A stretch of 64,000 nt of DNA. It comes from Candidatus Hodarchaeota archaeon (GTDB lineage Archaea; Asgardarchaeota; Lokiarchaeia; Sigyniarchaeales; SOKP01). The notes beneath the pieces are model-generated. The model did not search any database. It worked only from the letters and a program-made list of their open reading frames with translations, and had not been told where the DNA came from. Of the stretch, positions 1 to 64,000 are shown piece after piece. Position 1 is the stretch's first letter, and each line of letters opens with the position of its first letter. Both the position numbers and the translations under genes were made by a program. The DNA is taken from positions 50,486-114,485 of the forward strand of contig JBHLKM010000004.1 in the NCBI GenBank assembly GCA_048886685.1, given 5' to 3'.

Positions 1-966
1 CATTTTACTTTTGATCCAGAATATATTTTAAAGACTTTAAAGTCATTAGGTAAAAAAATTACAAAAGCAAATATCGCAGGTGGGGTTTTTATCGCAATAA
101 CTTTTATCATTGAAGTATTTAAGAAGATTTCTGAAAAGTTTTTTCGATTATTGATATTGGTTGACGATGGTGCTTACGAAATCCCTGATGAATATCTCCC
201 AGCACTCGAAGAACTAATTAAAAAAGTCAAGGATATGCCCTTCTTTATTGATATTATCTTGATGGGAAGTCCCTATTCTGATCAAGCACAAAAATTATTG
301 AAACTCGCAAATCTATCAAATGGAGACCTTTATGGAATCAAAAATATAAAGGATTTAAATCCAATCTTAACTGAATTATCAGAAAAAAAACGTGTTTCAG
401 AGCCTTCATTTGTGAAACAACAATTGAGAATGATTCTACCCGATAACCAGCTATTTTACATAAATTTAGCTGATGACCCTGTTAGGGTGAATGAAATAGC
501 AACATGTTCCATTTGTTTTCATAAAGATGATGAGGGTATAGTAAAGTGTCCCTCCTGTGATACTCCTGCCCACGATGTGTGTTGGGCACAATGGGCAGAT
601 ACTTCTAATATCGGCATTCTACATGTCTTTAGATGCCATAATTGTTTCAACATACTGAAACTTGATAAAAATTATATAATGGATGTACAAGCAGGAAGAA
701 TACCTACTATTGCTGAATTGATTAAAATGAAGAAAAGGAATATTATTGAATACTTGCATGAAATTGAATCGAAAAGTGAACCTAAAGTCATTCATACCGA
801 AGATCCGATGGCTGTTGAAATACGAGCAATGGTAGAAGCAAGAAAGTTGCAACCTGAAGTTAAAAAGAGACGCAAAAAAGTTGCAGTAAATATTTGCCCT
901 AATTGTAGCAAAATTATGATGGGGGATAGAAAAAACTGTCCTTCTTGTGGATTTGTCTTGTTTTAA
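1..966 (+). CDS. 5'-truncated vWA-like domain protein with PHD/RING-like (C4HC3) finger and C-terminal zinc ribbon
   Basis: Frame 1 is open from base 1 (HFTFDPEYILK...RLLILVDDG), so the track start at 151 is internal. vWA-like ILVDDG / FIDIILMG / LANLSNGDLY pattern; CSIC..CPSCDTPAHDVC..CHNC; terminal CPNC..CPSC. Confidence 0.7.
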   Translation, partial: HFTFDPEYILKTLKSLGKKITKANIAGGVFIAITFIIEVFKKISEKFFRLLILVDDGAYEIPDEYLPALEELIKKVKDMPFFIDIILMGSPYSDQAQKLLKLANLSNGDLYGIKNIKDLNPILTELSEKKRVSEPSFVKQQLRMILPDNQLFYINLADDPVRVNEIATCSICFHKDDEGIVKCPSCDTPAHDVCWAQWADTSNIGILHVFRCHNCFNILKLDKNYIMDVQAGRIPTIAELIKMKKRNIIEYLHEIESKSEPKVIHTEDPMAVEIRAMVEARKLQPEVKKRRKKVAVNICPNCSKIMMGDRKNCPSCGFVLF

Positions 967-1115
967 AAATTAAAATCTTCAGTATAAACTTACAGCTACC
1001 TCAAAAGTTAGGTATTGAGATTTTATAAACCATATATTTAAATAATTTAGGGCTAAAACTATTAATAAGTTGATATAATAGAGTTTTTTAGATTGATAAT
1101 AAGTAAGGGAAAAAA

Positions 1116-2774
1116 ATGGATTCAAATATATTCACATTTCTTGTTGGCGGCAAAGCTGGTGAAGGGGTAAAGAAGGCTGGTTCTGTTGCTGCTCATATTT
1201 TTTCAAGCATGGGTCGTCATGTGTTCCAAATGGATGATTATATGAGTTTGATACGTGGTGGTCACAATTTCTCGGTTGTGAGTACTTCTCCTAGATGGAT
1301 TAGTAGCCATTATATGAAAGCGAATTTAGTAGTAAATTTTGATAAAAGAAGCTGTGAAATGCATGTGAATGATATCGCTGAAAATGGGGTTATAATTTAT
1401 AATTCTGATGAGCAAGAGCTTAAGAATGGTATTGGAATACCACTAACGTCAAAAGCAGAAAAATATCCGATGAAACCTTTAATGTATGGTGTTGGAGCTG
1501 TTGCCATATTATCCGCAACGATTGGTTTCGAAAAAGATCAAATGAACCAAATTATCAGTAGTGAATATCCTAGAGGAATAGAGGATAATATTAATTTTGC
1601 AAATTCCATTTATGATTTAGTAGTTCCTGATTGTGGAGCAAAATTCCCTTTAGAAAAAGGAGATAGGAAAAGATCAATCATTACAGGAAATGAAGCAATA
1701 AGCCTAGGAGCTATAGCTGGAGGTTTAGACGTGTATTATGGCTATCCCATGACTCCCGCATCGACAATCTTGCACACACTCGCTCGTGAAGCTGAGAATT
1801 TTGATTTAGCTGTTGTCCACGCTGAAAGTGAAATAGCAGTAATTAATATGGCAATCGGTTCATCTTTCACAGGAGCAAGAGCTATGGTTGGCACAAGTGG
1901 AGGAGGTTTTGCTCTTATGACCGAAGGTTTCTCTTTAGCAGGTATAACAGAAGCACCTGTTTTAGTTATATTATCTCAAAGACCAGGTCCAGCGACAGGT
2001 GTTCCCACTTACACAGAACAAGCTGATTTAGCTTTTGCTTTAACTGCGGGTCATGGAGATTTCTTAAGAATAGTTGCTTCCCCTAGAACAATTCGAGAGG
2101 CATATTATCTTACTGCTGAAATGTTAGGTCTAGTATGGAAGTTTCAAACACCAGGGATATTACTAACAGAAAAACACCTTTCAGAGAGTAGTATGACAGT
2201 TGAAATTGATTTAGAAAAATCAAAATGGGCAGAGCCAAAAATGCATAAGAACGGTGATTATAAGCGATATCTCGATACTAATGATGGAATTTCTCCTATG
2301 TTATTTCCTCCTTCAAAATCGATAATAAAATGGAATAGTTATGAACATGATGAATTTGGTATAACAACAGAAAATGCTGAGAAGATATCTTTTATGCATG
2401 ATAAAAGAAATAAGAAGTTAAAAACACTTATAGAATACCTAAAGGGACAAGAAACTGTTAAAATAATTCGTGGTGAAAATCCTACTAATATTTTCACGTA
2501 TGGATCAACTTATATGAGTGTTTTAGAAGCTCTTAGATATGGACATTTAAATCCTACAACTGTTGCACCAATATATTTGAGTCCATTACCCACATGGGAG
2601 CTCGAAGAATTTAAAAATCAAGATAATTTAGTAATTGAACAAAGTTCTACAGGACAATTTACTAAACTTTTGAAAGAAAAGGCGGGATTAAAGATAAGAA
2701 ACACAATTAAACAATATGATGGACGTCCATTTGATCCAATTGAGTTATCAAACAAAATTAAGGAGGTGCTCTAA
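1116..2774 (+). CDS. korA: 2-oxoacid:ferredoxin oxidoreductase alpha subunit (gamma-alpha fusion)
   Basis: GGKAGEGV, IRGGHN, GYPMTPAS, ESEIA, TSGGGF, RPGPATGVPT motifs. Confidence 0.93.
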   Translation: MDSNIFTFLVGGKAGEGVKKAGSVAAHIFSSMGRHVFQMDDYMSLIRGGHNFSVVSTSPRWISSHYMKANLVVNFDKRSCEMHVNDIAENGVIIYNSDEQELKNGIGIPLTSKAEKYPMKPLMYGVGAVAILSATIGFEKDQMNQIISSEYPRGIEDNINFANSIYDLVVPDCGAKFPLEKGDRKRSIITGNEAISLGAIAGGLDVYYGYPMTPASTILHTLAREAENFDLAVVHAESEIAVINMAIGSSFTGARAMVGTSGGGFALMTEGFSLAGITEAPVLVILSQRPGPATGVPTYTEQADLAFALTAGHGDFLRIVASPRTIREAYYLTAEMLGLVWKFQTPGILLTEKHLSESSMTVEIDLEKSKWAEPKMHKNGDYKRYLDTNDGISPMLFPPSKSIIKWNSYEHDEFGITTENAEKISFMHDKRNKKLKTLIEYLKGQETVKIIRGENPTNIFTYGSTYMSVLEALRYGHLNPTTVAPIYLSPLPTWELEEFKNQDNLVIEQSSTGQFTKLLKEKAGLKIRNTIKQYDGRPFDPIELSNKIKEVL

Positions 2775-2778
2775 TAAA

Positions 2779-3618
2779 ATGGAAGACCTTAAAACTTATG
2801 CTGAAATTACTTGGTGTCCTGGCTGTGGAAATTTTGGGATCTTTACAGCTGTAAGAAATGCAATCCCTCTTTTAGAGGAAAAAGGTATCAAAAGAGATAA
2901 TATTGTAATAACGTCGGGTATAGGCTGTCATGCAAAAATATTTGATTATCTTAATTTAAGCGGTTTTTATGGATTACATGGGCGTAATTGTTCAAATTCT
3001 GAAGGTATAAAAATTGCGAATCCGGATTTGAAAGTAATTAACTTTTCAGGGGACGCTAATGGATTGGCAGAAGGATTAGCACATACTATATTTGCAGCAA
3101 AAAGAAATCAAGATATAACATTTATTTTACATAATAACAGTGTTTATGCTCTCACAACAGGTCAATTCTCTCCATTGGCAGAAAAAGGATGGAGAGGACC
3201 CTCCACTCCAAGGGGAAGCTACGAGGAACCATTTAATCCAATGTCTTTAATGATTGAAGCAGGAGCCACTTTCGTAGCAAGAGGTTTTGCTGGTGATACA
3301 AAGCATCTCACAGATCTCATAGTACAAGGTGTAGAACACGAAGGATTCGCTTTCATAGAAGTCTTACAACCTGCCGTTCCTTACCATAAGTGGGAAGAAT
3401 ATAGAGAGCATGTTGAATATCTTGAAAAAGAACCAGAGAATTATTTTGAAGCCATTAAGGTAACTAAAGAAAATCATAAGTTTACAATAGGAATATTTTA
3501 TAGAACAACAAGACCAGTTTATCATAAAGAGTTATATGGAAATCATAACCCTATTACTAAAAAATTATCACGGGATACACGAATTGAAAAAATTCGAAAA
3601 ATTCTTGAATCTGAATAA
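2779..3618 (+). CDS. korB: 2-oxoacid:ferredoxin oxidoreductase beta subunit
   Basis: WCPGCGNF, SGIGC, SGD, NNSVYALTTGQFSP. Start moved to ATG 2779 just after the korA stop, with AGGAGGTG upstream. Confidence 0.92.
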   Translation: MEDLKTYAEITWCPGCGNFGIFTAVRNAIPLLEEKGIKRDNIVITSGIGCHAKIFDYLNLSGFYGLHGRNCSNSEGIKIANPDLKVINFSGDANGLAEGLAHTIFAAKRNQDITFILHNNSVYALTTGQFSPLAEKGWRGPSTPRGSYEEPFNPMSLMIEAGATFVARGFAGDTKHLTDLIVQGVEHEGFAFIEVLQPAVPYHKWEEYREHVEYLEKEPENYFEAIKVTKENHKFTIGIFYRTTRPVYHKELYGNHNPITKKLSRDTRIEKIRKILESE

Positions 3619-3696
3619 TGATGATTTATTCATAACTTAATTAAGACTATTAAATAAATTCAGGAATTAGAAAATTATATTTTTTTAAAAAATATT

Positions 3697-5061
3697 TTAT
3701 AGATTAATTCGACCTATTGCTCTAAATGGCAAGGATTCATTAAATGTATTATAATCATATAATCTCCTCCCATCTACTAAATTCGGAGTTTTCATATGTT
3801 TCTTAAAATCATCTGGAGTCAGAATTTTAAATTCATCCCATTGTGTTATTAATAAGGCGCACTCAGAATCTTTAAGAGCATGTTCTATAGAATTAGCATA
3901 TTGAATTTTATTTCCTAATTCTACTTCAGCAGTTTCAAGTGCTTTTGGATCATAACCAACAATATTAGAAACTCCTCTTTTTCTTAATTCATTTACAACC
4001 CTTATACTAGCTGCTTCTCTCATATCATCAGTTCCAGGTTTAAAGGATAGTCCTAATAATGTTATCTTCTTCTTTGCCAAGCTTCCTGCTAATTCCTCAG
4101 CTATATCTACTATATGAATTGCTTGGTCGTCATTAATGTCTAAAACTGCTTCCAATAACCTTGATTGATATCCTTTGGATTTTGACCAAGCTTTTATAGC
4201 ATTAACGTCCTTATGAAAACATGAACCCCCAAAACCAACTCCAGCACCTAAAAATCTAGGATTCAATCGATAATCTAGTCCTACTCCTTTCATAACCTGA
4301 ACAATGTCGACATTAGGTACTAATTCAGCAAAGTTAGCAAACTCATTTGCATAACTTATCTTTGTAGATAATAAGCAATTATTTCCATACTTAACTAATT
4401 CAGCGCTTTCTAAGTTCATTCTCAAAATAGGACACTCTTTTAAATGTTCACCATAAAAATATTCATAAAATTCTTGAAGCATAGCGCCGCTCTTTTCGTC
4501 AAATTCTCCAATTACAATCCTATCTGGATGTAAGGTGTCTTCAATTGAGCGTCCTTCAGCTAAAAATTCAGGTTGCATACATAATCCGTAATCTTTCCCT
4601 GGTTCTTTTCCAGAAACATCCTTAATGATTTTACCAACTAAATTTCTTGTTGTACCAGGAACGACTGTGGATCTAACCACAACCAAATGATATTTGTCCT
4701 TTTTTTTTAATGCTTCTCCAATTTCTCTTGCTGTACTTTCAATATAACTTAAATCAATACTTTTATCTTCTCTCATTGGAGTTCCTTGAGTTATCATAGA
4801 AATATCAGTTTCAAGCACAGCCTTTACTGGATCGATTATACATTGCAAGAGCTCTGGATGTTCATTCTTAATATTATCCATCATTTCTTGGAGTCCTGCT
4901 TCAAAAAATGGAGCAATTCCCTCATTAATCATATTGGCTTTTTTCTCATTATGAGTAGATGCTAAAACCTTAATATCTTTTTCAGCAAAGCAAGCTGCTG
5001 AACACAAGCCAATAAATCCAGTGCCTAATATAGAGACTCTATATTTATATATTTTGAACAC
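3697..5061 (-). CDS. UDP-glucose/GDP-mannose dehydrogenase family protein
   Basis: GTGFIG Rossmann motif, STVVPGTT, PEFLAEG, GFGGSCFHKD catalytic Cys, FKPGTDDMRE. Confidence 0.92.
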   Translation of the reverse strand: MFKIYKYRVSILGTGFIGLCSAACFAEKDIKVLASTHNEKKANMINEGIAPFFEAGLQEMMDNIKNEHPELLQCIIDPVKAVLETDISMITQGTPMREDKSIDLSYIESTAREIGEALKKKDKYHLVVVRSTVVPGTTRNLVGKIIKDVSGKEPGKDYGLCMQPEFLAEGRSIEDTLHPDRIVIGEFDEKSGAMLQEFYEYFYGEHLKECPILRMNLESAELVKYGNNCLLSTKISYANEFANFAELVPNVDIVQVMKGVGLDYRLNPRFLGAGVGFGGSCFHKDVNAIKAWSKSKGYQSRLLEAVLDINDDQAIHIVDIAEELAGSLAKKKITLLGLSFKPGTDDMREAASIRVVNELRKRGVSNIVGYDPKALETAEVELGNKIQYANSIEHALKDSECALLITQWDEFKILTPDDFKKHMKTPNLVDGRRLYDYNTFNESLPFRAIGRINL

Positions 5062-5258
5062 CTTGTCTATTTCTATTTCTACCTTATAAAATCACGTAAT
5101 TTTTTATAATTTTTTGGTAATTTAGAAATAAATTTATAATATAATGAATCTTGTATTAAATTTATGGTCTATTCCAATAAAGTTTGGAAGTGTGGGAAAC
5201 CTATGGGTGTAGTGAGAAAGGTTTTCTATAAAAAAATAATATTAGGTAGATAATTATA

Positions 5259-6545
5259 ATGAAAGATTTGAGAAAAAAGTTAGAAATCCCAAAAGATGCT
5301 TTAAAATCTGTGAATGATTTTTTACTTGATCAGAATAATCCTTTAATTAACAATTTATTGACTGTATTAGATAAATATGGTGGTATTGAAGAAATTAATA
5401 AAAAAGCACGAGAAGCTAGTAAATTAGATAACTTAATCAATAAATTAGCTAAGAAGAATTCTGATCATGTTAAGGATATTGAGTGGCTTATAAAGGCTCG
5501 AGATGACCATTCTTTTATTAATATTAAAGAATATAGAAAAAAAATCTTAGGAGAAAAAGCTTTAGAAATGAAATTCAATGACGATTATGCTGTTACTTTA
5601 GAATTATCAGCTTGTCAATATTTTCCCTTTTTGATTGATATCGCAAAAAATGCAATAGAAAACCAGAAACTAGTTCCAGGAAGAATTATTCGAGTAAGAA
5701 GAATGAAGGAGCAAGAAGAAGATGGAGATTTATTAGCAATGACTGCCGCTATGCAAATTATTGGGTCAACCTGGGTAGAAACGCTCGATACGAAAGGCAC
5801 GGCTCCAGGTCCAGATGGAATGCCTGTGAATGTGCATCTAGGAGGCCCGGATACGATTACTGGATATTTTGGAGGAGTTGGACAGCCTAATGATTTTGCC
5901 TTAAAGTGGATTGATGAATATCTTTATTATTATACTAATTATGGTATAAAGCAAGTACTTAATGTTAATCCTGGAACTGTTCTTTTAGGTTATTTTATTT
6001 ATAAACTAGGGATTAATAATGAATTTAAAATTAGTGTATACATGGGGAATGACAATCCTTATTCTTGTTTATGGACACTCCTAACTGCTAAATTATTTGC
6101 TCGAGAAGATGGAAGTAGCCCTTTAATTGGATTTAATTTATCAAATGCAGTAAATAATGAAACTATAGAGATGGCTGCATATATTCGAAAACCATTTGGT
6201 TTTGAAGATGTTATTAGATTAGAGCATCATATAACAGAGACTTGGAAGAGTATAGTAAGACAACCCTATGACCGAAGAGATGAATTGTTAGAGTTAGCAA
6301 AAAAGGTAAAAAATATAAGTGCTAAACATGAAGGTGGAAACGTAGAAGTCGATGGGAAAAGAGAACATCCTACAGATATTCTTGAATACTTTATGCCTAA
6401 AGAAGAATTAAAACAAGCAGGTTTGTGGGATTATTTAAGAATTAATCATTTAGATCGATATGAAGCAGTAAATTCAACCGCAGAAACTCTTACTAAAAAT
6501 GGATTATCATTTATTGCTGCAAATGAATTACATCACTATGAATAA
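5259..6545 (+). CDS. conserved hypothetical protein (428 aa, enzyme-like), first gene of operon with DapA-Fae fusion
   Basis: Long ORF with Gly/His/Asp-rich motifs (DTKGT, NVHLGG, GYFGGVGQPN, EHHITE, SAKHEGG); 20 nt upstream of the next gene. Confidence 0.8.
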   Translation: MKDLRKKLEIPKDALKSVNDFLLDQNNPLINNLLTVLDKYGGIEEINKKAREASKLDNLINKLAKKNSDHVKDIEWLIKARDDHSFINIKEYRKKILGEKALEMKFNDDYAVTLELSACQYFPFLIDIAKNAIENQKLVPGRIIRVRRMKEQEEDGDLLAMTAAMQIIGSTWVETLDTKGTAPGPDGMPVNVHLGGPDTITGYFGGVGQPNDFALKWIDEYLYYYTNYGIKQVLNVNPGTVLLGYFIYKLGINNEFKISVYMGNDNPYSCLWTLLTAKLFAREDGSSPLIGFNLSNAVNNETIEMAAYIRKPFGFEDVIRLEHHITETWKSIVRQPYDRRDELLELAKKVKNISAKHEGGNVEVDGKREHPTDILEYFMPKEELKQAGLWDYLRINHLDRYEAVNSTAETLTKNGLSFIAANELHHYE

Positions 6546-6565
6546 AATATTGAGGTAAAAATATC

Positions 6566-8056
6566 ATGGGTAAATTTAATTTTAGACCTACTGGGGTAAT
6601 GCCTGCATTAGTTACACCATTTAATAAAACTGATGAGTCCATTAATGAGGAAAATTTGAGAAATTTAGTAAATCATCTTATTGAACAAGGAGTCACAGGT
6701 CTTGTACCCGTTGGAACTACTGGTGAATTTGTGAATATGAATTTTGAGGAACGTCTGAAAGTAATAGAAATTGTAGTTGATGAAACGAATGGCCGAGTTC
6801 CAGTTATTGCGGGAACAGGAGAAACAGGGACTAAATTAGTAATAGAAGCTACTAAAGCGGCAACTGATATTGGTGCAGATGCTGTATTAATTGTAACACC
6901 CTATTACTTAAAGCCCAAGGCAAAAGGTTTATACGATCATTATTATACTATTACAGAAAAAACGGATATTCCTATTGTTTTATATAACATTCCTGCTTGT
7001 ACTGGAGTGGAATTGCCATGGACGGTTGTAGAAGATTTAGTTGATATCGAGAATTTCGTAGCGATAAAAGATTCGAGTGGAGATTACAAATATTTTTCGG
7101 CATTATTAGAAAAAGTAAGTGATAAGATCTCAGTTTTGATTGGATGGGATGAAAATGTATTGGGGGCTTTAGCAGGAGGTGCTGCAGGCTGCATTCTAGG
7201 CTCTGCAAATGTATTTCCAAAAATATGGCTTGAAATATATGAACATGTGAAAAATAATCGTTTAGAAGAGGCACAGATACTACAGAAAAAAGTACAAAAA
7301 TTAGCAAGACTATTAATAAATTCTGGAGCATTAGGAGTAAAATCATGTTTGAATATGATGAAAATTCCAGTAGGGACTACACGTCAACCATTAGTACTTG
7401 GTGACGCGCTCTCTTATGAGATTAAAGATGAATTACGCGTAGAACTTGAAAAATTAGGATTAATTAAAAAAACAGAAATCCAATTTGAATTTGGAGAAAA
7501 GCCACTTACAAGTCGTTTTTACGCAGTTGGTATTACTCCTCAGAAAATCACTGATTTTGAACTAAAAGTAGGGGAATCTCTTGTAGGGGATCGTGCAGAA
7601 CTTGCTCATATCGATCTCCTAATTGGCCGAAAAAATGGACCTGTTGGTAATGCATATGCTCAAGCTTTAACAAATCCAGAAGAAGGACGTGAAGGGCTTC
7701 AGGTCATTCTAGAACCAAATATGCAAGTTAAACCACCAACAATTATGATTCCCACTGTACGTCCAACTTCTCTTCGTCATGCTAGCCTTACTTATGGTCC
7801 TGCCCAAGCGGCTATTGCTAAAGCTGTTATGCAATGTGTTGAAGATGGAATTCTCCCAAAAGAATTAGCTAATGATATAGTTCTAATTGTAAATGTTTTT
7901 GTTCATCCTAGTGCTAGTGCAAGAAAAAGAATTTTTATCAATAATTATAAGGCAACTCGAAATGCAATCCGAAAAGCAATGGAAGGCTTACCAACAGTAA
8001 ATGATGGAATAAAGAACGCAGAAAATGCACGGCATCCTTTTAGGAATGATCCTTAA
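6566..8056 (+). CDS. DapA/NAL-family class I aldolase fused to C-terminal formaldehyde-activating enzyme (Fae) domain
   Basis: N-terminal GTTGE, PYY, LYNIP, IKDSS (Schiff-base K168). C-terminal VGESLVG..AHIDLLIG..GPVG..KPPTIMIP..GPAQAAIAKAV..FVHP..NYKAT matches Fae. Confidence 0.88.
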   Translation: MGKFNFRPTGVMPALVTPFNKTDESINEENLRNLVNHLIEQGVTGLVPVGTTGEFVNMNFEERLKVIEIVVDETNGRVPVIAGTGETGTKLVIEATKAATDIGADAVLIVTPYYLKPKAKGLYDHYYTITEKTDIPIVLYNIPACTGVELPWTVVEDLVDIENFVAIKDSSGDYKYFSALLEKVSDKISVLIGWDENVLGALAGGAAGCILGSANVFPKIWLEIYEHVKNNRLEEAQILQKKVQKLARLLINSGALGVKSCLNMMKIPVGTTRQPLVLGDALSYEIKDELRVELEKLGLIKKTEIQFEFGEKPLTSRFYAVGITPQKITDFELKVGESLVGDRAELAHIDLLIGRKNGPVGNAYAQALTNPEEGREGLQVILEPNMQVKPPTIMIPTVRPTSLRHASLTYGPAQAAIAKAVMQCVEDGILPKELANDIVLIVNVFVHPSASARKRIFINNYKATRNAIRKAMEGLPTVNDGIKNAENARHPFRNDP

Positions 8057-8236
8057 ATCTTACTTTTATTATATTTATAAAATATTAATTGAAATCATGT
8101 AGGTATTTTATTTTTTAAACTCAAATTCCATAAATTTAATACTTCATAACGCTAATATTGATAATTTTAAGAAATAGATTTTAATTAATAATATAATTTA
8201 ATCCAAAATTTAGAAAAAAAACAAAATGAATGAAAC

Positions 8237-8722
8237 ATGACAGAGCAAATAATGGAATTAAAGGTTGGAGCAGATGCTCCAAAGTTCTGTCTTCCAGACA
8301 AAGACAATAAAGAAGTATGTTTGGATGATTTTAAAGGAAAATATATTGTTCTCTACTTCTATCCAAAAGATAATTCACCTGGTTGTACTACTGAAGCAAT
8401 AGGATTTACTGGAATTTTACCAAAACTAGAAAAATTAGATGCTGTTGTTGTTGGAGTTAGTCCAGACAGTCCTGAGTCTCATGCCAAGTTCATTGAAAAG
8501 AAGAATTTGAAGGTTATCTTACTTAGTGATGTTGATAAAAAAGTGATTAAAGAATATGGTAAATGGGCTAAGAAGAAATTTAGAGGAAAGGAATATATGG
8601 GGGTCATTCGAAGTACTTTTTTAATAGATCCAAAAGGAAAGATATCACATATATGGCCTAAGGTTTCTGTTAACGGCCATCCAGAAGATGTGCAAAAGAT
8701 TCTAACTGAATTAAAAAAATAA
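8237..8722 (+). CDS. bcp: BCP/PrxQ peroxiredoxin
   Basis: LYFYPKDNSPGCTTEA peroxidatic motif, RSTFLID. Confidence 0.92.
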   Translation: MTEQIMELKVGADAPKFCLPDKDNKEVCLDDFKGKYIVLYFYPKDNSPGCTTEAIGFTGILPKLEKLDAVVVGVSPDSPESHAKFIEKKNLKVILLSDVDKKVIKEYGKWAKKKFRGKEYMGVIRSTFLIDPKGKISHIWPKVSVNGHPEDVQKILTELKK

Positions 8723-8769
8723 CTTTTTTATTATTTTTATTTTGTCAATTAAATTTTTGCTATGAAATT

Positions 8770-9342
8770 ATGGATGTTAAAGAAGCCATTGAAAAAAGAA
8801 GAGCTTATCGATCACTCGATCCTATTATAATCGATGACAAATTAATCCAAGATTTAGCTGGAATGGTTAAAATCGCACCATCCTGTGCGAATCGGCAACC
8901 TTGGAATTATATTTTTGTAAGGGATAAAAAAATATTGAGTCAATTATTTACTACCCTTTCTGAAGGGAATAAATGGGTTGAAAAAGCTTCGATGATTATT
9001 GCTGTTTTCAGTAAACCTGAAATCGATTGTATTATAAAAGATCGTCTTTATTATTTGTTTGATACAGGAATAGCTACTGCTTTCTTAATTTTGCGTGCTA
9101 CTGAATTAGGGCTAGTTGCACACCCAATTGCAGGTTTTAATGAAAGAAAAGCAAAAGAAGTCCTACAAATTCCAGAGGAAATGAGACTTATTACCTTAGT
9201 AATCATTGGAAAACATTCAGAAGAAATAAACCCTGTTCTTTCTGATGCAATGAAATTAGGAGAAAAACAGAGGCCTCCTCGAAAACAACTAGAAGATTTC
9301 ATATTTATAAATCGTTATAACAGAAATTCTGAAGAGAAATAA
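8770..9342 (+). CDS. nitroreductase family protein
   Basis: RRAYR, APSCANRQPW, ATELGL. Confidence 0.9.
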   Translation: MDVKEAIEKRRAYRSLDPIIIDDKLIQDLAGMVKIAPSCANRQPWNYIFVRDKKILSQLFTTLSEGNKWVEKASMIIAVFSKPEIDCIIKDRLYYLFDTGIATAFLILRATELGLVAHPIAGFNERKAKEVLQIPEEMRLITLVIIGKHSEEINPVLSDAMKLGEKQRPPRKQLEDFIFINRYNRNSEEK

Positions 9343-9375
9343 TAAAAAAAATAAAAACAGGTAAAAATTGAACGA

Positions 9376-9942
9376 TTAAGCATTAAGTTTCTTAAGAACA
9401 TGGGCAAAATTTTTACCAAGATTCTTAAATGTTTGAATACCTTCTTTATCGTCTAATACCTCTCCAGGCATTCTCCCAATACCCATATTCCAGTACGTGC
9501 TTCCCACAACGATCATTTCCTTAATTAAGAAGAAATAATTAATACTTGAAAAAACATGATTAGCACCTGCTCTTCTCACAGCAACTACTGCGGCACCAAC
9601 CTTATGTTTTAACAGTCGGGCTGTTGCATATCCTGCTCGTTCTATTAATGCTTTGGTTGCTACCGTTAAATCAGAAAAATAAGTAGGAGAACCAATGATT
9701 ATTCCATCCGCTTTAAGCATTTTTTGGATGTAATCATTCATCTTATCTCCTTCAATAACACATCTTTGGTCATTATTTTCAACACATTTGTAACATGCAG
9801 TACATCCCTGCAATTTATCCATACCAATCCATACATATTCACATTCAATCCCGGCAGATTCTAATTCCTCTATTACCGTATTCAAACAATGATATGTGTT
9901 TCCCTCTTTTCGAGGACTTCCATTAAAAAGGACTACTTTCAA
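9376..9942 (-). CDS. iron-sulfur flavoprotein / NADPH-dependent FMN reductase family
   Basis: GSPRKEGNT, CTACYKC..C cluster motif, GSPTYF. Confidence 0.9.
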   Translation of the reverse strand: MKVVLFNGSPRKEGNTYHCLNTVIEELESAGIECEYVWIGMDKLQGCTACYKCVENNDQRCVIEGDKMNDYIQKMLKADGIIIGSPTYFSDLTVATKALIERAGYATARLLKHKVGAAVVAVRRAGANHVFSSINYFFLIKEMIVVGSTYWNMGIGRMPGEVLDDKEGIQTFKNLGKNFAHVLKKLNA

Positions 9943-10105
9943 TATGGTGCACCTGAGATAAATTCTAAATTATGATTTATATAATATTATTTTTCTTATT
10001 TTTTATCTTTAGATTATTTCGAGATTAATTACATTCTTCCATGATTTATAAGCATTAGTTTGAAATTTGGACTTTATATTAATTAAATAGAACGGTGAGA
10101 ATTGG

Positions 10106-12187
10106 TTGATTAATTCAAAAATATTAAATTCAAATAAACTGATAAAAGAAAAAAGTCCTTATTTACTGCAACATGCCAATAATCCTGTGAATTGGTATCC
10201 ATGGGGAAAAGAGGCTTTTAATAAAGCTCAAAAAGAAGAAAAACCAATTTTTTTATCAATAGGGTACTCAACATGCCATTGGTGCCATGTTATGGCTCAT
10301 GAATCTTTCGAAGATGATGAAATTGCTGAATTGATGAATGAGACATTTATCTCTATTAAAGTGGACAGAGAAGAACGCCCAGACATTGATAAAGTTTATA
10401 TGACAGTATGTCAGGTGATGACAGGCTCAGGTGGATGGCCCTTAACAATAATAATGACCCCTGATAAAAAGCCATTTTTTGCAGGAACTTATTTTCCAAA
10501 AAATACAAGATTTGGACGAATTGGTTTAATAGATTTAATTAAACGCATCAAAGAATTATGGAATAACCAGAGGACTGAATTAGTGAATTCTGCTGAACAA
10601 ATCACATTTAACTTACAGAATATAGATCAAGAATCCCCAGGAGAATTATTTACAGAAGGAACGCTTAAAAAGGCTTATAAATTGTTATTGCGACAATTTG
10701 ATGAAAATAACGGTGGTTTTGGGAGCCGACCTAAATTTCCAACACCTCATAATCTAATATTTTTGCTTAGGTTTTGGAAACGTACTGATGATAAAAAGGC
10801 ATTGGAAATGGTTGAGAAAACACTACAAGCAATGAGAAAAGGCGGGATTTATGATCATATTGGCTTTGGGTTCCATCGGTATTCCACTGATTCTATTTGG
10901 CTTGTACCTCATTTTGAGAAGATGCTTTATGATCAAGCATTAATTGCTATTGCTTATATAGAGGCTTATCAAGCGACTAAAAATGAAAAATATAAGAGAA
11001 CAGCTCAAGAGATATTTACTTACGTTTTGAGAGATATGTTATCACCTGAAGGTGGATTCTATTCAGCTGAAGATGCAGATAGTGAAGGAGAAGAAGGAAA
11101 ATTCTACGTTTGGACTAAAATGGAATTAGAAAACATCCTTGAAAAGGAGGAATTTAAGCTTGTTATTAAAATTTTTAATGTGGAGGAAATTGGTAATTAT
11201 TTAGAGGAAGTGACAGGAAAAAATACTGGGAACAACATTTTACATCTGAAAAACGTCCCAGATAAATCAGTTCAAGAAAGTATAGAAAAAATTCGTATAA
11301 AATTATTTGAGGAAAGAGAAAATAGAGTCCATCCTCACAAGGATGAAAAAATATTAACTGATTGGAATGGATTGATGATCGCTGCGTTAGCTAAAGCCGC
11401 TGTGGCATTCCAAGAAAAAAAATATCTAGATGTAGCTAAAAAAGCAGCAAATTTTTTTCTAGCAAATCTAATTAATTCCAATGAAAAATTATTACATCGC
11501 TATAAAGATGGTATTTCAGAGATTAATGGTTATTTGACTGATTATGCGTTTTTTATTTGGGGATTAATCGAATTGTATGAAGCTAGTTTTGATATTTTCT
11601 ATTTAAAAACAGCTCTCAAATTACATGAAATCCAAATGAACGATTTTTGGGATGAAAATGTTGGTGGCTTTTATTATACGGCAAATGATGGAGAGAAACT
11701 ATTATTAAGACAAAAAGAAATATATGATGGAGCTATCCCTTCAGGTAATTCAATTGCAATGTTGAATATGTTAAGGTTAAGTTATATAACAGGAGATCAT
11801 GAATTAGAAGAAAAAGCAGATTTATTAAATAGAGTCTTTTCTGAAAAAATTAGATTTAATCCACTGGCTTATACTCAATTTCTGGTTGCTATAGATTATG
11901 CGATTGGACCAACATATTCTTTAGTAATTGCTGGAAATACAGCGGATAACGATACGAATTTAATGATTGAGATTGTAAGAGAAGAATATATCCCTAATAA
12001 AGTAATCCTATTAAGGAAAACTGGACAATCGGTTCCTGATATCGATAATTTATCTAATTTTGTAGAATTTTTTACTAACCTCGAAGAAAAAGCGACAGCT
12101 TATGTTTGTATTAACAAAACTTGTAAACCTCCAACCCATGATACTAAAAAGATGATTGATTATATGCAATCTAATTGGAATAAATAA
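10106..12187 (+). CDS. thioredoxin-domain YyaL/SSP411 (DUF255) family protein
   Basis: [43 protein letters not shown]. Confidence 0.92.
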
Positions 12188-12188
12188 T

Positions 12189-12602
12189 TTAAATTCCGAA
12201 TTTTTCTATTTTTTGATTTACCAGTTCTTTTAATTCATCTATTTTTTTAACCACATTCATCTCCTTCTGAGATATGAATAATTCTAAACCAGTTTTGTTA
12301 AGAAGGTAAGCTGAGGGGAATTTTGCATCTTTTACATCATATTTCTGATCGAACTCATCTTTATGTAAGAATTCAAACTTAAATTTGTCTTTTTTTTTAA
12401 ATTCAACGGGTACATCAAGATCATTTACAAAATTTTTCCATTCCTTTTTCATGCCAAAAGCTCCAAAGGTTACTTGACAAAGATTACATTGATAAGTGCT
12501 TTTTCTAAAGGTTTTATGGAGAGTGTCTTTTAATCCAGTATAAAAACCTCCAGAATCAGCATTATAAACAAAAATTAATTTTTTTTCTATTTCTTCACTC
12601 AT
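12189..12602 (-). CDS. hypothetical protein with CxxC (paralog of 12754..13143)
   Basis: LIFVYNADSG..YQCNLC..FLHKDEF..FPSAY; near-colinear with its neighbour. Confidence 0.8.
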   Translation of the reverse strand: MSEEIEKKLIFVYNADSGGFYTGLKDTLHKTFRKSTYQCNLCQVTFGAFGMKKEWKNFVNDLDVPVEFKKKDKFKFEFLHKDEFDQKYDVKDAKFPSAYLLNKTGLELFISQKEMNVVKKIDELKELVNQKIEKFGI

Positions 12603-12753
12603 TTTGAATCAAGTCGTTTTTTAATTATATTTATTTAGGAATATCTTAAATTTTTAATTTGTAGGTTATAAACCATAAATTTGGCTCTAATTGAATCATA
12701 ATTAATAGAGAAAATAAAAAATTTGAACTTTCTAGAATAAATTATTGTCTCTA

Positions 12754-13143
12754 CTATGCAGCAACTTGAGAAGGATAGTAAAATTTATTGATTTTACTTA
12801 GAACTATCGCCTCCATCTCATCTAAATTCTTTACAGAATTCATTTCTTCTTGTGAAATTAATATTGATAAGTTACCACCCTCATTAAGATAAGCAGAAGG
12901 ATATTTGGCATTTCTAAACTCATATTTCTTTTCAAATTCATCCCTATGCAGAAATTCTGTATCAATATTTAGATTGTTAATAAATTTTTTCCAGTCTTTT
13001 TTCATTGAGAAAGCTCCATAAGTAACCCCGCATAAACGACATTGATATGATCCTGGTCGTAGAATTTTCTTCCAAAAATCCTTAACTAAACTGATTACAT
13101 CTGAATCAGCATTATAAACAAAAACTAATTTCTTATCATTCAT
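12754..13143 (-). CDS. hypothetical protein with CxxC (paralog of 12189..12602)
   Basis: LVFVYNADS..YQCRLC..FLHRDEF..YPSAY. Confidence 0.8.
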   Translation of the reverse strand: MNDKKLVFVYNADSDVISLVKDFWKKILRPGSYQCRLCGVTYGAFSMKKDWKKFINNLNIDTEFLHRDEFEKKYEFRNAKYPSAYLNEGGNLSILISQEEMNSVKNLDEMEAIVLSKINKFYYPSQVAA

Positions 13144-13325
13144 TTTAAACCACGTGAAAATACCATTTCGCTATAAGTTAAGCAGTAAATTAAGAATTTT
13201 AATCTGTTTATTATCTAAAATAAATCTACATGTACATTAAACAAAAAAATATATGGAAAAGTGAAGAATAACTATTATTTTATTAATAATAGTTAACAAA
13301 AAAGAAAAAGATGAACTAACAGAAA

Positions 13326-13721
13326 TTAAGCTTTTAAATACAATTCCTTAATGTTTTCCATTCTTTTTCTATTTACTCCAAGATCAGAATAACCTAATCG
13401 AGCAGCAGATCGAAAGTGAATGATCTTTTCTGTATCATCAAAAAAAAATTCAACATCGTCAACAAATCGCCACACCGCGGTTCTAAATTCAATATGTAGA
13501 TAATTTTCTGTTTCAGTAATAATTTTTGAGCGTTTTAATGACTTTATTATGGTGATAATTTTTGATTTTGCCTCTTCTAAACCGCCTTCATATTTTATTG
13601 GTTCTATCTTATGTTTTTCATCAGAACTTTGGGTGGAAACACAATTAGGAGATTTAGGGCATGGATGAAATTTACCATCAATTAAACCTATTCTTTTTGG
13701 TTTTTTCGTCATAATTACCAC
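13326..13721 (-). CDS. DUF1499 family protein
   Basis: CPKSPNCVSTQ, FVDDVEF, RSAARLGYSDLGVNRKR. Confidence 0.88.
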   Translation of the reverse strand: MVIMTKKPKRIGLIDGKFHPCPKSPNCVSTQSSDEKHKIEPIKYEGGLEEAKSKIITIIKSLKRSKIITETENYLHIEFRTAVWRFVDDVEFFFDDTEKIIHFRSAARLGYSDLGVNRKRMENIKELYLKA

Positions 13722-13810
13722 TTAAGAATTAGAATTAACTAAATAACTTATATCTGAATAATATAAATAAATTTGCTTTATAAATTCAAAAATCTTAATT
13801 CCTAGTTTTT

Positions 13811-15118
13811 TTATACATCAAGAATATCTTTGATATCAGCATTAATTTTTGAAGGATCAAAATAAGTAGTTCTGCCCGTTTCTAAAAAGGCATTTATCTC
13901 ATCTTTGTATCTATCCTCAAAATCCTCTAGGAAATATGAAAGCCTCTCTTTTAAACTTTTATAAGCTGGTTTTGAAAGGATTAGGGCACATTTGATCCAT
14001 TTGCCGTACGCGGCATGAATAGAAAATCCTTTGTAGCTTATCTCGTCCATAGCTTCTGAACCTCCTATTTCAGATACAAACGAATCCATAGCACTTAAAA
14101 ATCCAGAAATTAATTCCTGATCTACCCCCAAATCTTCACGAGAGTAAGTGATTACAGGTAATCCTGATTTCTTATCTATCACTAATAAGGTTCTAAAAAT
14201 CTCTCGATATCTTGGCTTTCTAACCAAGGATTCTTCACGTTCTAGAGCCACTTCTCTGGGTAAGATTTCATACATTACAAATTTTTTTGGATTATATGAA
14301 TTTGATTCACTAAATTCATAATTTGAAATTTTACTTAAGCGTGATTGGGCTCTTATCGGCTCTCGAGGGAGTTTTTTGATGTATTGATCTCTAATTTCTG
14401 TATCATAATCTTTCGATTTTTTACCTTTGGTGATCCCTAAAACTCTTTGGTGAATTGGATCTACAACATAAAACCAGACATTTATTTTTTCCATATCAGA
14501 TATAAGTCTTTCGAATCCGATATTATAGACTCCTCTAGGTGTAGTGACAAACACAGTCCATATTGCAACTTTTGAGGCCTCATTCAATAAATAAAAGGTA
14601 TTTTTGTATTCTTCTTCGGTCATTTGCGACCCTGTTCTTACAAAAACAGCCTCAGTTCTTAACATTGGCTTTTTTTTGATTAAGTATAAATCACAGTTAT
14701 ATTTTTTTTCATTAATACTAGATGCATCATAAACATCTATACCCAAATCAGCACAGTAATCAGCAAAAACATCAATTAAGTCATATTTTGCAATAAAATC
14801 AAATCGTGATAAATATTTTTTGATCTTTTCATCTTTAAAAAGCATATCAGCGATGAAAGCTAAGCAAGTTGGGAAAAGTTGTTGAAGCTCTTTAATTTCC
14901 CGATATTTATTATAAAAATGAATACTAATATAATCAAGATAGTCTAATTTAGAAAGTTCTTTATCTTTTGGGATTTCTATTCTATTAGTTTCTATAAAAT
15001 CCTCAATTTCCTTGAAACGTGTCCTTACTATTAAACAGTTTAAACAAAGTATCCCAAATTTGTTCTCATTTTCTTGACGAATAATCTCAAGGATATCTTC
15101 TTGACTTTGTGAACTCAT
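13811..15118 (-). CDS. hypothetical protein with C-terminal longin/roadblock-like domain and possible restriction-endonuclease-like middle domain
   Basis: C-terminal LLVIDKKSGLPV..LISGFLSAMDSFVSEI..F..RY is typical of Asgard longin-like domains. Middle DLYLIK..EAVFVRTG. Confidence 0.7.
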   Translation of the reverse strand: MSSQSQEDILEIIRQENENKFGILCLNCLIVRTRFKEIEDFIETNRIEIPKDKELSKLDYLDYISIHFYNKYREIKELQQLFPTCLAFIADMLFKDEKIKKYLSRFDFIAKYDLIDVFADYCADLGIDVYDASSINEKKYNCDLYLIKKKPMLRTEAVFVRTGSQMTEEEYKNTFYLLNEASKVAIWTVFVTTPRGVYNIGFERLISDMEKINVWFYVVDPIHQRVLGITKGKKSKDYDTEIRDQYIKKLPREPIRAQSRLSKISNYEFSESNSYNPKKFVMYEILPREVALEREESLVRKPRYREIFRTLLVIDKKSGLPVITYSREDLGVDQELISGFLSAMDSFVSEIGGSEAMDEISYKGFSIHAAYGKWIKCALILSKPAYKSLKERLSYFLEDFEDRYKDEINAFLETGRTTYFDPSKINADIKDILDV

Positions 15119-15203
15119 AATGATTATTATGATATATGGATTTTAAAAGATTTGTCTTTAATTTTAGTAATTTAAGTTTTTTATCTTAAAGATATTAATT
15201 ATT

Positions 15204-15839
15204 TTAATTATTTTTATTCTTAAATAAATGATAAGCATCTCTTAATCGGAACAGTGCTGTTAATAAGACTAGGAAAGCAAAAATCCATAAGATAATATTT
15301 CTCCATGGAATCAAAACTGTCAATAATACTAAGAATATTAATGTTTCAGATCTCTCCATTATACCGGATTGATAATATATCACTTTTTTTGTTGTATCCA
15401 AATCTTCGGTTTTCACACTCCCACCAACTAATAAAAAAATTGTAATACATAATATGATGGAACTAAGAGAAAGAATTCCAGGCCACATTAAAGTTATAGG
15501 ATCTACAGAAATAATTGAAATAATAATTAAGACTTCTACCGTTCTATCACTAAAAATATCGAGTATTCCACCTAAAATGGTAGTTCCTTGTAATCTTGCT
15601 AAAGAACCGTCTAAAATGTCTAAAAAAAAGGAAAGAATTATTAAAGAAACAGCACATATTATCAATTCTATTTCCCAAATTAATAATCCACTCAAAAAAA
15701 TAAAGAAGGCTCCTAAAGAACCTGTAATAAAGGCTAATAATGTGATTGTATTCGATGAAACTCTTTCAAATAATAATTTTCTAGCAAATTTCTCAAAAAA
15801 TCTATTTAATTTGGTTTTCGAGAGCCATTTATCAATCAT
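15204..15839 (-). CDS. CDP-alcohol phosphatidyltransferase family protein
   Basis: DILDGSLAR..GGILDIFSDR signature; multiple TM segments. Confidence 0.9.
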   Translation of the reverse strand: MIDKWLSKTKLNRFFEKFARKLLFERVSSNTITLLAFITGSLGAFFIFLSGLLIWEIELIICAVSLIILSFFLDILDGSLARLQGTTILGGILDIFSDRTVEVLIIISIISVDPITLMWPGILSLSSIILCITIFLLVGGSVKTEDLDTTKKVIYYQSGIMERSETLIFLVLLTVLIPWRNIILWIFAFLVLLTALFRLRDAYHLFKNKNN

Positions 15840-15904
15840 TTAACTAAATATTTTATATTTGGATTAAAATTTAAAAATTAGGTAAAAGAGTAGATAAATA
15901 TTCT

Positions 15905-17902
15905 TTATAACCTTCCAGTTATAATCGAATAAATTTGTTCGGCAGTAAATCCTTTAATATCTATCGCTGAGCATCTACAATTACCTGAACAGGCACCACA
16001 TCCTTTACATAGAGCTTCATTAATTTTTGCTATTGTACCTAATCGTTTATCATCAACAAGTTCAATTGCTCCATAAGCACAATTCTCTACGCACATTCCA
16101 CAGCCAATACAACGTTCTGCGCGAACTACCGCAAAGAACGGTTCAACTTCTACTTCACCTTGAGCCATCAACGCAGAGGCACTTGAAGCAGCTCCTTTAG
16201 CCTGAGCAACAGCATCTGGAATATCTTTTGGTCCTTGGGCCACACCAGCAATAAAAATTCCTTCTGTTAAAGTGTCTACAGGGCGTAATTTAGGATGAGC
16301 TTCTAAAAAGAATCCATCTGCTGATCTTTGAATTCTTAATAGAGAAGTTATAATATCTGCATCAGCTCGAGGTTCTAAACCACAAGATAAAACAAATAAA
16401 TCTACTGTTAGTTCAATAGGTTGTTGTAGTAAAGTATCTTCAGCTCTTATGATAATATTATGATCATCATCTTCGGTTACCTCTGCTATTCTACCTCTCA
16501 TATAATTGATTCCGTAATTGCGTCCTGCTGATTCATAAAATTCTTCATAACCTTTTCCAAAAGCTCGAATATCCATATAGAATATGTAAACATCGGCATT
16601 AGGATGTTTTTCTTTATATTGTCTTGCTTGTTTAGTAGCATACATGCAACAAACTCTTGAACAATATTGATTTCCTCCCTCTCTAAAATTTCGACTTCCT
16701 ACACATTGAAGGAAAGCAATACTATGAGGTTCTTTCAGATCAGATGGTCTTACAGGTTTTCCTACCACTGGTCCAAAAGAACTTAATAATCGTTCCATTT
16801 GAAGCCCTGTAATGACATTGGGATATTTTCCATATCCATATTGTTTTAATTCCGTAGGATCATATAAATCCCATCCTGTAGCAACTATTATTGTTCCTAC
16901 TTTAATTTTAATTTCTTCGGGTTCTTCATCATAAATAATTGCCTCAGGTTCACAAACATCTTGCCTCGCACATATTCCGCATTTTATACAATTATCCATA
17001 TCTATAGTATATTGACCCGGAACAGCTTGAGGAAACGGAATATAAATTGCTTTACGAGTAGCTAATCCTAAATCAAATTCATTTCCTACTATAACTGGAC
17101 AATAATCAACACAAATTCCACATCCAGTACATTTTTCTTGATCTACGTAATGAGGTTTCTTTAAGATAGTAACATCAAAATTCCCGATATACCCAGAGAC
17201 TTCTACTACTTCAGAATAAGTGAGAAGTTCGATATTTTTCTCACGTGAAACTTCTGACATTTTTGGAGTTAAGATACAACTACTACAATCCATTGTGGGA
17301 AAAGTTTTGTCTAATTGTGCCATATGACCGCCAATCGTAGGTGTTTTTTCAACTAGATACACTTTATAGCCTTCTGTAGCCAGATCCAAAGCAGCATTCA
17401 TTCCAGCAATACCACCTCCAATTATTAAACACGAGGGCTCTACTTTTACTTTCTGAACTTCCAAAGGGACTAACTCTCTTGCCTTCGCGACAGCCATCCT
17501 AATATGATCTTTTGCAGTTTCATATGCTCCGTCTGGTTCTTTCATATGAACCCATGTGGAGTGTTCTCTAATATTTGCCATTTCAAATAAGAATTGGTTT
17601 AATCCTGCTTCCCTACAGGCTATTCTAAAAGTAGGTTCATGCATCCTTGGAGAACAAGCAGCAACGACAACTCTATTTACTTTACCTGCTTCAATGTCTT
17701 CTTTAATCATCTTTTGTCCTACATCAGAGCAGAAAAATTTATATTCTTGGGCGACCTCTACATTGGGTAAAGTTTTTACATACTCTAATAAATCAGGAAC
17801 AGAAACAACGCCACCAATATTTACGCCACAGTGGCAAATATATACACCAATTTTAGGTCTTTCATTTCCTGTAACTTTAATTTCTTTTTTAATTTCTGTC
17901 AT
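15905..17902 (-). CDS. hdrA: heterodisulfide reductase subunit A (Cys form)
   Basis: CHCGVNI, ACSPRMHE, GGGIAG FAD motif, KTFPTMDCSSC, CVGSR, CSRVCC, inserted and C-terminal ferredoxin domains. Confidence 0.95.
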   Translation of the reverse strand: MTEIKKEIKVTGNERPKIGVYICHCGVNIGGVVSVPDLLEYVKTLPNVEVAQEYKFFCSDVGQKMIKEDIEAGKVNRVVVAACSPRMHEPTFRIACREAGLNQFLFEMANIREHSTWVHMKEPDGAYETAKDHIRMAVAKARELVPLEVQKVKVEPSCLIIGGGIAGMNAALDLATEGYKVYLVEKTPTIGGHMAQLDKTFPTMDCSSCILTPKMSEVSREKNIELLTYSEVVEVSGYIGNFDVTILKKPHYVDQEKCTGCGICVDYCPVIVGNEFDLGLATRKAIYIPFPQAVPGQYTIDMDNCIKCGICARQDVCEPEAIIYDEEPEEIKIKVGTIIVATGWDLYDPTELKQYGYGKYPNVITGLQMERLLSSFGPVVGKPVRPSDLKEPHSIAFLQCVGSRNFREGGNQYCSRVCCMYATKQARQYKEKHPNADVYIFYMDIRAFGKGYEEFYESAGRNYGINYMRGRIAEVTEDDDHNIIIRAEDTLLQQPIELTVDLFVLSCGLEPRADADIITSLLRIQRSADGFFLEAHPKLRPVDTLTEGIFIAGVAQGPKDIPDAVAQAKGAASSASALMAQGEVEVEPFFAVVRAERCIGCGMCVENCAYGAIELVDDKRLGTIAKINEALCKGCGACSGNCRCSAIDIKGFTAEQIYSIITGRL

Positions 17903-17915
17903 TTTATTTTCTTAC

Positions 17916-18866
17916 CTATATTAATTGTTCTTTAACACTATTTAAGAATGGATCTATAGGAATAAAAGGAGAAACCCCTTGTAATTCATGGTTTTTTATC
18001 AAACCTAATAAATTGGGATCCATTCCAAAAGCAACACCTAAGAGTTGGGTTATATATATTACAGGAATTTTGAATGGTTCACCAATAATATTTCCATAAA
18101 TATTGTTTACTTCCATTTGGCCAAGATCTAATTGAAGATGACAAAACGGGCAACAATCAACAATAATATCTACTCCTGCATCTCTCATATTAGTTAGTTT
18201 TTCTCTAGTAAAATCAGCTGCGACTTCTTTGACAGCTGTTCTAACAGCTCCACCAGCACCGCAACACATATACTTATCTTTATAATTTACACTTTTGGCT
18301 CCAGTGATCTCAACAATTTCATCAAGAAATCTTGGTTCTTCATATTCACCTTGCCAAGGTCTTTTATCACTTGGTTTTACGATGTGGCATCCATAATGAA
18401 CAGCGACCTTTAAATCTGAAAATTTTAGCTTGATATGATCTTTTAAATAATCTAGTCCCATATCAAGATATAGAGCTTGAACAATGTGTTTTGGCTCAAG
18501 ATTCCCTTTATATACACGATTAATCTTAGCTAGGTATTTATTAACTTCTTTTTTTAATTCAAACTCATGTTCAAGTTCATACCATGCGTCTCTTAAGGTT
18601 CCATAGCATCCATTGCATCCAGTAATAGGATTTACTCCTATTTCTTCTGCAATAGAAATATTTCTAGCAGCAATTACGAGCCAAGTAGGAATATGAAATG
18701 CTCTAAAAACACCTGGAGCAGGACAACATGAGGCTCCTGGTAAATCCAAAATTTCAGCATCAAGGTGATCAAAAACACTTCTAATAGAGGCTTCAATCAT
18801 AGGATAACGGTTAGGAATCACACATCCTAAAAATAAACCATATCTCCATTTATAATTCTCACTCAT
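17916..18866 (-). CDS. hdrB: heterodisulfide reductase subunit B
   Basis: FLGC, CCPAPG, CNGC, HYGCH, CCGAGG, CPFC (two CCG domains). Confidence 0.93.
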   Translation of the reverse strand: MSENYKWRYGLFLGCVIPNRYPMIEASIRSVFDHLDAEILDLPGASCCPAPGVFRAFHIPTWLVIAARNISIAEEIGVNPITGCNGCYGTLRDAWYELEHEFELKKEVNKYLAKINRVYKGNLEPKHIVQALYLDMGLDYLKDHIKLKFSDLKVAVHYGCHIVKPSDKRPWQGEYEEPRFLDEIVEITGAKSVNYKDKYMCCGAGGAVRTAVKEVAADFTREKLTNMRDAGVDIIVDCCPFCHLQLDLGQMEVNNIYGNIIGEPFKIPVIYITQLLGVAFGMDPNLLGLIKNHELQGVSPFIPIDPFLNSVKEQLI

Positions 18867-18868
18867 CT

Positions 18869-19471
18869 TTACTCCTCCTTGTTTTCGTTCTCTTTCTTTG
18901 ATCTCTCTTCTTTTAATTTAGCTGCATTATCCATTAATTTTCGAAAACCCACTTCTTTCATCAAGGTTTGACACTCCTTTACAGCTTCAGGATAAGAATG
19001 AACTGTCGGTGGTAATGGTGGTAAACCATAAGATTCTCTTAGGTCTCTCCATCTTTTATTATTTTCACCATTGGCAGGAACACCATGTCCAGTAGCATAA
19101 AAAATGTTATTAGCTAATCCAAAGTGAGGATCTAAAATATAACCTTCCTCAACAGCTATATTTCTAAGTTTAATAATCATATCTGTTACAGGAATATTTC
19201 TAGGACATCGTTCATAACAATAATAACAGGTTGAACAAAGCCAAATATCTATATCTTTTAAAACAGATTCATCTCCAGTTAAAGCCCTTCTTATGGCAGA
19301 TCTTGTGCGATATGCTGTCCTCCTCCCTGATGGGCATCCTCCAGTACATGTACCACAATTTATACATGCCCTTAATTTCTCTAAGCCCGCGTCAACAAAT
19401 TTTTGTGCAATTCTTGAACTTGTGGACTTATAAACTTTTCTTTTAATATACTTTTCTACATTATCGCTCAT
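18869..19471 (-). CDS. hdrC: heterodisulfide reductase subunit C
   Basis: CINCGTCTGGCP and CSTCYYCYERCP; adjacent to hdrB. Confidence 0.93.
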   Translation of the reverse strand: MSDNVEKYIKRKVYKSTSSRIAQKFVDAGLEKLRACINCGTCTGGCPSGRRTAYRTRSAIRRALTGDESVLKDIDIWLCSTCYYCYERCPRNIPVTDMIIKLRNIAVEEGYILDPHFGLANNIFYATGHGVPANGENNKRWRDLRESYGLPPLPPTVHSYPEAVKECQTLMKEVGFRKLMDNAAKLKEERSKKENENKEE

Positions 19472-19722
19472 ATTTATTTCGAATCTCGTTTACAATTTTA
19501 AATTAGATTTGCGATTTTGTAAAAAACAAGATATTTACTTACTGTATTTGATCAAACAAAATCATTGATAATCTTATGAAGGTAAAAGTATTTTTCTTAA
19601 AAAAATTTGTTATCGATACTTAATAACTAAATTTATTTTAACAGTTATTTGTTATATTTTACATTTTTATAAAGAAAAGCAAACTTGCTAAAATTTTAAG
19701 CTAGATCTTTTTGTTTATTGAT

Positions 19723-20007
19723 TTAATTATATAATCGATATAATTCGTCCAAATATTTCATTTGATCTCTTTTAGATAAAAAGGCTAGCTCTTTCTTCAA
19801 AATTTTTTTTTTCTCCTTTGAGATATCCAAATTTTTTAATTTTTCCCGAATTTCATTTGATAATACAGTAAAAATTCTCGAGAAATATTTTTTTATTTCT
19901 GAAATCTCTTCCAAATCTTTTTCATTTATATCCTCTTTAATTTTTATCACCAAATTTCTTCTAATTAAAGAAAGCAATAATGTTTTAATAAAAAATTTGG
20001 AGTCCAT
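19723..20007 (-). CDS. hypothetical protein
   Basis: 94-aa charged helical ORF co-oriented downstream of the kinase. Confidence 0.55.
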   Translation of the reverse strand: MDSKFFIKTLLLSLIRRNLVIKIKEDINEKDLEEISEIKKYFSRIFTVLSNEIREKLKNLDISKEKKKILKKELAFLSKRDQMKYLDELYRLYN

Positions 20008-20054
20008 TTCTTGGATTTCTAGATACTAATAATTAATTGAATAACAAATTTGAT

Positions 20055-23000
20055 TTATAACTTCGGAATTGTAAAGGAGAAGGTACTTCCTTTATTTCTT
20101 CCTTCGGATTCAAGCCAAATTTTACCACCATGCAATTCAACAAGCTTTTTAGTGATATATAACCCCAGCCCAGTACCTTCAATAGCTACATCCCATCCTT
20201 GACCATATCTTTCAATTTTTCCGAATTGTTTAAAAACTTGATTTTTTTCTTCTTCAGTGAAACCAATACCATTATCTTTTACTGAGATAATATAAGAATC
20301 ATCATTAACCTTAGTCTCAATCGATATCGTCCCCCTTGGAGGTGTGTATTTGACAGCATTAAGAAGTAAATTTGAAATCACTTCATAAATCCTTTCTTTA
20401 TCAAACTTGGCTTCTATTTTATTATTAGGGTTAAATAAAATTGATTGATTTCGCAAGGTTGCTAAACCTTTTAACTCTTTTACACAGAAATTGATTAGGA
20501 AAGTTAAATCTTCATTCATTAAATTCAGTTTTAATTGGCCTTCTTCTAGTTTCGTGCTTTCTAATAACATATTTATTATTTTCTCTAGCCTTTTGCTCCC
20601 ATCTTTAATTTCTTTTAAAATTGAAATAGTCTCTGAATCTAATTTAGCTTTGTGCAGTGTTAATAAAAGTTCAGTAAATCCTTTAATTGAGATGAGAGGT
20701 GTTTTTAATTCGTGTGATGTCCTTGAAAATAACTCAGTCTTTAATTTGTTAATTTCATTTAAAGTAATGTTTTGTTTTTCCAAATCTCGTTGTACCTGCC
20801 ATCTCCTTTGTTCGATTTCAATTGCGTCACAAATTAAGAATAATACGAGTTTATCTTGACCAGATATGAAAGGATTATTACTATAAAAAACACATACCAT
20901 ATTATCCAATCCATCCTGAGATTTAATTATTTTTCCAAAACAACCATTAAAATTACCATTTTTGATAAAAGGATCTGATTCAGTATACCTTTGATTATTA
21001 ATATTAGAAAATTGTTGAGGAAAATCATGGCCTTCTTTAAATAATTCACTGATGAAAAGATTTTCATAAAATTCTTTGGAATTGTAAAAGAAAGTCTCAT
21101 TATCAGACGTTATTATCTGGTATCTTTCTTGTCCAGCAGACTCAATTTTATGAGCGTAGATAATAAGATCACCATTAAGCAATTTAAGCCCTGTATTAAG
21201 CAATAATTCAATGTTATTCCTAATATCTGCTGTGAAATTCAAGAAATTGGTGTTCAACTCGTATATAAGTTCTTCATACATTTTTTTTTCAGTTATATCA
21301 TCCAACCAAACTCTTATACTTATAATTTCACCATTTTCATCAAAATTAGGAATTCTTTTACCTGCTAACCATTTTAATCTCCCTTGTTTATCAAAAATTC
21401 GAAATTCTAATTCTGATTCTTCATTGGATCTTAAAAGTTTAGATAAATCTTTTGGATACATGAGTTTATTTAAAAATATTTCTTCATTTAGTTCCTCTCT
21501 ATTATAACCAATTATATCTGACAATTTTGGATTAATAAAAGTCATTTTATGATTAATTACATCAAGTTCAATGACCCCTACTGAAGATGTTTCTAACAAA
21601 TCACGATACTTTTCCTCACTTCTCTTTAATGCTTCCTCAGCTTTTTTTTGTGTTGTTATATCGTAGATAACTGAAAGAATAAAAGTTTCTGTTTTCATAG
21701 GAACTAAGCTTGAAGTAACACGAACCCAGATGGTATGATTATCTTTATGTTTAATTGGAAACTCTATATATTCTAATCTATTATCACCAAATAGATCTTT
21801 AAATCCGTCTTGAAGAATTTCTAACGCATTATCTTTATAAAAATTTAAATTCAAGAAATTCTTTCCAATAAACTCTTTTATTGGATAACCAGACATACTT
21901 TCTATTGAAGAATTACATTCTAAAATTGTACCGTTTAGATCCGAAAGTATTACACCGTTTGGAGAAGTTTCAAATAAATTATGATATTTTTCTTCAGATT
22001 CAATTACTTTTTGATCTGCCTCCTTTCTTTCGGTGATATCTTGAATAATAACTTGAAAAATCATTTCATTTTCAATGTGAAATATTGACGCTTGATAAGA
22101 AATCCAAGCTTTAGATTTATCCTTCCTATAAAGTTGAATTTCTTTTGGCGTAATATTTTTTTCTTTTAGTAAAACCTTGAAGTCTTCTAAAACCAATGGT
22201 AAGTATTCTTTCGGTATAAATGATATTTCTTGAAAATTCTTTCCAATTAATTCACTTTTTTCAAATCCAGAGAGTTCTTTAGATCTGAAATTGCAATCTA
22301 ATATATCTCCTTTAGTGTTAAATAAAAGAATTGCATAAGGAGAATTCTCGTATAAATGACGGAATTTTTCTTCAGATTCTTTTAATTTTTGTTCTGTAAA
22401 CTTTCTTTCTGTTATATCTATAATAGAAACAATAACTTTTGACCATGTGTCCTCAAATCCAGGCACTATTGATGTCTTAGCATAAAGATATATATCTTCT
22501 CCTGTGAGTGTTTTAGTAGCAATTTCCGATTCATATATCTCCTCACCATTTATTAAAGATAATATTTCCATTTTGTTATCTAAAAATATTTCTTCAGTCA
22601 TTTTATTTTCTTGACTTTCACAAAGCTGATTCATTCTAAGAATGAAATCTTCTTTATTATGGGCTTTATATACCTCCAAAATTTTCCGATTTACATCAAT
22701 TACTTTAACTTTAGTAATAAAATTTAGAATTTCCTCAGGATTATCATCGAAATATTTCTCAAAACCAGTAATCCCAGATGCTTTTAAATGATCAACATAC
22801 GTCTTCATCTCTGAATAATCTTGGTCCATCAGAGCAATTGGAGAATTTTCAAACAATTTGCGATATTTCTCTTCTGATGCTTTTAAAGCTTCTTCAGCTT
22901 TTTTTCTATCAGTAATATCTTTAAATGTTACTGCAAAAAATCCTTTCTTTGGAGAATATCCTGAAACTTTGTACCATCGATCAATAGCCTCAGAATAATC

Positions 23001-24428
23001 TTCAACTGTTAATGGAACACCTGTGAGCCCGACATTCCCAAACTTACCTATCCAATCTGCAGGATCATTCTCTATTCCAGGAATTGCTTCTGTTACTCTT
23101 TTTCCTATTAAATCTTCTTTTTTTAGGCCAGTTAGATTTTCAAAGGCGGGATTTACTTCATGATATACATAATCGATAGGTTGATTGTTTTCATTAACAA
23201 TTACTTCGTGATACGCGAATCCTGCATTCATATTTTCGAATAAAGAACGATATTTTTCTTCTGATTCTTTTAATCTCTGTTCAGCATTAATTTTATCAGT
23301 GATATCAACAGACATTACTAAATCAGCAGGTCTTCCCTTATATTTAATTGTCTTTGAAAAGTTCTCAATCCATCGTACTTCACCTGTTTTAGTTATTATT
23401 CGATACTTATGGTGTTGAACAACATCTTTTTCACCTATCTGCTTTTTTCTAACTTGTTCCATCACAAATTCTTTATCATCCGGATGAATTAACTTAGCAA
23501 ATTCATAAGGTTCCCAATTTTGGATTTCTTCGAAGGAATATTCATTTAATTTTCTAGCTTGTTCATTAAAATATTTAAAAAGACCATCCTGTATTATAAT
23601 TATGCCCATAAATGATTGTTCAGCAATGGTACGAAATATTTCTTCAGATTCTTTTAATTCTTGTTCTTTTAAAATCATTTCATTTATATCATTTATTGTT
23701 CCTCGTATACCGACGATATTACCGTTATTATAAACGGGTCTGGAATGAATTCTGGCATAAAAGTTACTTCCATCCTTCTTATAAAGCAAATATTCGTCAG
23801 GATCAGTCGATTTACCTTCGAAAATCTTTTTAATTTTGGAGAAAGCTTTTTCTTTATATTCTGGATCAATCAATTCAACTATATTTATACCACAGTTCAA
23901 ATCTTTTTGTGTATAACCAAATTTTTTAAAGGCAACAGAATTAACGTAAGTAAGATTCAAATCTAAATTTGCTTCGTATATTATGTCTGGTAAAAGTTCA
24001 ACCAAATCTCGATATTGTTCTTCAGATTTTTTTAATTTTTGTTCAAGAAAATATTTGTCTGAGATATCAATAATCGTCCCTTCAGTCGCTATAGGATTCC
24101 CATTTTCGTTTTTAATTAAATGAGAATTTCCTTGAATGATAATTTTTTCTCCTGTAACTTTTATAGCAGGGACAACATAATTTTTAACATATCCGTTTTT
24201 CTTCAATACTTCAATGAATCTTTCTCTATCCTCGGAATTGTACCAAAAATCAAAAGATTTCGTCCCTACCAAATTTTCATTAGGATTTATACCGAAAATT
24301 TCATTAAATTTAGGATTATGGCGGGAGATTATTCCATCCAAACCTACTCTAAAAAATCCGACATCGAGATTATAAACAATGTTTTTATATTCTTTTTCTA
24401 TATCGAAATTCTTCTCATTAGAAATCAT
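20055..24428 (-). CDS. soluble multi-PAS (8 repeats) + GAF-like sensor histidine kinase
   Basis: Repeated DIT..K..E..L..SEE(K/Q)YR linkers; SHELKTPL H-box, NLLLNAVKYT, DNGIG, GTGLGL, GSTF. Confidence 0.95.
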   Translation of the reverse strand: MISNEKNFDIEKEYKNIVYNLDVGFFRVGLDGIISRHNPKFNEIFGINPNENLVGTKSFDFWYNSEDRERFIEVLKKNGYVKNYVVPAIKVTGEKIIIQGNSHLIKNENGNPIATEGTIIDISDKYFLEQKLKKSEEQYRDLVELLPDIIYEANLDLNLTYVNSVAFKKFGYTQKDLNCGINIVELIDPEYKEKAFSKIKKIFEGKSTDPDEYLLYKKDGSNFYARIHSRPVYNNGNIVGIRGTINDINEMILKEQELKESEEIFRTIAEQSFMGIIIIQDGLFKYFNEQARKLNEYSFEEIQNWEPYEFAKLIHPDDKEFVMEQVRKKQIGEKDVVQHHKYRIITKTGEVRWIENFSKTIKYKGRPADLVMSVDITDKINAEQRLKESEEKYRSLFENMNAGFAYHEVIVNENNQPIDYVYHEVNPAFENLTGLKKEDLIGKRVTEAIPGIENDPADWIGKFGNVGLTGVPLTVEDYSEAIDRWYKVSGYSPKKGFFAVTFKDITDRKKAEEALKASEEKYRKLFENSPIALMDQDYSEMKTYVDHLKASGITGFEKYFDDNPEEILNFITKVKVIDVNRKILEVYKAHNKEDFILRMNQLCESQENKMTEEIFLDNKMEILSLINGEEIYESEIATKTLTGEDIYLYAKTSIVPGFEDTWSKVIVSIIDITERKFTEQKLKESEEKFRHLYENSPYAILLFNTKGDILDCNFRSKELSGFEKSELIGKNFQEISFIPKEYLPLVLEDFKVLLKEKNITPKEIQLYRKDKSKAWISYQASIFHIENEMIFQVIIQDITERKEADQKVIESEEKYHNLFETSPNGVILSDLNGTILECNSSIESMSGYPIKEFIGKNFLNLNFYKDNALEILQDGFKDLFGDNRLEYIEFPIKHKDNHTIWVRVTSSLVPMKTETFILSVIYDITTQKKAEEALKRSEEKYRDLLETSSVGVIELDVINHKMTFINPKLSDIIGYNREELNEEIFLNKLMYPKDLSKLLRSNEESELEFRIFDKQGRLKWLAGKRIPNFDENGEIISIRVWLDDITEKKMYEELIYELNTNFLNFTADIRNNIELLLNTGLKLLNGDLIIYAHKIESAGQERYQIITSDNETFFYNSKEFYENLFISELFKEGHDFPQQFSNINNQRYTESDPFIKNGNFNGCFGKIIKSQDGLDNMVCVFYSNNPFISGQDKLVLFLICDAIEIEQRRWQVQRDLEKQNITLNEINKLKTELFSRTSHELKTPLISIKGFTELLLTLHKAKLDSETISILKEIKDGSKRLEKIINMLLESTKLEEGQLKLNLMNEDLTFLINFCVKELKGLATLRNQSILFNPNNKIEAKFDKERIYEVISNLLLNAVKYTPPRGTISIETKVNDDSYIISVKDNGIGFTEEEKNQVFKQFGKIERYGQGWDVAIEGTGLGLYITKKLVELHGGKIWLESEGRNKGSTFSFTIPKL

Positions 24429-24651
24429 TTACAAAACACCAAAAAAATAAAAAGTTGTAAAATTCCACATATTTCTTTAGTAAATTCGATGATATTTCAT
24501 TAGTATAAAAATCTTTATTTATACCTTATTCTATCACACTAAATTCGTAATATTTATATACACAAATGTATCCAATTTATTGAATTAAGTTAGAAAGTAC
24601 TAGGGTCAAACTAAAAAGAAAATAAAGATGTACGTTTTTATTTAAAATTTA

Positions 24652-25659
24652 CTATAATATATATTTCTTTAAGAACTCATTATTTTCTATTTCGGAAAAA
24701 ATCTCTTTACTAAGATCTTGATAGTCTTTCCCATATATTACTTTACCTTTAGATTCCTCCAAGTCGGAATATCTCAATGTAAGTGATGCTGCAAATTTTA
24801 AAGATTCTTCATTAATTTCGTCTTGAATAATAGTTATTGGACCAGGAATATCTGGAACCTCCATTATTAAATCACTTGGTTTCTTAAGTTGAAGTAGCAT
24901 GTTATTTTCAATTTCATTCCTGCCTACGATAATTTTAACTTTATTAAATCGAAAATGTCTGCCATACTTTAATATATCTATATCTTCTAACTTTAAAGTA
25001 TTATTAAATTCTAAAGAATCCCTCATTCGGTTTGAAAAATTAATGTCTGTTAATAAACATCCACCACATGCAAAATAATCCTCCAATAATCCGTGATCTC
25101 TGGCTAATTCTAACTGTATTTTTCTACTCCTCCCCTTTATTCCCAATAATTTTGTTCTATCTATTAATCCTTTTTCTTCATATATCGTTGGTGTTAACTG
25201 AAGGGCAGATAAAGGTCTTAAAAGTTTCCCCTCCAGTCCAGATTCCTTTTCCACAATCCTAAGTGCTTTCATATGTTGAGACTTTGGTCGTTGATTTAGA
25301 ACTTCACCAGTAAATATAAAATCTGCTTTTATTTTCTTCAAATATTCTTTAGCTTTTTTTAAAATATAAATTCGACAATCTACGCAAGGATTTAAGTTTC
25401 TTCCATAACCAAATTTAGGACTTCGGATAATATCTAAAAAATCATCACCTAACGACAAAGTATGTACTTTTATTCCTAGTTTTTCACGAAAGTTATCAAA
25501 GTTTGATTCATATTGACAAAATGGAGATTTAAAGTTCAGTCCGATTACTTCGATTCCTTGTTGTTTTATTAATAAACATGCCGTTAGACTATCTAATCCC
25601 CCCGAGACTAACCCAAGTCCGACTAAATTATCTTTTTTCCTAATTTCAATATCCTCCAT
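24652..25659 (-). CDS. ThiI/MnmA-like PP-loop tRNA sulfurtransferase
   Basis: SGGLDS PP-loop, NPCVDC, TGEVLNQRP.SQ, GGCLL, VGRN C-terminal domain. Confidence 0.82.
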   Translation of the reverse strand: MEDIEIRKKDNLVGLGLVSGGLDSLTACLLIKQQGIEVIGLNFKSPFCQYESNFDNFREKLGIKVHTLSLGDDFLDIIRSPKFGYGRNLNPCVDCRIYILKKAKEYLKKIKADFIFTGEVLNQRPKSQHMKALRIVEKESGLEGKLLRPLSALQLTPTIYEEKGLIDRTKLLGIKGRSRKIQLELARDHGLLEDYFACGGCLLTDINFSNRMRDSLEFNNTLKLEDIDILKYGRHFRFNKVKIIVGRNEIENNMLLQLKKPSDLIMEVPDIPGPITIIQDEINEESLKFAASLTLRYSDLEESKGKVIYGKDYQDLSKEIFSEIENNEFLKKYIL

Positions 25660-25671
25660 CTTTACATGTCT

Positions 25672-25926
25672 CTAAATTTTTTTAATTAAAAGAATCCATA
25701 TTTTTTTCTCATTATCTACTTCTTTAATATTCATTAATTCCCCAATATTTTGTTGTTTACAATTATCAGGAACATTTTTTACAGCAGCTGGAAAATCTAA
25801 TGTTAATTCTAAAAATTCACCAGGATTCATTTTTTCTAGTGCTAATTTAGTATAGACAAATGTCATTGGGCATACTTTTCCTCGTATATCTAATTTATGG
25901 ATTTTATTATTATTCAAAACAAGCAT
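25672..25926 (-). CDS. tusA: TusA/SirA family sulfur carrier
   Basis: LDIRGKVCPMT motif; size. Confidence 0.85.
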   Translation of the reverse strand: MLVLNNNKIHKLDIRGKVCPMTFVYTKLALEKMNPGEFLELTLDFPAAVKNVPDNCKQQNIGELMNIKEVDNEKKIWILLIKKI

Positions 25927-26728
25927 CTCCTATCTTATATTCATGTGTTTCAACAAGATCAATGGCATTATCTCCACATGCTAAGCAAGCTTCATTTCTA
26001 GCAAGTTTAATAAAGTTAAATCTATATTTTAATAAATCTAAAAATAACATTCTGTTAATAATCAAATCTCCTATTCCTAAAATATATTTAATTGCTTCAT
26101 TCGCCTGGATACATCCAACAATCCCAGGAATTAAACCAATTATACCTGCTTGAGAACAGGACATGGATGGTTCATTTTCTGTTATATCTCCAAAAATACA
26201 TCTGTAACATGCTGTTTCTTCATCAGGTATGATTGTCATAATTTGACCATTAAATCGTACGACTCCTGCTATTGTAAAGGGAATTCCAAGATTAATACAT
26301 GCGTCATTGATTAGCATCTTTGTTGGAATATTATCTGTTCCATCTATGACAAAATCAGAACCTTTTAAAAGTTCTTTGATATTCTCAGGTAATAGAACTT
26401 CATTCTTTGTTTCTATTTTGACATCAGGATTTAATTTATGTAATTTCTCAAACGCGCTTTCAGTTTTTAATTTATTTACATCTTCAGTAGAATGGAGGAT
26501 TTGTCTATGTAAATTTGATATATCAACATTATCAAAATCTATAAGTTTTATAGTTCCTACTCCCGCCGCAGTTAAATAATAAGCAACTGGAGAACCAAGA
26601 CCTCCACATCCAATAATAGTAACTTTTGAATTCAATAATTTTCTTTGTCCAACTCCTCCAATTTCCTTTAAAACAATTTGTCGAGAATACCTTTCTATTT
26701 GTTCGTTAGTAAAATCCATAAAAATCAA
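25910..26728 (-). CDS. MoeB/ThiF/UbaA E1-like activating enzyme
   Basis: RYSRQI, GCGGLG, SNLHRQ, CYRC/CLAC Zn site, SCSQAG catalytic Cys. Confidence 0.93.
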   Translation of the reverse strand: MIFMDFTNEQIERYSRQIVLKEIGGVGQRKLLNSKVTIIGCGGLGSPVAYYLTAAGVGTIKLIDFDNVDISNLHRQILHSTEDVNKLKTESAFEKLHKLNPDVKIETKNEVLLPENIKELLKGSDFVIDGTDNIPTKMLINDACINLGIPFTIAGVVRFNGQIMTIIPDEETACYRCIFGDITENEPSMSCSQAGIIGLIPGIVGCIQANEAIKYILGIGDLIINRMLFLDLLKYRFNFIKLARNEACLACGDNAIDLVETHEYKIGDACFE

Positions 26729-26920
26729 GTTTTGATCCTAATTTTTTAAAATTGCTAAAAATTAGTATAACAGTTAAAAGATTATTATTCTATAACACAA
26801 AAAATTTTGAACCATTTATTTTTTATCTTAATTTTTTATAACTGTATTCTATAAGATATTAAGGCAAAACTTAAATTAAGTTTATGAATAACCTATTAAA
26901 ATCAATAGAGAGTTGATTAA

Positions 26921-27286
26921 ATGGGAAAGGTTTCAAAAGTTTTATTGCTATTAAAAGATATGATATATGAATCAACAAGTCCATTAGAAATAATTCGATT
27001 TGCTAAATATTATAAAAATAAAGGACTTGATGTGACTATTGTCCTTTGGGGACCAATGGGAATTATCCTTGGAAAAAAGAATAAAATTGGGAGAATGCAA
27101 TATGATGATGAAATATTGGAATGCCTGAACATAGGGATAAATTTCAAGTGTTGTGATCTTGCTGCTAACCTTATTGGTTTAGATAAATCTGAATTGATTG
27201 AAGGTATTGAATTAGTCGAATCATATGTAGTTGCTGATTTATTATTACAATATCAAGAAGAAGGACAATTGATTTTCTCACTATAA
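26921..27286 (+). CDS. DsrE/TusD-like protein
   Basis: Size and DsrE-like layout with FKCCDLA; sulfur-relay context. Confidence 0.7.
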   Translation: MGKVSKVLLLLKDMIYESTSPLEIIRFAKYYKNKGLDVTIVLWGPMGIILGKKNKIGRMQYDDEILECLNIGINFKCCDLAANLIGLDKSELIEGIELVESYVVADLLLQYQEEGQLIFSL

Positions 27287-27316
27287 AAGAAGTTAGAAAT
27301 AATTCAAAGATCCTTA

Positions 27317-28192
27317 TTAATAATGATCCACTTCTGGATGTACTTCATTAACAAATTCAAAATTAAAAATCTTCTCACGCGTAAGCTTTTCTTTAATGTA
27401 GCCTAATCTGTGCATAGTATTGATAAATCCTTCTGTTGATTTTAAATATCCTTCTGAAAGAGCTATGCAATATTTAGGAGAGATTTCAAGTACAGCTTTT
27501 ACATATTGCTTTTGGTTATTGAGAATTGTAAAAGTTCTTGATATCGTCTCTGCTGCTTTATCTTGAGATTCTCTGAGCAAAAAAGAGGCTTTCTTATGAT
27601 GTTTAAGGAATATAATCACCAATTCGGGATAATCCTCTATTAAAGATTCATGGAAAAAAATGCCGTAGCTAGGATTATTTGCTAATAAATAATGTGCTGG
27701 AATTACTAAATGAGAATTTAAAATCGTTCTTGCAAAAACTGCTAACGCAGGAGTTCCTACACCTCCTTCTAATATACCCCTTTTCATATCAATTGCTATG
27801 AATTCAGCTTGTTTGTAATTTTTTACTTTGATATCATTTTTTAAATTGTGTTTTTCTAAATAGTAGTTGAGGATTGCGTCATGTATAGAGCCAATACTTG
27901 GAGTTCCTATAGAAACTCCTTTAAATTGGAGGAGAGTTTCATAGATACTGTCATCTAAATGTGATATAGGTTTATGGTTTGGTTTACCAATCATAATTGT
28001 TCCCTCTACATGACCCCCAGCGACACACTTGATAGGAACTGAATTGTCTATTCCTATTATCGCAGGGGGTAATCCCATATAACCTATATCCAATTCACCT
28101 TTTTTAAAAGCTTCTACCATAAGGGGTCCCGTGCCGAATAGAAACCATTTAACCTTAATTTTCAAGTCTCTTTCCAGCTTATCATCTCCCAT
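27317..28192 (-). CDS. ABC transporter substrate-binding protein, NMT1/SsuA-like (true start probably about 28252-28255)
   Basis: FGTGP, DIGYMGLPPAI, GGHVEGT, GSIHD. Frame stays open upstream through IGHLSTAYHT. Confidence 0.8.
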   Translation of the reverse strand: MGDDKLERDLKIKVKWFLFGTGPLMVEAFKKGELDIGYMGLPPAIIGIDNSVPIKCVAGGHVEGTIMIGKPNHKPISHLDDSIYETLLQFKGVSIGTPSIGSIHDAILNYYLEKHNLKNDIKVKNYKQAEFIAIDMKRGILEGGVGTPALAVFARTILNSHLVIPAHYLLANNPSYGIFFHESLIEDYPELVIIFLKHHKKASFLLRESQDKAAETISRTFTILNNQKQYVKAVLEISPKYCIALSEGYLKSTEGFINTMHRLGYIKEKLTREKIFNFEFVNEVHPEVDHY

Positions 28193-28391
28193 TAAAATAA
28201 AATTTGTATGATATGCCGTTGAAAGATGACCAATCCTTAATTCTTTTTTTATGATAAAATTCCCTTATTTTAATTATTTAAAATTATCAACAATGCTATT
28301 CCCATTTAATAATTATAATCTAAAATATTAAGTTATTTAATTGCATTTATGAAAATATATAAGTTAAAATCTCAATTTAAACTGTTAACTT

Positions 28392-28679
28392 TTGCTTAAT
28401 GTAAAAATAATATTTTTATCTGTTTTGGTTGACATTACTGAAATCGAGGAATTAACTCTTCCTATAGATGATGGATCGAATATAAGAAATATATTGAAAC
28501 AGCTAACTTCAAAATTTGGGAAGAAATTTGAAGAAATGATTTTTATAGCTTCAGAAGATTTAAGTAAATATGTAATAATTACAATCAATGGAAAAGACAT
28601 TCGTACTTTAGATGGGCTTAACACAAAAATACAGCCAAATGATGAAATTTCTTTTATACCAGCTATCGCAGGAGGATAG
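28392..28679 (+). CDS. MoaD/ThiS/SAMP ubiquitin-like sulfur carrier
   Basis: Beta-grasp size, INGKDI..LDGLNT, C-terminal PAIAGG. Confidence 0.9.
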   Translation: MLNVKIIFLSVLVDITEIEELTLPIDDGSNIRNILKQLTSKFGKKFEEMIFIASEDLSKYVIITINGKDIRTLDGLNTKIQPNDEISFIPAIAGG

Positions 28680-28744
28680 TGAAAGCAAGTTTTTTAAATA
28701 GAAAAGCTAAAAAAAAATCGAGAATAAATATAAATATCTAAAAA

Positions 28745-28754
28745 AATTTAAAAA
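28745..28754 (+). promoter_or_regulatory. candidate TATA box of the tRNA-Cys gene
   Basis: TTTAAA preceded by an A-run, about 20 nt upstream of tRNA position 1; weak evidence in an AT-rich context. Confidence 0.35.
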
Positions 28755-28769
28755 CTCAAACTTAATTAA

Positions 28770-28851
28770 GCCAGCGTATCCGAGTAGTTAAGGAGGCGGC
28801 CTGCAGAGCCGTTGCTTTTCAGCATCGTGGGTGCAAATCCCACCGCTGGCT
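28770..28851 (+). tRNA. tRNA-Cys(GCA) with long (type II) variable arm
   Basis: Acceptor GCCAGCG/CGCTGGC + U73; D arm TCC..GGA; anticodon stem GCGGC/GCCGT with loop CT-GCA-GA (28803-28805); variable arm TGCT-TTTC-AGCA-TC; T arm GTGGG-TGCAAAT-CCCAC; CCA not encoded. Confidence 0.92.
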
Positions 28852-28967
28852 CTTATATCTTCATTTCAAGACCAATAAACCTTGAATTCATAACTATAAA
28901 TATTGGTCTACGGATCTCTTTTATTGTTCTTATTATATACTTAATTAAAAAAAAGAAAAAATAAAGA

Positions 28968-29111
28968 GTGATAAAACTGAAAAAAGGACCAGTTTGCTAT
29001 GTTTATTATGCGATAAAAAATAAGCGTCAATCAAAATTAAAAGAACAGAAAAAAATTCCAGAAGAGAAAGAAATATTCTCTCAAACCGAAATATATTTTA
29101 CTAATCAATAA
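28968..29111 (+). CDS. possible 47-aa small protein (MIKLKKGPVCYVYYAIKNK...)
   Basis: GTG start, open frame filling the gap and ending 8 nt from the convergent gene's stop; no recognised motif. Confidence 0.3.
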   Translation: MIKLKKGPVCYVYYAIKNKRQSKLKEQKKIPEEKEIFSQTEIYFTNQ

Positions 29112-29119
29112 GATTGTTC

Positions 29120-29977
29120 TCAAGATTCCTTATTTATAAAGTGTTTTTCAAGAAATTCAATACTTTCTTTTATTTCTTTTTCTGTACACAAGGTTCCATG
29201 ACCTGGTACAAAAACTTTAATATCTTTCTCAAGATAAAACTCTAATACATTCTTAAAGTTAATCGGATCAGCAGCCCAGGGAATGCCATTAATACCATTA
29301 GCCCATTCCGGATCCAAATTGGTAAATAACAAGTCACCCATAAAGCAAATTCTCTCCTTAGGGAAATAAGCTATTATGTCGTCGTATGAATGTGCATTTC
29401 CAACATTAATTATTTCAACAGATCTTTCTTTACCATTAATTTTCAATTTACTTGATAACAATAGATCAGGGGGTCTTAGTTTGAAACTAGGATCTTGTAT
29501 ATTGTTCCAGGTGATTAAGTCATTTTTATATTCAATTATCTTGTTAGGATCTTTCTCTTTTTCTAATAATTCTTCTGTCTTCTTTAATTCTTCCGGTGCT
29601 CTCTCCTTAAGTAATTTAAAACGCTCTGGAAGTGTGTTTTGAAATTGATTTAAGGCACCATAGCTGCTTATAACTGGAATTGAACTTGGAAATAAATGAT
29701 TTCCAAATAAATGATCAATATGCCAATGGCTATTTATTAACAAAAATGGATCTTTATTTGTAATCTCTTTAGATGCTTTCATAAGATCTTCTGTGGAAAA
29801 GGGGTCCATTAAAGTATCAAATATTATTGTAATATTCCCTAAATCAAAAAATCCAGCATTTGAGCTAGCACCAATGTCTTGATTAAAGATTGTAGCGTAA
29901 ATCCCTTCATCTAATTTAAAAATATCAAAATATAACGAATCAAACTCAATTTTTTCAAATTCCATATAAAATCCCAT
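29120..29977 (-). CDS. MBL-fold metallo-hydrolase
   Basis: SHWHIDH, AHS, GDL, VPGHG. Confidence 0.9.
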   Translation of the reverse strand: MGFYMEFEKIEFDSLYFDIFKLDEGIYATIFNQDIGASSNAGFFDLGNITIIFDTLMDPFSTEDLMKASKEITNKDPFLLINSHWHIDHLFGNHLFPSSIPVISSYGALNQFQNTLPERFKLLKERAPEELKKTEELLEKEKDPNKIIEYKNDLITWNNIQDPSFKLRPPDLLLSSKLKINGKERSVEIINVGNAHSYDDIIAYFPKERICFMGDLLFTNLDPEWANGINGIPWAADPINFKNVLEFYLEKDIKVFVPGHGTLCTEKEIKESIEFLEKHFINKES

Positions 29978-30130
29978 TATTTAATTACAATTTTTGATTT
30001 TTGTACAAATTATATTATTCTAAAGAATTCATACTATTATAGAGTAATAATTTGAACTTTTATTGAACTTTCTTAATTTCTCCCAAATTGGAGGAAATTT
30101 ATAAATATCTTATAATTGGAGATATAATCT

Positions 30131-30973
30131 ATGAGTGTTTATGATTTAATGATTAAACGGAGATCTGTAAGAGTATTTAAAGATCAAGAAGTAAGACAAG
30201 AGATTATAGATAAACTACTAGACGCTGCAAATAATTGTCCTTCTGGAGGAAATATACAGCCTTTATCAATAATTACAATTGAGACCGTTGAAGGTAGAGA
30301 ACAATTAAGTAATTTGATTGGTTCACAACCATGGGTAAAAAATGCTCCATTATTAATGATTTTTTGCATAGATTTTTATAGATTAAAGAAATGGGCAACT
30401 TTATCTGACGTAAATTTTCAAGGGGAAAATGCTCTTTCTCATTTTCTTGTAGCTTATGCTGACCTAATGTGTGCTGCTCAAAATGTTGTTATTACAGCAG
30501 AAAGCTTAGGGCTCGGATCGGTTTATATAGGAACAATTCAAGGACTTATTGATGAAGTTAGAGAATCTTTCTCAATACCCAAATTAGCTCTACCTTTAAT
30601 GTTACTATGTATAGGATATCCTGAATCTATTCCAAGTACTATTCCTAAATTAAATCGGAATACTATCACGCATAAAGAAAAATATAGGTTACTGAGTAGT
30701 GTTGAAATCCAAAATGCATATGAAGATAAGTATGGAGATTTTGATGAAGACCCTGAAAAGTACTTCGTGAAAACCTATATTGAAGTTATTGAAGCAAGTA
30801 AACAACAAAGTGATAGATGGCTAAAGTTAGCAATGAAAAGGTTTAAAAGATTAGAAATTAAGAACCATGCTCAATTCTTATTCAAATTGAGATATCCTGC
30901 TGAGGCAATGGTAAGGATGAATGAAAAATTAATCCAATCTTTTAGAAATGCAGGATTCAATTATTTTAAATAA
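30131..30973 (+). CDS. nitroreductase family protein (NfsA/FRP-like)
   Basis: RRSVRVF, PSGGNIQP, AQN..AESLGLGSVYIG, IGYP. Confidence 0.9.
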   Translation: MSVYDLMIKRRSVRVFKDQEVRQEIIDKLLDAANNCPSGGNIQPLSIITIETVEGREQLSNLIGSQPWVKNAPLLMIFCIDFYRLKKWATLSDVNFQGENALSHFLVAYADLMCAAQNVVITAESLGLGSVYIGTIQGLIDEVRESFSIPKLALPLMLLCIGYPESIPSTIPKLNRNTITHKEKYRLLSSVEIQNAYEDKYGDFDEDPEKYFVKTYIEVIEASKQQSDRWLKLAMKRFKRLEIKNHAQFLFKLRYPAEAMVRMNEKLIQSFRNAGFNYFK

Positions 30974-30984
30974 ATTTTCGGAAT

Positions 30985-31281
30985 TTAATATCTTTCAGTA
31001 TATCCAACGAAACCTGCCACCAAAACAAGAATTCCTCCCACTAAACTTGTATAAATTATCATTATAATCCCGATAGCTACGCAAATAATCCAATTTAATT
31101 CTACAAATTTATGGGGTATGATTATACTTAATAAAATTAATGCTGCTAGTATTATTGAAAGTACTAATAAGATCACTTTTGAACTATCTATATTTCTATC
31201 ATCAAAACCTAATATAGCGTCAATTAAACTTATCGCACCACCCAAACCTGCTAATAATTTCATTATGTCTTGATTTTGCAT
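30985..31281 (-). CDS. small membrane protein
   Basis: Three to four hydrophobic Gly-containing helices. Confidence 0.7.
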   Translation of the reverse strand: MQNQDIMKLLAGLGGAISLIDAILGFDDRNIDSSKVILLVLSIILAALILLSIIIPHKFVELNWIICVAIGIIMIIYTSLVGGILVLVAGFVGYTERY

Positions 31282-31477
31282 CCCTAATCCCTAATTTAGT
31301 TTTAAATCCTTATATAAATATTATCTGATTTTAAACTAATTAATATTTGTTAGTAAGAAGATGAAAGAAATATTAATGAGATAAATTAAAATAAAATAAA
31401 TATAGAATCAGCTCTTTTTAACAATATTTAGTATAAAATTAATGAACCAACCAGATAATGAGAAAAAATGAGGTAAT

Positions 31478-32290
31478 ATGATTATGGTAAAAAAGTCAAA
31501 ATTTGTTGATTTAAGCTTGGAAATTAAGGAAGGGTTAGGTGACTTGCCACCTGAATTTTCTTATCTCGCAGAAAATTTATCTGCTAAGATCAAGCATGCG
31601 GATCATAAAGATAACATATCCATAATGGTAGGTTCTTTTCCAGGGATTTCTGCTGAAGATCTTCCAGACGGTTTAGCTTGGGCTGATGACTATTTATCAT
31701 TAGGAGTTCATATGGGCACACATATGGACGCACCATGGCATTATCATCCTACCAGTCAAGGGAAAAAATCAAAAACAATTGATGAGATCTCTCTCGAATA
31801 TTGCTTCAGTGATGGGGTAGTATTAGATATGACTCATAAAAAACCAGGAGAACTAATAAGCTCACAAGACATACAGGAAGCGCTTAATAAAATAAATTAT
31901 GATTTAAAACCTTTAGATATTGTCTTGATTAGAACAGACACTGACAAGTTCTGGGATACTTTGAAATATTGGACTGATTATGCCGGAGTAGGAAGAGAAG
32001 GAACGATTTGGTTAGCCGATCAAGGAATAAAAGTTGTTGGAACTGATGCGCCTGGCTGGGATCGTCCATTTCATTTTCAAGCTCGAGAATTTCGTGAGAC
32101 AGGTAATAAAAAATTAATTTGGGAAGGACATTATGCAGGTATTGAGAGAGAATATTACCAAATGGAAAAATTAGCTAATTTAGATAAGTTACCTTCTTAC
32201 GGGTTCAAAGTTAGTTGTTTTCCTATTAAAATCTTGAAAGCAAGTGCCGCTTGGGTAAGACCAGTGGCTATAATCGAGGTTGATGATTAA
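31478..32290 (+). CDS. cyclase / kynurenine formamidase-like metal hydrolase
   Basis: HMGTHMDAPWH, VGTD, EKLANLDKLP. Confidence 0.9.
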   Translation: MIMVKKSKFVDLSLEIKEGLGDLPPEFSYLAENLSAKIKHADHKDNISIMVGSFPGISAEDLPDGLAWADDYLSLGVHMGTHMDAPWHYHPTSQGKKSKTIDEISLEYCFSDGVVLDMTHKKPGELISSQDIQEALNKINYDLKPLDIVLIRTDTDKFWDTLKYWTDYAGVGREGTIWLADQGIKVVGTDAPGWDRPFHFQAREFRETGNKKLIWEGHYAGIEREYYQMEKLANLDKLPSYGFKVSCFPIKILKASAAWVRPVAIIEVDD

Positions 32291-32332
32291 CCTTTAATTC
32301 AGCTAAAAAGAGAAAAATAATAATATTAAAAT

Positions 32333-34054
32333 TTATGCTCCATTTACTATTTTTACTTTCGGAGCATAAGCATCATGAACTGCGTAATTAGCAAAATTTA
32401 TACTATAATGATCACGCCAATGAGTTTTGACATCTTCTAGCATCGCATCCATGATTTCATCTTTTACTTTACCTTCTGCACAAATCGTTGTCCCCATCGG
32501 TGTTGCTGTAATTTCGCCATCTTTAACTACAATCTGTCCATCTTTTATTGTATAAGCTGCTAAAGAAAAAGCTTTTTCTATAGCTTGTCCATCTGTTTCA
32601 TCAGAATCTATCTTATAAATTGCAAGATCCCCGATTGCTCCTAGCCCTAAATGCCCTCGATCTGTCATCCCTAAACATTTAGCTGTACCCCCCCTTGTGA
32701 TTATACAGATTTCATTCAATGTAAGTTCTCGATCAATATCTTTTAATTGAGTTTTCTCAGAAGCTCTTTTAGAACATATGTTTAAAAGCACGTCATCCCT
32801 GGATTTCTTATCCATGAGCCATCGAACAATTTGCGGATATGAAGTGAATGGTCCACCATTCGGATGATCGGTCGTCATAAAGACTTGCCATGGATTTTTT
32901 GTCAAAAGCATGAGTTCTAACCCTACTGCCCATTGAACGGCATTAACAGCAGTCTTAGGTGAAAAGAAATATGGTACAATCCCAGAACCCGATTCACCTT
33001 CTACTTGCCCATTAATCCATTTTACTCCCGGTCTGTTTCCCCATGCCGATGTTCCACCAATATGATGCAAAGCAAACTCCCAAGGACCATCAGCTGTCAT
33101 TGTTGTTGTTGCTGCTTTTCCGAATATTACTTGTCCTGCATCAATTGTAATATGATTATGTTTATTTAAATATTCGGCTATATCGGCCGCTCCAGATTCA
33201 AAATCACCCCAGTTTGTTCCTCCATATGCATTAAATTGACAATGGGTTAAATGTAAAGCTGAATCTCTCCCTTCTTTCGTTTTAATTTTCCCTACGGCTT
33301 CAAATGTTTCGATTGTATGCTTTTTATTACCTGGATGTCCTAAATTGTTTGCATGGACATGAATCGTGTGAGGTAATCCCAAGTTCTCATTGATTGTTGA
33401 TAAACCTTCTAATATTTCTCTAGGAGTTACATCAAAATGAAATACATGATCATCTAATGAACTAACATTTTTACCCCATGTCCAGTTCTCAACGCCTCCA
33501 GGATTTACTATTTTTACAGCATAACCTTTTGTAACATGTAAAATCCAGGAGACATAAGCAGCCAGTTTGTCATAATTCTTTTCTTTAATATATTCCATCA
33601 CAAACCAGTTGTTTCCAAATAATGGAAATGCTGCTTTATCAATAATAGGAGTAACTAAGAATTCTTCATGAGTATGACGTGCTTTAAGAAGTGGCATTGC
33701 TGGTTCAACAACTGTAGTATAACCTAACCTAGCATAACGATATCCAGTGACCCAAGTGGAAGGAACTGACCAACCAGTACCACTTCGAGTTAATTTAGTA
33801 CGTTTTTCATTGAATTCTTCTAGTTTATCATCAGGTCGAAATGATCGTCCAGCATTAACTTTCGTGCCAGCAATATGAGAGTGTATATCGACACCACCAG
33901 GCATTACAATCATTCCGGAAGCATCAATAACCTTAGCGTCGCTATTAACTTTTTCTACGATTACTCCATCTTTAATATGAATTTCCTTTTTTTCACCGTC
34001 AATTCCATTTAAAGGATCATATACAAGACCGTTTTTTATAATTAGATCTTTCAT
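32333..34054 (-). CDS. fwdA: formylmethanofuran dehydrogenase subunit A
   Basis: GGVDIHSHIAG, KIVNPGG, HVHANNLG.PGN, TTDHPNGGPF. Confidence 0.95.
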   Translation of the reverse strand: MKDLIIKNGLVYDPLNGIDGEKKEIHIKDGVIVEKVNSDAKVIDASGMIVMPGGVDIHSHIAGTKVNAGRSFRPDDKLEEFNEKRTKLTRSGTGWSVPSTWVTGYRYARLGYTTVVEPAMPLLKARHTHEEFLVTPIIDKAAFPLFGNNWFVMEYIKEKNYDKLAAYVSWILHVTKGYAVKIVNPGGVENWTWGKNVSSLDDHVFHFDVTPREILEGLSTINENLGLPHTIHVHANNLGHPGNKKHTIETFEAVGKIKTKEGRDSALHLTHCQFNAYGGTNWGDFESGAADIAEYLNKHNHITIDAGQVIFGKAATTTMTADGPWEFALHHIGGTSAWGNRPGVKWINGQVEGESGSGIVPYFFSPKTAVNAVQWAVGLELMLLTKNPWQVFMTTDHPNGGPFTSYPQIVRWLMDKKSRDDVLLNICSKRASEKTQLKDIDRELTLNEICIITRGGTAKCLGMTDRGHLGLGAIGDLAIYKIDSDETDGQAIEKAFSLAAYTIKDGQIVVKDGEITATPMGTTICAEGKVKDEIMDAMLEDVKTHWRDHYSINFANYAVHDAYAPKVKIVNGA

Positions 34055-34219
34055 AGTAAACTTCCTTCGGTATATCTATGAACTTAATACAAATTTGTAA
34101 GATGTAATTTAATGAAATAAATCTACTAGTTTAAAGAATTTATTATTTTTATAAAGATTTATTATAAAATTTAAATATAAGGATAAGATTTCGTTTTAGA
34201 ATATATTTGAGTGAAAAAA

Positions 34220-34378
34220 TTATTTATTCTTTTCAAAATCTTCCTTGAAAAGTTCCTGATAAATGTTATTTATTTCTGCAGGTTCGAAAAATCTCGTATA
34301 ATCAAGATATTCGCTCCAGTCAATCTCCTCTTTTGCTGAAGTAGATACCCCGATCATTTTTTGTTCGGTTTTTTCCAA
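34220..34378 (-). CDS. unannotated 52-aa acidic small protein (MEKTEQKMIGVSTSAKEEIDWSEYLDYTRFFEPAEINNIYQELFKEDFEKNK)
   Basis: TTG start 4 nt after a perfect GGAGGTGA Shine-Dalgarno (plus-strand TCACCTCC at 34383-34390); open to TAA followed by a T-tract. Confidence 0.7.
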   Translation of the reverse strand: MEKTEQKMIGVSTSAKEEIDWSEYLDYTRFFEPAEINNIYQELFKEDFEKNK

Positions 34379-34413
34379 CTTCTCACCTCCTTTTCTATTT
34401 TCCTGAATATTTT

Positions 34414-34584
34414 ACGAACCTTATACTCCTTTTTTACATAGAATTAACTGGATATCAAGAGAGATCAAATCCGTGAGAAAAGATATATCAAAAAAAGAGT
34501 CAGGTTCGTCTCTCTTGATTTATAGTAATAATACTACTACAAGTAAACTGAGTAATAATAATACCAATAATTTATTCAAGAGAG
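34414..34584. repeat. interleaved inverted/direct repeats upstream of the small ORF
   Basis: ACGAACCT (34414-21)/AGGTTCGT (34502-09); ATCAAGAGAGA (34454-64)/TCTCTCTTGAT (34509-19); third TCAAGAGAG at 34576-84. Confidence 0.6.
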
Positions 34585-34804
34585 GTCTTACAAACATTAT
34601 TATAATATTTATCGATTGTACATATTTAAAGATTACTGTGAGATTTGCTATTTTTTTTGATGAAGTTAATACTATTTCTATGCTCGGTAGACAATTTAGA
34701 CAAAAGTTTTTCTATTTGTTTAAACTTAAATAGAAGTATTTTGTTTATTATTGTAATTTATAAAAACCAGTTTCGTATTTTTCATAAGAATTAGGGATTT
34801 TTGC

Positions 34805-35182
34805 ATGGTAAAGATTTTTATCGTAGATGATGATCAATCCCTACAACGGTTATATACATTGATCTTAAAAGAAGCTGGTTTTGAAATTATAGATACAGCA
34901 TTCAATGGTAAGGTAGCTGTCGAAAAATATAATAAGCTTAAAGAAAAACCTGATATTGTTTTAATGGATCATCGAATGCCGATAAAAAATGGACTCGATG
35001 CCATGACTGAAATCTTAAAGGTAAATAATCATACAAAAATAATATTTGCGAGCGCGGATATTAGTATAAAGCAAAAGGCCATTGAACTTGGCGCTTGTGC
35101 TTTTCTCGATAAACCGTTTAATATACATAAGTTGCTGACTATTATCGAGAAGATCTGTGAAGAATTAGTTTTGAGTAATTGA
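34805..35182 (+). CDS. stand-alone response regulator receiver domain
   Basis: IVDDD, LMDHRMP, FASA, KPF. Confidence 0.93.
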   Translation: MVKIFIVDDDQSLQRLYTLILKEAGFEIIDTAFNGKVAVEKYNKLKEKPDIVLMDHRMPIKNGLDAMTEILKVNNHTKIIFASADISIKQKAIELGACAFLDKPFNIHKLLTIIEKICEELVLSN

Positions 35183-35383
35183 AATTCTCGCTATAAATGT
35201 TCCTATGGTTTGTTTACGATAAGTTATAGTATAATATCAGCAATATTATAATTAGGTATTGTTTTAACAATTTTATCAAACACTTTCATTAATTAAAAAT
35301 TGATTAAAATAGGTTTATATTTTATATAGTACAAGATCTATTTAATAACAAAAATAAAAAGTTTCAAAAAAAAGTGACCAACA

Positions 35384-35899
35384 ATGGAAACAGGAAAAAA
35401 ATTAAGTTTAATATCTGGAATAATAACGATTGTAGCAACCTTTTTCTTTTCTTGGTATGCAATTGATGTCTTAGGTACAACATACTATGCTAATGGTTTG
35501 GGAATAATGAATAATCTTGTTGATATGTTTACAGATGCAGAGAGTTTAGGAACAACACTAGATATACCTCCTTTTGCATTTTACATAATTGCTGGTATAT
35601 TTATTGCTTTCTTAGTTTCTGGAGTTTTACAAATATTAGGAATGAAACACCGAGTATTTGTAATAATAGGAACTCTTTTAGTTCTTCTAATAGCATCTTT
35701 AATCTTTTTAGGGAGTGCTGATGTTGTAAATATTGATAATTGGATTATAAATGTTTTAGGGACAGATACACCATTGATAGAGGGAATTATTCCACTAAAG
35801 ATTTTAGAGGAGGGTATGTTCGATATCGGAATGTATTTACTTTATGCTGGTGGAATAATAGGAATAATTGCATCTGTTTATGGCCCTGGGGCCTTTTAA
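35384..35899 (+). CDS. multi-pass membrane protein (probable paralog of 36125..36631)
   Basis: Four hydrophobic segments with Gly-rich GxxxG helices. Confidence 0.75.
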   Translation: METGKKLSLISGIITIVATFFFSWYAIDVLGTTYYANGLGIMNNLVDMFTDAESLGTTLDIPPFAFYIIAGIFIAFLVSGVLQILGMKHRVFVIIGTLLVLLIASLIFLGSADVVNIDNWIINVLGTDTPLIEGIIPLKILEEGMFDIGMYLLYAGGIIGIIASVYGPGAF

Positions 35900-36124
35900 T
35901 TTATTTTTTTATATATTTTTTTCATTTTATTATTATGAAAATTCGTTGAAATTCAATTTAGAATACACTAATTTATCTGTTAATTTAAGACATTACTGAC
36001 TTTTTAACAAGATTTTTTCCATGCTAAACTAAGGATAAATCTTATATATCACATTCAATCTATCTTATATTAAATAAATTTTAAATTAAAAAATAGAAAA
36101 AATATAAAAAAAAGTGCGATTTAT

Positions 36125-36631
36125 ATGGGTGCAGGTAGAATTATCGCCATAATTGGTGGTATAGTAGGAATTCTTAGCATAGGCCTTTATCATTTGTTGC
36201 CTGAATTATTTTGTTTATGGAGGCTTGACGCGAGTCCTATTCTTCAGATTTGGATAGGAGGATTTGGATTTGAAGCTGGAGAAGTGATGGGTATCGGATC
36301 TGATCCTGAATACACAGAAGAGATACTTCTGTTGATTATCGGTGCACTAACTGTTGGAGGAGGAGCTCTATCCATAATCGGTGGTATAACAGAGAGTAAA
36401 ATAATTGGAATTTTAGGGGGAATCGTGATGTTAGCTGGTCCAGTTCTCTTTATAATTGGAGCAGCAATTGAATTTGGTCCTTTTGAAGATTTAGCGGCTT
36501 TAATACCTCCAGGAGAAAACCTCTTATTTGGGAGCCAAGCCGGAGGAGATTGGGGTTTATGGATAGGTACATACCTAGCAATTGGGGGCGGTGTTGTAGG
36601 ATTAATAGGTGGATTTTTAACTGAAGCTTAA
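36125..36631 (+). CDS. Gly-rich multi-pass membrane protein
   Basis: Four hydrophobic segments; terminal G.YL..GG..G.I shared with the upstream neighbour. Confidence 0.75.
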   Translation: MGAGRIIAIIGGIVGILSIGLYHLLPELFCLWRLDASPILQIWIGGFGFEAGEVMGIGSDPEYTEEILLLIIGALTVGGGALSIIGGITESKIIGILGGIVMLAGPVLFIIGAAIEFGPFEDLAALIPPGENLLFGSQAGGDWGLWIGTYLAIGGGVVGLIGGFLTEA

Positions 36632-36674
36632 GTGGTACGCCACTTTAATAAAATATAAAATTTTTTTTATTTAA

Positions 36675-37352
36675 TTATAATTTCTTTTTTTTCTTCGTTA
36701 GAAGTTTAATATCTTCAGGAGTATTGATATTAAGAAAAGTGAGAAGATTTGGATCGAGTTTCTTAATTGATTTTTCAATTGAAATGAAATTAATTTTCCA
36801 ATTCTTATCTATAATATTTGTGAGTTTGTATTTCCGATTTTTCAAATTTTCTTCAATACTAATATAAGCTTTTTTGATAGGGTAGATAGCAAATAAAGGT
36901 TCTAAGAATCCATTATTCCATCTTGGAATACTACAATCATATCCTACTGATTGATTTATCATAAATTCAATGACATCGAGATTAATAAGGGGTAAATCGC
37001 AAGAAAGACTAAAGGATTTCTCATAACCAATGTCTTTTAATTCTTTAAAAGCAGAGTATAATCCTTTCATTGGAGTATTCATATTTGAATCTGATAAAAG
37101 AGAATTATCGTCAATGATGAAACCCATAATTTGCTTGAAATTAATCTTATCAATATATGACTGGGCTTGTTGCTTAGAATGCGCGACTAAAAATATATTG
37201 TACTGGATTTGAGTTAAAATCTCAAGTTGATAGGAAATTAAAGGTTTCCCACGAAATTCGAAAAGTCCCTTATCAATTCCAAATCGGGTACTCTTCCCTC
37301 CAATCAGTATAGTAATAGCAAGATTTTTTAACTTATTGCTTATTTTTAACAC
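36675..37352 (-). CDS. mobA: molybdenum cofactor guanylyltransferase
   Basis: GGKSTRFGIDKG, CDLP, EPLFAIY, NINTPED. Confidence 0.88.
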   Translation of the reverse strand: MLKISNKLKNLAITILIGGKSTRFGIDKGLFEFRGKPLISYQLEILTQIQYNIFLVAHSKQQAQSYIDKINFKQIMGFIIDDNSLLSDSNMNTPMKGLYSAFKELKDIGYEKSFSLSCDLPLINLDVIEFMINQSVGYDCSIPRWNNGFLEPLFAIYPIKKAYISIEENLKNRKYKLTNIIDKNWKINFISIEKSIKKLDPNLLTFLNINTPEDIKLLTKKKKKL

Positions 37353-37460
37353 TTTTTTTAATAGTATCGTAAATTTTCTATTAAACTAATAATTAAAAAT
37401 TATATATGATTTAAATTAATTGAAGATAATTAAATTTCCTCTCGTAATTATCTAATAATC

Positions 37461-38984
37461 ATGCTCTTTAATGAGCCGACAATAAAAATGAGAGATAAGA
37501 TAAAAGACCATTGTGCTATTTTTGGTGTTACTTCAGATGATTTAGGTTTTTCAGTATCCAAGCTATTGTATCAAGGTTTGATAGCATTACAACATCGAGG
37601 ACAGGAATCAACTGGAATTTCTATACTAAAAACAGGCGGAAATATTATTACTTATAAAAAAAGTGGATTAGTCTCACAAGTTTTAGAAAGTAAAATTTTA
37701 TCTCAATATTGGGGAAATGTGGGTATTGGACATAATAGATATGCTACCACAGGGGCAATAGGATTTAAATCCACCGACTATATGCAACCTTTTCATTTTA
37801 AAAATAATGAAATTGAATTTTCTATGGCTTTCAATGGCACTATTGCTAATTTTGATGATGTTAAGCAGAAAATGGATGATATGGGTCGTGTATTTATTAC
37901 TGATACTGATACTGAAGTAATAGCCCTATTAATTGGATCCATTGCTTTAGGAACAGAAGATTGGCCAGAAGTTTTAACACTAGCTAGCAGACTATTAGAT
38001 GGTTCATATTCATTAATTTTACTGACTTCTGAAGGAGATGTCTATGCAATGAGGGATCCATTTGGATTTAAACCTTTATGTATTGGTGAATTAAAGAATT
38101 CCAAAAGAAATATCTATTTTGTGGCATCCGAATCTTGTGCTATAGATGTTGTTGGTGGAACACTTATACGAGATGTTAAACCTGGTGAAATAGTGCATTT
38201 AAGCCACCAAAAAGACATTCATTCTGAAAATATTATTAAATCAAATAGAACAGCATTATGCCAGTTCGAATTTGTATATTTTGCTCGACCTGATTCGGTT
38301 ATAGATGGAGTATCAGTTGCAGAAGCAAGGGTAAGATTGGGTAAATATTTAGCTAAAAATGATTCCATTTTGAGAGATCCTGAAATTAGAGAAAATGCAA
38401 TAGTAGTACCTGTACCAGATTCTGGTCGAAGTGTTGCTGTAGGTTATGCAAAAGAAGCTAAGCTTCCCTATGTAGAAGGATTGATGAAAAATAGGTATGT
38501 ACATAGAACCTTCATTATGCCAGGTCAAGAAAAACGAAAAATAGCCGTGAAAGAAAAATTAAATCCCATAAAAAGTGTTGTTTCTGATAAGGATATTATT
38601 CTCTTAGATGATTCTATTGTGAGAGGGACTACAACTCAACAGATTGTTTCACTATTGAGGGAAAAAGGAGGAGCCAAAAGGGTACATTTACGAATAAGTT
38701 GTCCTCCAATAATAAGCCCTTGTTATATGGGAATTGATTTTCCAACAAAAGATGAGTTAATAGCAGGGAAGTTTCAAGATCTATATGGTGAAAATTACAT
38801 GGAAGAAATTAGAAGAACCATTGGAGCAGATACTTTATTATACCAAACTGTAGAGGATTTAACTCATGCGATTGGAAAGGATAAAAAACAATTATGTTTA
38901 GCCTGTTTAACCGGAAGTTATCAATTAAAATCTGTACAAAAATTAGCAGAATTAGAAAAATCGTTTGTAAGAAGTAGAACTTAA
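37461..38984 (+). CDS. purF: amidophosphoribosyltransferase (canonical, propeptide + Cys1)
   Basis: DHC-AIFG, LQHRGQES, GHNRYAT, CQFEFVYFARPDS, DDSIVRGTT, CLAC. Confidence 0.93.
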   Translation: MLFNEPTIKMRDKIKDHCAIFGVTSDDLGFSVSKLLYQGLIALQHRGQESTGISILKTGGNIITYKKSGLVSQVLESKILSQYWGNVGIGHNRYATTGAIGFKSTDYMQPFHFKNNEIEFSMAFNGTIANFDDVKQKMDDMGRVFITDTDTEVIALLIGSIALGTEDWPEVLTLASRLLDGSYSLILLTSEGDVYAMRDPFGFKPLCIGELKNSKRNIYFVASESCAIDVVGGTLIRDVKPGEIVHLSHQKDIHSENIIKSNRTALCQFEFVYFARPDSVIDGVSVAEARVRLGKYLAKNDSILRDPEIRENAIVVPVPDSGRSVAVGYAKEAKLPYVEGLMKNRYVHRTFIMPGQEKRKIAVKEKLNPIKSVVSDKDIILLDDSIVRGTTTQQIVSLLREKGGAKRVHLRISCPPIISPCYMGIDFPTKDELIAGKFQDLYGENYMEEIRRTIGADTLLYQTVEDLTHAIGKDKKQLCLACLTGSYQLKSVQKLAELEKSFVRSRT

Positions 38985-38986
38985 AT

Positions 38987-40384
38987 TTATTCTACACCAT
39001 CCCAACAATACGTACATAACTTTTCCTTTGGTAAACCGATTGCTTTAACCAAATTTTCAAGTCTTTGGTATTGTAACGTAGTTAAACCTAACTTCTTACG
39101 TATAACATCAACCATGGCTTTATAATTCTCAGAATTTGGATTAGTATATTCTGCAGGATCTCCAATATCCCTTCCAATTAGTTCCTTTATGGCCCATCGC
39201 CCAGCTAAATCTAACTCAGAACGAGATCGAGAGAAATTGAGGAATTTACAACCATAAACTAATGGAGGGCATGCAGGCCTCATATGAACCTCCTTAGCAC
39301 CGGAATCAAACAATCGCTCAATTGTTTTTTTAAGTTGAGTTCCTCGAACTATCGAATCCTCACAGAAGAGAAGGCGTTTATCATTAATTAGCTCCTTTAT
39401 AGGGATGAGCTTCATTCTTGCAACTAGATCTCTAATGGATTGATCCTGAGGCATAAAACTTCGGGGCCAAGTTGGGGTATATTTTACATAAGGACGTGAG
39501 AATGGGATTTTTGCTTCGTTTGCATAACCTAAACCGTGAGCGGTTCCAGAGTCTGGTATTCCTGCCACTAAATCAATTTTCACGTCGTCATTTTTTGCTA
39601 AATAAGATCCACATTTATAGCGAACAACTTCCACATTAATTCCTTCATAATTTGATGCAGGGTATCCATAATACACCCATAAAAAAGCACAAATTTGTAA
39701 GTGATCACCAGGAGGGATTTTTAGTTCAAATCCATTTTTATTTATAAAAACTATCTCGCCTGGTCCTAAATATTTTGTTATCTGGTAACCCAAATTCGGA
39801 AAAGCACTGGTTTCCATAGTAACTGCATAAGAGCCGGATTTTTCTCCTATGATAAGAGGAGTTCTACCTAGTCTGTCTCTGGCAGCATATATGCCTTCCT
39901 CAGTTAATATAAGTAATGTACACGAGCCATCGATAATACTTTGAACCTTTTGAATTCCTTCTTCAAAGGTTTTACCTTGGCTTATTATAGTAGCTATCAA
40001 TTCTGTGGGGTTAATCTCCCCTCCATGCATTTCCGAGAAATGTGTTCCATTTTTTAAGGCTTCTTTTGCTAAATGTCCCAAATTGTTTATTTTCCCAACA
40101 GTAGAAATTGCAAACACACCTAGACGTGAATTGATTATTAAGGGTTGATCATCAAAATCACTAATCACTCCAATACCTTTATTACCATGCATTCTCTTGA
40201 TGTCTTTTTCAAATTTAGATCTAAATTGAGATGATGTAATATTCTTGATAAATCTTTGAAATCCACCAGAGTTTTTTACTGCTAATCCACCTCTAACAGT
40301 TCCTAAATGGCTATGATAATCAGTTCCGAAGAATAAATCATCTATACAATCATTATCTGAATAGACTGCGAATAATCCTCCCAT
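38987..40384 (-). CDS. PurF-like protein lacking the N-terminal catalytic Cys (MGGLF)
   Basis: CAFLWVYYGYP, GIPDSG, EDSIVRGT, CTYC; N-terminus MGGLF and SHLG in place of QHRG. Confidence 0.85.
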   Translation of the reverse strand: MGGLFAVYSDNDCIDDLFFGTDYHSHLGTVRGGLAVKNSGGFQRFIKNITSSQFRSKFEKDIKRMHGNKGIGVISDFDDQPLIINSRLGVFAISTVGKINNLGHLAKEALKNGTHFSEMHGGEINPTELIATIISQGKTFEEGIQKVQSIIDGSCTLLILTEEGIYAARDRLGRTPLIIGEKSGSYAVTMETSAFPNLGYQITKYLGPGEIVFINKNGFELKIPPGDHLQICAFLWVYYGYPASNYEGINVEVVRYKCGSYLAKNDDVKIDLVAGIPDSGTAHGLGYANEAKIPFSRPYVKYTPTWPRSFMPQDQSIRDLVARMKLIPIKELINDKRLLFCEDSIVRGTQLKKTIERLFDSGAKEVHMRPACPPLVYGCKFLNFSRSRSELDLAGRWAIKELIGRDIGDPAEYTNPNSENYKAMVDVIRKKLGLTTLQYQRLENLVKAIGLPKEKLCTYCWDGVE

Positions 40385-40453
40385 AATTAGTGCACTAAGT
40401 ATAAATTTGATGAGATATTTTTAAAGTAATTTATTAATCTACTAAGCGAAAAC

Positions 40454-41083
40454 TTACTTCCTACAATAATGGATAAAATTTTGATACATCTTTATCCCAT
40501 ATTTACTTGATTTTTCGGGATGAAATTGAGTAGCAACAATATTATCCTTACAGACTATAGAACAATATTCAATTTCTCCATAATTAGTTTTTCCTAAGAT
40601 TCTTTCTTTTTCTTTAGGTATTGCATAAAAACTATGGACAAAATAAAAAAAAGCGTTATTTGGAATTTCTTTCACTAGAAAGTGGTTATCATCTATAATT
40701 TGAACATTATTCCAACCAATTTGAGGGATTTTATTTACCATTGTCTTATCAAATGATATTACTTCACCTTTGATTAGATCTAATCCCCCATGTGTTCCCA
40801 TTTCAGAACTTTTAGAAAATAATAGATGTAGTCCAAGGCATATACCAAATAAAGGCTTTTTATCATTTATAATATCTTTAATTATTTTAACAAGGTTTTT
40901 TTTATTCAACTGTTTCATTGCATCTCCAAAAGCTCCTACTCCCGGTAAAATGATTCCATCAGCATCTCGAATCTTTTTTGGATCTGAGGTAATGACGCTT
41001 TCTATCTCTAAATAGCGAAAAAGTTTATAGATGCTTTTAAGATTTCCCATCTCATAATCTATAATGGCAATATTAAAAGGCAT
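40454..41083 (-). CDS. hisH: imidazole glycerol phosphate synthase glutaminase subunit
   Basis: GNLKS, LPGVGAF, GICLG, YFVHSF, QFHPEKS. Confidence 0.93.
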   Translation of the reverse strand: MPFNIAIIDYEMGNLKSIYKLFRYLEIESVITSDPKKIRDADGIILPGVGAFGDAMKQLNKKNLVKIIKDIINDKKPLFGICLGLHLLFSKSSEMGTHGGLDLIKGEVISFDKTMVNKIPQIGWNNVQIIDDNHFLVKEIPNNAFFYFVHSFYAIPKEKERILGKTNYGEIEYCSIVCKDNIVATQFHPEKSSKYGIKMYQNFIHYCRK

Positions 41084-41086
41084 AAT

Positions 41087-41914
41087 TTATAACCTCATAG
41101 GTATTCCAACTTTACAACACTCCTGTTTTACAAGCTCTATTGGATATTCGTTATAGTGAAAAATTGAAGCTGCTAATGCGGCATCAGCTTTACCAAGTTT
41201 GAATACATCTATAATATGCTGAGGAGTTCCCGCACCTCCGGAAGCAATTATTGGAACATCTAACCTTTCACTAAATACTCTTGTTAATTCTAAATCGTAC
41301 CCACTTTTAGTTCCATCGCAATCCATAGATGTCAATAGAATTTCTCCACTTCCTAAGTTAGTAGCTTCTTCACCCCATAAAACAGCATCTTTTCCTGTAG
41401 GAGTTCTTCCCCCATGAATAAAAACCTCCCACCAACAATATTTATCATCGACTTGAACGACGCTATGTTGTGTGGCTTCTTCAGGAATTTCTACATAAAC
41501 TCTTTTAGCATCTATTGCAGTTACAATGCATTGAGAGCCGAAAATCTTTGAGTTTTCTTTTATTACATTAGGATTCTGAACAGCAGCAGTATTTAAAGAG
41601 ACTTTATCGGCTCCTGCCCTTAATATTTCTTTAATATCTTGAGCAGTTCTTAATCCACCTCCCACAGTAAATGGAATAAAAACTTGCTCTCCTGTTCGCT
41701 CAACTAAGTCGATAAGTATTTTCCTTTTGTCTGAAGATGCTGTAATATCTAAGAAAACTAATTCATCTGCGCCTTGTTCATCATAAAATTTCCCCAATTC
41801 TATAGGATCTCCAGCATCTCGTAAATTTATGAATTTGGTACCTTTTACCACTCTTGCTTTATTTGAACTGGTAGTAACGTCTAAACAAGGAATAATACGT
41901 TTAGTTAATGGCAT
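41087..41914 (-). CDS. hisF: imidazole glycerol phosphate synthase cyclase subunit
   Basis: [43 protein letters not shown]. Start set to MPLTKR. Confidence 0.94.
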
Positions 41915-42021
41915 TATTATGAGTCTTAATGTTTTTAAGCTTAGGTAATACAAAAAATGTATTAAAATAAATCTTATTACATCATTTTTTATTTGATTTA
42001 ATTTAATATTAAACCTAATGG

Positions 42022-43092
42022 TTATAACAAGCCAGGTATTTGTTCTCTTTCAAATCGTTTCATCGTTATTGCATCACTGGGACATGTTACAGCACATAAA
42101 CCACATCCAATACACTTTTCTGAATTTACACTAGCAAATTCATTTACAGTAATTGCATTAAATTTACATCGATCAACACAAGTCTCACATGCAGTACATG
42201 CATCCTTGTCTATGCTTGATATAAAATTCGCCCTAGCTATAGCTCTTGGATTATCAAATTCAGTTAAACCTCTCAACATTCCACAACAACATTCACAACA
42301 GGAACATATCACACTGGTAAATTTCGCTGTGTTGTCAGTTGCCAGGACGAGCCCTACTTCTGCGGACTGTCTCATAATTTCTTTAGCTTCTTGTTTTGAG
42401 ATTTTTTTCTTACCAGGATCTTCACCTAGTAATTCAGCACCAGGACCTATTTGAAGGCAATTATGAAGTGGATATTTATCAGTACATTCTCTAACACCAC
42501 TAATTCCTGCTCTTAATCGACATGGACAAGCGATAACTGCAAAAGAACTATATTTATCAATTATACTATAGACTTCTTCTAGGGGAATAATTTCATGCTC
42601 TGGGTCAATTTCTTCACTAACAGTTAAAACTCTCATATATGGTGTACCTTTCCAAGAAGTCTCCCACTTCTTGTAATATTTATCTTCTATGAAGAATTTT
42701 CTACTTAAATCAGCAAAGTTCTTAGCATCTGGTCCCTCATAATTCTCTTTGACTATGAAAGGAACATCGTACATCATAAAAGGATCAAGTAAAGAATATA
42801 GTTTTCCACGGGTTACTATAAATCGTTTTCTACTAACCTCATCAAGCTTCTCGATTAATTCTTCTTTATCAATATTTACTTGATTAGCAAATTCTGTAAT
42901 TTGTATCGCTTCGGGGAAAACAGGGAGAAGTTGAACAATTTTTGCTATTTCAGGACTATACATAAGGCTTAAATATTCGATATATGTTTCAGTAGGTTCA
43001 TCATTTTCGTCTGTTGGAATAGAATGTGGTTTCCTTATCAGCTTTTTGGCAATCTTTATTAAATCTTCTTTATGCTTATCGTCTACTATCAT
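42022..43092 (-). CDS. 4Fe-4S dicluster domain protein with Cys-rich CSCCECCC region
   Basis: [14 protein letters not shown], two C-terminal ferredoxin motifs. Start set to MIVDD to avoid overlap with hypF. Confidence 0.85.
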
Positions 43093-43162
43093 TTTTCTCA
43101 AACTATTTGAATAATTTATATTATATTTTTTATAATTGCCTACAATATTAATAATCTTTCTC

Positions 43163-45565
43163 TTACTCTTTGTTGTAAGCGAATAAACCTCCAATTAATT
43201 GTCCAGAACTTATTCCAGCATCTCCAGGGGGGATAGTATTGTGTTCTAAAAAAGTAAAACCGCATTTTAAAATTTTCTCCTTTATGATATTGGAGAAAGA
43301 ATAATTATATGCAACTCCTCCAGTTAATCCAATTTTATTAATATTATTCTCCTTTGCGATTTTTATGCCTATTTCAGCAAATGTTTTTCCTAACTCAATT
43401 TGAAACTTGGCAGCAATATCCTCATTTTTTAATTTACATTCCTCTAATAAAGAAATAAGGTTGACTACTAAATCTGATGTTTTAATTAAATACATACCAT
43501 CTTTCTTGGTGAATCCTATTTTAAGCTCAACTTTAGCAGGATTTCCTTTCATAGCCATTCCTTCTAACCTCAAAGCAGGTTCTCCTCTATAAGTTTTTAT
43601 TTTTGAGGCTCCTAACAAGTAAGATACCGTATCAAAAATTCTTCCTGTAGAGCTTGTCAATGGGATATTTTGTGAAGGGAATTGATCTTTTGCTTGCTTA
43701 AATTGAGAAGTTAATGTTTTCAATTCAGTACTTTTATACTCAAGATCATTTTCCAATTTGAGTTTTTGAAAAATCTTATCTGATTCCTCTATTCCTAGTG
43801 AGTTTAGGATAATTGATGCTGCCATACGAGCAGGATACTTTGTACATCGATCTCCTCCAATCATAGGTTGATATTCTAACTGACCTAAACGTTTATAATC
43901 ATTATAAGAAGATAATAATACTTCACCACCCCAAATATTACCATCTTCACCATAACCAACACCATCAGTGGAAATTCCTATTATTCTATCGTCTTTTTCT
44001 ACATTATTCTCAGCCATCAATGAGAGGAGATGAGCATAATGATGTTGTATTTTATATAATTCACACTTAAATCGTTTTCCAAGTTCTTTAGCGAATTTAG
44101 TTGTAATAAATTCTGGATGAATATCGCACGCTACAAATTTAACCTCAGAATCTTTAATTTGGAGTAAATTTTTTAAATGATATAAAGCGTCCTTTAAAAA
44201 TTCAAAGGTCTCTAAGTGAGTGATATTTCCTATATGTTGTGTGGGGAAAATTCTGTTTCGTCTTAATATCGCACCTGTCACTGTTAATAATGGTCCTGTG
44301 GCAATAGCCCCTGGGACATCTACTTCGAATGGTAAAGGTATATATTCAGGTACATAACCTCTAGAACGCCTTATTAACTTTACTTTTCCGTCATGAATTC
44401 TTAACACACTGTCATCGGCTCTTTGATAAATAGGTCTATTATGAAGAAGAAAAACATCAACAAGTCCTTCTAGCTGATCAAAAATTTTTGTATTTTCTAG
44501 AGACATAGGAATATAGGATTTATTCCCACTTGTATATATTAATGGTTTTTCTCCAATATAATCAAATAAAAGATGATGTATACCAGAATAAGGAAGCATT
44601 ACTCCGACATTATGCAAACCTGGAGCAACTTGTTTACTTACAAAGGAATTTTCATTTGATTTTATTTTTTCTAATAAAACTATTGGTCTTCGGAAGGAGG
44701 TTAATAACTCAATCTCTTTTTTTGAGATTTTTAAAAAGTTTTCAACAATTTTTAGGTTTGGAAGCATTAAAGCAAACGGTTTATTCTTTCTTTCACCCTT
44801 TCTTTTGCGTAATTTAAGGATAATATCGTCATTGTCAGCTAAACAAACTAAATGAACTCCTCCTATACCCTTAATAGCGACAATATTACCATCAACTATT
44901 ATTTTGGCTGTTTCCTTCAAAATATTTTCTATTGATCCATTTTTAAGTAAATCTCCCTGTTTGCTATAAAGTGTATAATGTGGTCCACACACAGAACACG
45001 CAAAAGTTTGAGCATGAAATCTTCTATTATTGAAATCTGAATATTCTTGAATGCAAGACATTGGTTCAGCTTGGGAACAAAATGGAAAATTTATCATTGT
45101 GCTACGTTCCCTATCATAAGGTAATTCAGTTACGGTAGTAAACCTTGGACCACAAACAGCACACGCGATGAAAGGATAATTATAATATTTCTTTTGGTGA
45201 GAATTTCGCATATCTTTTAAACAGTTATCACAGATTGCAATATCAGGAGGCAGTGTTAAACTAATACCACGTCCTTCTTCACTTTTATGGATTTCCAAAG
45301 TCTTAAACTCTCGTGAATCTTCAAGATAATTTACTTCAATATTCTCTATAAATGAAATATTAGGCTTCTTTAACCTAATATTTTCTAAAAATTTGCTTAA
45401 AATTTTAGCAGGTCCTTGTAGAACTAATCTAACTCCTGCATTCCCTCTATTTAGTATATAGCCATTTAGATTTAAGGAACGAGCTAAATTATAAAGAAAT
45501 GGTCTAAATCCTACTCCTTGGACAATACCCGTTATATTAATTTCTGCTGTTTTATAATCCTTCAA
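43163..45565 (-). CDS. hypF: carbamoyltransferase HypF
   Basis: VQGVGFRPF, CxxCGPRF, RRFHAQ, KGIGG, QHHYAH, DGVGYG, SSTGRIFD. Confidence 0.95.
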   Translation of the reverse strand: MKDYKTAEINITGIVQGVGFRPFLYNLARSLNLNGYILNRGNAGVRLVLQGPAKILSKFLENIRLKKPNISFIENIEVNYLEDSREFKTLEIHKSEEGRGISLTLPPDIAICDNCLKDMRNSHQKKYYNYPFIACAVCGPRFTTVTELPYDRERSTMINFPFCSQAEPMSCIQEYSDFNNRRFHAQTFACSVCGPHYTLYSKQGDLLKNGSIENILKETAKIIVDGNIVAIKGIGGVHLVCLADNDDIILKLRKRKGERKNKPFALMLPNLKIVENFLKISKKEIELLTSFRRPIVLLEKIKSNENSFVSKQVAPGLHNVGVMLPYSGIHHLLFDYIGEKPLIYTSGNKSYIPMSLENTKIFDQLEGLVDVFLLHNRPIYQRADDSVLRIHDGKVKLIRRSRGYVPEYIPLPFEVDVPGAIATGPLLTVTGAILRRNRIFPTQHIGNITHLETFEFLKDALYHLKNLLQIKDSEVKFVACDIHPEFITTKFAKELGKRFKCELYKIQHHYAHLLSLMAENNVEKDDRIIGISTDGVGYGEDGNIWGGEVLLSSYNDYKRLGQLEYQPMIGGDRCTKYPARMAASIILNSLGIEESDKIFQKLKLENDLEYKSTELKTLTSQFKQAKDQFPSQNIPLTSSTGRIFDTVSYLLGASKIKTYRGEPALRLEGMAMKGNPAKVELKIGFTKKDGMYLIKTSDLVVNLISLLEECKLKNEDIAAKFQIELGKTFAEIGIKIAKENNINKIGLTGGVAYNYSFSNIIKEKILKCGFTFLEHNTIPPGDAGISSGQLIGGLFAYNKE

Positions 45566-45714
45566 TTAAGTATATTCGAACTTTCATATTAAATTTAAAT
45601 CTAAATTAATTAATAATCGTTATAAAAAAAAGCTAATATTTTATTATTATAAGTATTATTAGTTTAAGATCTTGTTTTAAAACCAATTAATATATGAAGT
45701 AGTGAGATTTTAAA

Positions 45715-46587
45715 ATGGATATCAAAGAGAATAGATGGGAAGTTCCTTTCCATAAGGCTTTTTTCAAAACTAGTCATAATTCGTATGAACATTCTATAAG
45801 AGAACAATTAAACAAAGGAGTCAGAGGTCTTGAATATGATATCCATGATGATAAAATACAAGAATTAGGAGATTTTGAAGTATATCATTTGCAAAACAAC
45901 ATTGATGTACTCCTCGGAAAAGAAGGTAATCCAAATGATTATTTGTTTTCTAATTGGCTTAAAGTTCTAAATGATTGGTCTAATGACCAAAATAAAGAGC
46001 ATGCCCCAATCACTCTTTTTGTAGAACTTAAAGATAATATTATTGATTCAAACAATGAACCAGACGAGTTGTTTGGAATCAAGAAATTAAATAAACTAAT
46101 TACGAGTTCATTTGAATATCGAACTCTTTTTACTTTTAATGATTTTAAAGAAAATGATTTTAAATGGCCAACAGTTAAAGAATTAAAAGGTTGTATTTTA
46201 ATCGTACTCGTTAGCTATTGGGGAGGATATTGGGCTGCAAGTGAAGGGGGATTCGATTCAAGATTAAAATATTTAAACAATTGTCTGGAGGGTAAAGATG
46301 ATGTCTGTTTTGTTTCATGGGTTCAAGAAGATAAAGGAACTGGAGTATCCCATCTTAAGGAAAATGCTCAATTTTGGAAATGTAGCCTAGATTATAGTAC
46401 CAAAAATTTTTCTGAGAATATTAAGTCTCAAAGATTAACTAGAGCAGATTTTGATAAAATAGTATGGGGAAGACATGTGAAAACCTATTTTAGCAAAAAT
46501 TATGAAAAAGGTTATCGTTGTAATTTTCCTGCTACAGATGCTTGGAGAACTGATAAATATGCTTCTTGTTTTCCATGGTCGGTTTAA
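45715..46587 (+). CDS. PI-specific phospholipase C-like (PI-PLC X / GDPD superfamily) phosphodiesterase
   Basis: SHNSY, GVRGLEYDIH, VYH, HAPITLFVELKD, WPTVKELKG. Confidence 0.75.
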   Translation: MDIKENRWEVPFHKAFFKTSHNSYEHSIREQLNKGVRGLEYDIHDDKIQELGDFEVYHLQNNIDVLLGKEGNPNDYLFSNWLKVLNDWSNDQNKEHAPITLFVELKDNIIDSNNEPDELFGIKKLNKLITSSFEYRTLFTFNDFKENDFKWPTVKELKGCILIVLVSYWGGYWAASEGGFDSRLKYLNNCLEGKDDVCFVSWVQEDKGTGVSHLKENAQFWKCSLDYSTKNFSENIKSQRLTRADFDKIVWGRHVKTYFSKNYEKGYRCNFPATDAWRTDKYASCFPWSV

Positions 46588-47687
46588 AAATTATTGTTAC
46601 TATGATATTTATAATAGATGCTACATGTTCCCTCTAGGGAAACCATACAAGGACCAATAGGATTAAGAGGTGTACATTCCTTCCTAAATAATTTACATTC
46701 ATAAGGGTAAAGTTTACCGACCATTATTAAGTGACAAGAACACCCAGGTGGAATATCTTGAGACTTTTCGATTTTTATATCAAATTTCTTATCAGCATCA
46801 AATTTTTGATATTTTTCTCTAATAATTAATCCACCATCATATACCCTTCCAATCCCCCTCCATGGGGATGACACTGGTTGAAAAACATCATCGATGACTT
46901 TTTGGGCTATAATATTCCCTTCAGGCTTCACCACTCTTGAATATTCATTTATTGTATCAAATTTTTTATCTCTTACTTGCTTTAAAAGCATTAAAATAGA
47001 GAGCAATACATCATTCGGCTCAAAACCAGAAATCACATTAGGAATTTTATACCCTTGCGAAAAGATTTCATATGGTTTTAATCCTATAATAGTTGATACA
47101 TGACCAGGAGATATAAAACCGTCTATCCTTAACTGGGATTGACTCATTAAAAGCTCCAAAGCGGCTGGGATCAATTTATGGGCACAAATTACTGAAAAAT
47201 TTGAGGGAGGTTCGGATTGTAATTCATATCCAATTAAGGGTACAGTAGTTTCAAAACCTATAGCAAAAAATATCACTTCTTTATCTGGATTTTGTTTAGC
47301 AATCTTAATTGCATCATGTGGACCATAAACAATTCGAATGTCTGCACCTTTTGCTTTGAGTTCAGCTAGAGATATATTTGTCGCAGGAACTCGTATCATA
47401 TCACCAAAAGTAGTTATTATCGTATCATCTCTTCTCCCAAGCTCAACAGCTTTATCAATATCAGCAGCAGGACAAATACAGACAGGGCATCCCGGACCAG
47501 ACAATATTTCAATTTCTTTAGGTAGAATCGTTCTTAACCCATATTTAGAAATAGTGTGTTCATGGGTTCCACAGACATGCATAAACTTAATAGGCTTGTT
47601 TATTTCTTTAATTATTTTGTTTATTCCTTTTATAACCTTATCAGTAAAATCTTTACTCCTTAGAATATTCAATCCTGGAACTTCCAT
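46584..47687 (-). CDS. hypD: hydrogenase maturation protein HypD
   Basis: CGTH, GPGCPVC, GFETT, PGHVST, GPCMVS.EGTC. Confidence 0.96.
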   Translation of the reverse strand: MEVPGLNILRSKDFTDKVIKGINKIIKEINKPIKFMHVCGTHEHTISKYGLRTILPKEIEILSGPGCPVCICPAADIDKAVELGRRDDTIITTFGDMIRVPATNISLAELKAKGADIRIVYGPHDAIKIAKQNPDKEVIFFAIGFETTVPLIGYELQSEPPSNFSVICAHKLIPAALELLMSQSQLRIDGFISPGHVSTIIGLKPYEIFSQGYKIPNVISGFEPNDVLLSILMLLKQVRDKKFDTINEYSRVVKPEGNIIAQKVIDDVFQPVSSPWRGIGRVYDGGLIIREKYQKFDADKKFDIKIEKSQDIPPGCSCHLIMVGKLYPYECKLFRKECTPLNPIGPCMVSLEGTCSIYYKYHSNNNF

Positions 47688-47699
47688 TTTTTACACCTT

Positions 47700-48752
47700 T
47701 TAGCAAATTCGCGGTATCGGTTCTCCCAAGGGCATGTCAACAAATCGGGTACCTCCTACTATCGTTCTTAACAATACTCTTTTGGGATTTTCAGGTTTCA
47801 CTTCTCCAATTATTTTAGCTTCTTTTCCAATTTGAGTAGATTTTATTTTCTCTAAAACGTTTTCTGATTTTGCGGGATCAACCGCTAAGAGAGCCCTTCC
47901 TTCACATGCTATATTATAAGGATCCAATCCTAACATATCACAAATTGCTGAAACTTGTTTTTTAACTGGAACCTTTTCTTCCTCAATCCATATGCTAACA
48001 TTTGATTTTTGAGCCCAATCATTTAAAGTAGCAGCAATACCACCACGAGTGGGATCCTTCATCGCATGAATTAAGTTATTATTAATTTCATGCTTGATCG
48101 CATTATAAATTTCAAGCAGTAAAGAGATATCTGATTTTAAATCAGTTGAGATATTCAGTCCTTCACGAGAAGCCATCAATGCAGTCCCATGATCTCCAAT
48201 ACTCCCAGTTAAAATAATTTTATCACCTGCTTTTAGATGACTATCTAAAATCTTGATGCTTTTATCTTTAATACCAATACCCGTTGTAGCTATTATTATT
48301 TCATTTAATGTACCTCTTGGCATTACCTTAGTATCTCCCGCAATTATAGCAATATTCGCTTCCTTTGTTTTCAAATTCATAGAATTAACCAACTTTCCTA
48401 ATTTTTCAAATTCAAATCCTTCTTCAATGATTATCATGGAAGTTAGAGCAATAGGTTCTGCTCCCATCATAATAAGGTCATTTACAGTACCACATACACT
48501 TAATGTTCCTAGATCACCGCCAGGAAAAAATAAAGGAAAAACCGTATGACCATCTGCAGTAACCACAATTTCTTTATTATAGCCATCTAAAGGGATAGTA
48601 GCACCATCATCTAATTCTTCGACACCTATACCATTATTTGCTTTTTTAAATGGTATATCTTTTGTAATAAAATCAATTAGTTTTTCTTGTAAAACTCCAC
48701 CAGCTCCGTGTGCCAAACGGATTACATCTGAGCTCTCTTTTTTTTCACTCAT
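47700..48752 (-). CDS. hypE: carbamoyl dehydratase HypE
   Basis: AHGAGG, FFPGGDLG, GDTKV, DPTRGG, C-terminal PRIC. Confidence 0.96.
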   Translation of the reverse strand: MSEKKESSDVIRLAHGAGGVLQEKLIDFITKDIPFKKANNGIGVEELDDGATIPLDGYNKEIVVTADGHTVFPLFFPGGDLGTLSVCGTVNDLIMMGAEPIALTSMIIIEEGFEFEKLGKLVNSMNLKTKEANIAIIAGDTKVMPRGTLNEIIIATTGIGIKDKSIKILDSHLKAGDKIILTGSIGDHGTALMASREGLNISTDLKSDISLLLEIYNAIKHEINNNLIHAMKDPTRGGIAATLNDWAQKSNVSIWIEEEKVPVKKQVSAICDMLGLDPYNIACEGRALLAVDPAKSENVLEKIKSTQIGKEAKIIGEVKPENPKRVLLRTIVGGTRFVDMPLGEPIPRIC

Positions 48753-48978
48753 AATAAAAAAAAAGAAATGACAATTAAAAGAATTTAGTTGTTTTTGTAG
48801 AAGTGCAAACTAAGTTTTTTAAAATCAATTTAAGTAATTGTTTTACATTTTTTTATAGAATTTATTTGAGAAAGAGTAATTTTTTAATAATTTTAACAAT
48901 AAACTATCTCAACTAATTTTTTTTATTACAAATTAGCTATTCTAAATTAAAAAAAAAATACAAAAAAATTGATGAAAA

Positions 48979-50283
48979 ATGGTAAAAGTGGCTTTTATGC
49001 AACTTTCCGATTGTTGGGGGTGCCATCAATCCTTATTAAATACTCATTTAGGATTGTTACCTGTTCTTCCAGCACTCGAGATTGTTTATTGGCCAGCTGT
49101 AGTAGACTTTAAAGATGATTCATTGAAAGCGAGAGAGGATGGTTCGATTTTAGTCGGTTTTATTGAAGGATCTATAAGAACTAAAGAAGATCTTGAAAGT
49201 GTTAAATTAATGAGGCATAAATGTGCTCTCATTATAGCATTTGGTTCTTGTGCTTGTTATGGAAACGTAGCTGGATTAGCTAACCAGTGGGATATTGAAG
49301 AATGTCAAAACCGAAAATTCTTAGAGGTTGAATCTGCAACTGAACCGAAGATTCCAACTCAACATGTACCTGGATTTCAAGATAAAATCGTAAATGTTGA
49401 TGAAATAATTAACGTAGATGCTTATATCTCAGGATGTCCACCAAAACCAGAAGGTATAGTCTCCGCAGTAGCATTTCTGTTAGGACAAAAACCTTTCCCT
49501 CTGAATGATCTAGCATTTTGTAATGATTGCAGTATTAAAAATGATTGTTTATTAGATGCGGGAAAATTTTGTTTTGGATCAATTACTAGTATAGGATGTA
49601 GTTTAAAATGTACTACTAATGGAAACCCATGTGTTGGTTGCTTTGGTCCAGCAAAAACGGTAGATTCAAGAGCTGAGAAGTTAAACAGTATGTCGAAAAA
49701 TCTGACATCAATTAGTTCAGGGGATAAAAAGAATTTGTATGAGTTTTTAACTCTATTCTTAAATATTCCGCTGATGGCAGGATTTGATTTAGCTGGAGAT
49801 ATATTAAAACAAGTCAAAAGATATGGAAGTCCTAAAACCCCTTTAGCAAATTTACCTCCAACAACGGAGGAAATTGCAGGGGAATTAATGGTTTTCTTGA
49901 GAGATAATCCGGATTTCATTGAAATATCAAATGTCTGCGACACATGTCCTAGAATCATAGGAAGTAAATCTACGATGACAAGAGTTAAAAGAGATTATGA
50001 AGGACTACCTAATATGGATGATTGTCTTATTGAACAAGGTTATATCTGTATGGGTCCTGTCACTAAAGCTGGCTGTGGTGGTATGTGTATAAAGGTTAAT
50101 GCTCCGTGTTCTGGCTGTTTTGGTCAGACAGAGTGGGGTGTTAATCAAGCAGAGAGATTTGCAGATACAGTATTAAAACAATTTAATGTGAGCTTATCGA
50201 AGGATGATCTACTTGCTCAAGTAAAAGATCCCATTGGTACTTTTGAAAAATTCACATTAGCATCAAGAAAAGGAGGCGTATAA
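48979..50283 (+). CDS. vhuG: F420-non-reducing [NiFe(Se)] hydrogenase small subunit with duplicated C-terminal Fe-S domain
   Basis: CWGC, EGS, GSCA, GCPP; two copies of CxxC..C.G..T..GC...C.....PC.GC.G. Confidence 0.88.
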   Translation: MVKVAFMQLSDCWGCHQSLLNTHLGLLPVLPALEIVYWPAVVDFKDDSLKAREDGSILVGFIEGSIRTKEDLESVKLMRHKCALIIAFGSCACYGNVAGLANQWDIEECQNRKFLEVESATEPKIPTQHVPGFQDKIVNVDEIINVDAYISGCPPKPEGIVSAVAFLLGQKPFPLNDLAFCNDCSIKNDCLLDAGKFCFGSITSIGCSLKCTTNGNPCVGCFGPAKTVDSRAEKLNSMSKNLTSISSGDKKNLYEFLTLFLNIPLMAGFDLAGDILKQVKRYGSPKTPLANLPPTTEEIAGELMVFLRDNPDFIEISNVCDTCPRIIGSKSTMTRVKRDYEGLPNMDDCLIEQGYICMGPVTKAGCGGMCIKVNAPCSGCFGQTEWGVNQAERFADTVLKQFNVSLSKDDLLAQVKDPIGTFEKFTLASRKGGV

Positions 50284-50287
50284 AAAA

Positions 50288-51592
50288 ATGGTAAAAGAGA
50301 TAGAAGTAGAGCCAGTCACTCGATTAGAGGGACATGGTGGTCTGAGATTAGTTTTAGGTGACGATGGAAAAGTACAAAGTGTACAATTTAACATCACTTC
50401 GACGAGATTTTTTGAAAAATTTCTTGAAGGACGTTATTGTGAACATATCCCAAGAATAACACCTAGAATTTGCGGTATTTGTCCCATTCCTCATCATCTG
50501 ACACCAACTAAAGCTGTAGAAGATGCTTGGGGTGTACAGATTCCTCCTGCGGCATATAAATTACGACAATTATTGCAGAACGCAAAACAATATTCATCAC
50601 ATGCATTGCATTTCTATGCACTCGCAGCCCCTGATTTCTTATTAGGACCTATGGCTGACCCTGCATTAAGAAATGTTGTCCATGTTATTAACAAAATGCC
50701 AGATGTAGGTGCAATGGCATTAAAAATGATGGATTTTGGTCAAAAATTATGTCAGGTAATTGGTGGAAAATCAGTACACCCAATTTCAGCTATTGTTGGT
50801 GGTATGAAGAAACCTATGGATGAAAGTGCAAGGGATTTGTTTTTAAAACAAATTGAGGATCAAGTTGAATGGACAAAAAAGACTGTTGATATCGGTTTAA
50901 AAGTAGTTGAAGATTACTGGGATGTCGTTGCTAATGTTGGAGTTGTTCCTACTTATTACGTTGGTTTGACAAAAAACGGTGTTCATGATATTTATGATGG
51001 GGATATTAGAATTGTCTCTCCTACTGGAGAAAAATTCGATTATGCTCCTCAAAAATATCTAGATGCCTTAGGTGAACATATTCCAGAACACTCTTATGCA
51101 ACTCATATGTATTATAAACCTGCAGGATATCCTGAGGGAATTTACCGAGCAAATACATTAGCAATGATTAACGCAGCCGATAAAATGGCAACTCCTTTAG
51201 CTGATGAGGCACTACAAGCAATGAGAGCAAAAATTGGGAATGTACCTCATCATACATTTGCGTATCATTGGGCTCGATTAATCGAGTTAGTTGAGTCGAT
51301 TGAAGTTATTGCAACATTGCTTCAAGATGATGATATTGTTAATCCCGATTGCAAAACATTGGATGTTCAACCTAAAGAAGGGAATGGTGTCGGAGTTACT
51401 GAAGCTCCAAGGGGTTTACTTTTATATAATATATGGTCTGATGCTGAAGGTATCTGCAAGAAAGCAAACCTCTTAGTAGCAACCAACCACAATATTGCGG
51501 GAATCGAAAAGACATTAATGCATGTTGCTAAACAAGTATTTGAAGACAAAGCGCTAGAAGGATTAAAATTACCAGATCCATGGATTAAATAA
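50288..51592 (+). CDS. vhuA: F420-non-reducing hydrogenase large subunit, lacking the C-terminal L2 motif
   Basis: TRLEGHG, RICGICP L1 motif, EAPRG; ends without DPCxxCxxH, which VhuU supplies. Confidence 0.92.
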   Translation: MVKEIEVEPVTRLEGHGGLRLVLGDDGKVQSVQFNITSTRFFEKFLEGRYCEHIPRITPRICGICPIPHHLTPTKAVEDAWGVQIPPAAYKLRQLLQNAKQYSSHALHFYALAAPDFLLGPMADPALRNVVHVINKMPDVGAMALKMMDFGQKLCQVIGGKSVHPISAIVGGMKKPMDESARDLFLKQIEDQVEWTKKTVDIGLKVVEDYWDVVANVGVVPTYYVGLTKNGVHDIYDGDIRIVSPTGEKFDYAPQKYLDALGEHIPEHSYATHMYYKPAGYPEGIYRANTLAMINAADKMATPLADEALQAMRAKIGNVPHHTFAYHWARLIELVESIEVIATLLQDDDIVNPDCKTLDVQPKEGNGVGVTEAPRGLLLYNIWSDAEGICKKANLLVATNHNIAGIEKTLMHVAKQVFEDKALEGLKLPDPWIK

Positions 51593-51625
51593 ACTAAATC
51601 AAAATTTAGAGTGTGAAGAAAAAAG

Positions 51626-51775
51626 ATGAGTGATATACCAGAAGGGGTAGTAAATGTCTTAGAAATGATAGTCCGTTGTTTTGACTGTTGACTATCATGT
51701 GCCGCTCACATCACAGTTGTTGATGAGGATGGTAAAGAAATTTACTCTCGTGAGATGCACGTTGGTTTAGGATGA
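51626..51775 (+). CDS. vhuU: selenoprotein VhuU (49 aa, Sec at codon 22)
   Basis: MSDIPEGVVNVLEMIVRCFDC-U(TGA 51689-91)-LSCAAHITVVDEDGKEIYSREMHVGLG; matches the hydrogenase L2 motif D-x-U-x-x-C-x-x-H. Confidence 0.92.
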
Positions 51776-51833
51776 AATATCTAATAAAAATCATAGATTG
51801 GATATGACTGCCCTTGCATGGGTTAAAACCAAC
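51761..51833 (+). promoter_or_regulatory. candidate eukaryote-like SECIS element for vhuU
   Basis: ATGA(51772-75)-A-ATATCTAAT-AAAAATCATAG-ATTGGATAT-GA hairpin, closed by GTTGGTTT(51761-68)/AAACCAAC(51826-33). Confidence 0.6.
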
Positions 51834-51879
51834 CAATAAAAAAAAATGAAAAAAATACTCGAAAAAAACGTGATAAAAT

Positions 51880-52404
51880 ATGACATTACCATTAGGTATA
51901 GATTTTGAATTTAGGAAACTTGTTATGGACGTACATATTGGATCTGATAAGATTAAATATTGTTATCAATGTAGCAGATGTACAGACAATTGTCCTGTCG
52001 CTGCAGTTGCTAACCCATTTTATGAAAACGTTTTTGATCCTAGATTAATTGTCCTTGGTACTCTTTTAGGATATAAAGATGTTGTAATGGCTCTTGCAGG
52101 TACAAAATCGGCGATAGTACCATGGGGCTGTACAGTATGTGACACGTGTGATACCGTTTGTCCTCAAGCTATCGAGGTTACTGAGATTATTACTTTAGCA
52201 AAAAACGTAACTACTGGAGCCGGTTTGGCACCAGACAATGTCGTAGCTCAGGCAAAAACTGTTTTCGAAAATGGAAAAGCGATTCCATCTCAACCAGCGA
52301 TCGAGAGAAGACGTGAGCAATTAGGCTTACCAGCTGTAGTTGCACCAGATATTAATGAAGTACAAACTTTGTTAAAAGCAATAGGTGCAGATAAAAAATT
52401 ATAA
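51880..52404 (+). CDS. hdrC: heterodisulfide reductase subunit C (second copy)
   Basis: CYQCSRCTDNCP, CTVCDTCDTVCP, RREQLGLP. Confidence 0.88.
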   Translation: MTLPLGIDFEFRKLVMDVHIGSDKIKYCYQCSRCTDNCPVAAVANPFYENVFDPRLIVLGTLLGYKDVVMALAGTKSAIVPWGCTVCDTCDTVCPQAIEVTEIITLAKNVTTGAGLAPDNVVAQAKTVFENGKAIPSQPAIERRREQLGLPAVVAPDINEVQTLLKAIGADKKL

Positions 52405-52418
52405 TGGAGGTTAAAAAA

Positions 52419-53285
52419 ATGACAGAGTATAAAATGTTTGAGGGATGTGTTATTGGAAACAGAATTCCATTTATTGAGGCAGCCTCCAGAAAAGTTTTAG
52501 ACAAGATTGGAGTTCAAACATCACAAGCTCCATTTGCTTGTTGTCCAGATCCTACTGGAGTAAAAAGCTTTGATAATACAGCTTGGCTCGCTTTAGGTGC
52601 TCGTAACTTATGTTTAGCAGAAGCTGAAGGAAAAGATATAATTTCGCTTTGTAATGGTTGTACTAATACGCTTCGTGGGGTCCAACACCAATTAAAACAT
52701 GATTCTCATAAAATGAAAGCGATTAATGAAGAACTTGCTAAGATCGGAAAAGAATATAAAGGTTCTATTGATGTAAAGCATTTTGTTGATGTTTTAAGGT
52801 CAAATTTAGATTCGATAAGAGGTGCAATTACGAGGCAAATGGGTGATTTAAAGGTTGCCTGTCATCCTGGTTGCCATTACATGCGACCTGTTGAATGGAT
52901 GGAATCTGATGATCCGTTACGTCCTAAAAATTTGAAAGAAATCGTTGCTGTTTCAGGAGCTAATGTAGTTGATTATGATGAATTAGCATTGTGCTGTGGA
53001 AATGCTGTTGCTGGTCCATTTCCAGAACATGGAGAAGCGATACTAAAACAAAAGTTTGATTCGATTAAAAAATCTGGCGCAAATTGTATCGTTGTAAACT
53101 GTCCTGCATGTTTTCAGCGATTAGACGGAGAACAGCGAAATCTTTCAAAGAAATTTGAAAAAGAATATAATATTCCGGTATTATATATAACAGAATTGTT
53201 AGCTTTGGCTATGGGTGTTAGTTCTGAGGAGATAGGTTTAAAAAACCATCGAACTAGACGAAATACAGCCATAGAAAACCTTTAA
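52419..53285 (+). CDS. hdrB: heterodisulfide reductase subunit B (second copy)
   Basis: FEGC, CCPDP, CNGC, HPGCH, CCG, CPAC. Start set to MTEY after a GGAGG SD. Confidence 0.9.
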   Translation: MTEYKMFEGCVIGNRIPFIEAASRKVLDKIGVQTSQAPFACCPDPTGVKSFDNTAWLALGARNLCLAEAEGKDIISLCNGCTNTLRGVQHQLKHDSHKMKAINEELAKIGKEYKGSIDVKHFVDVLRSNLDSIRGAITRQMGDLKVACHPGCHYMRPVEWMESDDPLRPKNLKEIVAVSGANVVDYDELALCCGNAVAGPFPEHGEAILKQKFDSIKKSGANCIVVNCPACFQRLDGEQRNLSKKFEKEYNIPVLYITELLALAMGVSSEEIGLKNHRTRRNTAIENL

Positions 53286-53304
53286 GCTAAAATCTATAAA
53301 ATAT

Positions 53305-53335
53305 TCTTATTTTTTTTATTTTCTTTATTTTTTGT
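53305..53335 (+). terminator. T-rich archaeal-type terminator after the vhu-hdr operon
   Basis: Multiple oligo-T runs immediately after the hdrB stop. Confidence 0.45.
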
Positions 53336-53442
53336 CATTCGGATTGTAAAATTTAAATAATAAAAGTTTCTTTTATAAATTGGATTTCTTAAACTTTTCA
53401 AATATAAGAATATAACAATCAATTTCTTGAATTGAGTTAAAT

Positions 53443-54243
53443 ATGGCTCTTTATAATTTAAATCGGGAGGTTCCTTGGTTTTTTCATCATATAGAAAATT
53501 ATTATCATTTGTTTTTAAATATAAGATTTAATAATAGAAGTATAGTTCAAGAGCAAATCAGATTTTCAATCGAATTGGATATACAGGGATTTGAAGGATT
53601 AGTATTTTATATGTATAAACCTCATTCTACGAAAATAAAATTTGATATTTACAAACATTCAATTGATCAAATTCATATGATAAATGATCTTAAATATGTT
53701 TTAAGTAGAGAACCTATGAATTCCTTGGATTTAGTTATAATTCCATTTGGTTATTTTAAGGATGAGCATAAATTTAGATTAGTAGTTCATAATGAACAGA
53801 TTGAATCTAGTTTTGATATTTATTCATGGTCACCATCAAATCTCTATAAAAATGTGAAATCTGTTATCAAAATAGCTAATAAATATATGGAATTAATACC
53901 AATAGACGATTATAGAGGGTATTATTATCAAGTAGACAGTTCTTTTAAGGGAAATGAAACTGGACGTCTATTTGATTTAATAAATCATCTGGTTGAGTTA
54001 GATAAAAGCATTAGTAAAGCTACTAAGAAATCGGTTTTTGATCCTATGGATTATGATATAAAAGCTCTCGTAACAAAGACTAATGAATATTTATTTGAAT
54101 TATGTCATAATCCTGTTCCTTTAGATATCAAGAATGTATTACGAGAATTAGAAAGATTGAAATTCAATGTGGATAGTTTATCTAAAGAAGAAATTTTCAA
54201 CTGGCTCGATGATTTGATTACCTTTTATTCACGAAGGGCTTAA
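53443..54243 (+). CDS. hypothetical protein
   Basis: 266-aa ORF, no recognised motif. Confidence 0.7.
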   Translation: MALYNLNREVPWFFHHIENYYHLFLNIRFNNRSIVQEQIRFSIELDIQGFEGLVFYMYKPHSTKIKFDIYKHSIDQIHMINDLKYVLSREPMNSLDLVIIPFGYFKDEHKFRLVVHNEQIESSFDIYSWSPSNLYKNVKSVIKIANKYMELIPIDDYRGYYYQVDSSFKGNETGRLFDLINHLVELDKSISKATKKSVFDPMDYDIKALVTKTNEYLFELCHNPVPLDIKNVLRELERLKFNVDSLSKEEIFNWLDDLITFYSRRA

Positions 54244-54278
54244 TTAAAAATAAAAATAATAGTCCGATAAACAGCTTT

Positions 54279-54845
54279 TTATTGTTTTTTCTTTATAAAT
54301 TTGTCGATTAATATAAACAGTAGGACTATACCGAAATATATAATAGCAACAAAAAGGAATCCAAATTTCACTGTTGCGCTCAAAGAGGCTATTAAAGGCA
54401 GAATATTTGACACGGCAGTTGGAGTATTAGCCATTAAAACCAAAAAAGTATTCTCAATTATATCAAAAATTCCGGTTAAAAAGGGAGTAATAGTTATATA
54501 AGTTCCAATTGCTTCAAGTTTCCCTGTTGAACTTTGTAAGACTAGGGTTACTAATGCAAAAGCTAATGAAACATAGCCAACAATGAATAAGAAATCCCAA
54601 TATATTGCCATTAATTGACGATCTATTCCACTTGTTCCCCATACAGAAAAAATAATTTCAACTCGACTGGAGGTCCACGCGAATTCATAATCTAAGATAC
54701 CATACTTGGAAACTGTTGCTTCAATAGGTATAAACACGAATATTTCTACTAAAAGAACTATTAAGAAACCTAAGATTGCTAAAAGGTACAATATTCTTTT
54801 ATTAAGAGATTTTCTAAATCTATCCAAGAACATATTTCTTTTCAT
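54279..54845 (-). CDS. membrane protein
   Basis: Four TM segments, DFLFI..Y and DIIEN motifs. Confidence 0.78.
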   Translation of the reverse strand: MKRNMFLDRFRKSLNKRILYLLAILGFLIVLLVEIFVFIPIEATVSKYGILDYEFAWTSSRVEIIFSVWGTSGIDRQLMAIYWDFLFIVGYVSLAFALVTLVLQSSTGKLEAIGTYITITPFLTGIFDIIENTFLVLMANTPTAVSNILPLIASLSATVKFGFLFVAIIYFGIVLLFILIDKFIKKKQ

Positions 54846-54999
54846 AATTTATTTTATGAATTATTTAACTATATTATTAGAAAAATATTATTTTCCTTAT
54901 ACAAAAATAAATAGTTCTCTAATGAAAATGAATCAATAGTTTTATTTGGTTTTATATATTATCAAATTTGTATGAAATAAAGTTCCAAACTGAAATAAA

Positions 55000-55242
55000 A
55001 TGTGTTTAGCTATACCAGGAAAAATATTGAATATCGAAGGAAATTCTGCCTTAGTAGATTTTGATGGTATTAAACAAAAAGTAATTGTAGCTTTAATTCA
55101 GAATCCGGAAGTTGGGAAGTTCGTAATCGTTCATGCTGGGTATGCAATCGAGCAAATGGAGGAAAAAGATGCATTAGAAGCAATTGAACAGTGGAAGGAA
55201 CTTGTTGAGGAACAAGATTTAGATTTATCAGACTTGCTATAA
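55000..55242 (+). CDS. hypC: hydrogenase maturation chaperone HypC
   Basis: MCLAIPG, VHAGYA. Confidence 0.96.
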   Translation: MCLAIPGKILNIEGNSALVDFDGIKQKVIVALIQNPEVGKFVIVHAGYAIEQMEEKDALEAIEQWKELVEEQDLDLSDLL

Positions 55243-55279
55243 ATTAATGATTAGAAACAATAACTCTGTATCAAACTTA

Positions 55280-55489
55280 TTATTTCTTTTTTTCTAAAGA
55301 AGTTAAAATCACATATCTAGCATTAGAATAAATTGCTATTCCAATAAAGAACAACACTACAAGGTCGACTACAGGACTTGCTTTACTAACCATTTCTAAA
55401 ACAAATGCTATAATTAAAGAATACATTCCTAATACTAAAAGATTTTCTTTTTTCCTCAACTTCTTTATTTCACCCTCTAAATTTTTCAA
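55280..55489 (-). CDS. small two-TM membrane protein
   Basis: Two hydrophobic helices with a basic C-terminus. Confidence 0.55.
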   Translation of the reverse strand: MKNLEGEIKKLRKKENLLVLGMYSLIIAFVLEMVSKASPVVDLVVLFFIGIAIYSNARYVILTSLEKKK

Positions 55490-55610
55490 ATTTTCAATTT
55501 TGGAATATTTCCACTAGATAAAACAGAAATAAGGTATTTATTGAACATCTATATAGAATATATATATCTAAATGAAAAGTATATCGTCTTGAAAATAACT
55601 CAAATAAATC

Positions 55611-56423
55611 CTATAAATCAAAAATCTCTTTTTTCAATTTTTTTAATTTAAGGTAGAGGTTTTTAATCGCAATTATACCTTGAGAATCTTGATTAAAATC
55701 AAGAGGGGATTCTCCATTTAAATCTGCTTTTCCTATTTCAGGATCAAAAGGAACTATGTGGTAAAGAGGCACTTCCCAACCTTTAATTTGCTTGTTAATA
55801 ATCTCTCTTTGAGAATCATCAATTAATTTATTTGCAATTAAATAGATATTAATAACTCCCAATTTTTTTGATAAGTCTATAATTTTTTTACATAGATCTA
55901 ATGATTTTTGGGAGGGTTCTGTAATTACTAGCATCACGTCTATACCTTTAGCAGTACCTCGCCCCAAATGTTCTATACCTGCCTCAAAATCAACAATTAT
56001 TACTTCATCTCTTTTTACAAGCAAATTGTATAATAGAGTTCTTATTAAAGCATTTTCGGGACATAGACATCCTGTAGCAGGTTCTTCAATTCCTCCTAAA
56101 ACCAGTAATTGTAAACCATCCGGTCCTGACACCTTAAATTTATCAGGGATATCAGAGACTTTGGGGTTAATGTTATAAATTCCAGGACCCGCACCCTCAA
56201 CAACTGTTCTTTCTTCAATCATCGATTTCATTTCTTTAATTGGAACGATTTGATCTTTAGTGCTTTCATCAAGACCTAAAGTATAACTTAAATTCATTGC
56301 TGAGTCGTTATCTATTGCTAGAACTTTAAATCCATCTTTAGCAAACATTCTTGCTAATGTACCAGCTATTAGAGTTTTTCCAACACCGCCTTTTCCCGAA
56401 ACGGCTATTTTCATCGATATCAA
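55611..56423 (-). CDS. cooC: CooC-type nickel-insertion ATPase
   Basis: GKGGVGKT, GCLCP, DFEAGIEHLGRGT. Confidence 0.88.
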   Translation of the reverse strand: MISMKIAVSGKGGVGKTLIAGTLARMFAKDGFKVLAIDNDSAMNLSYTLGLDESTKDQIVPIKEMKSMIEERTVVEGAGPGIYNINPKVSDIPDKFKVSGPDGLQLLVLGGIEEPATGCLCPENALIRTLLYNLLVKRDEVIIVDFEAGIEHLGRGTAKGIDVMLVITEPSQKSLDLCKKIIDLSKKLGVINIYLIANKLIDDSQREIINKQIKGWEVPLYHIVPFDPEIGKADLNGESPLDFNQDSQGIIAIKNLYLKLKKLKKEIFDL

Positions 56424-56591
56424 ATGTAGATTTTTTTTAACTTACTTCAATTAGGAATTTCTTTGATTTGAATTTCACGGTTAAAATTCAGAATAAATTC
56501 ATTTAAAATTACAATAAAATAAGATCTAAAAATCTCATTAATTATTAATAAAGGCAAAAACAACTTATATACAATAAATTTATTAACTTGA

Positions 56592-57332
56592 ATGACATTT
56601 AAAGAAGAATTATTAGGAAATAACTACTCATTCGAGCAAGCAGAGTTAATTCAAATAAAATATCAAAATCTAATAAATATTATAAGTAAAGATGATATTG
56701 ACAATATTAAGTTAATAAAAACTATTGTTGGGGTAGATATTTCTTATTATCATGACGGAGATAAAGAATACGGCGTAGCTTGTGCCGTACTTTGGAATAT
56801 AGAACATGATATAAAAGAAGAGCATAATTTTGCTCGAGATCTCATCAATTTCCCATATAAACCAGGTTTTCTCGGATTCCGAGAATGCAAACTGCTAACT
56901 AAGGCAATTTCAAAACTACCGATTCAGCCTGACCTTATCATGTGTGATGGACATGGGAAAATTCATCCTAGAAGATTTGGGGAAGCAGTACATCTTGGTT
57001 TTGCCTTAAATATTCCTACGATTGGTATAGCTAAAAATCCTTTTATTGGATATTTTAATAAGAATGGAATTAAAAAAACTAAAGGTTTTAAAATACCAGT
57101 GTGGGCTAAAAATCCAGAAAATATAAGTAAAACTTCTTTAAATGATTTATTAGGTTATGCTATCTGTTTGAATGATGGCTCAAAGCCAGTATATATAAGT
57201 GTAGGCTATAAAACTACCATTGAAATCGCACTTAAAATATCTCTTATTACAGCTAAAGGACATCGACAACCAGAACCGTTATATTTAGCAGATCGTCTAT
57301 CTAAACAGAAAGCAAAAAGTTACACGTCTTAA
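56592..57332 (+). CDS. nfi: endonuclease V
   Basis: GVDISY, PYKPGFLGFRE, DGHGKIHPRRFG, PEPLYLAD. Confidence 0.92.
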   Translation: MTFKEELLGNNYSFEQAELIQIKYQNLINIISKDDIDNIKLIKTIVGVDISYYHDGDKEYGVACAVLWNIEHDIKEEHNFARDLINFPYKPGFLGFRECKLLTKAISKLPIQPDLIMCDGHGKIHPRRFGEAVHLGFALNIPTIGIAKNPFIGYFNKNGIKKTKGFKIPVWAKNPENISKTSLNDLLGYAICLNDGSKPVYISVGYKTTIEIALKISLITAKGHRQPEPLYLADRLSKQKAKSYTS

Positions 57333-57354
57333 TAAAATTTATTTTATTTTTAAA

Positions 57355-58815
57355 TTAATTAGAAATCTCATTAAGCATTTTAGCAGCAAGCTCTCTTACG
57401 TCTACATCTGCGTCATTTAAGAGCTTTTTCAATAATTTTTTAAATTCTTCTGATTCAAAGTCAAATTTACTCAAAGCCTTAATTAGATTATATCTAATAA
57501 GCCAATCATCATCATGAATTAATTCTAAAAATGCATCATAAACCTTTTTATCTTTAATTTCGCTTAAAATCTTTATAGCACATCTTTTAATTTCATTGTT
57601 TTTACTATTTAAATCCTTAATAAGCGTATTTATAATAACTTTTTTATTATTATCGCTCATAAGCCTATACATTCTTTTAAAAAGAGAAATTTGGAAGTGA
57701 TCTGGAAAATCATAAGCAAATGAATTTGTAGAGCTTTCTACATCAATCAATTCTATAGCTTGAGTCTCCAATTCTAACAATTTATTATTTAATAATTCAT
57801 TTTCTTTTTGATATTTTAATAATTCAGATTTTATATTATCATATTGTTCTCTCATTTTAGCAAATTCTAATGCTTGCTCCGTTGAAATTGTTGTAGGTTC
57901 GATCGAATTTTCTAGCTCTTTTTGTAAGAACTTTAATTGGGCATCATAGTCTTCAATTTCTAATTTTAAAGCTTCAATCTTTCTATTTGCCAATTCTAAT
58001 TCTTCTGAATTTACTTCTTCAATTCTTTCTTGTATTTTAACATTTAAGGTTTCAATTTCTGAGGTTAAATCTTCAATCCTTTTGTTTGCCAATTCTAATT
58101 CTTCTGAGTTTACTTTTTTAATTCTTTCCTGCAGTTGAGCGTTCAATGAATCTATTTCTGATGTTAAATTATCAATCTTTTTATTTGCTAATTCTAATTC
58201 TTCTGAAACTAATTCTTCAACTCCTTCTTGTATTTGGGCTTTTAATGATTCTATTTCAACTCGTAATAAGCCATTTTGTTCCATTAATTGAAAATTTAAT
58301 CGTTTTATATTCACCATTTCTTCATTTTTTCCGATCTGTGCCTTATTAGTTTCTTCAAGATCAATATTTTCTGATTCGATAGTCTCGAGTTGATTTTTCA
58401 AATCTTCAATCTGATTTCTATATTTTTCGTTCTCTTCAGATAATTTTAGTATCAGTTCTTGAGCTTCAATTAATTCATTTTTTTGTGGTTCAAATGTCCC
58501 ATTTTTAGGTTTTTCTACCTGAGATGTTAATCCATCAATTTTTTCGTTTAATTTATCGATTTTTTCATCTTTTCTTGATAAATCTTTTCTTTGAGAGTTA
58601 ATCATTTCCTTTAGAATATTAATCTCACTCGGTAAATCATTTTGAGTGAAACTAATTTGATCTCCTTGTTCTTCAATCAATAAATGCTGTTCTTTTATTC
58701 TAAATTTTAAACGATTAATCTCTTCCTTTAAAGAATAGATTATCGATTCTAATTCTGCTCGAGTTTTAGTTTCTTTTTCAACGATATTAATTAAATCCTT
58801 TAAATCTTTATCCAT
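57355..58815 (-). CDS. long coiled-coil protein with internal 33-aa repeats and C-terminal HEAT/PBS-like repeats
   Basis: About 370 aa of heptad-rich E/K/L sequence; three SEELELAN units; C-terminal L.D.D..VR..A helical pairs. Confidence 0.85.
   Translation of the reverse strand: MDKDLKDLINIVEKETKTRAELESIIYSLKEEINRLKFRIKEQHLLIEEQGDQISFTQNDLPSEINILKEMINSQRKDLSRKDEKIDKLNEKIDGLTSQVEKPKNGTFEPQKNELIEAQELILKLSEENEKYRNQIEDLKNQLETIESENIDLEETNKAQIGKNEEMVNIKRLNFQLMEQNGLLRVEIESLKAQIQEGVEELVSEELELANKKIDNLTSEIDSLNAQLQERIKKVNSEELELANKRIEDLTSEIETLNVKIQERIEEVNSEELELANRKIEALKLEIEDYDAQLKFLQKELENSIEPTTISTEQALEFAKMREQYDNIKSELLKYQKENELLNNKLLELETQAIELIDVESSTNSFAYDFPDHFQISLFKRMYRLMSDNNKKVIINTLIKDLNSKNNEIKRCAIKILSEIKDKKVYDAFLELIHDDDWLIRYNLIKALSKFDFESEEFKKLLKKLLNDADVDVRELAAKMLNEISN
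57960..58260. repeat. three 99-bp in-frame tandem repeats
   Basis: AATTCTAATTCTTCTGA recurs at about 57992, 58091 and 58190. Confidence 0.85.
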
Positions 58816-58974
58816 GACTTTAGCATCTAACGAGATTAGTTTGATTAGAAATTTAGTTTATTCAAGTATATTATTGTTGTTAAATGCTATAAACTTTTAG
58901 TACTTATTGAGATATATATTAAATAAAATACTACTCTCTTAAAAAAAATTAAAACGATATTGTTAGATTTAAAG

Positions 58975-59454
58975 CTACAAAATCTTAATTTCTTTTATTG
59001 CATCTCCCTGAACAATAGAGTTGATAACTTTTTGATCACTAATAGGATCTACAACCTCTCCGAAAATCGTATGATTATTGTTAAGATGTGGAGTAGGGAC
59101 ATGGGTAATAAAGAATTGAGAACCATTTGTATTTTTTCCTGCATTTGCCATTGCTAAAATCCCTGGTTTATCGAACTTTCTTCCTGATTGGAATTCGTCC
59201 TCAAAAGGATAAGGGATATTTTTCCCTTGAAACGGAAATGAAGCGATGCCTTTTTGTTTTGGTCCGTGATATCCCGTTCCTGAAGGACAACCTCCTTGTA
59301 TCATAAAATCTGGAATAACTCTATGGAACTTAAGTCCATTATAATAACCCTGCTTAGCTAAAAATAAGAAACTAGCCACTGTCATTGGCGCTTCTTCATC
59401 AAATAAATTAAGATTTATCTCTCCTTTACTTGTAATCATTACAATTTTAGTCAT
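58975..59454 (-). CDS. cyclophilin-type peptidyl-prolyl isomerase
   Basis: FHRVIPDFMIQGG, AMANAG, NGSQFFIT, HTIFG. Start set to MTKIVM. Confidence 0.94.
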   Translation of the reverse strand: MTKIVMITSKGEINLNLFDEEAPMTVASFLFLAKQGYYNGLKFHRVIPDFMIQGGCPSGTGYHGPKQKGIASFPFQGKNIPYPFEDEFQSGRKFDKPGILAMANAGKNTNGSQFFITHVPTPHLNNNHTIFGEVVDPISDQKVINSIVQGDAIKEIKIL

Positions 59455-59574
59455 ACAACTAAAAACGTTCAAAAGTTTTTAATCATTGTGCTTTTCTTCG
59501 TTGTTCGTTTAGTTTATTTATAACAAAAATTGGTCTATAAAAGAAACTTATACAACTTCATTTTGATTATAAAT

Positions 59575-60585
59575 ATGAATGTATCAATAAAAGAAGAAAC
59601 ACAAAAAATTTTTTCAGATTCTAATCAACTCTATGAAAAAGTACACTCAACTGATATTATTATCGAAGTACAAGATTTAAAAAAGTCGTTTGATGATATT
59701 AAAGCAGTTGATGGCGTCAGTTTTAAAATTCGTAGAGGAGAATTATTTTCACTATTGGGTCCTAATGGAGCGGGAAAATCTACTACGATTAGAATGCTTA
59801 CAACTGTATTAAAGCCTTCTCGTGGAAAAGCAAGAATCGCTGATTATAGCCTAACAAAAGAAAAAAACAAAATTAAACCACTTATTGGAGTATGCCCTCA
59901 AGAAAATGTTGTTTTTAACGCCTTAACAGCTGAGAATAATGTTGAATTCGTTGGTCGAATGCATGGGATGGATCCCGCTGAAATGAGAAAACGCTCGAAA
60001 CATTTACTAGAAAAAATGAATATAGCAGGACGTAAGAAACCTGCAAAATCGTTTTCTGGAGGAATGAAACGACGTTTAAATCTTGTAATGAGCCTTATTC
60101 ATCAACCACAAATTCTTTTTCTTGATGAACCAACAGCTGGTTTAGATCCTCAAGCAAGACGGCTTGTATGGGATTTTATCAAGGAACTTAAAAATACTGG
60201 AATGACAATTATCCTTACAACTCATGACATGATAGAAGCGGATGCATTAAGTGATCATATAGCAATCATGGATCAGGGGAAAATCATTGCTTTTGGTACC
60301 TTAGATGAATTAAAAAGAGGTTCAAGCAATGGTAATATTCTTGAATTCAGTTTTTCTTCGAAAAAAACGCTAAATCAAGCAAAAAACAAGTTAGAACAAA
60401 TAAAAGATGTAAAAAGCATTACAGAAATGGAGAATAATAAGTTAGTTATCTCCTTTTCTGGAGGAATCGACACTTTCAAGGGTGAAATTTTAAAACAAAT
60501 AAATTCATTTAAAACTTTACATTTTAGGGAAGATTCTCTTGAGGATATATTCTTAAAATTAACTGGTAGGGGGTTGCGTGATTAA
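59575..60585 (+). CDS. ABC-2 type exporter ATP-binding protein
   Basis: GPNGAGKS, FSGGMKRR, LDEPT, TTH; start uncertain (59530 or 59575). Confidence 0.92.
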   Translation: MNVSIKEETQKIFSDSNQLYEKVHSTDIIIEVQDLKKSFDDIKAVDGVSFKIRRGELFSLLGPNGAGKSTTIRMLTTVLKPSRGKARIADYSLTKEKNKIKPLIGVCPQENVVFNALTAENNVEFVGRMHGMDPAEMRKRSKHLLEKMNIAGRKKPAKSFSGGMKRRLNLVMSLIHQPQILFLDEPTAGLDPQARRLVWDFIKELKNTGMTIILTTHDMIEADALSDHIAIMDQGKIIAFGTLDELKRGSSNGNILEFSFSSKKTLNQAKNKLEQIKDVKSITEMENNKLVISFSGGIDTFKGEILKQINSFKTLHFREDSLEDIFLKLTGRGLRD

Positions 60586-61391
60586 TGTATTCAATTGATG
60601 TAAAAGCATGGTATATCGCTAAAAAGAACATCACAGAAAAGCTTAAGAATTTAGGTTCGATGTTTTGGACTGTTGCATTTCCAATCATGATGTTGCTTGT
60701 ATATAAGCTAGCTTTCAGTGCTGATGATGAATTGACTATGATAAATGGATTAAACGTATTTGACGTAGAATTTCCAGGAATAGTAGTATATACAATCGGT
60801 ATGTCTTCGGTTACAAGCGCAGTTATGTTTGCAATGAGTAAAGTAGATGGAACCTTAGAGCGTATAGATTCAATGCCTGTGAGTCGTGGAAATGTTTTTC
60901 TGGGGGCAGTAATATCAGAAAGTATTTTTATGAACCTACAACTTGTTTTATTATTTACATTTGGTTATGGAATTTTAGGAGCCCATTTTGAACTCGCGAT
61001 GCTACCACTTGGATACTTACTTGCCATGCTCTTTGGAATTGGTTCTATAGGATTGGGTCTTATTATTGCGAGTTTTCTTAATTCACCTGAAGGTGCAAAT
61101 GGAATTGCTATGTTAACTCATATGTGTTTAATGTTTGTATCCGGATCATTTTTCCCATTAGACAATACTGGTGTTTTCTTTACTCCACAATATTGGGTTA
61201 AACAAGTTTATCTCCAATTAACAGTTGTAGGGGATTTCTTCACTGATTTGATGTACAGTGGGAACATAATCCTACCGACCTCTAAAGCCTCGATCTTTCC
61301 CATCTGGAGTGGAATCCTAATTATATTAGCATTTACATCCACATTTATCTTTTTGGGAATTAAAATCTTTCAAAAAAAGACATCGCTTTAA
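60585..61391 (+). CDS. ABC-2 type exporter permease
   Basis: Six TM segments, GTLER..SMP, SGSFFP; overlaps the ATPase stop. Confidence 0.9.
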   Translation: MYSIDVKAWYIAKKNITEKLKNLGSMFWTVAFPIMMLLVYKLAFSADDELTMINGLNVFDVEFPGIVVYTIGMSSVTSAVMFAMSKVDGTLERIDSMPVSRGNVFLGAVISESIFMNLQLVLLFTFGYGILGAHFELAMLPLGYLLAMLFGIGSIGLGLIIASFLNSPEGANGIAMLTHMCLMFVSGSFFPLDNTGVFFTPQYWVKQVYLQLTVVGDFFTDLMYSGNIILPTSKASIFPIWSGILIILAFTSTFIFLGIKIFQKKTSL

Positions 61392-61549
61392 AATAATATT
61401 CATTAACTTTTTTTTTTATTTTTTCTTGTATTTTTTATCTTTGATAAGTATTTTACATGTTTGTTATAGATCTATGAAAATTTTAAAAGGAATTACAATT
61501 ATAAATTTGCATATATACCTTTTTTAATTAATTACCCTTCGAATTAAAA

Positions 61550-63700
61550 ATGGCTACTAACGATATCTCGTTTTTATTCAATCCTAAAAGTATTGCTGTT
61601 ATTGGAGCAAGTGATACTAAGGGTAAAGTAGGAAATACAGTTCTAAACAACATAATAAACTCAGGTTATAAAGGAAAAATTTTCCCTATAAATCCTAGAG
61701 CAGAGAAAATATATGAAATCTCTTGCTTCAAGAGCGTCTTGGATGTGAAAGATGATATTGATATAGCAATTTTTGTTATCCCAGGTAAATTTGTTAATAA
61801 AGCAGCAGAAGAGTGTGGGAAAAAAAAAGTAAAAGGTTTAATTGTTATCTCAGCAGGTTTTAAAGAAATTGGTGGAGAAGGCGTAGAGAGGGAAGAAGAA
61901 CTTATCAAAATTGGAAAAAAATATAACATGAGAATCTTAGGACCAAATTGTTTAGGGCTTATTGGGCTTAATTATAATGGTTCTTTTGCCGCTGAAACCC
62001 CTAAAAAAGGTGGAATTGCTATGATATCTCAATCAGGTGCTATGTTAACGGGAATGATGGATTATTCAATGACACAAGCATTCGGATTCTCTTGTAACAT
62101 TAGTCTTGGGAATAAAGCAGATTTAGGCGCAGTTGATTTCATTGAATATTTAGCTGAAGATGAAAATACAAGAGTTATTTTATGTTATTTAGAAAGTATT
62201 AAAGATGGGGATAGGTTCCTTGAAGTTTTACCAAAAGCTACAAGAAAAAAACCAATTGTTATTTTAAAATCAGGTGTAAGCGAAGCAGGTGCAAGAGCGG
62301 CATCCAGCCATACTGGAGCTTTGGCGGGTGCAGATATTTCCTACGATTTAGCATTTGATAAATGTGGTGTTATTAGAGCTAAAACTATAGAAGACTTATT
62401 TGATTATGGTGAAGTTTTCTTATATCAACCCATCCCAAAAGAAAATTCATTTGCAATTGTAACAAACGCAGGAGGTCCTGGTATTGTTGCCACTGATGCA
62501 TTTGAGCTAGAAGGTCTAAAATTTGCAGGATTTTCAGAACGGATTCTTCACGCATTAAGAGGGAATTTACCTTTAGAAGCATCAATATTTAATCCAATAG
62601 ACATTGTTGGAGATGCTACACCTGAGAGATATAAATTTACTTTAAATACAATTTTTGGTTTAAATGGTAAAGCAGAATCCAACAACATTACTACAGAAGG
62701 AGCACTCGTTATTGTAACTCCCCAAGCTCAGACTAATCCGTCTGAAGTCGCTCGAATTATTCATGACATCTCATCCAATCATTTAACTGGAAAACCAATA
62801 GTATGCTCCTTCATAGGAGGCAAAAATATTTCAGAGGGAAGAGAATATTTAAAACAAAACCATATCCCGTGTTATCACTTCCCAGATCGAGCAGCTCATT
62901 CGTTAAAAACACTTGTAAAACGAACTGAGTACTTAAGAAGTATTCCTTTAGATGAATTAGAAATTCCTACGTTTAAGGTAAAAAAAGGAAGAGTTAAAGA
63001 AATTTTTTCTAAGGTTAGAGAAAACGGGAGAACTGTTTTATTAAGTTATGAAACAAGCGAAGTTTTTGATTGCTATGGGATAAAATCTCCTAAATCTCGA
63101 TTAGCTCAAACTCCCAAACAAGCAATGAATTTACAGTCTGAAATTGGGAAATCTGTTATGAAGATTGTTAGCCCAAATATTATACATAAAACTGATGTGG
63201 GAGGAATTCTGTTAAATATTGAGACGGAACAAGACGCTTTTGAGGCTTATATACAAATCGTGAATAACGCGAAGAAATTTGGCCCACAAAATGCAAAAAT
63301 CTATGGTGTAGAAGTGCAAGAAATGATTAACTTTAAAACTGAGCCGAAAGTAAATGAAATTATCATAGGAATGTCTAAAGATCCTCAATTTGGACCACTT
63401 TTGATGTTTGGAACAGGAGGAATTTATGCTAATTTCATGCAAGATGTAGCATTTGCTTTATCTTATAAATTTACTAAAGAAAATGCAAAAAAATTGATAG
63501 AAAGCACAAAAATTTACAATCTGCTACACGGTGTTAGAGGAGAATCGCCATCTGATATTGAAGCTGTTATCAACGTTCTTTTAAGACTTTCTCAATTAGT
63601 TAATGATTTTCCAGAAATTGTAGAATTAGATATTAATCCTCTTTTAACTTTTGTTAAAGGATATACAGCAGTAGATATAAAAATAACAATTAAAAGATGA
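61550..63700 (+). CDS. ADP-forming acetate/acyl-CoA ligase (alpha-beta fusion)
   Basis: IAVIGAS, GPNCLG, SQSG, SHTGALAG, NAGGPG, HKTDVGG, DINPL. Confidence 0.93.
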   Translation: MATNDISFLFNPKSIAVIGASDTKGKVGNTVLNNIINSGYKGKIFPINPRAEKIYEISCFKSVLDVKDDIDIAIFVIPGKFVNKAAEECGKKKVKGLIVISAGFKEIGGEGVEREEELIKIGKKYNMRILGPNCLGLIGLNYNGSFAAETPKKGGIAMISQSGAMLTGMMDYSMTQAFGFSCNISLGNKADLGAVDFIEYLAEDENTRVILCYLESIKDGDRFLEVLPKATRKKPIVILKSGVSEAGARAASSHTGALAGADISYDLAFDKCGVIRAKTIEDLFDYGEVFLYQPIPKENSFAIVTNAGGPGIVATDAFELEGLKFAGFSERILHALRGNLPLEASIFNPIDIVGDATPERYKFTLNTIFGLNGKAESNNITTEGALVIVTPQAQTNPSEVARIIHDISSNHLTGKPIVCSFIGGKNISEGREYLKQNHIPCYHFPDRAAHSLKTLVKRTEYLRSIPLDELEIPTFKVKKGRVKEIFSKVRENGRTVLLSYETSEVFDCYGIKSPKSRLAQTPKQAMNLQSEIGKSVMKIVSPNIIHKTDVGGILLNIETEQDAFEAYIQIVNNAKKFGPQNAKIYGVEVQEMINFKTEPKVNEIIIGMSKDPQFGPLLMFGTGGIYANFMQDVAFALSYKFTKENAKKLIESTKIYNLLHGVRGESPSDIEAVINVLLRLSQLVNDFPEIVELDINPLLTFVKGYTAVDIKITIKR

Positions 63701-63753
63701 GATATATAAATTAAATATATTAAAATTCAAATAAATAAGAAAAGGAAAAAAAA

Positions 63754-64000
63754 ATGGTAAAAGCTTTTTATTTGTGTTCATTCAGAGAACGTGCAGGTAA
63801 AAGTTTTCTCTCAATTGGATTAATTCAGAAATTGAAAAAAGAAGGAAAGAAATTTGCTTATTTTAAACCAATAGGAATACCAAAGGCAGTATTTACTAAT
63901 AAAGCAGATCCAGATGTAGGTTTTATTTTAAATACCGTATATAAAACTGACCACCCCTATGATCACATTTCTCCAGTGTCGATTCCAGATGCATATTATG
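63754..64000 (+). CDS. 3'-truncated BioD-like / phosphotransacetylase N-terminal family protein
   Basis: MVKAFYLCSFRERAGKSFLSIGL..FAYFKPIG; frame open to the window end. Confidence 0.75.
   Translation, partial: MVKAFYLCSFRERAGKSFLSIGLIQKLKKEGKKFAYFKPIGIPKAVFTNKADPDVGFILNTVYKTDHPYDHISPVSIPDAYY

Follow-up and report, generated by a model that had tools for sequence, protein, structure and literature searches.

What reaction might be catalysed by an archaeal protein that joins a DHDPS-type aldolase barrel to a Fae domain, and what does the orphan gene beside it contribute? The question is raised by two open reading frames within the 64,000-nucleotide stretch of a Lokiarchaeia genome analysed here (the window), which lie on the same strand with a 20-nt gap, just as the initial annotation had described them; we call the upstream gene U and the fusion gene D (Table 1). 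A profile scan, proposed there as a check, matched both domains of D: Pfam finds DHDPS (E 1.7e-76, 257 bits) and Fae (PF08714, model positions 1-158 of 159, E 1.8e-55), the TIGR03126 Fae profile scores 185.7 bits against a cut-off of 118, and the Fae domain recovers the structure 1y5y at E 8.5e-32. The domain is thus complete, as claimed, and its start, previously placed at about 7550, moves past the linker to about 7565-7568. At least 120 homologues of D were listed, each of 476-505 aa with DHDPS and Fae and originating from independent samples, and the fusion is therefore real; together with the conserved Asgard loci, these homologues rule out the assembly artefact that had been considered. 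All 31 close D-type barrels that the loci yielded carry a fused Fae.

Table 1. Coordinates of the features discussed, in positions of the window
Feature	Position	Strand	Description and basis
Gene U	5259..6545	+	428-aa orphan; (beta/alpha)8 barrel with N-terminal helical extension (predicted structure)
GAGGT Shine-Dalgarno-like motif	6552..6556	+	In the 20-nt U-D gap; sequence
Gene D, aldolase::Fae	6566..8056	+	496 aa; class I aldolase of the DHDPS/NAL superfamily with a C-terminal Fae domain
Aldolase barrel of D	6587..7447	+	aa 8-294; PF00701 (DHDPS) Pfam match, residue comparison
Cys145 codon (TGT) of D	6998-7000	+	Aligns with Arg138 of E. coli DapA
Inter-domain linker of D	7478..7558	+	aa 305-331; low confidence, pLDDT < 50
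Fae domain of D	7568..8041	+	aa 335-492; Pfam match and residue alignment
fwdA	32336..34054	-	TIGR03121, 778 bits; context only, outside the operon

From its barrel alone, D might be taken for a second true DHDPS to which Fae is fused incidentally. Databases label it as such, it passes the TIGR00674 (dapA) profile (244.7 bits, cut-off 206.15), and the PDB structures that it matches best are DHDPS enzymes, among them 2yxg with a TM of 0.95 (by target) and 41% identity. Membership in the DHDPS/NAL class I aldolases is plain: D matches PF00701, folds as a TIM barrel and retains the pyruvate and Schiff-base residues T51, T52, Y114, Y140 and K168 as well as the GxxG(E) motif in the form GTTGE (G50-T51-T52-G53-E54). 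Fold and pyruvate-binding Thr, Tyr and Lys are thus common to D and DapA, but the positions that bind ASA in DapA are altered: R138 aligns with C145, as initially noted, D187 with W194, the N248 region with SGALG and S48 with F55. Cys occupies the Arg138 position in 119 of the 120 close homologues listed; across the aligned fusions this position is Cys, Val or Leu and never Arg, and R138, D187 and N248 are replaced throughout. A canonical dapA that keeps all three residues (351 bits with TIGR00674) adjoins dapB, with dapF/lysA-like ORFs, on another contig of the same genome (C7). In a phylogeny against true DapA, another check suggested at the outset, this copy joins E. coli dapA (support 100/97), grouping of D with DapA is rejected by the AU test (p=3.3e-6), and monophyly of the D clade is compatible with the data (p=0.27). 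No dap genes were seen beside D at the loci inspected, and D is present in families where asd was found in few or none of the genomes (f12 0/2, f13 0/2, f7 2/5). A second DHDPS is hence very improbable, the initial view that D is a different enzyme is borne out, and the sequence evidence strongly supports that the label dapA is wrong. Profiles for NanA, KdgD, archaeal KDG aldolase and HpaI-type enzymes all scored below their own cut-offs on D.

The Fae domain retains H348, D350 and Q414, equivalent to His22, Asp24 and Gln88, which we take from the M. extorquens structure to be functional residues, along with the C-terminal HP motif. The position of Lys71, presumably a pterin-site residue, is T397 in D, and among 41 aligned fusions it is Thr in 32 and Lys in 4. 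Handling of formaldehyde and H4MPT is thus a predicted activity of this domain, against which the Thr counts. The pathway that such an activity would serve is encoded in the genome, as had been claimed: Mtd, Mch and FwdA were found. The fwdA gene of the window is a genuine marker of H4MPT/MFR C1 metabolism, but at 24 kb distance it identifies the C1 carrier of the genome and does not tie that carrier to the U-D operon. Precedent for the architecture comes from archaeal Fae-Hps (NF009833), in which Fae is likewise joined to an aldolase barrel that handles formaldehyde and of which the genome encodes a copy on contig C3 (520 bits; 41% identical to the Fae domain of D). D differs from it by a Schiff-base DHDPS-type barrel in place of Hps, by the C-terminal location of Fae and by the Thr at the Lys71 position; NF009833 matches the Fae part of D alone (151 bits, cut-off 274).

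How is D connected to U? Across 80 genome loci, U lies near D in 63 and directly adjacent, with the tight spacing seen here, in 62 (Asgard). In the family of our genome, U and D are found in the same genomes. Among 150 Asgard genomes, mostly incomplete MAGs and including relatives that do not count as independent samples, 73 of the 76 that bear D contain either U or its distant homologue V (hhalign E 3.5e-5, about 20% identity), and none contains both; D genomes devoid of U carry V, mostly adjoining D. In f7 the two genes are not linked, and U also occurs without D. The presence of U is highly conserved and near-universal in f7 (35/37 genomes) and f19 (9/9). Adjacency and shared distribution bear out the suggested link to the 428-aa gene and strongly support a functional tie between D and U. 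The two genes are probably co-transcribed, judging by their arrangement; a promoter and terminator scan of the locus gave no excess over shuffled sequences, using a sigma-70 model that is the wrong promoter type for archaea.

The identity of U is less easily approached. Its sequence has no match in Pfam, NCBIfam or the PDB, Pfam found nothing consistent in 82 U sequences, and an Atlas feature search returned only unnamed or low-overlap matches; the family comprises at least 8000 database matches, and that of V about 4100. Structure prediction and fold search, also recommended initially, gave a TIM barrel without a Rossmann fold (AF2 pLDDT 91.7). In the PDB it resembles generic TIM barrels (best Z 11.9, no outlier), the U32 protein 5d88 scoring level with unrelated barrels (Z 11.2), and its nearest Atlas neighbours, predicted models only, are U32-named clusters (TM 0.57/0.78 over 277 aa). 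With the peptidase U32 family (RlhA, TrhP, UbiU/V; PF01136), U shares the TIM barrel and a Lys-x-Glu-x-Gly on the last strand; it differs in having no Pfam U32 match (one V protein reaches E 0.077) and no counterpart of the conserved Cys that is essential in RlhA (PMC5727448). The two Cys of U are kept in 110 and 75 of 182 sequences, with no conserved Fe-S cysteines, and the residues that are conserved are E115, R142, R147, E174, D177, H193, K257, E322-H323-H324 and K356-H357-E358. A single-template hhalign comparison with the U32 protein of the genome found no match. Judging by these models, U and V may be related to U32 by remote ancestry. Plasmid-borne homologues of V are annotated as U32.

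The partners that replace D offer a view of the shared chemistry. PanB stands beside U in 46 of 80 metagenome U loci, accompanied by Fhs in 8 and FolD in 6, and a V-panB pair occurs in one Anaerolineae contig. PanB catalyses the net exchange of a hydroxymethyl group between C3 of a 2-oxoacid and a C1-carrying pterin, as we propose for D, and in bacteria a PanB variant takes the slot of D beside U and V; fold and chemistry differ, PanB working through a metal enolate and THF, whereas a Schiff base with formaldehyde and H4MPT is proposed for D. Conceivably, then, D is a formaldehyde aldolase for another 2-oxoacid, substituting for PanB (2-oxoisovalerate to ketopantoate) with U substituting for ketopantoate reductase, or else acting on hydroxypyruvate or 2-oxobutanoate. 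The shared slot speaks for this, as do the fact that the PanBs adjoining U and V pass TIGR00222 and the presence of phosphopantothenate synthetase in 135 of 150 genomes. We nevertheless consider it improbable. A separate, canonical panB is present in our Lokiarchaeia genome and in most D genomes (f7 35/37, f12 7/7), which disfavours substitution in pantothenate synthesis, and U is a TIM barrel that lacks the Rossmann fold. Moreover, in a quick tree the PanBs linked to U and V group in a separate clade (SH-aLRT 90). Their pockets have V179L/V214I and, in most cases, I202L/I212L, residues bulkier than those of Asgard and E. coli PanBs; these positions presumably have the meaning suggested by E. 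coli PanB mutagenesis, and the change would fit a smaller 2-oxoacid, such that these enzymes may be specific for pyruvate.

A third arrangement is found in f5 and f19, where the genes clustered with U encode a class I aminotransferase, homoserine dehydrogenase (hom) and AOR, partners without a part in pantoate synthesis; the f19 cluster also contains PatB. The keto acid corresponding to homoserine is HOB (4-hydroxy-2-oxobutanoate). U and hom are found in an identical set of 13 of the 18 f5 genomes, hom and AOR flank U in two metagenome loci, and searches of f5 and f19 genomes for Mch and Fae found neither. Immediately ahead of dmpF-dmpG, in the slot normally occupied by MhpD, there is a truncated homologue of V, and V is also found with lactonase and aldonate dehydratase genes; both contexts suggest that U is an enzyme acting upstream of aldol cleavage. 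At locus L178, U is paired with a divergent, Fae-less DHDPS-like protein, which, together with the sugar-acid genes near V, indicates that more than one substrate is probably used within the family. These contexts raise another alternative, in which the reaction of D is unchanged: U would dehydrate tetronates (erythronate/threonate) and D would be the aldolase for 2-keto-3-deoxy-tetronate, that is HOB, in a C4 non-phosphorylative Entner-Doudoroff route. A dehydratase with a DHDPS-family aldolase is a textbook pair (yagE-yagF), sugar transport, kinase and lactonase genes occur at some U and V loci, and the clustered Glu/His residues of U could bind metal. However, loci with sugar-acid genes already have a separate IlvD- or DgoD-type dehydratase, and the near-universal presence of U in f7 and f19 would be unexpected for a scarce sugar acid; we therefore give this route little credence.

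We envision D as combining HOB aldolase and Fae activities in one reversible, bifunctional enzyme, with the overall reaction HOB + H4MPT <-> pyruvate + methylene-H4MPT + H2O, and assign this a probability of roughly two in three. Pyruvate would form a Schiff base on K168, the barrel would cleave or form HOB, and the fused Fae would carry formaldehyde onto or off H4MPT, possibly by channelling, making D the H4MPT-using analogue of a pyruvate-specific PanB. The initial annotation had proposed a pyruvate:formaldehyde aldolase acting on HOB; the PanB and hom/AOR modules add independent support to it, by way of comparative genomics. U would work on the far side of HOB, and we tentatively picture it as a hydro-lyase or C4-replacement enzyme that would make HOB out of either 2-oxobut-3-enoate or a 2-oxobutanoate substituted at C4, for example the keto acid corresponding to methionine or to homocysteine. 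No anticorrelation between U and methionine gamma-lyase was seen, the latter giving no match above cut-off. The proposed reaction is the one exploited by the engineered HOB aldolase (HAL; promiscuous RhmA), pyruvate + formaldehyde <-> HOB, which the engineered homoserine cycle combines with promiscuous transamination between HOB and homoserine (PMC8879981). There, HOB is called a non-native metabolite made by side activity (PMC8879981), whereas D is proposed to be a dedicated, conserved and carrier-coupled enzyme. A literature search for the D fusion, U/V and natural HOB pathways found no description, and the HOB aldol reaction in engineered pathways only.

In which direction might D operate? 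Conceivably it is purely biosynthetic, a special case of the proposed reaction: D would make HOB from pyruvate and methylene-H4MPT for homoserine, in place of homoserine dehydrogenase, and U would turn HOB into threonine, methionine/homocysteine or a 2-oxobutanoate precursor, in place of thrB/thrC. D and hom are indeed largely complementary as a trend (D and hom in 13 of the 150 genomes, D alone in 63, hom alone in 53, neither in 21); in our own family, hom is present in 9 of 10 D-negative and 6 of 23 D-positive genomes. Two genomes with D but no hom (G023 and G038) keep a high-scoring thrC, which fits synthesis; the thrC-like genes of the U families f5, f7, f19 and f23 all score lower, and hom and thrC are lost together in U+D genomes, where U and D could replace the whole branch. 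The Lokiarchaeia genome, however, keeps lysC, asd, hom and thrC in addition to D and thus does not need D for homoserine, which rules out strict replacement of hom there, and 12 further genomes also combine D with hom. Homocysteine could be supplied by asd and the ASA sulfurtransferase family, present in 13 of 13 own-family genomes tested. AOR normally oxidises aldehydes, methanogen Fae-Hps captures released formaldehyde, and without PLP no simple polar route would move the hydroxyl from C4 to C3. We therefore consider an exclusively biosynthetic role unlikely, and synthesis by D in general only a little less so. Cleavage, feeding pyruvate into fermentation and C1 units into the H4MPT branch, is modestly favoured, since hom-linked thrC is mostly lost along with hom (not found in 5 of 6 U+D genomes that lack hom). 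The failure to find ThrB above cut-off in 10 genomes says little, because it was also not found in G111, which has hom and thrC. That asd and aspartokinase gave no match in genomes with U, hom and AOR also speaks for cleavage.

A broader proposal, on which we would place even odds, gives HOB a natural role as a hub of metabolism in anaerobes, both archaeal and bacterial. The undescribed, possibly U32-related U/V family would channel a C4 skeleton, perhaps derived from methionine or homocysteine, into or out of HOB, and the three modules would be interchangeable according to the C1 carrier: a DapA-like::Fae fusion (H4MPT), a PanB variant (THF) and the aminotransferase-hom-AOR set (neither). D would then be the first dedicated natural pyruvate:formaldehyde aldolase. 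If true, this would correct a widespread dapA misannotation in MAGs of Asgard archaea and Bathyarchaeia, provide a testable handle on two large and highly conserved families without assigned function, and imply that nature has a dedicated enzyme, useful for engineering, for a reaction designed for synthetic methylotrophy. It would also establish a direct link between pyruvate and C1 metabolism in archaea that are abundant in sediments, some of them related to the lineage of the eukaryote host.

The orphan gene U is followed by D, a DHDPS-family aldolase barrel fused to Fae. Both domains are recovered by profile search, and in the translated sequence GTTGE, Tyr140, Lys168 and Cys145 lie where the initial annotation had placed them. 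The predicted structure consists of two domains joined by a low-confidence linker. The fusion is real rather than an assembly artefact, because all 120 listed homologues are full-length fusions, those named mostly from Promethearchaeota; the same homologues mark the host as an Asgard archaeon of Lokiarchaeia type. The operon of genome G000 is not a stray contig feature, since another locus (L001) has the same gene order at 92-96% identity; the genome survey lists 8.37% contamination for G000. The Fae domain has equivalents of His22, Asp24 and Gln88 and, as in most D-type fusions, Thr at the Lys71 position; all four residues presumably have functional roles in Fae.

Features of the U-D operon (nucleotide positions in the window; aa, residues of D)
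Feature	Position	Description
U	5259-6545	428-aa ORF
D	6566-8056	496-aa ORF, start 20 nt past U
D, DHDPS domain	aa 8-294	domain profile search
D, Fae domain	aa 335-492	full-length; profile search
D, Cys145 codon	6998-7000	

Might D be a true DHDPS? Compared with E. coli DapA, D retains the pyruvate half of the active site, with R138, D187 and S48 replaced by Cys, Trp and Phe and N248 lost; the R138 position is Cys, Val or Leu in 31 Fae-fused relatives. A canonical dapA elsewhere in the genome (351 bits) retains R138, D187 and N248 and adjoins dapB, with dapF- and lysA-like ORFs alongside. The AU test rejected placement of D with DapA (p=3e-6); it did not reject a single D clade, and the D-type barrels may be monophyletic. 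The substituted aspartate-semialdehyde-site residues, the separate dapA and the tree thus uphold the earlier view that D is not DHDPS, the opposite being very unlikely. Against NanA, KdgD, HpaI and archaeal KDG aldolase profiles, D scored under every cut-off.

U matched no protein families or PDB sequences and has at least 8000 homologues. It is confidently modelled as a TIM barrel; among predicted structures it comes nearest to clusters of ~310 aa, some named U32 and others without a name. Glu, His, Lys and Arg are conserved at its strand ends; a conserved Cys is absent from the alignment, which rules out an Fe-S U32 hydroxylase, where Cys is essential (PMC5727448). V, a ~312-aa gene usually adjoining D in D genomes without U, is a distant homologue of U (hhalign E 3.5e-5 and 1.4e-4, ~20% identity, strand motifs in register).

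U and D form a real, conserved, misannotated two-gene module. U is near D in 63/80 genome loci and directly beside it in 62. Across 150 Asgard genomes, U occurs in 87 and D in 76, and 73 of these 76 carry U or V, never both; the remaining three comprise one contig edge and two MAGs 86-88% complete. In the window's own family, U and D are found in the same genomes. V-D::Fae operons recur in Bathyarchaeia-type contigs, and on two metagenome contigs U precedes tandem D::Fae genes.

Tandem D::Fae pairs occur at L201, L202, L205, L211, L106 and L108. In those pairs that were aligned, neither the C-terminal HP motif nor the equivalents of His22 and Asp24 are present in copy 1, and copy 2 has an altered Gln88 region, suggesting that the copies may share a split Fae site. 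At loci of the Asgard family f7 (L168-L177, L184), Thorarchaeal as judged by its tandem D genes, U stands apart from D, after an ECF S-component (PF07155), and is often divergent from a threonine-synthase-like gene. A further partner type occurs at L178:7085-8128 (G069): the gene adjoining U there encodes a DHDPS-like protein that is very divergent, has no Fae domain and carries a GSTSDG motif. The divergent U homologue at L220:7001-8158 (P0243) is possibly a virus-borne metabolic gene; the name of its 41-kb contig marks a VirSorter call, and its neighbours are mostly unannotated.

Which substrate might unite these genes? In H4MPT lineages, the partner of U is D::Fae. At metagenome U loci, probably mostly bacterial, PanB adjoins U in 46/80, accompanied by Fhs in 8 and by FolD in 6; an Anaerolineae contig carries V, then panB. 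In a quick tree the U-linked PanBs form a separate clade, and at positions 179, 202, 212 and 214, which we take from E. coli PanB mutagenesis to be the substrate pocket, they are bulkier than E. coli and Asgard PanB (V179L, V214I, mostly I202L/I212L); by residue comparison, this would fit pyruvate as substrate. A role for D in making ketopantoate is disfavoured, since this genome and most other D genomes also carry a canonical panB. In the Asgard families f5 and f19, U clusters with class I aminotransferase, homoserine dehydrogenase (hom), AOR and sometimes PatB C-S lyase; neither Mch nor Fae was found in the f5 and f19 genomes tested, nor asd or aspartokinase in those with U, hom and AOR. U and hom share the same 13/18 f5 genomes. 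Because pyruvate plus methylene-THF, pyruvate plus formaldehyde or methylene-H4MPT, and deaminated homoserine all meet at 4-hydroxy-2-oxobutanoate (HOB), the partner swaps point to HOB as common substrate. The HOB aldolase proposed in the initial annotation thereby gains a meeting point of three partner modules; we give the HOB/H4MPT reading of the module a probability of roughly 65%. Next to panB and U at L134, L137 and L155 are genes for corrinoid protein, MtaA-like methyltransferase and Fhs, a hint of C1 metabolism linked to demethylation.

The proposed reaction corresponds to that of HAL, the HOB aldolase step of the engineered homoserine cycle, and the architecture of D parallels Fae-Hps. 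HOB has been called non-native in a review of that cycle (PMC8879981). The literature searched yielded no paper on U/V or the D-Fae fusion.

How might U participate? A shortened V homologue on a Mycobacterium plasmid directly precedes dmpF-dmpG, and in Thermomicrobium and Streptomyces V accompanies lactonase and DgoD-like dehydratase genes; the place before dmpF-dmpG is usually that of the hydratase MhpD. We envision that U would be a 4-hydroxy-2-oxoacid hydro-lyase or C4-replacement enzyme, producing HOB from 2-oxobut-3-enoate or the keto acids of methionine/homocysteine. Such an activity would fit all these V/U contexts, and we hold it tentatively, with the odds somewhat against it; alternatively, U is possibly a tetronate dehydratase. 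Methionine gamma-lyase gave no hit above cut-off, and no anticorrelation with U was seen. An apparent small-molecule biosynthetic cluster on an Enterobacter plasmid (L218:8901-18969) contains a distant homologue of V, annotated as U32, together with phosphotransferase, aminotransferase, iron redox enzyme and MFS genes.

The genome encodes Mtd, Mch and FwdA, in agreement with the H4MPT/MFR C1 pathway expected earlier, and a separate Fae-Hps. Going by first residues alone, the ORFs at window positions 48979-53282 include Mvh/Vhu-like hydrogenase and HdrC/B-like ones, with hyp maturation genes close by and more Hdr-like ORFs at 15905-19471. D and hom are largely complementary across the 150 genomes (both 13, D only 63, hom only 53, neither 21), in counts where related genomes are not independent of each other. 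This complementarity, together with two hom-less D genomes that retain thrC, suggests that D works in synthesis. Cleavage is suggested by co-loss of hom-linked thrC (not found in 5/6 genomes with U and D and lacking hom). The presence of AOR, and not of asd/lysC, next to hom points the same way, as do the Fhs/FolD genes that neighbour PanB-U and the analogy with Fae-Hps. Since the genome itself retains lysC, asd, hom and thrC, D is dispensable for homoserine here; homoserine kinase gave no match above cut-off in this genome. Its thrC, hom and an ACT-like ORF (L165:6071-10676, contig C4) cluster with an AIR-synthase-like methanogenesis-marker-2 homologue. The D reaction is probably near equilibrium, and D may serve both directions in different lineages.

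Follow-up and report, generated by a model that had tools for sequence, protein, structure and literature searches.

Background

Whether a tRNA belongs to class I or class II is regarded as settled by its amino-acid family, and SerRS uses the long variable arm as a main handle on its substrate. In eukaryotes, the V-arm-containing tRNAs of Hamashima et al. 2016 are reportedly class I isoacceptors with an acquired class II-type arm; they are said to occur as extra copies beside the normal genes, and to be charged according to the arm.

Class II tRNAs are those with a variable region of at least 10 nt, listed as the tRNAs for Ser, Leu, Tyr and Sec (PMC7609411). Cysteine identity rests on the anticodon GCA and the discriminator U73, which are its major determinants (PMC9976931). 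Long-armed cysteine tRNAs of bacteria are known as selC* tRNA-Cys; their branch is 8/4, and they work with dedicated partners (PMC5389517; PMC7609411). Published surveys of Asgard SepRS systems say nothing of a long arm on tRNA-Cys (PMC5424206, PMC8762117).

The tRNA-Cys gene described here, from a Loki-type Asgard archaeon, represents a new structural variant; its role is probably the ordinary one. It lies in a 64,000-nt stretch of DNA that is called the window below.

The tRNA-Cys gene and its fold

The window's one tRNA is a tRNA-Cys(gca) on the + strand, placed by ARAGORN at 28770-28852. Rfam RF00005 matches 28770-28851 over model positions 1-71 with 55.1 bits, above the gathering score of 29, and places ten of the bases in an insertion within the variable region; score and ARAGORN call agree in assigning the gene to the tRNA family. 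It spans 82 nt to the discriminator U73 (28770-28851), and CCA is not encoded. An A/T-rich, TATA-like box on the same strand (28747-28754), 16-23 nt upstream of the mature 5' end, is a possible archaeal promoter.

The acceptor stem consists of seven base pairs between 28770-28776 and 28844-28850, as seen in the sequence, the Rfam match and the minimum-free-energy fold; it begins with G1-C72, and its 3' strand together with U73 (28851) fills 28844-28851. The D-arm (28779-28794), delimited from the sequence, the Rfam match and relatives that combine a G-G loop with a U55 T-loop, has three base pairs, a G13/A22 mismatch and an 8-nt loop, AGUAGUUA, with A at 28786 in the usual place of G18 and G at 28787 (G19). 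The anticodon arm (28796-28812; sequence, ARAGORN and Rfam) has a 5-bp stem and the loop C-U-GCA-G-A, with GCA at 28803-28805 and G37 at 28806. The T-arm (28827-28843; sequence and Rfam) likewise has a 5-bp stem, and its loop UGCAAAU carries G at position 55 (28833). The variable region (28813-28826) is 14 nt long: 28813-28816 pair with 28821-28824 across a 4-nt loop, followed by U and C48, as judged from the minimum-free-energy fold and from covariation in 18 arms.

The minimum-free-energy fold of this tRNA is a cloverleaf plus the 4-bp variable hairpin with its 4-nt loop (-32.7 kcal/mol); the single-sequence z-score of -1.85 is weak alone. With 14 nt and a 4-bp stem-loop, the variable region falls into the class II size range of at least 10 nt, and equals in length those of tRNA-Ser(GCU) and tRNA-Leu(UAG) of the same genome, which also measure 14 nt. 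The cysteine identity elements GCA, U73, G1-C72 and G37 are all read directly from the sequence. The first-pass annotation of this DNA had described a 7/5 cloverleaf with these elements and the T-loop UGCAAAU, and every one of these features is confirmed. Its remark that the D-loop lacks the GG pair holds for G18, which is changed, and not for G19: since the loop reads A-G and only G18 is altered, the partner of C56 is kept.

The only tRNA-Cys found in the genome

The genome that contains the window (G000) measures 4.42 Mb in 47 contigs, with 30.9% G+C. Marker genes put its completeness at 100% and its contamination at 8.4%. Introns occur in many of its tRNA genes. Four approaches, namely ARAGORN with and without introns, a genome-wide Rfam search, blastn-short with six other types of tRNA-Cys taken from relatives, and a scan for a GCA anticodon stem-loop plus T-arm, found no second tRNA-Cys in this 100%-complete-by-markers genome, and the gene is single by all of them. 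One T-arm look-alike (C1:17828-17848) was rejected as a second tRNA-Cys: it belongs to a tRNA that contains an intron, has A as its discriminator and shows a normal T-loop. Two odd ARAGORN calls, at G000 C1:21205-21297 and C7:6016-6116, are maybe artefacts of unrecognised introns: the one is a 93-nt tRNA with the four-base anticodon tcca (Rfam 52.6 bits), and the other, obtained with the intron search on, a weak candidate with anticodon CUA (Rfam 30.8 bits).

A tRNA-Sec is also encoded (G000 C1:221073-221165). It has a 9/4 branch, a UCA anticodon and a long D-stem, none of which is found in the tRNA-Cys. SepSecS (482.8 bits) lies about 200 bp from tRNA-Sec on the same strand (G000 C1:219573-221165), and a PSTK-like gene (C12:99278-100030) scores 136 bits, below the model cut-off. 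The Sec-using setting noted in the first-pass annotation is thus real as far as tRNA-Sec and SepSecS go; nothing was found that ties Sec to the arm.

Charging enzymes and gene neighbourhood

A full-length CysRS is encoded on contig 12 (G000 C12:84245-85681; TIGR00435, 511.9 bits against a cut-off of 340), with the PF01406 catalytic and the DALR_2 anticodon-binding domains. Profile searches of the same genome found neither component of the indirect SepRS-SepCysS pathway: the best match to the SepRS model TIGR00470, with 70 bits against a cut-off of 380.65, is PheRS alpha, and the best match to the SepCysS model TIGR02539 reaches 26 bits against 365.25. Because SepRS and SepCysS are absent and CysRS is present, the proposal that this tRNA is open to tRNA-dependent cysteine synthesis fails in the window genome. 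Gene content indicates that Cys-tRNA is most likely made directly by the class I enzyme CysRS.

The CysRS proteins of most of the window's genus are 77-100% identical within their group and about 40-45% identical to those of other genera (loci L120-L149), and this divergent form looks like an old paralogue or a replacement. The other type, found in the remaining genera of the order, adjoins tRNA-Cys, which in most other genera lies within about 50-150 bp of cysS. Both types occur together in G013 and G018, and the single-contig genomes G041 and G037, from another family, have two CysRS copies each. A link between the arm and the type of CysRS was considered and rejected, since the arm is seen with both types.

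Upstream of the tRNA-Cys, window positions 24652-28679 encode a PP-loop ATPase (ThiI/tRNA methyltransferase-like) with NFACT-R_2, TusA, a ThiF-type E1, DsrE-like and NMT1-like proteins, and a ThiS/Urm1-like protein whose frame ends in Gly-Gly. The cluster resembles a system for tRNA thiolation built on a ubiquitin-like sulfur carrier. The tRNA-Cys does directly follow this sulfur-relay cluster in the window, as had been pointed out; this position is common only to three close relatives, and for that reason a functional link between the two was rejected.

Conservation and covariation of the variable hairpin

The order (Promethearchaeota/Lokiarchaeia, with Sigynarchaeum among its members) was sampled by 152 species genomes; a blastn survey found tRNA-Cys in 112 of them, and about 110 loci were fetched and parsed. 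Among the genes so found (about 19 genomes of the window's genus gave no blastn match to the window tRNA-Cys, and the counts cover found genes only), the variable region is a long arm in 54 genomes, a 5-nt loop in 53, and an insert of 29-30 nt at the same place in 3. In all 54 long-armed genomes the region is organised alike: U44 is followed by a 3-4 bp stem with a loop of 3-4 nt and then by two bases, the second of which is C48, and this gives a variable region of 12-14 nt.

There are 18 distinct arm sequences, and in their alignment (A1) the cells of the four arm pairs contain standard pairs throughout. C-G, U-A and G-C occur at the third pair, U-A and C-G at the fourth, while the first two vary to wobble only; double compensatory changes are present in two of the four pairs, at a frequency like that of the T-stem used as a control. 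The covariation score was reached by 0 of 500 shuffles. When the arm partners are slid by 1-3 columns, pairing drops to 38-72% of cells, compared to 100% in the hairpin register. Several of the loops are GNRA tetraloops. The tRNA-Cys as a whole shows 90-99% identity among many species, and its stems contain compensatory changes. It is this covariation among relatives, with 18 paired arms and the shuffles, and not the weak single-sequence z-score, that makes the hairpin more than a chance fold. The comparison of sequences is evidence that selection maintains the pairing of the arm, not its sequence. The first-pass reading of the gene as an atypical tRNA-Cys whose arm is of type II is therefore borne out: the 14-nt region and its 4-bp hairpin are there, and the pairing is kept in relatives.

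It had also been suggested that such a tRNA might be of Ser/Leu-like ancestry. Leaving the hairpin aside, the gene is collinear with the short-loop tRNA-Cys of sister species and differs from it very little, and because of this collinearity the suggestion has to be dropped. The sister genomes G111 and G139 are the clearest case: both genes have the same D-loop intron, and they differ by the hairpin alone.

The elbow contact 18:55

All 26 of the 29 other Rfam tRNA matches in the window genome that have a readable T-arm carry the T-loop U54-U55-C56, and the other tRNAs inspected have a G-G D-loop, so that A18:G55 occurs in tRNA-Cys only. In the tRNA-Cys genes of relatives, D-loop and T-loop states go together: G55 genes have an A-G D-loop, two genera have U55 with G-G, and a third type has U55 with C-G. 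By these matched states, contact 18:55 covaries, from G:U to A:G, with the G19-C56 pair kept. Natural changes of this near-universal tertiary contact are rare, and with the A18:G55 elbow the usual site of pseudouridine 55 is lost. We found no description of such an elbow in the literature outside subscription journals.

The third type just mentioned is a second kind of tRNA-Cys within the window's genus (loci L018, L019 and L020, of genomes G014, G012 and G006, respectively); besides its U55 T-loop and C-G D-loop, it carries the 29-30 nt insert at the site of the hairpin.

Splice motifs and introns

Introns in the tRNA-Cys genes of relatives are 12-34 nt long, A/T-rich and variable in sequence, and are located near 9/10, in the D-loop, at 33/34 and 37/38, in the T-loop, and, in G006 and G014, at 45/46. 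We searched for splice motifs with a purpose-written BHB scanner, which correctly picks up the introns at 37/38 in L015 and L021 as well as the one at 45/46 in L020. The motif was defined by a 4-bp central helix, 3-nt bulges and at least one outer helix (hBHBh', HBh' or hBH), with the stems of the product intact. In G006 and G014, the 29-30 nt insert has an HBh' motif, which makes it an intron at 45/46 and leaves a normal 5-nt loop.

The hairpin has no such signature of an archaeal BHB intron. In a scan of seven variants, no consistent BHB or relaxed motif excises it with the anticodon and T stems intact; the lone alternative with 4 bp pairs in a shifted register, at the cost of the anticodon stem, and is lost in the other variants. 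Its excision would correspond to an intron of only 8-10 nt, under the smallest found in these genes, and the 5-nt loops of short-loop relatives are not the exact product of such an excision. On the sequence evidence, the hairpin is most likely retained in the mature tRNA, as the absence of a splice motif indirectly supports.

Distribution and evolutionary history

A search for the combined pattern of arm and T-loop, which misses genes interrupted by an intron anywhere from the anticodon loop to the T-loop, matched 47 of 398 Asgard genomes, all in the window's order. This includes 44 of 132 genomes in the window's family and 2 of 4 in the Sigynarchaeum-type family; there were no matches in 246 genomes elsewhere in the phylum, and none for a reversed-pattern control. 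The arm state was scored for 98 genomes of a quick single-gene RpoA1 tree of 111, on which it changes at least 10 times; most of the genomes are MAGs, and some arm states are possibly due to mis-binned contigs. Such a number of flips is an intron-like pattern, and is not expected of a fixed structural element. The window genome belongs to a well-supported clade of 28, most of whose scored members are long-armed.

Of the 152 genomes of the order, 48 have SepRS, most of them together with the short loop. In raw counts on the tree, the arm is strongly associated with a lack of SepRS: 45 genomes have a long arm and no SepRS, 34 a short loop and SepRS, 15 a short loop and no SepRS, and 4 a long arm and SepRS. 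The independent-pairs test gives 8 pairs, of which about 2.3 go in the same direction, about 1.7 in the opposite one and about 4 show no difference (p about 1). As arm and full SepRS also co-occur in some genomes, we claim no link between the arm and the absence of SepRS; it was rejected for want of support from the independent pairs and on four counter-examples.

Fragments of SepRS are found in G083 (C13:4-870) and G032 (C1:2045293-2045841 and 3332223-3333287), with in-frame stops or cut by a contig end; both genomes carry a long-arm tRNA-Cys, and the fragments may be decaying, or reflect contamination or recoding. Near-identical long-arm tRNA-Cys genes with an A27/C43 mismatch occur in two different genera (L052 in G074 and L053 in G050), in both cases on short contigs with cysS and in genomes with SepRS; gene transfer or mis-binning may explain them.

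A structural variant with a probably ordinary role

The reading that we prefer, and hold to be quite probable, is that this gene is the single working tRNA-Cys of the genome, charged directly by CysRS, and that its arm is retained as a lineage-specific expansion, next to the A:G elbow. The body of the tRNA and its identity set (GCA, U73, G1-C72, G37) would be those of an ordinary archaeal tRNA-Cys, recognized by the CysRS of contig 12. A hairpin of 3-4 bp with a 3-4 nt loop, placed after U44 and before the last two or three bases of the variable loop, would stay in the mature molecule and give it a class II-type arm as long as those of the organism's tRNA-Ser and tRNA-Leu. Class I synthetases leave the variable side of the tRNA facing the solvent, and CysRS could therefore tolerate such an arm, which is probably no more than a structural brace for the tRNA core or a near-neutral extension of it. 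The arm would have been gained or lost repeatedly within one Asgard order, and the elbow contact 18:55 would have changed separately from G:U to A:G, with G19-C56 kept.

Several other readings have to be weighed against this one. If the hairpin were a mini-intron or another processed insert, the mature tRNA-Cys would be an ordinary class I molecule, and much about the lineage makes this worth considering: the genomes are very intron-rich, relatives have tRNA-Cys introns at many sites, including the hairpin's own 45/46 (G006 and G014), introns go down to about 12 nt in these genes, and the hairpin is patchy among close relatives, with its ten or more state changes. We nevertheless find this distinctly improbable, for no BHB, HBh' or hBH motif yields a product with intact anticodon and T stems, the only 4-bp alternative register is lost in other variants, slid partners pair in just 38-72% of cells where the hairpin register pairs in all, the 8-10 nt to be removed would be fewer than in any intron seen here, the 5-nt loops of short-loop relatives are not a precise excision product, and the hairpin loops include stable GNRA tetraloops. 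A related reading, that the hairpin is a former 45/46 intron whose splice motif has been lost and which is now part of the mature tRNA, draws on the true HBh' intron at the same site in sister genomes, on the ten or more changes and on the intron-rich lineage; we consider it unlikely. If true, it would mean that a class I tRNA has repeatedly moved to class II and back, a living model for the origin of long arms.

The remaining readings give the arm a part in charging, or deny the gene a function. The arm could be a determinant tied to the route of Cys-tRNA synthesis, having arisen or been tolerated after the loss of SepRS, or acting as an antideterminant against it. The raw counts of 45 and 34 invite this thought, as do the window's 28-genome clade without SepRS beside its short-loop sister clade with SepRS, the class II nature of SepRS, which faces the variable side of the tRNA, and the finding that SepRS and CysRS of Methanosarcina mazei prefer tRNA-Cys molecules that differ in the core, with A47 reported as a SepRS element (PMC9976931). 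The chances of this reading are nonetheless slim, given 2.3 against 1.7 of 8 independent pairs, the joint presence of full SepRS and the arm in the Sigynarchaeum-type genomes G026 and G028 and also in G050 and G074, and the Lokiarchaeum- and Prometheoarchaeum-type genomes, which have no SepRS and yet a short loop. Charging by SerRS, leading to a Ser-tRNA-Cys intermediate or to programmed Ser/Cys (or Sec) ambiguity, is very unlikely. The arm does match the tRNA-Ser of the genome in length and layout, a PSTK-like gene and SepSecS are present, SerRS reads the long arm and the discriminator, and bacterial U73 allo-tRNAs were considered possible SerRS substrates (PMC7609411; PMC5389517). Here, however, the discriminator is U73 and not G73, SepCysS is absent, a canonical CysRS is present, and the tRNA has neither the 9/4 shape nor the long D-stem of the genome's tRNA-Sec, features that PSTK is expected to read; moreover, because it is the sole decoder of Cys codons, uncorrected serylation would damage the whole proteome. 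Finally, one could take the unusual A18:G55 elbow, the G13/A22 mismatch and the odd arm as signs of a decaying, non-functional tRNA-like copy. We give this hardly any credence: the gene is the sole tRNA-Cys of a genome complete by markers, its 90-99% identity across many species comes with compensatory stem changes, and all its identity elements are intact.

Neither the arm nor the elbow gives any sign of a changed genetic code. Under the preferred reading of a CysRS-charged tRNA with a retained arm, a sole, essential tRNA-Cys with an arm of class II size, present or absent between sister species, is a natural test bed for what CysRS and SepRS need of the tRNA-Cys core, for how SerRS avoids a look-alike, and for the origin of variable arms.

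Comparison with known systems

A tRNA-Cys(GCA) with a 7/5 branch and a long arm also occurs in bacteria: among the matches listed by a whole-collection pattern scan, which are mostly chance bacterial matches with few true hits and do not serve for counts, at least three come from Candidatus Sericytochromatia MAGs (L261, L322 and L359) and have a normal elbow, and others stand in dense tRNA arrays of a Burkholderiales MAG (L324) and a Clostridia MAG (L376), the latter with G55 in the T-loop and an A-G D-loop. The bacterial form is not described in a survey of cyanobacterial tRNAs (PMC6933170), and in the literature outside subscription journals our searches turned up no account of any long-armed tRNA-Cys with a 7/5 branch.

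Compared to the canonical archaeal tRNA-Cys(GCA), a class I substrate of CysRS (and SepRS), the window tRNA-Cys shares the 7/5 branch, GCA, U73, G1-C72 and G37, and differs in two points: the variable region of the long-armed form measures 12-14 nt and contains a 3-4 bp stem, against 4-5 nt in the canonical form, and contact 18:55 is A:G instead of G:U. To our knowledge, presence and absence of the arm among close relatives is not seen in tRNAs for Ser or Leu. Like BHB introns at non-canonical sites in archaea, the hairpin is a short insert at 44-46, patchy in an intron-rich lineage; unlike them, it has no bulges and no exon-intron helix, and its pairing is internal and kept by covariation. 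With class II tRNAs (Ser, Leu, bacterial Tyr and Sec) it shares a variable region of at least 10 nt with a stem-loop (PMC7609411), while its anticodon and discriminator are those of Cys, and its body has no sequence kinship with tRNA-Ser or tRNA-Leu. The combination of a long variable arm and GCA/U73 is likewise seen in the selC* tRNA-Cys and allo-tRNAs of bacteria (Mukai et al. 2017, PMC5389517; PMC7609411); these have 8/4 or 9/3 branches, long anticodon stems and dedicated SelB*/CysRS* partners, whereas the window tRNA-Cys is archaeal and has a 7/5 branch, not 8/4 or 9/3. It differs from the V-arm tRNAs of eukaryotes in that the gene bearing the arm is the only tRNA-Cys that the organism has.
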